From Candidatus Margulisbacteria bacterium GWF2_35_9 (lineage in GTDB: Bacteria > Margulisbacteria > Riflemargulisbacteria > GWF2-35-9): a stretch of DNA of 42,219 nucleotides. Below are positions 1 to 42,219 of the stretch, piece after piece. Location: the NCBI GenBank assembly GCA_001783275.1, contig MFRH01000090.1:1-42219 (forward strand), in the 5' to 3' direction. The notes under the pieces are model-generated. The model was not told the DNA's origin. It did not search any database and was given only the letters and a program-made list of their open reading frames with translations. The position numbers were made by a program, and so were the translations under genes. Each line of letters opens with the position of its first letter. The stretch's first letter is position 1.

Positions 1-609
1 AAGACCCATCTTGTCTTCAGGGTGTCCAAAGGAAAGCCCTTGGGCGTCCTTTTCGATGAGCAGCGCGCTCATTCCTTGTGAACCCTTCTCCGGGTCCGTC
101 CGGACAAGCACTAGGTAGACATCCGCTTCACCCGCTGACGTGATGAAGAATTTCGAACCGTTGACGATGTACTCGTCCCTGACGATCCTCGCTGTGGTGG
201 TGATCGCTCCCGCATTGCTGCCGCTGTTGGACTCATGCACGGCGAAAGCCCCCAAGGCCCGGCCTGCCGTCATCTTTGGAAGCCATTTTTCCCTGACAAG
301 GTCTGTTGCAGCCGTCTCGATGGCTTTTTCCGCTATGATGTGGGACACGGCCACCAGTGCCGTCGAGGCGCATGCACGGCCCAATTCGGTTGCAAGCAAT
401 GCAAAGTCTTTCCGCGAAGCGTTCGCGCCACCATGCTTTTCAGAAACGACCATTCCCAGAAGTCCAACGTCTGCGAGGACTTCGATTGCCTCGCGAGGAA
501 ATACTCCGTTTCTGTCACGCTCCCCGGCCGTTGGGGCAATCCGCTCCTTGGCGATCCGCCGGACGAGGTCTCTTTCCTCCTTCTCAATAAAACCCTTGCT
601 CTCTTCCAT
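1..609 (-). CDS. Acyl-CoA dehydrogenase, N-terminal part; runs off the left edge and is absent from the supplied ORF track
   Basis: Manual translation from ATG 609 with an AAGGAG SD: MEESKGFIEKEERDLVRRIAKERIAP...GAFAVHESNSGSNAGAITTTA...YIVNGSKFFITSAGEAD...GHPEDKMG, typical ACAD motifs. Confidence 0.93.
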   Translation of the reverse strand, partial: MEESKGFIEKEERDLVRRIAKERIAPTAGERDRNGVFPREAIEVLADVGLLGMVVSEKHGGANASRKDFALLATELGRACASTALVAVSHIIAEKAIETAATDLVREKWLPKMTAGRALGAFAVHESNSGSNAGAITTTARIVRDEYIVNGSKFFITSAGEADVYLVLVRTDPEKGSQGMSALLIEKDAQGLSFGHPEDKMGL

Positions 610-656
610 AGCTTTTTCTCCTTTCCATGTGCCATCACCTGGATGACTTATTAAGT

Positions 657-677
657 TATAAAGCAAACACTTAAATA
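657..677. promoter_or_regulatory. Putative ArsR-type operator upstream of the acyl-CoA dehydrogenase
   Basis: TATAAAGCAAACACTTAAATA matches 1126-1146 at 15/21 positions. Confidence 0.45.
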
Positions 678-698
678 TATGTCAAAAAAAATAGTTTC

Positions 699-1115
699 TT
701 ACTCCGTCGCTATTTCCTTAATCCTCGCACGCACTTCTTCAAGCTCCTTCTTGAGCTCCCGCTCGTATTTTTGCAGCAAAGTAAGCTTGTCCTCCGTTTT
801 TTCCAACTCCGCTTCCCGGACCCGACCGGTGTCCTTGCAGCCGCATGTGCAAACTTCAGTCAGGAGTTCCCGACACTTATCCAAGGCGGACTGATCGATC
901 TCGTAGGGTAGCCAGTATCCTTTCCGCTCGCTGCGGACCAGACCCGCATATCGGAGTATCTTCAGATGCTGCGACACGGCCGAAGCAGTGATTCCCAGCA
1001 CTTCGGACAGTTCGTTGACTCCGAGAGGACCTTTCTTCTTGAGCAGGTCAATAATCCTGATGCGCGACTCGACACCCAATACTTTGAAAAGGTCGGCTTG
1101 TTTGGTCTCGTTCAT
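699..1115 (-). CDS. ArsR/SmtB family transcriptional regulator with C-terminal CTCGC motif and coiled-coil tail
   Basis: LFKVLGVESRIRII...SAVSQHLKILRYAGLVRSERKG winged HTH; GGAG SD. Confidence 0.92.
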   Translation of the reverse strand: MNETKQADLFKVLGVESRIRIIDLLKKKGPLGVNELSEVLGITASAVSQHLKILRYAGLVRSERKGYWLPYEIDQSALDKCRELLTEVCTCGCKDTGRVREAELEKTEDKLTLLQKYERELKKELEEVRARIKEIATE

Positions 1116-1125
1116 AAATCTCTCC

Positions 1126-1146
1126 TATTCAGTAGATGCTTAAATA
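1126..1146. promoter_or_regulatory. Putative autoregulatory ArsR operator
   Basis: Imperfect palindrome TATTCAGTAGATGCTTAAATA adjacent to the SD. Confidence 0.5.
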
Positions 1147-1251
1147 CTACATCTGATAGAGAGCTTTGTAAAGCCCCTTTTCATTTTTTTGGGAGATTTT
1201 TTTTAGCATGCACCAGCTGCTTTTGGAGGACATTACGCAAGAAAGATCCTT

Positions 1252-1398
1252 CATAACAAAATGGAAATGACGAGTAGACGTGCGTATGGTTTTAGAAATT
1301 TTCAAAACTACAGAATGAAAGTGAGGGTTGCTTGTGCTTAATTTATATTTTAAAATCTATTTATCAAGAGTTGTTGCCCCCATTAATGTTGTAGAGCC
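1252..1398 (+). mobile_element. ISL3-family remnant: transposase C-terminus plus right inverted repeat
   Basis: 1252-1341 reads HNKMEMTSRRAYGFRNFQNYRMKVRVACA*, the ISL3 RRAYGFRNF signature; the element ends ...GTAGAGCC (GGCTCT-type terminus) at 1398. Confidence 0.85.
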
Positions 1399-1526
1399 TA
1401 GAGCCCTCATCCCAGTTTCAACAAGATTAATTGTTATCAACTAGGGAATCAGCGAGATATAATCGAGCGTTAAGGGAGGAATACTTGATTCCCCTCTTAA
1501 ATACGTTCAAGTTTTAACTAATCGAT

Positions 1527-1556
1527 TGGTCGGCCTTAGTGGACGACGTTCGAACC
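1527..1556. repeat. att-like repeat, copy 1
   Basis: TGGTCGGCCTTAGTGGACGACGTTCGAACC; 29/30 identical to copy 2. Confidence 0.9.
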
Positions 1557-1560
1557 ATTA

Positions 1561-2751
1561 TTAAGATTGAACTAACCAATCAAGTGCATAAATTTGTTTG
1601 ATTCCATTATGAGAAGATGCGGGTTCGTTATCCAATGTTAGTAAATATTTGGGATTATGATCTTTTATATTATTTAAGGATTCTAATTCTCTTCGAAGTG
1701 TATCTTCATGTTGAACAGTTTGCGCAACCTGGTAATATTCAACATTTCCATCCTTTAATGCAACAAAGTCTACTTCGAGGATTCCCACTTTTCCTACATA
1801 AACGTCATAACCTCTTCTGATAAGTTCTAAATAAACAATATTTTCTAAAATTCGACCCATATCCGTTTTTTTAGTTCCAAGCAAAAAATATCGCAGACCT
1901 ACGTCTACAGCGTAATATTTTTCATTTGTTTTCAAATATTGTTTGCCTTTGATGTCATAGCGGCTTGCTTTATATAAAATAAAAGAATCTAACAAAGCTG
2001 ATATATAGTTTTCAACAGTATGATTAGACACTTTCCTGCCAGCCGAAGTTAGGCTATCACTAATTTTTTTAATGGAAGTTATATTACCAATATTATCAAA
2101 CATATATTTCACGACACTTTCAAGAACAGCTACATCTGAAATGTTTTTTCTTGCAACCACATCTTTTAAGATGACAGTATTGTATATCCCATCTAAGTAT
2201 ATTCCGATTTGTTTAGAATCAAGTTCTATAGTGTATGGAAACGAGCTGTTAACAAGATAGTTCTTATATCTTGTCGGCAAGTCAGATTGTTCTGAAAATG
2301 CAGATAAATATTCTTGAAAAGATAATGGCAGTATTTTAATTTCAATATATCTTCCAGATAATAGAGTAGCTAGTTCACCTGATAGAAAATAAGCGTTTGA
2401 ACCAGTTATATATATATCTACGTTTTCTTTTATGTATAGTCCGTCAACAGCTTTTTGATAATCGGTAACATTTTGGATTTCATCTAAGAATACATAGTTC
2501 TTTTTATCTTTAGTTAAACGATTCTCAATATACTTATAAAGATTTTTGTAATCTTGTAGCTCTTCAAAATCAGGATTTTCAAAATTTATTGTTATAATTT
2601 GATTTGGATTTACATTATTTTTTAACAAGTAAGTTTGAAAAATATTGAGCAGGGTTGATTTTCCACCCCTGCGAATACCTGTGATGACCTTTATTAATTG
2701 TTTATCCTTAAAGCCAATAAGTTCATTTATGTATCTATCTCTCTTAATCAT
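1561..2751 (-). CDS. AAA_14 + DUF4143 ATP-binding protein
   Basis: GIRRGGKS Walker A, FLDEIQ Walker B, TGSN, LSGR, ENIVYLEL, EVDFVA...YYQV. Confidence 0.93.
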   Translation of the reverse strand: MIKRDRYINELIGFKDKQLIKVITGIRRGGKSTLLNIFQTYLLKNNVNPNQIITINFENPDFEELQDYKNLYKYIENRLTKDKKNYVFLDEIQNVTDYQKAVDGLYIKENVDIYITGSNAYFLSGELATLLSGRYIEIKILPLSFQEYLSAFSEQSDLPTRYKNYLVNSSFPYTIELDSKQIGIYLDGIYNTVILKDVVARKNISDVAVLESVVKYMFDNIGNITSIKKISDSLTSAGRKVSNHTVENYISALLDSFILYKASRYDIKGKQYLKTNEKYYAVDVGLRYFLLGTKKTDMGRILENIVYLELIRRGYDVYVGKVGILEVDFVALKDGNVEYYQVAQTVQHEDTLRRELESLNNIKDHNPKYLLTLDNEPASSHNGIKQIYALDWLVQS

Positions 2752-2798
2752 ATAGTGATTATAACCTACTTTAAATAGTTTTGGAAGTCAGCTTCCAT

Positions 2799-2877
2799 AA
2801 ATGCTGAATCTTGTACGTTTTTGGAAGCATGGTCGGCCTTAGTGGACGATGTTCGAACCGTACAAGATTCAGCATTT
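2799..2877. repeat. Perfect 19-bp inverted repeat enclosing att-like copy 2
   Basis: AAATGCTGAATCTTGTACG (2799-2817) / CGTACAAGATTCAGCATTT (2859-2877). Confidence 0.9.
2830..2859. repeat. att-like repeat, copy 2
   Basis: TGGTCGGCCTTAGTGGACGATGTTCGAACC, followed at about 2904 by CAGTCAAATGACAGTCAAATAAGA. Confidence 0.9.
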
Positions 2878-2943
2878 GGTCTTTTTCCCATCATAAATTT
2901 TGCCAGTCAAATGACAGTCAAATAAGATGCCTGAAATGTTTTA

Positions 2944-4186
2944 TTATTCCACATGCCAATATCCACCAGTTTTTTTACTTCCACGTCTTTCGATTAAATT
3001 TTTATCCGCCAGTTTTCGTATTTGTTTATCTACCGTATCAATAGGTCTATCCAGAATTTCTGAAAGCTCCTTCGCTTTTAGTCCCGGACTTTTTTTAATT
3101 GCATCAAACAATGAATTTAATCCGCCAATTTCTTCCGCCGGCTCTTTGATTTCTACCAACGCACCTTCGGCTTTAACCTGATTCTCCAAATCAAGTGCTT
3201 CTTGATCTATGGGAAAAGTAAGCCGAATGAATCTGGAAGCAAACGTGTAAGATTCTTTGGGATAAGCTCCCAAGATCCTTGGCATGCCTGAACCAAGATA
3301 TTCAACCATGTCTAAATCCTTAAAAACTCGCATGAGGGTCTTATTTCTTGGATTAGAATAGCCGGCAAAAAAGTCTTCCCGATCTTCTCCGGCAGAAATG
3401 TGCCCAGCAGAAGTAATTTCTATTCGGTCAGTAAATATTTCAAATTTGGGAACCAGCTCTGTTGTATAATCATTGTGAAGAATGGCATTGAGAATTGCCT
3501 CACGAAGAGCTACGGTATTCCAAAGGTTTTTATTAATTCTTTTATTTGAGGTAATTCTATTAATTGTTCTATTCTCAATAGTTTCCATCCTATCTAAAAT
3601 TCTCTTGCAAGTAGTTACTAAACAACCATAGCCGTATTCTTTGCTTTCTAAAAGATGAATACGGTCTGCTCCGGCGTACTTTGCCACTTGAGTAGAGTTT
3701 CCATTTTCATCAGCTAACAAATAGGCAGCATAATTATAAGCACCATCTTCGGTTAACAGTTCAAGGTTTGCTGTAAATTTATCACCAAGAGTAAGCCCAG
3801 CTTCCTGATAATAGATTTTTAACTGTTCAAAACTTAGATCTTGCCGAGGGGATTTGATTCGAGTAATGGAGTTTCGAGTTCGTCTGGCAAAAGCATCTTC
3901 AATCATCCTGACAGGCATTGGTTCAGTTGCACTGCCAATGCGGATAAAACATCCTTTTTCTGACATGCCGTATTTTTTGATATAGTATGGTTTTTCCGAA
4001 CCACTGGCTAAAGCCACTTTAATAATTTGTTTGTTGTCTCTAGTTTCGCAGATGACATCAAACAGTCCCAAACAAGATGGTAGAATATTATTCTTCAAAC
4101 GATCTTTTATTTTTAGTTGAACTGAATCTGCATCCTCGATGCCAAGAACATTTCCAGTTTTATCAAAAAATCCGAGATATATATAC
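2944..4186 (-). pseudogene. 5'-truncated AlbA_2/Schlafen-like + HATPase_c_4 + wHTH protein
   Basis: KPYY...CFIRIGSATEPM, REAILNAILHNDY, DRIEITSAG, NPRN, GSGM, RRGSKKTGGYW. Family resemblance starts abruptly at IYLG; the N-terminal ExK/AFxN part is missing. Confidence 0.75.
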
Positions 4187-4460
4187 GACAGCCATAGATT
4201 ACGACAAACAATCTGAGCAGGCACAGCTTTTTTTCAAAAAAGTACAGAACAAGATGCTCTGGGCGACTACCGGAAAAACGGCAGCGGAACTTATTGAATC
4301 ACGAAGCAATCCTGATGTTCCCAACATGGGCCTGACATCCTGGTGCGGCTCTATAGTAAGAAAACAAGATGTTGGTATTGCCAAGAATTATCTTAATGCG
4401 GATGAGATAAAAGACCTTAATGAGATCGTTACCATGTACCTCGATTATGCTGAGCGGCAG
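4158..4460 (+). pseudogene. Internal fragment of a RhuM-family (virulence RhuM) protein
   Basis: FYQKIRDIYTTAIDYD...FFKKVQNKMLWATTGKTAAELI...NMGLTSW...AKNYL...YLDYAERQ; both ends missing. Confidence 0.85.
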
Positions 4461-4519
4461 GTGATCTTGGTCGCTCAAAAAAACAATCTCTTGTATTTGT
4501 CATAATAAGAATTCCTTGT

Positions 4520-5227
4520 TTAAACTAAACCCACTCCGATTCCTGCTGCGATTAATAGAACACCACATATTTTTTTTATCAAGAAAACTGCCCGATTATT
4601 CCGGTTCCATTTCAGCCATGTTTCAGCTGCTTCTGTCAGAGTCCCTGCAAGGATAATTACGCTGCAATGCCCCAAGGCATACATCAATACTAATCCCAGC
4701 GAAAAGGTTAAATGTGTGCCAGCTGTTTGGAAGGCTACACCTAATACCGGCATCATAAAGGCAAACGTACAGGGCCCCAAGGCCATCCCCATTAAACCTC
4801 CTAATATCAAAGCTGCCAGATACCCTTTACGTTTAAAAAAGGAAAAATCAGTGTTAATAAAGGGCAGCCGGATAATTTCTAATAAATATATTCCAGTTAT
4901 CACTAATAACATGGCCAAAAGATAGTCACTTATAGGACCAATGTCTCCCATTATTCGTCCCATTAAAGAGGTAATAACAGCAATAACCGCAATAGACAGT
5001 AAAATACCTAAAGAAAAAAGCGTTGATAGTAAAAACGCTTTCTTTATAGATGGCTTTTCCTGACTGATTACCATGCCACTGACAAAACCAATAACCAGAG
5101 GAATACTGGATAAATGACAGGGGCTAAGCAATATGCTTAATATTCCCCAGACAAAAGCAGTTATTAATGCCAATACTGGGCTGCCATAAAGTGCTCCCGT
5201 TAGAGAATTAAACAAATCTAAAAGCAC
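4520..5227 (-). CDS. CcdA/DsbD-type transmembrane thiol-redox protein (ArsG-like position)
   Basis: LSPCHL and GPCT cysteine pair, multiple TM helices. Confidence 0.85.
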   Translation of the reverse strand: MLLDLFNSLTGALYGSPVLALITAFVWGILSILLSPCHLSSIPLVIGFVSGMVISQEKPSIKKAFLLSTLFSLGILLSIAVIAVITSLMGRIMGDIGPISDYLLAMLLVITGIYLLEIIRLPFINTDFSFFKRKGYLAALILGGLMGMALGPCTFAFMMPVLGVAFQTAGTHLTFSLGLVLMYALGHCSVIILAGTLTEAAETWLKWNRNNRAVFLIKKICGVLLIAAGIGVGLV

Positions 5228-5634
5228 TATTTAACACCTTCTTGTTTTAATATTTTTATTAATTCTTCTTTGGGGAAAAACCCTTCATGTCTGAAGTATT
5301 CTTTACCGTCCTTATCGAGAAATATCTGAGTCGGAATGGCTCTTATTTTATAATGTTGACCATAGGGTTGCCCCATTTTAGTCCACACATCGTAAAACAC
5401 AACCTTAACCTGTCCGGCGTATTCCTTTTCAACATCTGCCATAATTGGTTGCATCATCTTGCAAGGGATACATTTAACAGAACCTAATTCTATAAAAGTA
5501 ACGAGAGGCTGGCTGGTTACGATCGTTTCGCTGACATCTTTGGATGGGTCTGATTTAATAGAAACACCTTCTTTATTTAGTGCAAAAACAAGAGGAAATA
5601 AAATAAAAATTAATAGAATGATTTTCTTATTCAA
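5227..5634 (-). CDS. Exported thioredoxin family protein
   Basis: Signal peptide, CIPC motif, IPTQ cis-Pro. Confidence 0.9.
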   Translation of the reverse strand: MNKKIILLIFILFPLVFALNKEGVSIKSDPSKDVSETIVTSQPLVTFIELGSVKCIPCKMMQPIMADVEKEYAGQVKVVFYDVWTKMGQPYGQHYKIRAIPTQIFLDKDGKEYFRHEGFFPKEELIKILKQEGVK

Positions 5635-6146
5635 CTATACACCTCCTTATTTATTTTGGATTTAGCTTCAACATAAAACAGCTTTTCCAGATACAGATTA
5701 ATCTCTTTGATGAAACAAGACTTAAATGCGGGGTAGTCGTAAACAAAATTCCAGATTTCCCATGGCTTTTTGTAATCTTTCTCTTCAGAATCTTTAACTA
5801 AAACCAGAACTAAATCGTTGTGTTCTAGTTTGTACTTATCTTTGTAGGTGTTGCTATCAGGAGATATCGACAGGTTAACAATTATTAATTCAATTTGTTT
5901 TTTATCTATTTCTTTTTGATAGTTTTCTCCCAGAACCTTACAAATATTTTCTTCCATCCTGAGACAAAAATCGCAGCGATAATCCCCATGGAAATAGTAA
6001 ACTTTTATCTGGTTCTTAACCATAGCTGATGGAGAAACAATAATCGGCTCTCCCTTTGCCACAGCGATCGTGTTTTGCATAACTAAAGCGCCAAGACAAA
6101 CTGCAACGTATAATCCTTTAAGCGGTAATACTTTTGCTGATTTCAC
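5631..6146 (-). CDS. Exported thioredoxin-like protein, ArsF-like
   Basis: VYYFHGDYRCDFC motif, N-terminal hydrophobic segment, ars context. Confidence 0.7.
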   Translation of the reverse strand: MKSAKVLPLKGLYVAVCLGALVMQNTIAVAKGEPIIVSPSAMVKNQIKVYYFHGDYRCDFCLRMEENICKVLGENYQKEIDKKQIELIIVNLSISPDSNTYKDKYKLEHNDLVLVLVKDSEEKDYKKPWEIWNFVYDYPAFKSCFIKEINLYLEKLFYVEAKSKINKEVYS

Positions 6147-6501
6147 TTGTTACCTTATAAATAACATCGTTTGTAACGTCTGTTTTATTCTTTTCTACAC
6201 CATAATCGGTAGTAACATAATGCTCAAAAGGCAGGTTCAGATTTTCAAATATTTTTTTACCACATGCGACCGGGCAGCCGTCAATGACAATATTTTTGGC
6301 ACATTTGGCAGATTCGATAAAACCGGATAATCCAGCTCCGACAGCTGCAAGGCACGTCATTTTCCCATTGCCGTCTTTCATCATTTTACGAGCAACAGCA
6401 TCCGCCAGATAACCGGTGTTGGCTGCACCTGAACAGGCATAAATAAGTGTTAAACTATCACTTCCACAACTACAGCAATTAGACATAATTAATTCCTCCA
6501 A
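6118..6501 (-). CDS. DGC-domain putative zinc-binding protein
   Basis: YACSG, CLA, IDGCPVACG. Confidence 0.88.
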   Translation of the reverse strand: MEELIMSNCCSCGSDSLTLIYACSGAANTGYLADAVARKMMKDGNGKMTCLAAVGAGLSGFIESAKCAKNIVIDGCPVACGKKIFENLNLPFEHYVTTDYGVEKNKTDVTNDVIYKVTSEISKSITA

Positions 6502-6505
6502 ACTT

Positions 6506-6808
6506 TTATTTTTGAGCTAAATATTTTTCAAAAACCTCTTTATTCCAGCTTGTCTGGGTGGCCGCGGCCTGCGTGGCAACAATCAGGAGAGTTTCAGTAA
6601 TTTCCTGCCGTGACGCACCGCCAGCCAGCGCTTTTTTCAGATGGCTGTGCGTACAGTGCTGACAGCGGAGAACAGACGCTATAGCAAATTTAATTAACTC
6701 TTTAGTTTTTGTGTCCAAAAAACTTTCTTCGTTACTGGAAGCTTTCAAATTCTCCAGAGCATCACCAATCTTTGATCCTTTCGTGTACCAAGGCTTTTCT
6801 TCTGTCAT
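6506..6808 (-). CDS. Carboxymuconolactone decarboxylase / AhpD-like protein
   Basis: LDTKTKELI...RCQHCTHSH...GASRQEI. Confidence 0.88.
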   Translation of the reverse strand: MTEEKPWYTKGSKIGDALENLKASSNEESFLDTKTKELIKFAIASVLRCQHCTHSHLKKALAGGASRQEITETLLIVATQAAATQTSWNKEVFEKYLAQK

Positions 6809-6810
6809 AA

Positions 6811-7050
6811 CTATTCTCCTTTAATGTATTTGCTGATTTCAACCGGTGACGGTACTTTACCCACTGTTTTCACGATTCCGTCAATGACTAATGCCGGAGT
6901 CATCATTACGCCATAAGATTGAATCTTAGCCATTTCTTCAACTTTAACGATATCAGCTTCTATGCCAAGCTCAGCCACTGCCTGCTCGGCATTTTTATAA
7001 AGCACCTTACATTTCGGACACCCCATACCTAAAATTTCTATTTTTTTCAT
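6811..7050 (-). CDS. MTH895/ArsE-like small redox-active disulfide protein (Thioredoxin_3)
   Basis: ILGMGCPKC...YGVMMTPALVIDG...GKVP. Confidence 0.92.
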   Translation of the reverse strand: MKKIEILGMGCPKCKVLYKNAEQAVAELGIEADIVKVEEMAKIQSYGVMMTPALVIDGIVKTVGKVPSPVEISKYIKGE

Positions 7051-7063
7051 TTTTTTCTCCTCC

Positions 7064-8026
7064 TTAAAAAATTATATTTAATACCCATCCATTAATTGTG
7101 AAAAGAACTAGTAGCAATATAAAAAATGTTATTAGCAACCGAGGTTTCATTACCTGTTTTAGCATCATGAATTCTGGAAAACTTGCTGCTGACATACTCA
7201 TCATGAATGCTATCGCTGTTCCTATTGGCAGCCCTTTGTTGATTAAACTTTGAGCGACAGGTATCACTCCATTAACGTTGCTATATAATGGTATTCCTGT
7301 TAGTACAACCAGTGGTACATTCCACCATGCTCTGCCATGAAAATAAGTGCTGATAAATTCTTCGGGAATATATCCGTGGAGCAGTGCTCCTAATCCGACA
7401 CCAATTATAATGTATTTCCAAACCCTGCCTACGATTTCTTGTAACTCATATTTAGCAAATTCATGCCTGTCCTTTAAAGAAAGCTGTTTTTTTTCTGCTA
7501 CACGTTGTTGTATGTCATTTTGTTTGAAAACAAGTAGATGCTTTTCCGCTTTTGTTGCGTCAAAGAACCAGCCACCTACTATTCCAGATATCATGCCGAT
7601 AACTACATAGATAATCATAAATTTTAATCCTAGAATACTGCCTAATAAAAGTACTGCTACCTCATTTATCATTGGTGATGTTATAAGGAACGACATTGTA
7701 ATTCCAATTGGAATATTTGCTTGAGTAAATCCTAAGAATAAAGGAATGCTGGAGCAGGAACAAAACGGCGTTATTGCACCAAAGATCGATGCTAAAAAGT
7801 ATCCGATAAACCTATTCTTGCCAGATAGATAATCTCTTATAGTTTCAATGTTAATGGATGCCCGTATGACAGCAATTCCATAAACCATAATTACAAGTAA
7901 TACAAATATTTTTGATGTATCTTCTATAAAGAAATGGATGCTTTTTGCTAGATGAGAGTTCGCATTCATGTTGAAGAGATCATAAGTTAAATAGTCAGCA
8001 AGCACTGTAAATATTCTTAACATCAA
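7064..8026 (-). CDS. arsP: ArsP/DUF318 permease
   Basis: TPFCSCSSIP signature; two hydrophobic halves. Confidence 0.88.
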   Translation of the reverse strand: MMLRIFTVLADYLTYDLFNMNANSHLAKSIHFFIEDTSKIFVLLVIMVYGIAVIRASINIETIRDYLSGKNRFIGYFLASIFGAITPFCSCSSIPLFLGFTQANIPIGITMSFLITSPMINEVAVLLLGSILGLKFMIIYVVIGMISGIVGGWFFDATKAEKHLLVFKQNDIQQRVAEKKQLSLKDRHEFAKYELQEIVGRVWKYIIIGVGLGALLHGYIPEEFISTYFHGRAWWNVPLVVLTGIPLYSNVNGVIPVAQSLINKGLPIGTAIAFMMSMSAASFPEFMMLKQVMKPRLLITFFILLLVLFTINGWVLNIIF

Positions 8027-8368
8027 TTACTCCTTTGGTATCATTTCTCTATCGACGGACTTAATTTGTTCGATATCTTTTTGGATTATTTCGTCACTGC
8101 CGAGCCATTCCGATAGTACGCTTAATAGAATTTTTTCGTACGGTTGGGACGTAGGTGTTAAGTAGTAGTTTGTCCATAAGCCTTCTTGTTCACTCATAAT
8201 GAGACCGGCATCTTTCATTTTTTTTAAATGTTGCGAAACACTGGGTTGCTTAATTTGTAATACATAGGCTATTTCGCATACACAGCATCGTTTTGCTTCA
8301 AGCATCTTATATATACGAAGTCTGTTTTTATCAGATAATATCTTTAGAATTTGCTCTACTTTATTCAT
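8027..8368 (-). CDS. arsR: ArsR family regulator (start revised to ATG 8368)
   Basis: CCVCEI metalloid-binding motif, SVSQHL; GGAG SD before MNKVEQ. The longer ORF-track start would run through the operator. Confidence 0.9.
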   Translation of the reverse strand: MNKVEQILKILSDKNRLRIYKMLEAKRCCVCEIAYVLQIKQPSVSQHLKKMKDAGLIMSEQEGLWTNYYLTPTSQPYEKILLSVLSEWLGSDEIIQKDIEQIKSVDREMIPKE

Positions 8369-8382
8369 ATCGTGCTCCATCC

Positions 8383-8402
8383 ATATAGGCAGTTGCCTAT
8401 AT
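8383..8402. promoter_or_regulatory. ArsR operator
   Basis: Perfect 9-2-9 palindrome ATATAGGCA-GT-TGCCTATAT just upstream of the SD. Confidence 0.8.
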
Positions 8403-8500
8403 AATAAAACAATTACGATCAATATTCAATATGATTTTTTAAAAAATTCAACTTTTTTAATTTGTTTGTTGTCTATATGTTTAATTCCTATCTAATCATG

Positions 8501-8530
8501 TGGTCGGGCTTAGTGGACGATGTTCGAATC
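8501..8530. repeat. att-like repeat, copy 3
   Basis: TGGTCGGGCTTAGTGGACGATGTTCGAATC (28/30 vs copy 2), followed at about 8545 by CAGTCAAATGACAGTCAAATAAGA. Confidence 0.9.
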
Positions 8531-8617
8531 ATTGTGAGGGATAGCAGTCAAATGACAGTCAAATAAGAATTCTAAAATATTTCATTTTTTGCATCTATGT
8601 TTAAAATTTGACATTTG

Positions 8618-8689
8618 TGGTATAGTATTAATATCTCAACTACCTATGGTAGAAGGAGTAACGAAAACGTCTCTATCGAGGCGTTTTTT
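8618..8689 (+). ncRNA. Candidate small RNA of about 57 nt (8633-8689) with its promoter and terminator, convergent on the 8673 ORF
   Basis: Extended -10 TGgTATAGT (8618-8626), hairpin CTACC-TAT-GGTAG, terminator AAAACGTCTC-TATC-GAGGCGTTTTTT. Confidence 0.5.
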
Positions 8690-9182
8690 GCTTTATATAG
8701 GCAGTATATTCTTTTAATAGTTTATCCCTTGTATGCGAATATGTTACTGGGTATGCTGTCCATGGCAAAATATATCCTTTGCGTTTAGCTAGTACAACAA
8801 CATAATCTTTTTGTTCAAGCCATAAAACAATTCTTGTTTCACTTTTTCGTATATTCTCCCACACTTTAACCTCGGTTTTAGCTTCATTTAGAATGACAGG
8901 CTTTACCCAAGGCAATTTTGAGGCTCTGCTATATTCTATTGTTCTGGTCATTTCATCTTTTCCCTCTGTTATCATATGCCAAAAAGTAGCTTCTTTGTTA
9001 TCTTTTTTAGGGTGTTTCTTTAGAGCAAGTTTTTGCCCTCTGAAATTTGCCGGATCATTAATAAAATCTTCTGTGAATATTCTGTATAAAGCTTGAATAT
9101 AGGTTGCTTCTGTTACATTCTTTTGCTTGATAAACTCATTGGGTAGCCAGTTGAAATCTGCCATTAGTCTTGAGGTCTCCAT
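8673..9182 (-). CDS. Hypothetical protein, possible BECR/RelE-fold ribonuclease
   Basis: FWH motif, R..LPW, C-terminal beta strands YVVVL...WTAY; overlaps the DUF3800 stop. Confidence 0.6.
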   Translation of the reverse strand: METSRLMADFNWLPNEFIKQKNVTEATYIQALYRIFTEDFINDPANFRGQKLALKKHPKKDNKEATFWHMITEGKDEMTRTIEYSRASKLPWVKPVILNEAKTEVKVWENIRKSETRIVLWLEQKDYVVVLAKRKGYILPWTAYPVTYSHTRDKLLKEYTAYIKQKTPR

Positions 9183-9868
9183 TTAAAAATATTAAACTTA
9201 TTTTCCGTTAAATAGGTGCTTTTTAGCAAAGAATACTCTGAACGCTCCCGTATTCTCTCTACAATTTTAAGTTTAGATTCACTACTGGTTAAATTTCTAT
9301 TAGCATAACCAACCGCACCAACCAGTAAATCCGTTAATTGAAGCAACTCTATTTCATGAGATTTAACGATTTGGATTCTATTGATTATCCGTTCTTCATG
9401 GTGATCATAAAAATCATTTCGCAGTACCTCTTTTAGTTTCTTTACTTTGTGTCCACCACAGGTATCTTTTATATCAATATATATATTGTTTTTGGCATGG
9501 GGGTCTAAAATTCCTTTTAACATTCCAAAATACATTTTATAGTAAAAATCATCATGTGACTGCCCAAAACGAGTATGGTTAAGTTTTGTTTTATCCGGGA
9601 CTATCAAAACTCTAAATTGTAAGCTGTCATTATCAAAAAAGTAATCAATCAGATCAAGATAATAATTAATTTTTGATCTTGATGTTTTGATCCATTTTGT
9701 TTCCCAATTAAAATTTAATCTATGTTTTTTCTTAATATCTCTTAGCCTGGAAAATGCTTCCTGTTTCTTGTCTTCCAGACAGGAGATGGCTCCTAACACC
9801 ATAACATTACATTTGTCATTTTCAAGATGGCAGGATTCATCGCAATAAATATTAACTATCTTTGGCAT
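9164..9868 (-). CDS. DUF3800 domain protein (RNase H-like fold)
   Basis: IYCDES, ExKW, IYID, SHEIELLQLTDLLVGA; GGAGGTG SD. Confidence 0.88.
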   Translation of the reverse strand: MPKIVNIYCDESCHLENDKCNVMVLGAISCLEDKKQEAFSRLRDIKKKHRLNFNWETKWIKTSRSKINYYLDLIDYFFDNDSLQFRVLIVPDKTKLNHTRFGQSHDDFYYKMYFGMLKGILDPHAKNNIYIDIKDTCGGHKVKKLKEVLRNDFYDHHEERIINRIQIVKSHEIELLQLTDLLVGAVGYANRNLTSSESKLKIVERIRERSEYSLLKSTYLTENKFNIFKWRPQD

Positions 9869-9910
9869 TTTTTACACCTCCCTGAATTTAGTTAGCATAC
9901 CTCTACCAAT

Positions 9911-9931
9911 TGTCGTGACAGTGTCACGACA
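9911..9931. repeat. Perfect 10-1-10 palindrome
   Basis: TGTCGTGACA-G-TGTCACGACA, 43 bp upstream of the DUF3800 ATG. Confidence 0.85.
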
Positions 9932-10141
9932 TTCTGGATTGTTTAACTCTGTTTGATTATCGTTGCTTTTTAATTTATTCATATTTTTCCTTTACTCCGC
10001 TTATACCTTTTTTGTTTTTCCGCATCATATCAAAAATAAACTCCTGATATCTTCGTTGAAAATAAGAATTGATTGCTTATATTGATTATTATAGTTGAAA
10101 TAAGTTTTTAGATAAAGGATTGCCTGCTCGACAAACCTCAT

Positions 10142-10218
10142 TGGTCGGGGTGGCCAGATTTGAACTGACGACCACTTGCCCCCCAGACAAGTGCGCTACC
10201 GGGCTGCGCTACACCCCG
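10142..10218 (-). tRNA. tRNA-Pro(GGG)
   Basis: CGGGGTGTAGCGCAGCCCGGTAGCGC...CT GGG GG loop...GTTCAAATC...CACCCCGACCA; CCA encoded. Confidence 0.97.
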
Positions 10219-10268
10219 ACATTCTGATAACAGAAAATATTATAGCGTTTATATACTTTTTACTAAAG

Positions 10269-10814
10269 TTATTTTTCTGAAGTTTTTGCAGGAGATACTA
10301 ATAAATGAACCAGTTGAAACACGATTAACGTCATCGTTTGATAAATAATCAACATATCATAATTTAGCACCCAGAAAAGCAATAAGGAAAAGCTGAAGAA
10401 CACAGTTTCAATAACCGTATTTGTTTTTCTTCGTTTTATTAATCCAAATCCATGTAATAACCCAAAAACGATTCCGAACCAGATATTCTGATAAAGTATA
10501 AATATAAGTGGGAATATACCCGTCTCTCTTGGGTTATCCTTCTGCCAGAAAGGAAAAACAATTCCTGAAAAAAATGCCAGCAACAGAAAATAATTCTCTG
10601 CTCGCAACACCATAATTAATACTATTATTTTTATTATTTCATAGGAAACTACATACCAAAACTGATAGAACTCCATATATTGGAGTACTTTTACTTTTTC
10701 ATTTAGTTTAAATCGAACAAGGGGTTTGCTTCCTTCTATTTGAGTTAATGCATACTTAATTCCAGGTAAGGTTGCGACAAAATAAACCAGTATCAGTCCA
10801 AGGACTAATATCAT
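10269..10814 (-). CDS. Hypothetical multi-pass membrane protein
   Basis: Highly hydrophobic; ATGA overlap with the lysC stop. Confidence 0.7.
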   Translation of the reverse strand: MILVLGLILVYFVATLPGIKYALTQIEGSKPLVRFKLNEKVKVLQYMEFYQFWYVVSYEIIKIIVLIMVLRAENYFLLLAFFSGIVFPFWQKDNPRETGIFPLIFILYQNIWFGIVFGLLHGFGLIKRRKTNTVIETVFFSFSLLLFWVLNYDMLIIYQTMTLIVFQLVHLLVSPAKTSEK

Positions 10815-12028
10815 TTTTCAAGTTCAAAGCCATCGTGAAGTAGCCTTACCGCTTTTTCCGTGTCCTTTGAATTAATGATACATGATACTTTTATTTCTGA
10901 GGTTGTTATCGAGTCGATATTTATTCCATTACCACCCAACATTGAAAACATTCTGGCAGCCACACCTGGACTTGACATCATTCCAACTCCAATAATGGAT
11001 ATCTTAGATACGTTATTATCATGAACAACATTTGAAGCTTTAATACTTTTCGCGTACTCTTTAGTAATCTCTAAGGCTTTTATTAAATCATCTCGTGAAA
11101 CGGTAAACGCAATGTCGTTATGACTATCTACCTGATTACTTTGGATGATCATATCCACATTAATTTTGGCATCTGCTAATTTAGTAAATAACTGGCCAGC
11201 AATACCTGGAACATCAGGAAGCTCCAGTATCGCAATTTTTGCAACATTTTCGTCATATGCTATTCCTGTCACCGGATTTTTTATTTCCATTTTTGAAACC
11301 TCCTTAACTATTGTTCCTTCGCTAAAATTATAACTGGATCTGACATGTATCTCTAAGCCATAAGCCTTTGCACCTTCAACTGCTCTTGGGTGTAGCACCT
11401 GTGCCCCAAGACTCGCCATTTCTAACATTTCATCATATGAAATTACTTTATGTTTTTTCGCATTTTTTATTAGCGACGGATTCGCAGTATAAACTCCATC
11501 CACGTCAGTATATATTTCACATACAGTTGCTTTTATTGCAGCTGCGATTACTACCGCGGAAGTATCTGACCCTCCCCGTCCTATCGTGGTTGTATCATCT
11601 TGACTATTTACACCTTGAAAACCGGTTACGATTACAACTTTCCCTAAAGTGAGTTCCTCTAGGATTCTCTCTGGCTTAACGTCGAGAATTTTAGCCTTAT
11701 TGTGAACATCTTCAGTATATACTCCTGCTTGTCTTCCGGTTAATGAAATTGCTTCATAACCCTGTTGGTGCAGTGCCATTGCCAAAAGTGACGCTGAAAC
11801 AGTTTCGCCTGTCGATATCAATGCGTCAAATTCTCTACCGGATGGAGCCGGCATAATTTCCATAGCTAATTTTACGAGTTCATCCGTTGTATGCCCCATT
11901 GCAGATACAATGACAACCATGTTATTGCCTTGTTCTTTTGCTTTAATTATACGATCGGCGACTCTTTTTATTTTGTTAGTATCTCCGACACTGGTTCCAC
12001 CATATTTCTGAACAATTATATTATCCAA
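10811..12028 (-). CDS. lysC: Aspartate kinase
   Basis: VQKYGGTSV, VSAMG, GRGGSDTSA, two ACT domains. Confidence 0.97.
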   Translation of the reverse strand: MDNIIVQKYGGTSVGDTNKIKRVADRIIKAKEQGNNMVVIVSAMGHTTDELVKLAMEIMPAPSGREFDALISTGETVSASLLAMALHQQGYEAISLTGRQAGVYTEDVHNKAKILDVKPERILEELTLGKVVIVTGFQGVNSQDDTTTIGRGGSDTSAVVIAAAIKATVCEIYTDVDGVYTANPSLIKNAKKHKVISYDEMLEMASLGAQVLHPRAVEGAKAYGLEIHVRSSYNFSEGTIVKEVSKMEIKNPVTGIAYDENVAKIAILELPDVPGIAGQLFTKLADAKINVDMIIQSNQVDSHNDIAFTVSRDDLIKALEITKEYAKSIKASNVVHDNNVSKISIIGVGMMSSPGVAARMFSMLGGNGINIDSITTSEIKVSCIINSKDTEKAVRLLHDGFELEK

Positions 12029-12172
12029 GATGCTACACCTTCTTTCAATTGAATACGTTTCAACCCTCTTATAAACTGACTATGCTTCGCACAGAATTTA
12101 ATTCGGTCTTAGTTTTGCTAATCATACAATAAATATTATTAAAATTCACTAATAATTTTTGGGATTTTTTTG

Positions 12173-13312
12173 TTAATTAAGTATATAGCTCGCCACTGAA
12201 TCAATAATCTCTGTACTTTTTCCATTTGTGAGCTTTTCACTCGCGATTTTTAAGTCCTTTTTAACTTTATTCAAACCTGATTTTTCTTTAAACAACTCGT
12301 TGATATGTACTGCAACATCCTTTTCCCGATAGTTTTGTAAATACTCTTTAGCAATTTCCTTCCCCGCTAAAATATTTGTTAATGAAAAGTACTTGTATTT
12401 AAACTTCTTTAACGCTCTTTTTATTAACGGGAATGACAATCTATTGAATCGATACAGAATAACATGTGGCGTTTCTAAAATAGTTGTTTCAAGGCATATC
12501 GTGCCGGACGTCACTATCGCAAACTCGCTTTCCTCAAGCGTTTCATATGTTTGACTAAATCGTATCGGGATATCGAGCTTCGCTTCAGACAATATTTGTG
12601 TAATCTTATTTAGGAATTGCTTGTTTGGTAAATTGATTACAAATTGATATTTTTTATCGATATCTATTAAATACTTCATAATCTTAATCATCGAAGGGAA
12701 TACATATTTAATTTCCTGTTTTCTTGAACCTGGAAAGATTGAAATCAGCTTTTGCTTCGGACGAATTTTATTAACTTGATTTTCTTTATATTGCTTAATT
12801 ATATCAACAAGTGGGTGCCCATAATACACAACATCATCCGTATATTTTTTATAACTTTTATATTCATCCTTAAAAATTGCAACCATTTTGTCTGCGGTAG
12901 CAACAACTTTATTCATCCCCTTTTCAGAACCCCACACCCATTCCTGTGGCAAAATATAGTAGGCGATCGGAATATTCCGACGTTTAGCTTCCTTAGCCAT
13001 TATCATATTAAATCCTTGGTAATCGACACAAATTACGCGATCGATCTTTATTTTGTTAAATAGTGTGATAATTTTTTTGCGTAATTTTAATAAGGTAGGA
13101 ATCACGGTCAGCGCTTCTAAAAATCCGATGGTAGATTTTTTAGAAATATCGGCTATTATAACCGCGCCTTCCTTCTGAAGTTTCTCACTTCCTACTGCAT
13201 AAATGAGTACATCTGGAATTTGTTTTTTAATCGCCTTTATCAGGAACGATGCATGCAGATCGCCAGAAACTTCTCCAGTTAACACTAGCAATCTTTTTAT
13301 CGGTTCAGACAT
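12173..13312 (-). CDS. lpxB: Lipid-A-disaccharide synthase
   Basis: GEVSGDLH, DYQGFN, GHPL, FPGSRKQE, SGT. Confidence 0.95.
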   Translation of the reverse strand: MSEPIKRLLVLTGEVSGDLHASFLIKAIKKQIPDVLIYAVGSEKLQKEGAVIIADISKKSTIGFLEALTVIPTLLKLRKKIITLFNKIKIDRVICVDYQGFNMIMAKEAKRRNIPIAYYILPQEWVWGSEKGMNKVVATADKMVAIFKDEYKSYKKYTDDVVYYGHPLVDIIKQYKENQVNKIRPKQKLISIFPGSRKQEIKYVFPSMIKIMKYLIDIDKKYQFVINLPNKQFLNKITQILSEAKLDIPIRFSQTYETLEESEFAIVTSGTICLETTILETPHVILYRFNRLSFPLIKRALKKFKYKYFSLTNILAGKEIAKEYLQNYREKDVAVHINELFKEKSGLNKVKKDLKIASEKLTNGKSTEIIDSVASYILN

Positions 13313-13320
13313 AAGTTAGA

Positions 13321-14568
13321 TCAATCCGTATTAGAATCTCCTACTTTATCTGCTGACCCTCTTTTCATTATTCCATTTTTTGATTCTGTCATCACAAATT
13401 CTATAAAACCTTTAACTTCTTCGGTTTCTTTAATCTCTTTTCTAATTTTTTCTATCGCTTGAGTTGTATTTAAACTAGATCGATAAAATATTTTATAGAC
13501 ATCTTTCATTGCTTTCTTCTGTTCATTTGTATAATTATGACGATCCATTCCAATTGAATTTAATGTGCGAATAACGGCTGGATTTCCCTCAACCAACATA
13601 TGCGGTGGAATATCCTGTCGAACTGAAGAGTAACCACCTACCATTGCAAAATCACCAATTCGGGTAAACTGAAGGATACCAGTCATTCCACCGATTATTA
13701 CATTATTACCTATTTGAAGATGCCCCGCTAACTGTGCCGCATTTGAAATGACGACATTGTTACCAATAACACAATCATGGGCGATATGAACGCTGGTTAA
13801 AAAAAGATTGTCATTACCAATCAATGTTTTCCCACCCTTCTCAGTGGCACGATTAATGGTTACATATTCCCTGATATCATTTCTATGTCCTATCTCAACA
13901 TAACTCTTTTCGCCTTTGTACTTCTTGTCTTGTGTTGTATTTCCAATAATGGTTCCATAATGGATATGACAGTCATTTCCGATCGTTACCCATTTTTCAA
14001 TAACGACATTTGCCTCTATTATGACGCCATTTCCGATTTTTACTCCTTCTCCGATGTACACATGGGGGCCGATGGTAACATCTTTACCAATAACTGCATT
14101 CGGATGAATTTTTGCGGTCGGATCAATCCTCTTTTCAATTTGTCCATCAATAATCGATAGGGTAATCTCTGCTTCTGCAACCACTTTTCCTTCAACAAAT
14201 ATCTTCCCTAACGTTTTCCCGACAGGTCCTTTAATTTTTTTTAAATCAACTTCTAACCTTAATTGATCACCAGGAAATACGGGGCGCTTAAATCGAACAT
14301 CCTGAATAGCTGCAAAATAAGCTAATTTACCCTTTGAATTTGGGATTGAAGAAAGAAGAAGTATTCCAGATATTTGCGCTAACGCTTCAATCATTAATAC
14401 TCCCGGCATAACTGGATGACCTGGGAAGTGCCCTTGAAAGAAAGGCTCATTAATCGTTGTATTCTTTATACCCACTATCCGCTTGCCTTCTTCAAGCTCT
14501 AACACTTTATCTACTAATAAGAAGGGATACCGATGAGGCAAACAATCCATTATTTCATTAACGTCCAC
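13321..14568 (-). CDS. fabZ-lpxA: FabZ-LpxA fusion (3-hydroxyacyl-ACP dehydratase + UDP-GlcNAc O-acyltransferase)
   Basis: LPHRYPFLLVD and GHFPGHPVMPGVL, then in frame IDPTAKIHP hexapeptide repeats, QDKKY, HIAHDC, LAGH. Confidence 0.93.
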   Translation of the reverse strand: MDVNEIMDCLPHRYPFLLVDKVLELEEGKRIVGIKNTTINEPFFQGHFPGHPVMPGVLMIEALAQISGILLLSSIPNSKGKLAYFAAIQDVRFKRPVFPGDQLRLEVDLKKIKGPVGKTLGKIFVEGKVVAEAEITLSIIDGQIEKRIDPTAKIHPNAVIGKDVTIGPHVYIGEGVKIGNGVIIEANVVIEKWVTIGNDCHIHYGTIIGNTTQDKKYKGEKSYVEIGHRNDIREYVTINRATEKGGKTLIGNDNLFLTSVHIAHDCVIGNNVVISNAAQLAGHLQIGNNVIIGGMTGILQFTRIGDFAMVGGYSSVRQDIPPHMLVEGNPAVIRTLNSIGMDRHNYTNEQKKAMKDVYKIFYRSSLNTTQAIEKIRKEIKETEEVKGFIEFVMTESKNGIMKRGSADKVGDSNTD

Positions 14569-15112
14569 TATTTTCTCCTCTTTTCTCTATAACTAACACC
14601 TGTATTTTAGCAAATATTTCCTGGTGTGATAAGGTATCGATTTCAATGCTGGTCACTTCTACCGGAAATGTAAACGCTGTTAAGTTACTTATAAACCATG
14701 CCAACCCAATCGGATCATCATAAAATTCAAAGTATATTGGGTATTCATTTATATGTTTATTTACGATCTTCTGACCGGTAGAAATATTTTTTAAATGGAA
14801 ACTACCCCGTTGATTTGCTAAAAACCCATTAAATTCCATTACGGGATTCTTTCTACTTTTAAACAATTCATCCAATTCCTGCATTTTTTTCTTCATCTTT
14901 ATTTTTTCCAACATTGCCTGTGTTATTTTGTTTTCATAACTTTTTATTTGAGTTCGGAATGTCGAAGATAAATTCATATTCAGTCGAATACGAACTATTT
15001 TTGGATATAAAAAAAATTGAAACAACATTATCATTAACAAACAAATAAAAACCCAAAGATAGTATTGCTTCTCTTTGGGTAATAATAATTCCTGATGTTT
15101 AAAGACTCTCAT
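14558..15112 (-). CDS. PilO-like protein
   Basis: N-terminal TM, coiled coil, ferredoxin-like C-terminus; follows the PilM/N-like gene. Confidence 0.5.
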   Translation of the reverse strand: MRVFKHQELLLPKEKQYYLWVFICLLMIMLFQFFLYPKIVRIRLNMNLSSTFRTQIKSYENKITQAMLEKIKMKKKMQELDELFKSRKNPVMEFNGFLANQRGSFHLKNISTGQKIVNKHINEYPIYFEFYDDPIGLAWFISNLTAFTFPVEVTSIEIDTLSHQEIFAKIQVLVIEKRGENSGR

Positions 15113-15121
15113 CTTTCCCCT

Positions 15122-16681
15122 TTAGTTCAGTTTCATTTCTATAAAAAACTGGTAATTCGACTCTGCTACTTTTTCAATTTTATTAACATTTACTTCTGTT
15201 CCGGGAAGATCCTTGCCAATGTTTTCCAGATAATTATTCACTGTTTCCATTTGTGCTGTCTCGCCATATATCTCGAAGCTATTCTGGCGATTATTATAGG
15301 AAACATGGTTGATACTAATTCCCTTCAGTCGTTTTTTATATATTAATTTTAGTAATTTTGCCGATTTTTCTACAGTTTTTTGAGAGTAATCCAGTTTTTT
15401 TATTAATTCCTGATACTGCTCTATTTCTTGAGACGTATCCATTGAGTCTAAATATTTTTGTTTCACTTTGGCGAGTTTATTTTTAACACTATATAGGTTT
15501 TTTGAAGATCGATCATAGGCTTTTGAACAATATGTATTCGCCAGAAAAAATACAATCAGCACTAAAATCAATCCCAATAAAAGCTTCTTCCAAGAGTTAT
15601 CTATTAAAACGTTTAGAGATAGTTTCTGCTTCATCGTATGACGAAATCCTGGCCTCATTGTACGGATCGGCATAAAAAGATCGCCTCTTTTGTGAGCGCT
15701 CACTATTGCCAAAACAACCTCAACTTCTTCATCGGACAAACTTGATATCTGGTCATCTATTTCAACTAATCTTGCTTTTGCTGATGTTTTATCATGATAC
15801 CGACATGTGATTTTGAGCTCTTTCTCAAGAAACTCTGCTAGCTTATTCTTCAAAAAAACATCTGAAACAATAAGCCCACGAGAAATAGTTCGACTAAAGG
15901 TGGTTTGATACACTTGCATGGTCCGACTAATATCCTTTAAAAAATTATCAACTAATATTTTAAAGGATATGCCCCTGTTCAAGTCATTGTAACGAGTAAA
16001 ATCTAGGTCAATATCAATGGCTGTTCTAAGCTGATTTTGAGAAAAATGATCCTTGCTTAAAGCATCTTCAACTTGAGAAAGTGAAAAATTTAGCCTTTTC
16101 ACAAATTGAATCTGGTTGACCCTGCTAACAATTAGATCGGTGTATTTATCTGCTATATTTATTGTTAGCACATCATTGTCGTCTATTGATGATGACAAAT
16201 TGCATTTATTTAAACAGTAATAATAGGGCATCCAATTTATTCGTAAATGTTTTGAAAGGCTTAATTTCTTCTCAATGGTTTTTTGAAAAATAGGATCTAG
16301 CGTAACAATTGCTAATAAATACTCAATGGTATTTTCAGCTCTTTCTGCTTCAATTTTATAATATATTGATTTCTTGCTGTATGAATCTGATAAACTTAAC
16401 TTTATCTTATTTTTCACAGATGCAATAAACTCATCAGGTGGAGTTAACGCTAATGTGACGTATTTTTCAAAAGAATAGGTCGAATCCGGAACAACATAAA
16501 TCTTAATTATGTTATATTTCTCTGTGCTTGCTTTTAAGTATTTTCGAATGGGCATTAGGTCTAGCTTATTAAAAAGCTCGATCCGCTTTATACTCAGAAG
16601 ATTATGGTCATCAAAAAAAACCAAAATACATTCTTTGGATTTTAAATAAACGCCAACCGTGCAGTCTTTAATAATACTCAA
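15122..16681 (-). CDS. Divergent PilM-PilN-like fusion
   Basis: Actin-like INIADKYTDLIV and DISRTMQVY motifs, then TM, coiled coil and a PilN-like domain. Confidence 0.55.
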   Translation of the reverse strand: MSIIKDCTVGVYLKSKECILVFFDDHNLLSIKRIELFNKLDLMPIRKYLKASTEKYNIIKIYVVPDSTYSFEKYVTLALTPPDEFIASVKNKIKLSLSDSYSKKSIYYKIEAERAENTIEYLLAIVTLDPIFQKTIEKKLSLSKHLRINWMPYYYCLNKCNLSSSIDDNDVLTINIADKYTDLIVSRVNQIQFVKRLNFSLSQVEDALSKDHFSQNQLRTAIDIDLDFTRYNDLNRGISFKILVDNFLKDISRTMQVYQTTFSRTISRGLIVSDVFLKNKLAEFLEKELKITCRYHDKTSAKARLVEIDDQISSLSDEEVEVVLAIVSAHKRGDLFMPIRTMRPGFRHTMKQKLSLNVLIDNSWKKLLLGLILVLIVFFLANTYCSKAYDRSSKNLYSVKNKLAKVKQKYLDSMDTSQEIEQYQELIKKLDYSQKTVEKSAKLLKLIYKKRLKGISINHVSYNNRQNSFEIYGETAQMETVNNYLENIGKDLPGTEVNVNKIEKVAESNYQFFIEMKLN

Positions 16682-16717
16682 CCCCCAAAAATTAATGACT
16701 CTCTATGATACTTTAAA

Positions 16718-17059
16718 TTATAACAGCAAAGCCTTTTTTCTGTCTTTATATCTAAATATTATATATACCCCTAATATTGCTGTGACATCTGTAATTAAAT
16801 CAAAAAACGAACAATTTCTGCCTGGAATAAAATACTGGTGTATTTCGTCTGATATTGAAAATATTATGAGGAAGGCCAGAATACGTTTTTTTTTATATGA
16901 CCAAGCAACGTATACTAATAATGCTAATATCCCATATTCTATTAAGTGATATAGTTTATCTATATTCTGCAACGAAATCTGCATCATTGGCACTTTTGAT
17001 TGATGCGACATTGCTATAATGACCCCGCAATACATGATGGCAATCAGTTTTTTAATCAA
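16718..17059 (-). CDS. VanZ family protein
   Basis: DKLYHLIEYG...SDEIHQYFIPGR...D. Confidence 0.92.
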   Translation of the reverse strand: MIKKLIAIMYCGVIIAMSHQSKVPMMQISLQNIDKLYHLIEYGILALLVYVAWSYKKKRILAFLIIFSISDEIHQYFIPGRNCSFFDLITDVTAILGVYIIFRYKDRKKALLL

Positions 17060-18281
17060 GGGTAATTAAACCTCTGGCATATTGAAGCTCACCATCCCCT
17101 ACCTGATATATTAAGTTATATTCATCAAATAGCTTATACAAGTAGGAATATGTTCCTTCTTTATAGTTTTGGAAATTTATCAGTCCTGAATAAATATTGT
17201 CATCTTTTAACAAATCAATATTTCGTCCATCATCGACTAAAAGTATTTTTATTACCTCTGCCTCACTTTGTAATTGCAACTCAATAAATAATGTTTGTTT
17301 ATTTCTTTCTGGGTTGCACTCCACAACATAAATATTCTCCGTAATTTCCTTAAAGGACAAAACAAACGTGGTATCTGATTCCGACTGCAACGGATTTTTT
17401 CGAAATCGTTGCTGTTCGAGTAAATAATCATCTTTAATTCTTTTATCCATGTGATCCAATCTCGATAACAAATATGCTAACTCTTCTCTTTTGACAGGCT
17501 TGAGGGGATAAAAGCTATCTTCTTTTATCCAATCTGGAGGCAAATATCCCTGTGCCGCTAAATAAGCAATCGTGCGATGTTCATTATCATCCACCAAAAT
17601 ATCTCGATAATATGCTCGACTTTCCTCCTTAAGATTACCATAGAAATTTTTGAGTATTCGAAGAACTTCTTCTCGCGTTATGATTTTATCCGGAGCAAAC
17701 TCTACCGCATTTAATGGATATATTAAATTATGATTTAAGGCTAACTGAATGTAGTGATATGCCCAATGTGTTTGCAATAAATCTCGATAGAAAAAGTTGG
17801 TTTTATACTTTGTTGTCGGTGCAATTCCTTGTAATAATAACAGGATTCTTGTTAGCTCCGCTTTTCTTACATAATTATCTGGCTTAAAAAAATCGGTTCC
17901 CATGTAGCTTGGCATTAATTGTAGCGTGGAGATAATTTCTATTTCTCTTTTATAGGGACTTTTCTCAATATCAGGATAGGTTTTTAAAACATCCACTTTC
18001 AGCACTTTTTCTGTTTTTCCGTTTTCATTTTCTGCTCTGAAAGCAAATTCACGATAACCCGTTTCTGAGAACTTAAATTTTAATCTGAAAAGACCGTTTT
18101 GAAGATCAACATTGTAATTGTTTACAAACAACTTATCTGAATCAATTAATTCACCATAAATATTTATTTCATCATAGGCTATAATCGGATCCGATTCCAT
18201 TGGTGATATAATTTTTATAACCGGTAACTGAGCAAATATTAGCGAAAAGCTAAGGACAATTAAGATCGCACGAATCAACAT
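17052..18281 (-). CDS. S-layer homology (SLH) domain protein
   Basis: Signal peptide, Ig-like N-terminus, FKPDNYVRKAE / HWAY...FAPDKIITREE / VKREE repeats, DDG...DNIYSG motif. Confidence 0.85.
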   Translation of the reverse strand: MLIRAILIVLSFSLIFAQLPVIKIISPMESDPIIAYDEINIYGELIDSDKLFVNNYNVDLQNGLFRLKFKFSETGYREFAFRAENENGKTEKVLKVDVLKTYPDIEKSPYKREIEIISTLQLMPSYMGTDFFKPDNYVRKAELTRILLLLQGIAPTTKYKTNFFYRDLLQTHWAYHYIQLALNHNLIYPLNAVEFAPDKIITREEVLRILKNFYGNLKEESRAYYRDILVDDNEHRTIAYLAAQGYLPPDWIKEDSFYPLKPVKREELAYLLSRLDHMDKRIKDDYLLEQQRFRKNPLQSESDTTFVLSFKEITENIYVVECNPERNKQTLFIELQLQSEAEVIKILLVDDGRNIDLLKDDNIYSGLINFQNYKEGTYSYLYKLFDEYNLIYQVGDGELQYARGLITLD

Positions 18282-18346
18282 GCCATTATTTTATCTGCTA
18301 GTGATTTTAAACACAATAAGAGATTAAGAGATCAACGGATTAACCG

Positions 18347-18589
18347 TTAACTAAAAATTATTGCTCTATTTTTTTCGATAAAAAGAATCGAGTCTTGCCT
18401 TAAAACCACTTTTTCTTTTTGAGCCTTCATATCCTTGTCTAAAATAGAGACTTCACCCTTTTTAAGCACTGTTAAATAATCCACGTGGTTGTCCAAACAG
18501 ATTACCTCTCCATCCATAGCATTCGCTCTGATTCCATAGATGTCACCTTCAAACAATAAATCTTCTACACCCACAACCCTTAAATGCAT
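18347..18589 (-). CDS. atpC: ATP synthase epsilon, N-terminal domain only
   Basis: DGEVICLDNH motif, last gene of the operon, 80 aa. Confidence 0.8.
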   Translation of the reverse strand: MHLRVVGVEDLLFEGDIYGIRANAMDGEVICLDNHVDYLTVLKKGEVSILDKDMKAQKEKVVLRQDSILFIEKNRAIIFS

Positions 18590-20804
<2,215 letters not shown>

Positions 20805-20813
20805 AGCGTTTTT

Positions 20814-22331
20814 TTATGATAAATCCTTTATTACTTGTTTTATAATATGGTTCAATTCCGTTTTATGCTCATCAGAAATCATTTCTTCTTGAACAAAAAT
20901 CTCATAAAGAGCCGAAGCCTGTCTTTTCATAAACTCCGTATAATCCGCTCTCATTGACTCTATTTTTTCAAGAGGAACATCGTCAAAAAACCCGTTCACA
21001 GCCGCATATATAACCAACATTTGATCAATGACCTTCATCGGGCGATGCTGCTTCTGTTTAAGAATTTCAATTAATACTTTTCCTCGTCGTAGCTGATGTG
21101 TGGTTCTTTCATCCAAATCTGCGGCAAATAATGAAAATTTTTCTTTTTCGCGAAATTGTGCCAAGGTAAGACGAAGTAAGCCCGCTACTTTTTTCATACC
21201 CTTAATTTGTGCAGCGCCACCAACACGTGAAACGGATATCCCCGGATTAATAGCGGGTCGGATATTTGCCCTGAAAAGTTCCGTCGTAAGGAATATCTGC
21301 CCATCGGTTATAGAAATAACGTTTGTTGGAATGTACGCAGCGATATCCCCATTTTGTGTTTCAACAATCGGCAACGCGGTTATAGACCCGCCTCCAAGTT
21401 TATCATTTAACTGTGCCGCTCGCTCTAGTAATCGAGAGTGAATGTAGAATATATCCCCCGGATAGGCTTCTCTTCCCGGTGGGCGTTTCAATAATAAGGA
21501 AATATTACGATAAGCATGTGCATGCTTGGTCAAATCATCATAAACAATCAGAACTTGCCGGCCCTGGTTCATAAAATATTCTGCAATTGCGCACCCCGCA
21601 TAAGGAGCATAAAATTGTTTTGAAGAGGGAGATGACGCAGGTGCATTCACAATAACAGTATATTGCAACGCCTCATGCTCTTTTAGAGTTTTCTTTATTT
21701 GTGCGACAGTCGAGTTTTTCTGACCGATTGCAACATACACACAGACAACATCTTTACCCTTTTGGTTGATTATTGCATCAATCGCCAGAGTTGTTTTACC
21801 TGTTTGTCGATCACCGATAATCAACTCTCTCTGTCCATGTCCGATCGGAACTGTCGCATCTATCATCATATAACCCGTTTGAAGCGGCTTATCTACTGGC
21901 TTCCTATCGATTACTCCTGGTGGGGAATTTTCAATTGGGTAATACTCATCACAGACCAAATCATCCAGTCCGTCCATCGGTTTTCCAAGCGGACCGATAA
22001 CTCGCCCTAATAATTGTTCACCAACAGGAACTTCTATAATTCGCCCTGTCTTTTTAACCGCATGACCTTCTTTAACCATAACATGACGGTTTAGTATTAT
22101 GGCAACAACCTCTTCCATTTCAAGATTAAAGACGACTCCTGAAACACCTTCGCCAAAATCCAACATTTCTCCAACCAATGCACCTGGCAAACCACCTATT
22201 CTGGCGATTCCATCCCCGCTATCAAGAACAATCCCAACTTCCTGTGCATTTATTTCTTCTCGATATACTTTTATCTGCTCAAGAATCTTATCTACTAAAT
22301 TAATTTTTTCTTCAGCCTTTTCGTTTACCAT
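20814..22331 (-). CDS. atpA: F1 ATP synthase alpha
   Basis: [29 protein letters not shown]. Confidence 0.98.
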
Positions 22332-22888
22332 AGCGATCCCTTCCCTTCTACTAGAATCTTTTGAATTCCATTTACCTTGCGTCTAATGGTCATATCTATT
22401 TCACCACTAAACCAACGTAGTTTTAAACCACCTAATATATCGGGTACTTTTTTATAAATATAGGCCACCTTTTTATTATATAAATACTCTAAACTCGATT
22501 TATAGATTTCTAAAACTTCTTTATCAATTTCAAACCTAGATATAACTTCAACGAGCATCAAATTCGCTTCATCAGCAAAATAATACTTCAAAACATTAAC
22601 AAAATAGCCCAGTTTATGGAGGACTCTATTCTCCATAAGGAAATATAGAATCGCCAAGGTATACGGGGAAAGATCAAACTCACACCCATCTAAAAATATT
22701 TGGAGCATTTTTTTTCTATGCTCAGTTGAGATTGTATTATTTTCAATATGGTACTTTATTTCATGCCGCTCACTTAGTCGCCATCTTATTAAATAGATCT
22801 CTTTAAAAACTCTAACAACTTCATCTACCGTCGTTATTTCATCAAATTTTTTAAAGTTAAATTTAGAAAAATGCTTATTCTTGGTCAA
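22325..22888 (-). CDS. atpH: ATP synthase delta
   Basis: ENR, PDILGGL...IDMT; operon position. Confidence 0.8.
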
Positions 22889-23375
22889 TTATTCTCACCG
22901 CTTTTTCTGTCTCTTCTAATATCTTTCTATCAAGCTCTTCATCAATCGTATTTCCTAAAATAACTTCAAGTGCTTTAGATACGATTTTTGATGTATTCTT
23001 TCTAACTTCAAGTGTGGCTTTTCTTTTCTCGTTCTGGATTTCAATTTTGGCTTGTTCAACGATTACATTCGACTCCAAATAGGCCTTTTGGATCATTTCA
23101 TCTCTTAATTTTTTGCTTTCTATTTTTGCTTCTGAAAGAAATATATTTCGACGTTTTATCGCCTCTTCATTTTCATTTTTCATTCTCTCTACCAACTTTG
23201 CCACTTCTTCATTCTGTTTGTTATAAATTCGCAAAAGATCACTTATTTTTTTCTGTCGCTTAACTATAAAGATATACAGTTTGGGCCATACCACAAATTT
23301 CATGATAAATAGCATTAAGAAAAATGCTACTAAATTCCAGATTATAAGGTCTGCATGCTGAACTGATTCTGCCAT
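22875..23375 (-). CDS. atpF: ATP synthase Fo b
   Basis: N-terminal TM, KRQKKI, long coiled coil. Confidence 0.9.
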   Translation of the reverse strand: MAESVQHADLIIWNLVAFFLMLFIMKFVVWPKLYIFIVKRQKKISDLLRIYNKQNEEVAKLVERMKNENEEAIKRRNIFLSEAKIESKKLRDEMIQKAYLESNVIVEQAKIEIQNEKRKATLEVRKNTSKIVSKALEVILGNTIDEELDRKILEETEKAVRIIDQE

Positions 23376-23389
23376 TTTAACCCCTTCAG

Positions 23390-23611
23390 TTACTTTGTAA
23401 TTACTATAAACGCAATAATAAGTGAATATAGAACCGACGCTTCAACAAAAGCGATTGCAATTATCATTGAACCTCTAATAGCATTCGACTGTTCTGGTTG
23501 TCTTGCCATCGCTTCAAATGCCCCAGCCGCAAGTTTACCAATCCCTAATGCTCCTCCAAGTGATGCAATCCCAATCCCTAAACATGCTAAACCTAAATTT
23601 ATATTTTCCAT
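23390..23611 (-). CDS. atpE: ATP synthase Fo c (H+-type residues)
   Basis: GxGxG helix, RQP loop, essential Glu in FVEA; Na+-type Q/ES pattern absent. Confidence 0.97.
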   Translation of the reverse strand: MENINLGLACLGIGIASLGGALGIGKLAAGAFEAMARQPEQSNAIRGSMIIAIAFVEASVLYSLIIAFIVITK

Positions 23612-23634
23612 TTTTTTCTCCTTTCTTTCTTAGT

Positions 23635-24345
23635 TTAATGTGATTCCTGATACAAACTATCGCTAATATATACAGCTGACAAATAAGCGAAAATAAACGC
23701 CTGTATAAAGCAAACAAACACTTCAAACAACATCATAACCGTAACAATCACAATATCAAACGGAAGAATGAGTTTTGTTGTAAATATTTCAGTTAAGGAT
23801 AACAATATTTTAATGACAGTATGACCAGCAAACATATTTGCATATAATCGGAGGGATAACGACAGAGGTTTTGACATAAGTGAAATGATTTCCAATGGGA
23901 ACATCACCACTCTCATTGCTGGGGCGATTCCAGTTGGTGTCAAATTAATCAAATATTTAACGACACCATTTTTATAGATTCCGGCACCTATGCTAACAAG
24001 AATAACCATAACTGCCAAGGTAGCAGTAAAGGATAAGTCTGCTGTAAACGAATGCATTCCTGGAATAAGTCCCATTAGGTTTAAAATCAGTACATAATAA
24101 AATATCGTCAGAAAAAATGGCATCCATCTTTTGTAATCCTTTTTCTTGTGAAACAAGCTAAGGATTTGATCCTCGAGAAACTCATAGATAATCTCAATAA
24201 TTGATTGGGTTCGTGTTGGAACTATTTTAAATGGACTCATAATCGGAACCGCCAATACGATAACGGGTATAAATAAGAGAAAATCATTTAAATGATTTGT
24301 GAAGTTGCTTATAAAATCGACTAGATTTTTTATTAATGCATACAT
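23635..24345 (-). CDS. atpB: ATP synthase Fo a
   Basis: SLSLRLYANMFAGH, IQAFIF. Confidence 0.96.
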   Translation of the reverse strand: MYALIKNLVDFISNFTNHLNDFLLFIPVIVLAVPIMSPFKIVPTRTQSIIEIIYEFLEDQILSLFHKKKDYKRWMPFFLTIFYYVLILNLMGLIPGMHSFTADLSFTATLAVMVILVSIGAGIYKNGVVKYLINLTPTGIAPAMRVVMFPLEIISLMSKPLSLSLRLYANMFAGHTVIKILLSLTEIFTTKLILPFDIVIVTVMMLFEVFVCFIQAFIFAYLSAVYISDSLYQESH

Positions 24346-24577
24346 ATTTATTTCTATTATCCAATAATTCTAATCAATTATAGTATAAATACTCAAATTT
24401 CGATATCGCAAACTTAATTTTTTTAGAATTAATGAGCAATCTTTTTTTATACGCAGCTTTTTAAATTTATTTTACTTTCCTTTATATAATTGGTTCATTT
24501 GTTTATCCATTATAAATTTTCCATGTTTAGCAAAATTGCTTCAGGGTATAAGAATATATATCTATAAGGAGAATAAA

Positions 24578-24751
24578 ATGAATAATCATCATCTAGAACA
24601 CAATATTTTTTCTCACGAACACACAATTGAAGACACTATTCATTTGAATTCTCTTGATCATATGAATAACGAACATTATCAATTTCAAGAATCCGTACAA
24701 GAAATAGATAACGACTTTTATCAGAAATTTAATCAGGTTTTAAATAATTAA
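24578..24751 (+). CDS. Small His/Asn/acidic-rich hypothetical protein (57 aa)
   Basis: AAGGAG SD properly spaced before ATG 24578. Confidence 0.55.
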   Translation: MNNHHLEHNIFSHEHTIEDTIHLNSLDHMNNEHYQFQESVQEIDNDFYQKFNQVLNN

Positions 24752-26166
24752 AATTTCTCAAAAAATACTTTGTACGCTTTGTAGGTCATAAATAAATCCA
24801 CCTTTGATGCACATTCCATTGGCGCATGCATAGACAGTAGAGCCGTTCCCATATCGACAACATCCATCCCATAACTGGCGATAAACTTGGCAATCGTACC
24901 ACCACCACCTTCATCTACCTTCCCAAGCTCGCCGATCTGCCAACCCACTTTATTTTTATTTAATACTTTTCTCATTCGAGCTACAAATTCTGCATTTGCA
25001 TCGGATGAGGAATATTTACCGCCTGACCCAGTAAATTTTGTCATACATACGCCGAAACCCATCCTTGCCGCATTCATCGATTCATGAACTTCTTTCCAAT
25101 CTGGATCAATTGCACCATTTACATCCCCAGAGATCGCTTTACTATTAAATAAACAGTCTTCCATTTTGACCATATCTACTTTTCCGTCTTTATTGAGAAA
25201 AATCTGTTTTATTACTTGTTTTAAAAAATAACTCTTTGCACCGGTGTTCCCATCAGAACCAATCTCTTCTTTATCCACTAAGAGTACTACATAGGTGTCA
25301 TTAGTCTCTTCTGCTTTTAGAATAGCTTCCATAGCAGCATAGGAACAAATTCGGTCATCATGACCATAAGCACCAATCAAAGACCGATCAAAACCGATCT
25401 CTCTAGCACCCTCCGCAGGAACTAACTGAAGTTCTGCCGTTAAGAAATCTTCCTCCACAATTCCATACTTCTTATACAGAATATCGAGAATATTGAACTT
25501 TATTTTCTCTTTTAAACTCTCATCTGTTTTGTAGGGGATACTTCCTACTAAAATATTTAATTTTTCTCCGTCAATAACTTCCCCCATTTTCTTATTATTC
25601 TGAGCTTTATGAGACAAATGTGGCAACAAGTCTGCTATATAAAAAACAGGGTCTTTCTTTTTATCACCAATTCGGATTTCCACTTCTTTTCCATTTTTTA
25701 GTACAACAATTCCATGTAAAGACAATGCCCTTGTTACCCACTGGTATTTTTTAATTCCACCATAATAATGGGTTTTCATCATTGCCAGATTCGTGTCTTC
25801 ATACAATGGGTTCTGTTTAAGATCGATGTGGGGAGTGTCCATATGCGATACAATCAGTTTTACTCCTTTACTGAGGTCGTTCTTCCCAACACGTACAATA
25901 GCAATATTTTTTTCTTTATTAAGCATGTAAAAATTCTTGCCTTTATTCTCTTTATATCCTTTGTCCTCTAGTAACTTTTTAACGTAGCGAGTTGTTTCTC
26001 TCTCCGTTTTATTTTTAGTAATAAACGTCATATATTTTTGCGAAAATGTTTCTACTTTCTTTTTATCAAGATTGTCCATTTCCCAATTATTCTGATTATT
26101 ATGCCCTAATTTTATCTGAAGTTTCTTAAACTTTTTAATTTTGGAGTTTTTCTTTTTTTCCTTCAT
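24748..26166 (-). CDS. M18 family aminopeptidase
   Basis: SHMDTP, HYYGGIKKYQW, GHDDR, DKEEIGS, SMHAP. Confidence 0.95.
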   Translation of the reverse strand: MKEKKKNSKIKKFKKLQIKLGHNNQNNWEMDNLDKKKVETFSQKYMTFITKNKTERETTRYVKKLLEDKGYKENKGKNFYMLNKEKNIAIVRVGKNDLSKGVKLIVSHMDTPHIDLKQNPLYEDTNLAMMKTHYYGGIKKYQWVTRALSLHGIVVLKNGKEVEIRIGDKKKDPVFYIADLLPHLSHKAQNNKKMGEVIDGEKLNILVGSIPYKTDESLKEKIKFNILDILYKKYGIVEEDFLTAELQLVPAEGAREIGFDRSLIGAYGHDDRICSYAAMEAILKAEETNDTYVVLLVDKEEIGSDGNTGAKSYFLKQVIKQIFLNKDGKVDMVKMEDCLFNSKAISGDVNGAIDPDWKEVHESMNAARMGFGVCMTKFTGSGGKYSSSDANAEFVARMRKVLNKNKVGWQIGELGKVDEGGGGTIAKFIASYGMDVVDMGTALLSMHAPMECASKVDLFMTYKAYKVFFEKF

Positions 26167-26302
26167 GGGTAATGACCCTCCTATCTTGCATATCTTTAAT
26201 AATCATAACATATAAGGAACTCTTCTCGCCAATTATTCCGAGTAAAATATATTAAATCCATGAGTACTCTTTTTAATCATTCTCAGCTATAATTTCTTCA
26301 TT

Positions 26303-27205
26303 ATGACAGTAAATGCAGCCATCGATCTGGGCACAAATTCACTACGACTAATTATTGCTGAGGTGAGTCATAATAAAATCAACGTTCTCAAAGAAACGTC
26401 TTATATGTGTCGAGTGGGTCAATCTCTTCAAAAAACAGGGTTTATTAAAGAAGACGTTATGGCGCGAATTCACGAACATCTTTTGGAAATTAAAGAGTTA
26501 CTTAATCAATATCAGGTAAAATCTGTTCACTTTGTTGCTACTTCTGCACTACGAGATGCAAAAAATGCCTCAGAGTTTAACGACATGGTAACCTCCACTG
26601 GACTAAAAATGGAAATTATCAGCGGAATAAAAGAAGCTCAAATTATTGCAAAAGCTGTTCATTGCTATGTTCCGAATATATCCAATAACTCCATATTCAT
26701 TGATCAAGGGGGCGGAAGTGTCGAGTTTATTCATTTCATCCCCGGCAACGAAACATATTGTAGCTTAGATCTCGGCATTGTTCGATTAACTGAACAATTC
26801 TTTGCCCAGTCCCCGCCTACAGATAAAGAAGTGTCTAAATTTAAAGAATTTAATCTTCATGCGCTAAACCAAAACCTTAAACCAATTTTAAACTCAAAAC
26901 CAGATCAATTGATCGTTTTGGGTGGCACCGGGTCTACTCTTGCAATGATTTATAATAAACTCACGGTTTATGACAGTCAGATCGTTCACAAAACCGTAAT
27001 CAATTTGTCATTTTTAAAAGGAATGATACAGGATCTTCAATCGCTAACTTCAAGTGAAATACAAACGAAATATAGTCTCGCTGAAAAACGATCGGATATC
27101 TTTTTTTCGGGTGTCTTACAAATTTATTATTGGCTAACTTTTTTTAATGTTGATTCTTTTATTGTCTGTGATAAAGGATTACGTTACGGTTTACTGTTAG
27201 ATTAG
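26303..27205 (+). CDS. ppx: Ppx/GppA family phosphatase (short form)
   Basis: IDLGTNS, ATSALRDA, DQGGGSVE, GGT, GLRYG. Confidence 0.93.
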   Translation: MTVNAAIDLGTNSLRLIIAEVSHNKINVLKETSYMCRVGQSLQKTGFIKEDVMARIHEHLLEIKELLNQYQVKSVHFVATSALRDAKNASEFNDMVTSTGLKMEIISGIKEAQIIAKAVHCYVPNISNNSIFIDQGGGSVEFIHFIPGNETYCSLDLGIVRLTEQFFAQSPPTDKEVSKFKEFNLHALNQNLKPILNSKPDQLIVLGGTGSTLAMIYNKLTVYDSQIVHKTVINLSFLKGMIQDLQSLTSSEIQTKYSLAEKRSDIFFSGVLQIYYWLTFFNVDSFIVCDKGLRYGLLLD

Positions 27206-27224
27206 AGAAAGATATTTTGTATTA

Positions 27225-27551
27225 CTAATCAATCAGCATTTCTTTTAATACAGCTTTTATTTTACTAATACATGTTCTATTAATAGCACCTAATGTTTTT
27301 GTAATTCTTCTTTTATCGATTGACCCTAACTGGTCTAAGGCAATCCAGCCTATCTTCTTCTGGAACTTAGTTCTTATTCTTGTTGGTATCTCTAAATGAT
27401 CTTTTGTCGTCATTGGTGCGATAATTATTGTGTGAGAAAACTCGTTCATCTCATCAGGCGAAAGTATTAAACAAGGACGCGTCTTCTTTATTTCTTTTCC
27501 AACTGTTGGATCAAGCTGAACAAGACACACGTCATATTGGCTTAATCCCAT
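27225..27551 (-). CDS. mazF: MazF/PemK toxin
   Basis: LDPTVGKEIKKTRPCLILS...APMTT...DQ. Confidence 0.93.
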   Translation of the reverse strand: MGLSQYDVCLVQLDPTVGKEIKKTRPCLILSPDEMNEFSHTIIIAPMTTKDHLEIPTRIRTKFQKKIGWIALDQLGSIDKRRITKTLGAINRTCISKIKAVLKEMLID

Positions 27552-27793
27552 TCCCAGTCCTCCATTTCAAGGTCAAGATTATCATCAATCAGCAAGGGAG
27601 CCGGATTTTTTTTGTATGCTTTCCTAAATGACTCCCCCCAACCTTCCCGTGGCTTACTCTGCATTGCCTTTATTCGAATTTCGTTATTCTCAATCTGAAG
27701 ATCAATATCATCTTTGATTCCACATTGTTCCAATAGCGCCTTCGGCAGTCGAATTCCTTTTGAATTTCCAATTGTGATTAAGCGTGATATCAT
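27542..27793 (-). CDS. mazE: MazE/AbrB antitoxin
   Basis: IGNSKGIRLPK...PREGW. Confidence 0.92.
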   Translation of the reverse strand: MISRLITIGNSKGIRLPKALLEQCGIKDDIDLQIENNEIRIKAMQSKPREGWGESFRKAYKKNPAPLLIDDNLDLEMEDWEWD

Positions 27794-27809
27794 TATATTC
27801 TCCTTAACT

Positions 27810-27830
27810 TGTAATTACATTGTAATTATA
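27810..27830. promoter_or_regulatory. mazEF operator
   Basis: Tandem palindromes TGTAATTACA / TGTAATTATA upstream of the SD. Confidence 0.7.
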
Positions 27831-27886
27831 CCACAAAAACGAAACACTAAACATTATGAGATTCTAATGTCGCAACCTTTCTAAAC

Positions 27887-27934
27887 TTTATTATATGCGA
27901 TAAAGGATTACGATATGGCTTTCTGCTAGGTTAA
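27887..27934 (+). repeat. Orphan duplicate of the last 16 codons of ppx
   Basis: FIICDKGLRYGFLLG* vs FIVCDKGLRYGLLLD* (27158-27205); 38/48 nt identical. Confidence 0.9.
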
Positions 27935-27943
27935 TAGACGAAA

Positions 27944-28354
27944 TTACTCAATATTTTTAATCCAGTTTTCAACTTTTAGTTTATTCACTCTACTGAACTC
28001 TTTTTCGTTGTTTGTCACTACAGTGAATCCTTTTTCTAAGGCTTGAGCGGCTATCATTAAATCCAGTGCTCCAATAATATTCCCCTTTTTTTCTAATGAT
28101 GCTCTTACTTTCCCATACATGATAGCGTCATCATTATCATAGGGGATGATACTAAAAGGCGAAAGGAACTTATTCAGTGCATGAAAGTTTTTAATTCTAT
28201 TTTTACTCTTTTCAATACCGTAATACAACTCAGAAGTAGTGATTGATGAGATATATAAATCACCAATTTCGTATTTAACAAACTCATCGTAAACATGTTT
28301 AGGTTTTTTATTTATGATATATATGCAAATATTGGTATCCAGCAAGTAGCGCAT
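27944..28354 (-). CDS. vapC: VapC PIN-domain toxin
   Basis: YLLDTNICI, SEL, IGALDLMIAA, VTNNEKEF. Confidence 0.96.
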   Translation of the reverse strand: MRYLLDTNICIYIINKKPKHVYDEFVKYEIGDLYISSITTSELYYGIEKSKNRIKNFHALNKFLSPFSIIPYDNDDAIMYGKVRASLEKKGNIIGALDLMIAAQALEKGFTVVTNNEKEFSRVNKLKVENWIKNIE

Positions 28355-28585
28355 TTAAAGGATATCCTCTCTTGTTTGGATATCTGGTTGAATTCTTTCA
28401 ATTTTTAAATCCTTATCAAATTCATCAAGCCCTTCTTGAAAGCTGCTCCAAGGGTTATTAGTCGGAATCAGTTTTACAATATTCCCAACTTTCTCAACGT
28501 AAACTTCGTTTCCACTAAACCGAAATTCTTTAGGCAATCTAACCGCTTGGCTCCTTCCGTTAGTAAATATTTTGGCTTTTTTCAT
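28355..28585 (-). CDS. vapB: VapB (AbrB-type) antitoxin (start revised to ATG 28585)
   Basis: [20 protein letters not shown]; AAGGAG SD. Confidence 0.94.
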
Positions 28586-28600
28586 GTCAATCAACTCCTT

Positions 28601-28624
28601 GGTATATACCATATAATATATACC
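28601..28624. promoter_or_regulatory. vapBC operator
   Basis: Palindrome GGTATATACC plus a second TATATACC. Confidence 0.7.
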
Positions 28625-28662
28625 ACTTTTAGTCAATTTTAAAGATGCCTTCTTATTAATCC

Positions 28663-29196
28663 TTAGGTTACGGGCTCTTCTTGGATGAAACCTATTCTTT
28701 TTGTATCCTTTGTTGGCGGTGCAAGTAATTGATCAATTACTTCCCAAACTACTTTAAGCTTATAATCATACTTCTGGTCAAGTTTGTTTATTTTTTCGAA
28801 TAATTCTTTATGACTAGCAATAATCTCTCTTAATTTAGTAAAAGTTCTCATTATTTGAATATTTATACATATGGCTCTTTCGCTGTTAAGTATTCCAGAT
28901 AGCATGGCCAATCCATTTTCAGTAAAGGCATATGGTATTCTTCTTAAACTCATTTTCTCTGAATTGGATATCACAATTTGTGACTTCCATTCATTAAACT
29001 CTGATTTGTTTAATTGGAACATAAAATCATCAGGAAAACGCTTGATGTTTCTTTTAACTGCTTGATTCAACACTCTAGTCTCAACTTGATATAATTCTGC
29101 CAGATCTTTATCTAACATAACCTTCGTATTTCTTATTAAATATATCCGATTAATGATTAATTCATTTGGAATGAGAAGTTCCTTCATCATGAGCAC
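28663..29196 (-). CDS. ORF6N domain DNA-binding protein
   Basis: [11 protein letters not shown]...[18 protein letters not shown]...PYAFTE. Confidence 0.93.
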
Positions 29197-29313
29197 AATA
29201 ATATCATTCTACACAATTTACGTCAATTCTTTTTATTATCTCTTTTTGTACGTTATTTTGTTTTCTAGCGATTCAGAAAAATATTTTTTGTGTTTGGTCA
29301 TCGTAAGATTGCG

Positions 29314-29458
29314 TGTACTTTTTTGTTCCAAAAAGTACCAAAAACCAATTAAGGAATCCTTCCTTAATAATTCTGAACGCTCAAAACTCGCCCTCTCTCA
29401 TTTCATTCGTGAATGACTTAAGCATTGTGCTTCAACGGAATTTTATCATTGGAAAAAA
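29314..29458. repeat. 145-bp direct repeat, copy 1
   Basis: 3 mismatches vs 30174-30318. Confidence 0.95.
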
Positions 29459-29523
29459 TATTAATTATGGTGGCAAAGATATCGTGGTTTCTTTGTGGTG
29501 CTTGAAGGTGGAGCAGACAATAG

Positions 29524-29600
29524 TTGCCCTCACCCAACGCTCAATCTGTAAAAAAGATAGTTCCGAACTTAACCTCTCCCTTCTGAAAACGGGAGAGGAG
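29524..29600 (+). repeat. REP-like element left of DUF559
   Basis: TTGCCCTCACCC...CCTCTCCC-loop-GGGAGAGGAG. Confidence 0.85.
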
Positions 29601-29620
29601 GAAGAATTTATAATGTTATA

Positions 29621-30013
29621 ATGGATATATGTGCTATCACTCCGACTGACAAGAAATTTTTCTCAAGATTTCTCAGGCAAGAAGCAACTGAAGCAGAGAA
29701 AAAAGTGTGGGAATTGCTTCGAAACAGAAAATACCGTAAGATCAAATTTAGACGACAGCGTGTGGTTGGGGAATATATTATTGATTTCTATAGTTCAGAG
29801 TATAAGCTGGGAATCGAAATTGATGGAAGTATCCACAAAGAACGAAAAGAGTATGATGCTGATCGCCAACAAGAAATAGAATCCAGAGGAATCCAACTTA
29901 TACGAGTCACAAATAAAGAAATCTTCTCAAATATAAATATTCTTTATCAAAGAATTGACCAAGTATTTCAACAACTTAACAAACAAAGCAGCTACTCCTC
30001 TCCTGTTTCCTGA
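29621..30013 (+). CDS. DUF559 (Vsr-like) endonuclease domain protein
   Basis: TEAEKKVW..LR, KFRRQ, IIDFY, EIDGSIH, YD..R, IRVTN. Confidence 0.93.
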   Translation: MDICAITPTDKKFFSRFLRQEATEAEKKVWELLRNRKYRKIKFRRQRVVGEYIIDFYSSEYKLGIEIDGSIHKERKEYDADRQQEIESRGIQLIRVTNKEIFSNINILYQRIDQVFQQLNKQSSYSSPVS

Positions 30014-30070
30014 AATGGGAGAGGTCGTCACACAGCATGGAATCAAATATGGTTAATGGGGTGAGGGCAA
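29995..30070 (-). repeat. REP-like element right of DUF559, inverted
   Basis: CTCCTCTCC-loop-GGGAGAGG...GGGTGAGGGCAA. Confidence 0.85.
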
Positions 30071-30173
30071 AAACTCGTCTTTTTAAATTTACTCCTTTAA
30101 GCTTACTTATCTATTTCTAGAATATAAGAAGAAATATTTTTTTGGTATTTTGAGGCGTCATGGAAAGATTACT

Positions 30174-30318
30174 TGTACTTTTTTATTCCAAAAAGTACCA
30201 AAAACCAATTAAGGAATCCTTCCTTAATAATTCTGAACGCACAAAACTCGCCCTCTCTTATTTCATTCGTGAATGACTTAAGCATTGTGCTTCAACGGAA
30301 TTTTATCATTGGAAAAAA
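30174..30318. repeat. 145-bp direct repeat, copy 2
   Basis: Offset 860 bp from copy 1. Confidence 0.95.
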
Positions 30319-30370
30319 ATGATTACTAATTTTTGAGTATAAATACTATTAAAACTTCTCCTTTTTAGGC

Positions 30371-31522
30371 TTATTGTTGGACTATCGGCAGAATTTCTCC
30401 AAGGAAATAAATAGAGCCGGTTATGAGAAGGCTTTCGTTTTTCTTTATTAACTCCTGAATCAAGTTTTCTTTATCTGAGTTCGCAACTAATACAATGTCT
30501 TTATTTATACCCTTGCAAATTTCCTGATACCGACTCATTTTTACTGCTCGGATATGAGTAAATTCGCATATATACATTCTGGTACAAATCTCTGCTAATT
30601 CCTTGATAATATCGGGGAGTTCGTTTCGCTCGGTTGCGGCATATACCAAATTATAAATCTTTATCTTGTTTTTAACGACATACTGAATCAATGTTTGAAT
30701 CCCTTCATAATTATGAGCAGCATCGAGCATTATAAGGGGCTCTTTTCTGACAATCTGAAGCCGTCCTTTAACACGAGTATTCAGAGCAACTTCACCCAGT
30801 TTTTCTTTAGGGAAGAGAAATGATACTACTTTTTCAGCTAACTTCTGATTATTCTCAAGATAGTTCCAGCTCTTTGTTTCCACACACATAACCGGTGCGT
30901 TTTTGGATTTTGCGACAGACTCAATCACTTTGTGTACTTCAAGACTTTGATTAAACATAATGAGTGGGACTTCCGATTTAATAATACCCGCTTTTTCTCT
31001 CGCAATATCCGTTATTTTATCTCCTAAAAAAGTAGCATGATCCATTGATATTGTGGTGATAACCGATACCAACGGAAGGACAACATTGGTTGCGTCCAAT
31101 CGGCCGCCTAATCCGGTTTCGAGGACGAGATAATCCACTTTCTCAGTTGAAAAATATAAAAATGCAATGCACGTCAGTATTTCAAACTCTGTTAGTTCAA
31201 TTTCCGGCAGAGATTCTTTTACAATTATAAAATATTTTTCAAGCTCCTTTATGCTGATAACTTGACCATTTATTGAATATCGTTCCGTGTAAGATATCAA
31301 ATGGGGCGATGTATAAACGCCAACCTTAAACCCTTTTTTTTCTAAAAGCTGGGCAATAAAATCAGTGGTTGTCCCTTTACCATTGGTTCCGGCCACGTGA
31401 ATAACTTTAATGCCTCGGTGGGGATTTCCAAGAATTTCTAAGGCCTTTTCCATATGCTCTAGAGAATAGAAGATACCTCTGTTTGTTGAGATTTCAGATA
31501 GTTCTGTTTCGAGATTCAACAC
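30371..31522 (-). CDS. folC: Folylpolyglutamate/dihydrofolate synthase
   Basis: HVAGTNGKG, TSPHL, ETGLGGRLDATN, DAAHN. Confidence 0.97.
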   Translation of the reverse strand: MLNLETELSEISTNRGIFYSLEHMEKALEILGNPHRGIKVIHVAGTNGKGTTTDFIAQLLEKKGFKVGVYTSPHLISYTERYSINGQVISIKELEKYFIIVKESLPEIELTEFEILTCIAFLYFSTEKVDYLVLETGLGGRLDATNVVLPLVSVITTISMDHATFLGDKITDIAREKAGIIKSEVPLIMFNQSLEVHKVIESVAKSKNAPVMCVETKSWNYLENNQKLAEKVVSFLFPKEKLGEVALNTRVKGRLQIVRKEPLIMLDAAHNYEGIQTLIQYVVKNKIKIYNLVYAATERNELPDIIKELAEICTRMYICEFTHIRAVKMSRYQEICKGINKDIVLVANSDKENLIQELIKKNESLLITGSIYFLGEILPIVQQ

Positions 31523-31530
31523 AAGAGTGC

Positions 31531-34125
31531 TTATAAATTCTGCAGCTTTTCAGACACGGCTTTTAGTTGAAATTTTTTCTCTTCGAGGAGAGCAGTCTCT
31601 TTTTCTACTACTGCTGCCGGAGCATTTTTGACAAAACCTTCGTTGCCTAGTTTTTTAGAAAGAATGTCCACATCTTTCACTAACTTATTTTTTTCCTGAT
31701 CGAGTCTTGTTTTCTCTGCATCTAGATCGATTAAACCTGCGAGTGGCAAGAATACTTCCACGTCACCTACAACTGCAAAGGCATACTTAACGGTAGGTGT
31801 TATTTCTGAAAATTCAACATCATTGGCTCTGGCAAGAAACTTGAAATATGGCACATATTCTTGTAATCCTGCATTTTTGCCCTTAATGACAATCAGTCCT
31901 TTTTTTGAAACTGGCACATTTATTTCGGCTCGTGTATTTCGAACTGCTTTTACAATATTTTGAAATAATTTTACGGGTGTATTATCAAACTTAACATCCG
32001 CAACAACCGGCCACTTACTTAGCATAATTGATGGGTATGACTGTTCGTCTTTCGGACATAATGGGTGGGTTTTAACTAGCTGCCATATTTCCTCCGTAAT
32101 AAACGGGATTATGGGGTGTAGTATTTTCAGTATTGCGTTCAATACATAAATCATCGTTGCTTGAGACTCTGCTTTATGAAGTTTCGACATTTCGATATAC
32201 CAATCACAGAACTCACCCCAAACAAACTCATAAATTTTATCGATCATATAGTTATAATCATAATTTTTATAGTAATTCTCAGTCTCTTCAACCACTCTGC
32301 ATAGTTCTCCAAGTATCCATTTATCTGCGATTGTTTGTCCTAATCGGGTATCTGTTTCAGTCTCCTGCATTAGAATATATCTGGACACATTCCACAGTTT
32401 ATTTAAAAAGTTTCGACTGGATACCAGTTTTTCGTCCATTAGTTTAATGTCTTGTCCGCCAGAGGTTACAAGCGATGCAACCGTATAGCGAAGAACATCT
32501 GCACCTTTGTCTTCTATAATCATTAATGGATCTACCACATTACCTAAAGACTTGCTCATTTTTCGTCCCTTGGAATCTCTGACTAATCCATGGATATATA
32601 CATGTGAAAATGGAATCTGTTTCATGTTATATAGTCCCATCGTGATCATTCTTGAGACCCAAAACGTTATAATATCATAACCGGTGATTAGTATTTCTGT
32701 CGGATAAAATGTCTGTAAATCTTGTGTGTTTTCCGGCCAGCCTAAGGTTGAAAACGGCCACAAAGCAGAAGAGAACCATGTGTCTAGAACATCTTCATCC
32801 TGATGAATTTTTGTGCTGCCGCATTTCGAACATTTTGTCACGTCTTCCTTCGACACGATCTCTGCGTTGCAATCGTCACAATACCAAACCGGAATTCGAT
32901 GTCCCCACCAGATTTGTCTGGAAATACACCAAGGTCTAATATTCTTCATCCAATCAAAATATAGCTTTTCCCAACGACTTGGGATAAATTTTATCTCGCC
33001 CGTTTCAACAACCTTGATTGGAGCGTCTGCTAATTTCTCCATATTGATAAACCACTGTTTGGATAAATATGGTTCAATTACTGTGTTACAACGGTAACAA
33101 TGACCCACTGCATGTTCATGCGGCGTCGTCTTGGTCAAAAAATGTTGACTTTCTAAATCCTCGATTACTTGCTTACGGCATACGTAGCGATCCATACCTT
33201 GATACTTTTTGGGGACAAGATCATTCATTTTTGCTTCACCATCCATGATAATGACAGACTCTAAATTATGTCGTTGGCCTATTGCATAGTCATTGGGATC
33301 ATGCGCTGGAGTTACCTTCACCGCTCCGGTTCCAAAACTCATATCAACGTGGTCATCAGCAATAATGGGGATTTCTTTATTCATCAATGGAAGCAACACT
33401 TTTTTGCCGATCCACTTTGTATATCGTTTGTCTTTTTGATTCACAGCAACAGCAGTATCTCCAAACATGGTCTCTGGTCTTGTGGTGGCAACTTCTATAA
33501 ACTCTTTACCAGTTCCGCCAACTAATGGATATTTTATTGTCCACAAATGACCTTCTTTTGTTTCATGTTCTACCTCAATGTCAGAAATAGCGGTATGACA
33601 TCTTGGACACCAATTAACAATATAGACGTCTCGATAGATTAACCCATCGTTATATAATCGATAGAAGTTTTCTTTTACGGCACTACTGCATCCTTCATCC
33701 ATTGTGAAACGCTCTCGACTCCAGTCGACTGACGCACCCAATTTTCGAAGCTGTCCAGTAATTGTGTTGCCATACTTTTCTTTCCATTCCCATACTTTCT
33801 CTAGAAAACTTTCACGGCCCAGTTCTTCTCTGCTAATGCCTTCTTTAGCCAATTGTTTTTCAACAACATTTTGAGTCGCAATACCTGCATGATCCGTCCC
33901 TGGAACCCATAGCACTTTTCGTCCCTGCATACGGTAAAATCTGGCCACGATATCCTGCAAGGTATTATTGAGAGCATGGCCCATGTGAAGTGCGCCTGTT
34001 ACATTCGGAGGAGGAATAACCATCGATAACGGATCGCCGTTACCATAAGGTTTGAAATAACCTTTGCTCTCCCACTCTTTATACCATTTATCTTCTACTT
34101 CTAGGTGATTATATGCTTTTTCCAA
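31531..34125 (-). CDS. valS: Valyl-tRNA synthetase
   Basis: PPPNVTGALHMGH, KMSKS, C-terminal coiled coil. Confidence 0.98.
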   Translation of the reverse strand: MEKAYNHLEVEDKWYKEWESKGYFKPYGNGDPLSMVIPPPNVTGALHMGHALNNTLQDIVARFYRMQGRKVLWVPGTDHAGIATQNVVEKQLAKEGISREELGRESFLEKVWEWKEKYGNTITGQLRKLGASVDWSRERFTMDEGCSSAVKENFYRLYNDGLIYRDVYIVNWCPRCHTAISDIEVEHETKEGHLWTIKYPLVGGTGKEFIEVATTRPETMFGDTAVAVNQKDKRYTKWIGKKVLLPLMNKEIPIIADDHVDMSFGTGAVKVTPAHDPNDYAIGQRHNLESVIIMDGEAKMNDLVPKKYQGMDRYVCRKQVIEDLESQHFLTKTTPHEHAVGHCYRCNTVIEPYLSKQWFINMEKLADAPIKVVETGEIKFIPSRWEKLYFDWMKNIRPWCISRQIWWGHRIPVWYCDDCNAEIVSKEDVTKCSKCGSTKIHQDEDVLDTWFSSALWPFSTLGWPENTQDLQTFYPTEILITGYDIITFWVSRMITMGLYNMKQIPFSHVYIHGLVRDSKGRKMSKSLGNVVDPLMIIEDKGADVLRYTVASLVTSGGQDIKLMDEKLVSSRNFLNKLWNVSRYILMQETETDTRLGQTIADKWILGELCRVVEETENYYKNYDYNYMIDKIYEFVWGEFCDWYIEMSKLHKAESQATMIYVLNAILKILHPIIPFITEEIWQLVKTHPLCPKDEQSYPSIMLSKWPVVADVKFDNTPVKLFQNIVKAVRNTRAEINVPVSKKGLIVIKGKNAGLQEYVPYFKFLARANDVEFSEITPTVKYAFAVVGDVEVFLPLAGLIDLDAEKTRLDQEKNKLVKDVDILSKKLGNEGFVKNAPAAVVEKETALLEEKKFQLKAVSEKLQNL

Positions 34126-34144
34126 CCGGATTCCCCATTCTACA

Positions 34145-34771
34145 TTATTCGCTAATATAGAAGCTTTTCATTATGGATTTTATTCCATCTTTATACTTAA
34201 ACCACTTCTCTTTATTTGCAACAGCCGTAACAATAAAAACTTCCGTTTCATTTTTTATATATAAATTTTCAGCAACATAGATCTCAGTAATTCTTAAATT
34301 CTTATCCATCGTACTCTGACTGTACAAAGCCTGGATACTTTCATCTGTCGCAATCAGGAAATTATCTTTTTCATCTAAGACTTTTTTTCCTAGTAAATGC
34401 CAACGATCCCATTTTGAACCGGATCTTCTTAAATACATGCCATTAGCAGTAACCGGTTCCCTAGAGATATAGGCTATCAATCCTACATAAACTTCATCAC
34501 TCTCTCCTTGGGGCCTAAATAACACCTTATAACTAGCGGATGTCGTATCCATATTCCATGAAACAGGAGCCTCTATAACACAACGAAGTTTTGGATGCAT
34601 GTACCGTTGTTTTACAGGATTTTGACTTTCGGGAAAATGAATTATCTCTTCTGCTGAATTGATTTCGTCATTCATAAGGTCTATATCATTCGGATTATTG
34701 ATACTCACTTCTGCCAGAATAAAAGTACTGATAACCAAGCCCAAACATAATATGAATTTTATGGTTTTCAT
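34145..34771 (-). CDS. Exported hypothetical protein (possible PsbP/DcrB-like fold)
   Basis: Signal peptide; P..W motif; C-terminal IMKSF. Confidence 0.65.
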   Translation of the reverse strand: MKTIKFILCLGLVISTFILAEVSINNPNDIDLMNDEINSAEEIIHFPESQNPVKQRYMHPKLRCVIEAPVSWNMDTTSASYKVLFRPQGESDEVYVGLIAYISREPVTANGMYLRRSGSKWDRWHLLGKKVLDEKDNFLIATDESIQALYSQSTMDKNLRITEIYVAENLYIKNETEVFIVTAVANKEKWFKYKDGIKSIMKSFYISE

Positions 34772-34858
34772 TGTGATACGTATTTTACCCCTATCCTACT
34801 CGTCCGTAAAGCATATCTACTCTATCTTTTTCTGCTAACCAAATAATAATCCATATAT

Positions 34859-35995
34859 TTAGATGTGCCTCTTTATTGCCTGAGCAAGAGATTCTAAATG
34901 CGTCTGTTGATGACCGGCTGATAAGGATATTCTTAACATTGCCTTCTTTTTTGGGACGGTTGGATACCTAATTGCTGGAACAAAAAACCCGTCTTCCCAC
35001 AGTTTTTGACTCATTAGCTGAACTTTTTCATTATCCCCGATAACGATGGGAATAATAGGAGATAACTCAATATTATAATGACTATTCATCGTATTAGAGA
35101 AATAGACTATATTTTTCCATAATTTAGTCTGATTTTGTTTAGTACTAAACAATTCCAATGCTTTTAATCCAGAGAAAACATGAACAAGTGGCAAGGCTGT
35201 ATTATATATATATGGCTTTGCTTTATTAACTAAATATTCAATTATTTGACAATCAGCCGCGACAAAACCACCGTAAGATTGCAATGCTTTTGATAGCGTA
35301 CCCGTTACTATTAATTTTTTATAATCTACGACTTCTTTCCGATTAACTAAACCAGAACCATTTTCTCCATATACTCCGGTTGCATGAGCATCATCAACAA
35401 TCATATAGGCATTAAAGCGTTCTGCTATCTCTCTAATTTTTCTTAAATTTGCTTTGTCTCCATCCATGGAAAACAGGGAATCGGTAACAATATATACGTC
35501 TTCATATTCACTTCGATGTGCCTGAAGCATTTTTATTAAGTATTCATAATTCAGATGTGGAAACACTCGGTAATTTATATGACGGTACTTAGTCGCTTCC
35601 ATTATAGAAGCGTGGCTTAATTTATCAATAATAATAAGATCTTTTTCTGTACATAAGGTTGTTATTGTCGCCAAATTTGCTGTAAACCCGCTTGAAAACA
35701 ATAGAGCTGATTCCCGACCTTTCATTCTCGCCAGTTTTTCTTCCAATTCCTTGTGCCACTTAGTATAACCCGATATTAAGGGTGATGCTTGCTGAACAAT
35801 CCCATTTGTTAAAAGATTGCCAAGAACCTCTTCATTTATACTTTCACCCAACGCCAGATAATTATTTGAGGCAAAATTAATTAACTCTCTGTCATTTATG
35901 TTAATCATTGGAAAGTATTTTGTATCCTCAACTATTTTACGACTGCGATACAAGTGCTGTATTTTGAGCTCCGTCAACTCTTTACCTAGATTCAT
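34859..35995 (-). CDS. bioF: 8-amino-7-oxononanoate synthase
   Basis: FASNNYL, HASI, FSMDGD, DDAHA, TLSKA, IRYPTVP. Confidence 0.93.
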   Translation of the reverse strand: MNLGKELTELKIQHLYRSRKIVEDTKYFPMININDRELINFASNNYLALGESINEEVLGNLLTNGIVQQASPLISGYTKWHKELEEKLARMKGRESALLFSSGFTANLATITTLCTEKDLIIIDKLSHASIMEATKYRHINYRVFPHLNYEYLIKMLQAHRSEYEDVYIVTDSLFSMDGDKANLRKIREIAERFNAYMIVDDAHATGVYGENGSGLVNRKEVVDYKKLIVTGTLSKALQSYGGFVAADCQIIEYLVNKAKPYIYNTALPLVHVFSGLKALELFSTKQNQTKLWKNIVYFSNTMNSHYNIELSPIIPIVIGDNEKVQLMSQKLWEDGFFVPAIRYPTVPKKKAMLRISLSAGHQQTHLESLAQAIKRHI

Positions 35996-36054
35996 CTGTG
36001 CTATATTTCTCCTTTATTTTGCAACATCGTTACTTTGTATTATACTATAGCCAT

Positions 36055-36570
36055 ATGAAAAAAATATTAGTAATTCTTTTTACAAGCATCCTGTCTTTTA
36101 GCCAGCCCAATTATCTGTCTCCTGTGTTCTCCAATGTGTTCTCTTTTCCTAACAGCCAATGGGAATTTTCAATGGATAAATTAAAGTATGGAGTTGAAAT
36201 AGCCGGTTTTCTAAAAGGTACGACATGGATAGAATCACCCGTTATTATTTATAGCGAGCTTATTAATACTAATTACTATTTCGATCTTTTTAATACGATT
36301 ACTATTTCAAAGAAGACATCTCAGTTTAAAGACCTTTCTTATATGACACGAGATATTGAACTTCCAACGGATGTCCCCTACACTCTTAATTTTTGGGTGC
36401 TACCAAAAATCGTTTACGAGTACGTAGCCTATTTTAGTATTGATAAAAACCATATTGTTTCCATTGTCATCAGCAGTAAAGAAAAAAAATATATTGAAAA
36501 ATTTTATAACGACTACAAAATGATTCTGATAAACTTCTCGAAAACGATAAGTAGTTTACAAGAAGGTTGA
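36055..36570 (+). CDS. Exported hypothetical protein (start revised to MKKILV)
   Basis: Signal-peptide-like N-terminus. Confidence 0.6.
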   Translation: MKKILVILFTSILSFSQPNYLSPVFSNVFSFPNSQWEFSMDKLKYGVEIAGFLKGTTWIESPVIIYSELINTNYYFDLFNTITISKKTSQFKDLSYMTRDIELPTDVPYTLNFWVLPKIVYEYVAYFSIDKNHIVSIVISSKEKKYIEKFYNDYKMILINFSKTISSLQEG

Positions 36571-36918
36571 TCCAATAAGCCGGGTTCTGTTATAAAGCAG
36601 TCATTTCTCTAGGCAGTCTGTTGCCAGCCTGCTCAAGCACTCTACCCGCCATTTATGACGGAGCGGACCACACCGTACTTCCTTGCGAAAGTTCACAGCC
36701 TATTTGAGTTTGCACCGCATAGAGTTTAGCCGTTTCAACCGGACTTAACCGGCTCGTCTCTGTTCCACTAGTCCTCACCTCACGATGGGCGGGCGTTACC
36801 CGCTATGCTGTCCTATGGTGCCCGGACTTTCCTCTCCCTCAACATGCTCGGGACAAGTTAAAAACTAATATCTTTAGCTTGTGCAGAGCAAGTCAAAGCA
36901 GCGACTGCTGGATCAACC
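36565..36918 (-). ncRNA. rnpB: RNase P RNA (type A-like)
   Basis: GAGGAAAGTCCGGG, ACAGAACCCGGCTTA, P1 helix GGTTGATCCA/TGGATCAACC. Confidence 0.96.
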
Positions 36919-36949
36919 TCGATTGGTATTATACTGCAATTAAAGCGAA

Positions 36950-38077
36950 TTACAATAAGCCGATTAGTTCTTCCATGCTATCGCCTCCAAATTTTTCTAA
37001 TAAGGCATTCGCCAGTTCAATGGCAACAACATGCTCACACACAACACTGCAAGCCGGTACTGCACAGACATCAGCACGTTCATAAAAAGTATTCGTTATT
37101 TCATCTGTTGCTAAATTAACCGATGCTAGTGGCTTTTTCATTGTTGGGATTGGCTTCATTGCAGCGGTTACAATAATAGGCTCACCATTGCTCATGCCAC
37201 CTTCAATACCACCGGCATTGTTGCTGTCTCTCACGATATAATTATCTTCCAATAAAAATGGGTCATGAACTTTGTCTCCAGTTTTATTTGCCACCTCAAA
37301 TCCCATTCCAATGGCAACACCCTTAATCGCTTGAATAGACATTACTGCTTTTGCAATATTTGCATCCAATTTACGATCCCACTGCACGTAACTTCCTAAC
37401 CCAATGGGCATTACACTTGTTACAACTCTCACCTCACCACCAAGAGCCAAGCCATCTGCCTTAGCTTTATCGATTGCATTTATCATCTTTTTTTCAATAG
37501 TTGAATCAACTGTCATCACCTGGCTCTTCTTTTTACGCTTATTAATCTCCAGAATATCCTGAAGGTCTTCTACTATCTTAACTCCTCCAATATTTGTTAC
37601 GTAACTGGTAATACCTACTCCGATTTCTTCCAAAATCTTTTTAGCAAATGATCCCACCACAACACGCATAGCCGTCTCTCTCGCACTTGAACGTTCTAGC
37701 ACATTTCGAATATCTTCAAAGCCATATTTCATGACCCCTGCGTAATCAGCATGACCGGGACGAGGAATCGTCATATTCTCATAATCATCTGGGACTTCAG
37801 CCATCGGTTCCATAATCTTTGTCCAGTTTTCAAAATCTTTATTGCGAATAAGAATAGTAATGGGACTTGCGATTGTCTTTCCAAAGCGAATACCAGATAG
37901 AATCTCTATTTCATCCGTTTCTATTTGTTGTCTTCCGCCACGGCCATATCCTTGCTTACGTCTCTTTAACTCTGTTTCAATATATTCTGTTGAAATCTCT
38001 AGTCCGGCTGGAACCCCTTCAATAATTACGGTTAATGCTTTTCCATGAGACTCACCTGCTGTGAGGTATCTGATCAT
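36950..38077 (-). CDS. aroC: Chorismate synthase
   Basis: TAGESHG, PRPGHAD, RSSARET, GGIEGGMSNG. Confidence 0.98.
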   Translation of the reverse strand: MIRYLTAGESHGKALTVIIEGVPAGLEISTEYIETELKRRKQGYGRGGRQQIETDEIEILSGIRFGKTIASPITILIRNKDFENWTKIMEPMAEVPDDYENMTIPRPGHADYAGVMKYGFEDIRNVLERSSARETAMRVVVGSFAKKILEEIGVGITSYVTNIGGVKIVEDLQDILEINKRKKKSQVMTVDSTIEKKMINAIDKAKADGLALGGEVRVVTSVMPIGLGSYVQWDRKLDANIAKAVMSIQAIKGVAIGMGFEVANKTGDKVHDPFLLEDNYIVRDSNNAGGIEGGMSNGEPIIVTAAMKPIPTMKKPLASVNLATDEITNTFYERADVCAVPACSVVCEHVVAIELANALLEKFGGDSMEELIGLL

Positions 38078-38332
38078 ATTCTTCTCCTATTGCTTGATTA
38101 ATATAGAGTATTATAGGCTCTTTTTACCAAATAATTCAATCCTGATGCGTTTTGTTAATACCCCTCTGCTATTCTTTTCGTGTAGCGCCAATTTTTTCAT
38201 AAGAGGTTGTTGTGTTGAAATTTGGTTTCAGTATAATAAAGATGCTGATCCAATTTTGTTATAATATTTACTATCCTTATTGAGAGGGAATCAGCTATCT
38301 GATATTATATTTTTAGGTTTGAATTTTGTTTT

Positions 38333-38407
38333 GGCCCCATCGTCTAGTGGTTAGGACGCTAGCCTCTCACGTTGGCAACACGGGTTCGACTCCCGTTGGG
38401 GCTACCA
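38333..38407 (+). tRNA. tRNA-Glu(CTC)
   Basis: GGCCCCATCGTCTAGTGGTTAGGAC...CT CTC AC...GGTTCGACTCC...CCA. Confidence 0.96.
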
Positions 38408-38492
38408 GCTCGACAAGCTCGATGTAAACGACAATCTTATTTCGACAGCTTCAATACGTTTAGATTTAAAGAATCGATGTAAACAAATCTAG

Positions 38493-40805
38493 TTAGTTTT
38501 TACCGTTGGGGACTAAGGGTGCATTTGCATAGAGTTGCCAAATACCGCAAGGGCAAACGCCATCACAGATGCCACAACCGATACATTTAGTTTCATCTAC
38601 TACATACTCAAACGAGTTATCTTCTTTTTGTATTCTTGAAATCGCTTTTTCTGGACAAGAGTCCTTACAAATACGACAATCACGGCAAGTCCCACAGCTG
38701 ATACATCGATTTACATCGGCATCTCTACCGATAATTTTTTCATCGTGTACACTATCAAAGTATTCAACCACTAATTTATTTTTATCTATAATCTGTTTCG
38801 CACATGGGGCATATTCTCTACCCATAAACTTCGCATCTAACATCATGGCCAATTCTCTTCCATGACCAATTGCATCTGCCAATAAACCCAGATTTGTAAT
38901 ATCTCCGATTGTATAAACATTATCAACTAGATGGAAATCATCTCCGACATTTATGTAACCTTTTGTTTCAACATATTTGTCGCTGATGTAGCTTAAATTC
39001 GGCACTTCACCAATTGCAAGAATAACGGTATCCGCTTCAATGAGTTCTCCAGTCGATAAAACAACTCCTTTGTCGGTAATTTCTTTTGTAAACACTGGCC
39101 ACTTAATTTTTGCACCCATGCTTTCTGCATGTTCAATTTCTTTGTGAAATGCACTTGGCTTTTGTACATCAATGGCGGTTACTTCTGTTGCTCCGCATCG
39201 ATAGGCTCCAAACACCACATCCATACCGGTATTACCTGCACCAATAACGACCACTTTTTTACCAATTTTCGGTTTCTTGCCGGTATTAACGTCTGCAAGA
39301 AAATCCAAGGCATATTTAAGTCTTTCTTTGCCAGACCACGGGGGAACTTTTGGCGTATATGCTCCTGTTGCAAGGACCACTGCGGCATACTCTTTTTTTA
39401 ATTTTTTATATAATTTTTCATCCACTTCTGTTTCAAGTTGATAGTTAATTCCTATCTTTTTAAAATTACTTAAATCATTTTCTAATGAGTCTGCGGTTAA
39501 TCGATCTCTCGATACGGCATAAACCAGTTTACCGCCAATTTGCTTATCACGTTCATATACTGTCACATCATAACCCATTCGCTTTAAGTGCCATGCAGTC
39601 GTTAATCCACCCACTCCAGCACCAACAACAGCAATTTTTTGTTCCTTTGTGACGTTTGTCTCGGTTGCTTTTGTCTGAGATACGGAACCTAAGCCTTTAA
39701 TATCGACAGCTTTATCAAGAGCCTTTCTTGAACAGTCCTCCATACACATGTTCGGACACACCTGTCCGCATACAGTTCGTGGGAAAGGACTATAATAATA
39801 AATTAAATCTAACGCTTCCTTGTATCGGCCTTCTCTTAACAGGTTATACCGTTTCTGACTCGGGATTGATACCGGACAATGATACTCACATGGAGCACAG
39901 GACTTAATATTCTCCCATTTTGGATAACGAATTCGATTATCTCCGGTACTCACAAGGCCAATCACTTGACCTTGATCCGGAAATACATCTGAAAAAATAC
40001 CTTCTTCTACCCAATTTTCATTCCTAAATTTATTAATACTCGTTTTTTCAGAAGAATGGGTTTGTTCATAGGACTTAGGCACTATTTTTTGCCATTCATT
40101 CCATTTTGTTAACTCTTTTTCAATATTTGGTTTATCTATCGCTTTTAAAAATGGCTTCATTCCATTTAATAGGAACTCTTTATCCTCTTTCTCTAACGGA
40201 TACATGCCGACATCTGCTGTATATAAGCCCTTCACTTTTCCTCTCACATAAACAGTTCCACCAACCATTCCGACGCACGCACGATCACCCATTACAGAAT
40301 CAAGATCTTCACAGCCATAACCACAAACAATCCCAATACCGCCACCCATAAACTCAAACGAGAAACTTCCTGTACTTTTTAGTATCCAAAATTCTGGAGA
40401 TTCAAACTTTGGGTCTCGTTTCATGAGCGAACCGGATCTGGTACCAACACGTCCACCAATGTAGATTTTGCCTGCTGCTGCACAATGAGCAGTGGTGTCT
40501 CCGCCATCACCTTTTACAATTATTGTTCCGCCAGCATTTAACCAACCCACATCTGCCGGAGCGGAACCATTTACAATAATGGTTGTATTTTCCATACACA
40601 TAGAACCAACACGCTGGCCTGGGTCTGTAATCGTAAATGTTAACGGTTTTCCATTGCTTGTCCATAATGGACCACCAATATCATGTTGACCACAGGCAGT
40701 AATATCAAACTCTGTTTCGCCTTCTGCCATTGCAGCATAAATCTGCTGAAGCAATTCTTGGCTTGATAATCGATTATGACCTTTTATAGATTCAATTTTT
40801 AACAT
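38493..40805 (-). CDS. Fusion of glutamate synthase GXGXG domain, GltD-like FAD/NAD(P) oxidoreductase and ferredoxin
   Basis: EFMGGG...ACVGMVGG, PCEYHCP, CGQVCP..C, two GAGxxG motifs, two CxxCxxC...CP. Confidence 0.88.
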   Translation of the reverse strand: MLKIESIKGHNRLSSQELLQQIYAAMAEGETEFDITACGQHDIGGPLWTSNGKPLTFTITDPGQRVGSMCMENTTIIVNGSAPADVGWLNAGGTIIVKGDGGDTTAHCAAAGKIYIGGRVGTRSGSLMKRDPKFESPEFWILKSTGSFSFEFMGGGIGIVCGYGCEDLDSVMGDRACVGMVGGTVYVRGKVKGLYTADVGMYPLEKEDKEFLLNGMKPFLKAIDKPNIEKELTKWNEWQKIVPKSYEQTHSSEKTSINKFRNENWVEEGIFSDVFPDQGQVIGLVSTGDNRIRYPKWENIKSCAPCEYHCPVSIPSQKRYNLLREGRYKEALDLIYYYSPFPRTVCGQVCPNMCMEDCSRKALDKAVDIKGLGSVSQTKATETNVTKEQKIAVVGAGVGGLTTAWHLKRMGYDVTVYERDKQIGGKLVYAVSRDRLTADSLENDLSNFKKIGINYQLETEVDEKLYKKLKKEYAAVVLATGAYTPKVPPWSGKERLKYALDFLADVNTGKKPKIGKKVVVIGAGNTGMDVVFGAYRCGATEVTAIDVQKPSAFHKEIEHAESMGAKIKWPVFTKEITDKGVVLSTGELIEADTVILAIGEVPNLSYISDKYVETKGYINVGDDFHLVDNVYTIGDITNLGLLADAIGHGRELAMMLDAKFMGREYAPCAKQIIDKNKLVVEYFDSVHDEKIIGRDADVNRCISCGTCRDCRICKDSCPEKAISRIQKEDNSFEYVVDETKCIGCGICDGVCPCGIWQLYANAPLVPNGKN

Positions 40806-40809
40806 AACG

Positions 40810-40957
40810 CCCCTCTGCCCTACTGGGCATCTCCCCTTGGCAAGGGGAGAAAAATCTTATTTTTTTACTATTTTTTATTAATACTTGCTTCACTTACAAA
40901 CTCCTTTATTTTACTCCCCTTTTCAAGGGGAGGTGTCCGCCAAAGCGGACGGAGGGG
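40810..40957. repeat. Inverted pair of REP-like elements (40810-40849 and 40914-40957)
   Basis: CCCCTCTGCCC..GGGCATCTCCCC..GGGGAG and CTCCCC..GGGGAGGTGTCCGC..GCGGACGGAGGGG. Confidence 0.8.
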
Positions 40958-42219
40958 TTAACACACATATGGAATTCTAAGCTTTGTTGCAATGGCTTCA
41001 TCAACTGAAACCAACGCATCGCTTCGACCAACGGGTAATGAACTATTTCCGATCGGAGCCATTAATTTTTTTAATTCCATGTCGACCGACAACATATAAT
41101 TGACAATTGATTCTGCTGCTTTATCTACATCCAAACGTTTCACTAGTCTATAATTTTGTGTACAAATACCCGTTGGGCATAATCCAGTATTGCATTGATT
41201 GCAACGACCATTATCATTTCCGATACAACCCAGTAATTGAATAAGAATTTTGCCGACGAATACACCATTAGCTCCTAGACAAATCATTTTAAATGCATCT
41301 GCTGCTAAATCTCCTGTCTGCCCAATTCCGCCACCACCCCATAATGGGATTCGTCCTTGTTTTCCTTGTACTACTGCAGCCATATACGCATCTCGAACTT
41401 TAGATACCACCGGATGTCCAGTATGATCTAAGGATACCTGTTGTGCAGCACCTGTTCCACCTTGAATACCGTCCATAAAAAAACCACCAACAATATGATA
41501 AGGATCTCTAAGTAAATTATTAAATACAGATACAGAAGAAGATGATGCCGCCACTTTAATTGCAACTGGAACTCTAAACTTAAATGCCGCATTAAAGGAT
41601 AAAAACATCTTCTGTACAGATTCTTCAATGCAATATAAGCCTTGATGATTGGGTGGCGACAATAAATCCGACTTTGGTACGCCACGAATTTCCTGAATAT
41701 GACGAGCCACTTTTGCCGCCATTAATAGACCACCATCACCGGGTTTTGCACCCTGACCAATTTTGATTAATATTCCAGCTGGATCTTCTATCATTTCCGG
41801 CATACTTTTAATAATTCGATTCCAGCCAAAATGTCCTGATGCAATTTGTAGAATCATATATTTTAAATATTTTGACTTCATCAGTTTTATGGGCATTCCA
41901 CCTTCACCGGAACACATTCTTATCGGCATATTATGTTTTTCATTCAAATAAGCGGTGGCAATTGCAATCGCTTCCCATGCTCGTGTTGAAAGAGCACCAA
42001 TACTCATGTCTCCAAAAATAATCGGATAAATCCACCGCACTGGGGGAATGGTTCCGCTGATTTTAAGTTCCCCATCTTCAACTTTTAACGGCAACTCATC
42101 TGGGCCTAAAACTCTGCCAAATGGGCTCTGCATATCAAAGGTATGTCTACTTGCATCTAAAGAAGGGTCTGTCATTTGTGAAATACGGCCGACTTTAATT
42201 TTATCTAATGTACGATTTT
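40958..42219 (-). CDS. Glutamate synthase FMN-binding domain protein; open to the right edge
   Basis: MSIGALS, SGEGG, QIASGHFG, KIGQGAKPGDGG, CNQCNTGLCPTGICTQ; frame continues upstream as NRTLDKIKVGRISQ. Confidence 0.93.
   Translation of the reverse strand, partial: NRTLDKIKVGRISQMTDPSLDASRHTFDMQSPFGRVLGPDELPLKVEDGELKISGTIPPVRWIYPIIFGDMSIGALSTRAWEAIAIATAYLNEKHNMPIRMCSGEGGMPIKLMKSKYLKYMILQIASGHFGWNRIIKSMPEMIEDPAGILIKIGQGAKPGDGGLLMAAKVARHIQEIRGVPKSDLLSPPNHQGLYCIEESVQKMFLSFNAAFKFRVPVAIKVAASSSSVSVFNNLLRDPYHIVGGFFMDGIQGGTGAAQQVSLDHTGHPVVSKVRDAYMAAVVQGKQGRIPLWGGGGIGQTGDLAADAFKMICLGANGVFVGKILIQLLGCIGNDNGRCNQCNTGLCPTGICTQNYRLVKRLDVDKAAESIVNYMLSVDMELKKLMAPIGNSSLPVGRSDALVSVDEAIATKLRIPYVC

What the first reader, a model, noticed from the sequence alone, without database searches (positions are those of the whole stretch)
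1527..10218. tRNA-Pro-anchored, integron-like tandem cassette array delimited by a 30-bp att-like repeat
Seen: three co-oriented copies (1527, 2830, 8501) of TGGTCGG(C/G)CTTAGTGGACGA(C/T)GTTCGAA(C/T)C. Their first 7-8 bp equal the start of tRNA-Pro on this strand (TGGTCGGG at 10142, the tRNA 3' CCGACCA). They fall between unrelated modules: AAA/DUF4143, ars cluster with debris, and DUF3800 pair. All intact cargo genes share the tRNA's strand, and no recombinase is in the window. Inference: successive site-specific integrations at the tRNA 3' end, each leaving a hybrid att site, catalysed in trans. The repeat translates as WS(A/G)LVDDVR(T/I), which I recall resembling C-termini of tRNA-targeting large serine recombinases (unverified). 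If so, this is a non-integron gene-capture platform for defence and resistance cargo.
Basis: partly seen in the sequence, partly recalled or inferred. Interest (0 to 1): 0.85.

Follow-up and report, generated by a model that had tools for sequence, protein, structure and literature searches.

The report
Decayed serine-recombinase island array at tRNA-Pro
The three 30-base repeats are leftover attachment sites, and at the same time leftover 3' gene ends, of large serine recombinase elements that inserted one after another at the end of a proline tRNA gene, left defence and resistance genes behind and lost their recombinases; this kind of array is already known from another bacterium.

Summary
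There are three co-oriented copies at 1527, 2830 and 8501, none expected by chance and none elsewhere in the genome. Their first 7-8 bases equal the reverse complement of the tRNA-Pro(GGG) 3' end at 10142.

Full-length large serine recombinases (LSRs, about 530 aa) carry ...WS[AG]L[LVM]DDVRT... 21-39 residues before their stop. The 30-mer is therefore the crossover core plus the element-side (P') half-site of an attP that lies inside the recombinase gene.

In this phylum, 18 of the 20 best LSR loci overlap a tRNA or tmRNA 3' end. A sister genus has an intact 6-kb LSR element at the orthologous tRNA-Pro(GGG).

The window holds only tails and cargo. No LSR body is present, and the 87%-complete genome shows no Resolvase domain.

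Best reading: a decayed tandem array. It closely parallels the Dehalococcoides ssrA islands with DsiB (PMC3146451). The "integron-like platform served in trans" is not supported, but not excluded.

The parts
1..1250 (-). Outermost segment held in the contig: an acyl-CoA dehydrogenase fragment (1-666, runs off the contig) and an ArsR-family gene (699-1115). GC is 50-57% against about 33% elsewhere. It is foreign-looking and could be a further island; its far boundary was not assembled.
   Evidence: a Logan contig of the source sample bridges 747-1507 without a mismatch
1501..1559 (+). attP-like site 1. It consists of a 26-nt P-like arm (1501-1526, reads ...LID in frame), the core TGGTCGG (1527-1533) and the P' half-site (1534-1556). 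The frame from 1527 to 1601 reads WSALVDDVRTIIKIELTNQVHKFV*, a recombinase 3' tail.
   Evidence: (D2)
1561..2751 (-). Cargo of segment 1: an AAA_14/DUF4143 ATPase, which matches PADLOC defence candidate PDC-S01 (E 1e-159).
2830..2925 (+). Site 2: the 30-mer (2830-2859) plus the rest of a recombinase tail frame, WSALVDDVRTVQDSAFGLFPIINFASQMTVK*. The left flank is unrelated to sites 1 and 3, so this is an attL-type junction. It is bracketed by a 22-nt inverted repeat (2799-2820 and 2856-2877).
   Evidence: (D3, I3)
2944..4505 (.). Debris in segment 2: an N-terminally truncated AlbA_2/HATPase_c_4/wHTH gene (2944-4224, - strand) overlapping a RhuM fragment (4077-4505, + strand; profile positions 93-195 of 252; PDC-S05).
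   Evidence: 49% identical to the complete RhuM gene of the intact G003 element
4520..8422 (-). Cargo of segment 2: ArsR (8027-8422), ArsP permease (7064-8026), Thioredoxin_3 (6811-7050), CMD (6506-6808), DGC (6118-6501), ArsF-family (5631-6146), thioredoxin (5227-5634) and a CcdA/DsbD-like membrane protein (4520-5227).
8475..8566 (+). attP-like site 3: a P-like arm (8475-8500, reads ...LIM), the 30-mer (8501-8530) and a tail frame WSGLVDDVRIIVRDSSQMTVK* ending at 8566. It has the same ...SQMTVK* end as site 2.
   Evidence: (D2, D3)
8673..9868 (-). Cargo of segment 3: a DUF3800 protein (9164-9868, PDC-M04A, E 5e-92) and its partner (8673-9182, PDC-M04B, E 9e-55). Found in 4 of 146 genomes of the phylum, G000 included.
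9869..10141 (.). Non-coding spacer where an intact element would carry the recombinase body. No recombinase remnant was detected.
10142..10218 (-). tRNA-Pro(GGG), the integration target. Its last bases CCCGACCA (+ strand TGGTCGGG, 10142-10149) are the core shared with the repeats. The locus is orthologous in 5 of 6 genomes of the family (AspK, membrane protein, tRNA-Pro); in G002 no tRNA-Pro was found in the stretch fetched.

Best explanation
The 30-mer is one half of a large serine recombinase (LSR) attachment site. It combines the crossover core, which equals the last 7-8 nt of tRNA-Pro, with the roughly 22-bp element-side (P') half-site.

In this LSR family attP lies inside the 3' end of the recombinase gene. 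The free element encodes ...WS|xLVDDVRT...stop across attP. Integration at the tRNA 3' end splits the gene. The body ends up convergent with, and fused to, the tRNA. The tail, which is the 30-mer plus 20-40 codons, ends up at the far end of the element.

The window shows a tandem array of at least three such insertions downstream of tRNA-Pro(GGG). All recombinase bodies have since been deleted, leaving cargo plus tails.

Shown: the tail homology, the tRNA linkage in other genomes, an intact homologous arrangement in a sister genus, erosion intermediates, and absence of an LSR here.

Inferred: the crossover lies within TGGTCGG. The P' arm is kept because it is the recombinase binding site; it imitates the tRNA acceptor/T-arm with the T-loop-like motif about 5 bp further out, as in the attP versus attB rule of the A118/LI integrase. 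The order of insertion and the way tandem junctions arise are open. The array is now most likely immobile.
For: (1): nine LSRs were found with the L012 fragment. Seven are full-length (521-540 aa), one is a 281-aa fragment and one is 493 aa; eight carry PF00239+PF07508+PF13408 and the 281-aa fragment (P0003) carries PF13408 only. Eight of the nine read ...WS[AG]x[LVMW]D[DN]VRT... followed by 21-39 residues. The ninth (P0006) stops at ...WSG.
(2): in L012 and L010 LSR similarity runs through the 30-mer (L012 1257-1481 against P0004 residues 443-514, E 9e-11; L010 4747-4950, E 1e-4). L012 5057-5380 is an LSR body that ends ...YSIWSA and then continues as tRNA-like sequence.
(3): 71 of 146 genomes of the phylum have LSR matches. 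Among the 20 best loci, 18 LSR frames overlap the 3' end of a convergent tRNA or tmRNA gene, 1 has a tRNA 1.2 kb away, and 1 is cut by the contig end.
(4): G003 (same family) has the same AspK/membrane-protein/tRNA-Pro(GGG) neighbourhood. It carries an intact LSR reading ...FIDWSGWRDSNP through the tRNA, and 5.9 kb away a junction TGGTCGACTTTGTTCGAAAAAATTCGAACC in the expected orientation.
(5): 30-mer variants lie 0.6-1.7 kb downstream of a co-oriented tRNA-Pro (CGG, GGG, UGG) in a sister genus and in two unrelated 54%-GC metagenome contexts.
(6): P' aligns best with the tRNA at offsets +4 and +5 (45 and 46 of 110 positions, against 12-38 at the other offsets). Only 7 of 2000 shuffles reach this. 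In G003 a 9/9 match ATTCGAACC sits at +5. Passages of PMC3783163 give the 5-bp rule.
(7): the 10-residue motif is kept (6-10 of 10) while the rest of the tail is not, and tails are mosaic relative to bodies. This is as expected if crossover occurs at WS.
(8): no LSR body in the window, no Resolvase domain in the genome, and one catalytic-domain-less LSR relic on C61.
(9): passages of PMC3146451 describe the same architecture in Dehalococcoides.
Against: LSR rules (attP x attB only) do not readily explain tandem P-core-P' junctions, and how they arise is not shown.

Sites 1 and 3 keep only about 26 nt of P-like arm with no further recombinase remnant. Two independent deletions ending at the same distance from the core are a coincidence under pure decay. 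The P-like arms are only 17 of 26 identical to each other (my count on the D2 rows), and their likeness to real LSR ends rests on ...[LF]IDWS alone.

The offset test uses related, non-independent sequences.

The left boundary of the array is not assembled. The genome is 87% complete, so a recombinase may be missed.

The DUF3800 pair in relatives is not next to a tRNA or LSR in the stretches fetched, so no window cargo other than RhuM was tied directly to an LSR element.
Confidence: 0.75

Rival explanations
1. The segments are recombinase-less cassettes that carry a complete minimal attP (sites 1 and 3, 59 nt with both arms). They are inserted, excised or carried along by an LSR supplied in trans by a co-resident or incoming element. 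They would then be cis-mobilisable elements or pseudo-SCC-like cassettes.
For: Sites 1 and 3 share exactly a 59-nt block, the size of an LSR attP, and nothing further upstream. In all five contexts where this 30-mer family was found (G000, G001, L010, L012, L016) no intact LSR lies in the cassette. Passages of PMC3146451 raise the same possibility for ssrA islands without integration modules.
Against: No serine-recombinase catalytic domain is present in the assembled genome. L012 and L010 show graded LSR remnants beside the repeat, which fits erosion. Site 2 and the G001 site have no P arm. No joint at any repeat was seen in the contigs of the source sample, though contigs cannot show rare forms.
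Confidence: 0.15
2. These are ordinary tyrosine-integrase islands, and the repeats are displaced copies of the tRNA 3' end.
For: Islands at tRNA genes are mostly of this type (passages of PMC4383910). Real tRNA-Pro 3'-half relics of that kind occur in L016.
Against: The repeat shares only 7-8 nt with the tRNA. The other 22 nt are not tRNA sequence, yet they are conserved across genomes of 33% to 57% GC and match LSR gene ends. No tyrosine recombinase is on the contig.
Confidence: 0.03
3. The 30-mer is a structured RNA, a tRNA-like relic, or a regulatory or REP-type repeat.
For: It ends (on the - strand) in CCGACCA and contains a T-loop-like GTTCGAA.
Against: There are no Rfam matches apart from the true tRNAs. 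No fold is shared by the three copies. There are only three copies in the genome. Spacing from the T-loop-like motif to the 3' end is 5 nt too long for a tRNA (my reading of the sequence).
Confidence: 0.02
4. The array is an assembly artefact: unrelated pieces joined at a 30-nt repeat in a metagenome bin.
For: Logan contigs of the source sample break near copies 2 and 3 (pieces end at 2812 and 8263 and restart at 2878 and 8558). The first 1.25 kb has a foreign GC content.
Against: A 30-nt repeat is shorter than a read. One exact contig spans copy 1 (1481-2812) and another spans the GC change (747-1507). Depths are alike at 4.3-7.4. Similar arrays occur in independent assemblies (L012, G001).
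Confidence: 0.04

Closest known systems
Dehalococcoides ssrA genomic islands with the serine recombinase DsiB (McMurdie et al. 2011, PMC3146451; passages read)
   Same: Both have tandem islands downstream of a tRNA-type gene, each bounded by a short direct repeat of its 3' end with an extra conserved motif beside the repeat. Both use an LSR of about 540 aa whose gene always overlaps the att site at its 3' end and reads into the neighbouring island or the target gene. In both, some islands lack an integration module and the cargo is adaptive.
   Different: The target here is tRNA-Pro (tRNAs in general for this phylum), not tmRNA. The shared core is 7-8 nt at the extreme 3' end rather than 20 nt reaching the T-loop. 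No small DsiA-like partner recombinase is seen in the intact G003 element. In this window every recombinase is gone. Whether the LSRs are close kin of DsiB was not tested.
SCCmec / Ccr recombinases and ccr-less pseudo-SCC elements in tandem at rlmH (orfX). This is recalled; only the CcrB comparison in PMC3146451 and the NCBIfam scores were seen.
   Same: LSR-driven islands insert at the 3' end of one conserved gene. Composite or tandem arrays occur, including members without a recombinase, and they carry resistance cargo.
   Different: P0008 and the G003 LSR score far below the CcrA/B/C cut-offs (60-85 bits against 700-900). The target is a protein gene. The ccr genes do not span the att site, as far as I recall.
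Phage LSR att sites: the A118/LI integrase model of Rutherford et al. 2013 (PMC3783163; passages read)
   Same: Short attP/attB sites with a tiny crossover identity. The distal (zinc-ribbon) motif of an attP half-site recurs in attB 5 bp closer to the centre. Here GTTCGAA (ATTCGAACC in G003) lies about 5 nt further from the core in P' than the T-loop does in the tRNA.
   Different: Classic phage LSRs have attP outside the int gene and attB inside protein genes. The symmetry of the site here is weak, and the binding was not tested.
Integrons (IntI, attI, attC cassettes)
   Same: A co-oriented array of cargo units separated by a recurring recombination site next to a fixed anchor.
   Different: There is no IntI-type tyrosine recombinase on the contig and no attC-like conserved hairpin. 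The units are multi-gene islands with their own regulators and debris. The repeat is a recombinase gene end.
Accretion and cis-mobilisable elements (CIMEs) of the Streptococcus ICESt1/ICESt3 type. This is recalled; it is cited within PMC3146451.
   Same: Tandem elements share att sites, and some lack recombination genes.
   Different: Those use tyrosine integrases.

Membership tests
LSR attachment site (attP-derived junction) | The sequence is part of, or contiguous with, the element's own recombination module | tested here: met
   The 30-mer translation matches the LSR C-terminal tail motif in 8 of 9 LSRs. LSR remnants run through it in L012 and L010.
LSR attachment site (attP-derived junction) | Short identity with attB at the crossover, which restores the target gene | tested here: met
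   TGGTCGG(G) equals the reverse complement of the tRNA-Pro 3' end in G000, G001, L010 and L016. In G003 the shared core is CGACCA.
LSR attachment site (attP-derived junction) | A half-site of about 25 bp whose distal motif is 5 bp further out than in attB | tested here: inconclusive
   The best offsets are +4 and +5; 7 of 2000 shuffles reach the observed match. However, the five pairs are related sequences, and binding was not tested.
LSR attachment site (attP-derived junction) | Recombination by the cognate LSR | not testable with these tools
   This needs an in vitro or in vivo assay.
Integrative element with its own LSR (intact island) | An LSR gene (Resolvase + Recombinase + Zn ribbon) within the segment | tested here: not met
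   No LSR body in window 1-10300. PF00239 has 0 matches in the genome. The feature is met in sister genus G003.
ssrA-GI-type tandem tDNA islands (Dehalococcoides) | Tandem islands downstream of one tDNA, bounded by its 3' end repeat, with an LSR gene overlapping the att site | tested here: met
   LSR overlap with a tDNA is seen in 18 of 20 phylum loci. The LSR itself is missing in this window.
ssrA-GI-type tandem tDNA islands (Dehalococcoides) | Six-gene integration module including DsiA, and the tmRNA target | tested here: not met
   The target is a tRNA. The G003 element has only the LSR, three long ORFs (472 aa of no clear family, a SIR2_2 protein, RhuM) and a gap at 4881-5553 holding an inverted attP-like copy; short ORFs there were not scanned.
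Integron | IntI tyrosine recombinase with attI and Pc beside the array | tested here: not met
   PF00589 has 7 matches in the genome, none on contig C90.
Integron | attC sites: imperfect palindromes folding as single strands | tested here: not met
   DNA folds of the three sites on the + strand give z -2.2, -7.6 and +0.8. The strong one comes from a flanking repeat peculiar to copy 2.
Tyrosine-integrase tRNA island | A displaced copy of a longer tRNA 3' segment, and an integrase gene | tested here: not met
   Only 7-8 nt of tRNA identity and no integrase on the contig.

The most novel reading that the evidence does not exclude
The 59-nt sites 1 and 3 are complete, still functional attP sites without a recombinase gene. 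On this reading the locus is a serine-recombinase counterpart of a cassette platform: defence and resistance modules that any passing LSR of this tRNA-Pro-specific family can excise, exchange or add to. The tRNA junction would be regenerated as a usable attB because the flank-side half-site is not sequence-specific.
Probability: 0.1. Interest if true: 0.7.

Novelty: new member of a known kind. Interest (0 to 1): 0.4.

Why it matters
For this window the result is ordinary. It explains a striking repeat as scars of mobile elements, and shows how a small-genome, uncultured groundwater bacterium (Marinamargulisbacteria by the title of its relative's record) acquired candidate phage-defence genes and an arsenic/redox cluster.

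The wider point is about the recombinase family.
- In this phylum the closest relatives of these LSRs (the 20 best of the matches in 71 of 146 genomes) are mostly tied to tRNA or tmRNA 3' ends, and their genes span the att site.
- A 2014 database paper stated that serine integrases were not known to target tRNA genes (PMC4383910, passages).
- The P' arm appears to imitate the tRNA arm with the canonical 5-bp shift. This gives a simple sequence rule for predicting attP and attB of such enzymes directly from the gene end, which may interest people who mine LSRs for genome engineering.

I could not establish whether recent island databases already describe this. My searches found no such description apart from the Dehalococcoides paper. 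Supplements were closed.

Tried and rejected
Structured RNA: Rfam at the E-value threshold on window 1-12000 and on five loci gave only the true tRNAs and one chance hit.

Coding on the - strand (...GSNVV[HY]*): no open frame upstream, and G001 lacks the stop. Rejected.

Phage origin: two scans of viral contigs found nothing.

Dyad symmetry: an ungapped scan gave no single clear centre. A gapped reading places GTT[CT]AA and GTTCGAA symmetrically about TGG|TCGG in copies 1 and 3; this is suggestive only.

Codon test: among the 30-mer variants, by my count 3 of 6 variable sites are synonymous in frame +1. This is too few to prove coding selection.

Tail as a functional switch: outside the 10-residue motif, tails are far less conserved than bodies and are mosaic. 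A regulatory C-terminal swap on integration is therefore not favoured.

Left boundary: the core gene that follows tRNA-Pro in G001, G004 and G005 has no clear ortholog at a contig end of G000.

Cargo in relatives: the DUF3800 pair occurs in G005, G001 and G106, with no tRNA, LSR or 30-mer in the stretches fetched.

Reads: only contigs were available. No joint coincides with a repeat. One cold-spring run holds parts of segment 2 at about 92-99% identity. This is neither support for nor evidence against mobility.

Not run: complex prediction, structure prediction and the protein atlas, because the question did not need them.

Full report
**1. The observation**

The degenerate 30-mer occurs three times, at 1527, 2830 and 8501, all on the + strand. 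None is expected in 100 shuffles. Allowing three mismatches, these are the only copies in the 2.35-Mb, 86.9%-complete assembly.

tRNA-Pro(GGG) lies at 10142-10218 on the - strand. On the + strand it begins TGGTCGGG, as the repeats do.

Copies 1 and 3 share a longer 59-nt block (1501-1559 and 8475-8533). Copies 2 and 3 share a 45-nt block a little downstream.

The segments between the repeats hold the following:
- An AAA_14/DUF4143 gene (PADLOC candidate PDC-S01).
- A truncated AlbA_2/HATPase_c_4 gene overlapping a RhuM fragment, then an ArsR-ArsP-thioredoxin-CMD-DGC-ArsF-like-thioredoxin-CcdA-like cluster.
- A DUF3800 pair (PDC-M04A/B).

The first 1.25 kb of the contig is 50-57% GC against about 33% elsewhere.

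**2. What the repeat is not**

Rfam finds nothing but the tRNA. On the - strand the repeat ends in CCGACCA and contains GTTCGAA, but the spacing is 5 nt too long for a tRNA 3' end. The three copies share no single-strand fold.

**3. Where else it occurs**

Among 41 genomes (G000 and 40 relatives), only G000 and G001 of the same family have it. G001 has two copies with 3 mismatches each.
- One G001 copy lies 665 nt downstream of a co-oriented tRNA-Pro(CGG), with a PIN-domain gene and a small ORF between.
- The scan of species genomes found only that genome, titled a Marinamargulisbacteria MAG.

The metagenome scan found 7 loci. L014 repeats the G001 locus. The other six fall in three contexts of 53-57% GC (L010=L013, L011=L016, L012=L015).
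- In L010 the repeat is 0.6 kb downstream of tRNA-Pro(GGG).
- In L016 it is 1.7 kb downstream of tRNA-Pro(UGG), with an Mrr_cat gene between.
- In L012 no tRNA lies in the stretch held.

The link to tRNA-Pro therefore recurs in unrelated genomes. The 22 nt beyond the core stay nearly constant while everything around them has drifted to the host's base composition.

**4. The key result**

L012 4997-5431 is the C-terminal 145 aa of a large serine recombinase. Its nine database relatives comprise seven full-length proteins (521-540 aa), a 281-aa fragment and a 493-aa protein; eight carry Resolvase + Recombinase + zinc-ribbon domains and the 281-aa fragment carries only the zinc-ribbon domain.

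Eight of the nine read ...WS[AG]x[LVMW]D[DN]VRT... followed by 21-39 more residues. One stops at ...WSG.

tblastn shows:
- In L012 and L010 recombinase similarity runs through the repeat (E 9e-11 and 1e-4).
- L012 holds a second tail copy.
- The L012 recombinase body ends ...YSIWSA and then continues as tRNA-like sequence (...QRDSNF).

In the window, each repeat opens a short frame that ends like a gene:
- WSALVDDVRTIIKIELTNQVHKFV*
- WSALVDDVRTVQDSAFGLFPIINFASQMTVK*
- WSGLVDDVRIIVRDSSQMTVK*

**5. The family habit**

Searching the phylum with P0008 gave matches in 71 of 146 genomes. Among the 20 best loci:
- 18 recombinase frames overlap the 3' end of a convergent tRNA or tmRNA gene, and their last residues are the translation of its complement (W.G..[DE]SN[PQ]...).
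- 1 has a tRNA 1.2 kb further on and a non-tRNA tail.
- 1 is cut by the contig end.

G003, of the same family as the window's genome, has the same LpxB/AspK/membrane-protein/tRNA-Pro(GGG) neighbourhood. Its features are:
- An intact 517-aa LSR reading ...FIDWSGWRDSNP... through the tRNA.
- Cargo of a 472-aa protein of no clear family, a SIR2_2 protein and a complete RhuM/PDC-S05 gene.
- At 9370-9399, in the expected orientation, the reverse complement of TGGTCGACTTTGTTCGAAAAAATTCGAACC next to unrelated flank.

This is an intact example of what the window holds in ruins. The RhuM fragment at 4077-4505 is 49% identical to the G003 gene.

**6. Mechanism**

attP lies inside the recombinase gene. 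The P arm is the end of the gene body, the core is TGGTCGG (codons WS), and the P' arm is the next 22 nt. attB is the tRNA 3' end plus its downstream flank.

Integration gives flank-core-P'...cargo...body-core-tRNA. The core supplies the tRNA's last bases, so the tRNA stays whole.

P' resembles the tRNA arm with the T-loop-like motif about 5 nt further from the core.
- Summed over five pairs, matches peak at offsets +4 and +5 (45 and 46 of 110). Only 7 of 2000 shuffles reach this.
- In G003 the 9-mer ATTCGAACC recurs exactly at +5.
- Rutherford et al. 2013 (passages) showed for the A118-family integrase that the zinc-ribbon motif of attP recurs in attB shifted 5 bp toward the centre.

I therefore infer that the 30-mer is conserved as a protein-binding half-site. 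The rest of the tail is poorly conserved and is mosaic relative to the body: P0001 and P0002 have bodies 87% identical but tails 8 of 26; P0002 and P0008 have bodies 66% identical but tails 16 of 30. This fits exchange at the core and argues against a functional role for the tail peptide.

**7. The state of this locus**

No recombinase body is left.
- An HMM of seven full-length LSRs finds only the three tails in six-frame translations of 1-10300.
- The genome has no Resolvase domain. It has one Recombinase-domain ORF that lacks the catalytic domain.
- No tyrosine recombinase is on the contig.
- Sites 1 and 3 keep a 26-nt P-like arm reading ...LID/LIM before WS (compare ...FIDWS in G003). Site 2 and the tRNA junction do not.

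I read this as a tandem array of at least three elements whose recombinases were deleted. L012 and L010 show intermediate stages.

**8. What stays open**

- How P-core-P' junctions arise under LSR rules. The Dehalococcoides authors met the same pattern.
- Whether the 59-nt sites are still usable.
- Where the array ends on the left.
- The contigs of the source sample neither show nor exclude excision.

**9. Comparison with known systems**

McMurdie et al. 2011 (PMC3146451, passages) describe the following in Dehalococcoides:
- Tandem islands downstream of ssrA, bounded by a 20-bp repeat of its 3' end.
- A further conserved motif beside the repeat.
- Islands without integration modules, which they suggest may be cis-mobilisable.

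The present locus is a new member of that kind. It has a tRNA-Pro target, a shorter core at the extreme 3' end, and no recombinase left. It is not an integron. The Islander paper (passages) said in 2014 that serine integrases were not known to target tRNA genes. My four literature searches found no later description of such a clade, but I saw listings and passages only, and supplements were closed.

**10. Verdict**

Confidence in the decayed-array reading is 0.75, and interest is 0.4.

Noticed in passing
L038 (G003:C24) 4960-5095 and 9303-9399: In the intact sister-genus element, a second attP-like copy lies inverted just upstream of the recombinase start. It consists of the last 45 nt of the recombinase coding sequence, the core, and 96 nt of the P' side. 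The P'-side stretch is 100% identical to the distal junction (97% over the 97 aligned nt), so the cargo (5096-9302) is flanked by near-perfect inverted copies. It may be an invertible segment or a nested relic.
   Followed up: partly
window 2799-2820 and 2856-2877: A 22-nt, 95% complementary inverted repeat brackets 30-mer copy 2. The DNA fold is -24 kcal/mol with z -7.6. Copies 1 and 3 have nothing like it. Its origin is unexplained.
   Followed up: partly
window 1-1250: This stretch is 50-57% GC, against about 33% for the rest of the window. It holds an acyl-CoA dehydrogenase fragment and an ArsR-family gene. An exact contig of the source sample bridges the GC change (747-1507). A more abundant, about 87% identical variant of 1-776 is also in that sample.
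   Followed up: partly
L016 3862-3906 and 5507-5620: These are 3' halves of tRNA-Pro(UGG) starting at the anticodon loop. They look like relics of a different integration class at the same tRNA, next to the serine-recombinase tail.
   Followed up: no
G000:C61 about 101574-102782 (L017 1021-2229, - strand): This is the only Recombinase-domain ORF in the genome (402 aa). It lacks the catalytic Resolvase domain, starts with a hydrophobic stretch, and has no tRNA nearby.
   Followed up: partly
window 13321-14568 (-): A single 415-aa ORF reads like FabZ at the N-terminus followed by hexapeptide repeats as in LpxA, next to LpxB. This was judged by eye only.
   Followed up: no
window 3118-6559, run X3: Contigs of a cold-spring metagenome from another study hold pieces of segment 2 (the AlbA_2-like gene and parts of the ars/redox cluster) at about 92-99% identity. 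In the pieces listed there is no long match to segments 1 and 3.
   Followed up: no
L012 1413, 4320 and 5057-5380: An unrelated 57%-GC metagenome contig carries its own array: two tail copies and a recombinase body fragment fused to tRNA-like sequence.
   Followed up: partly
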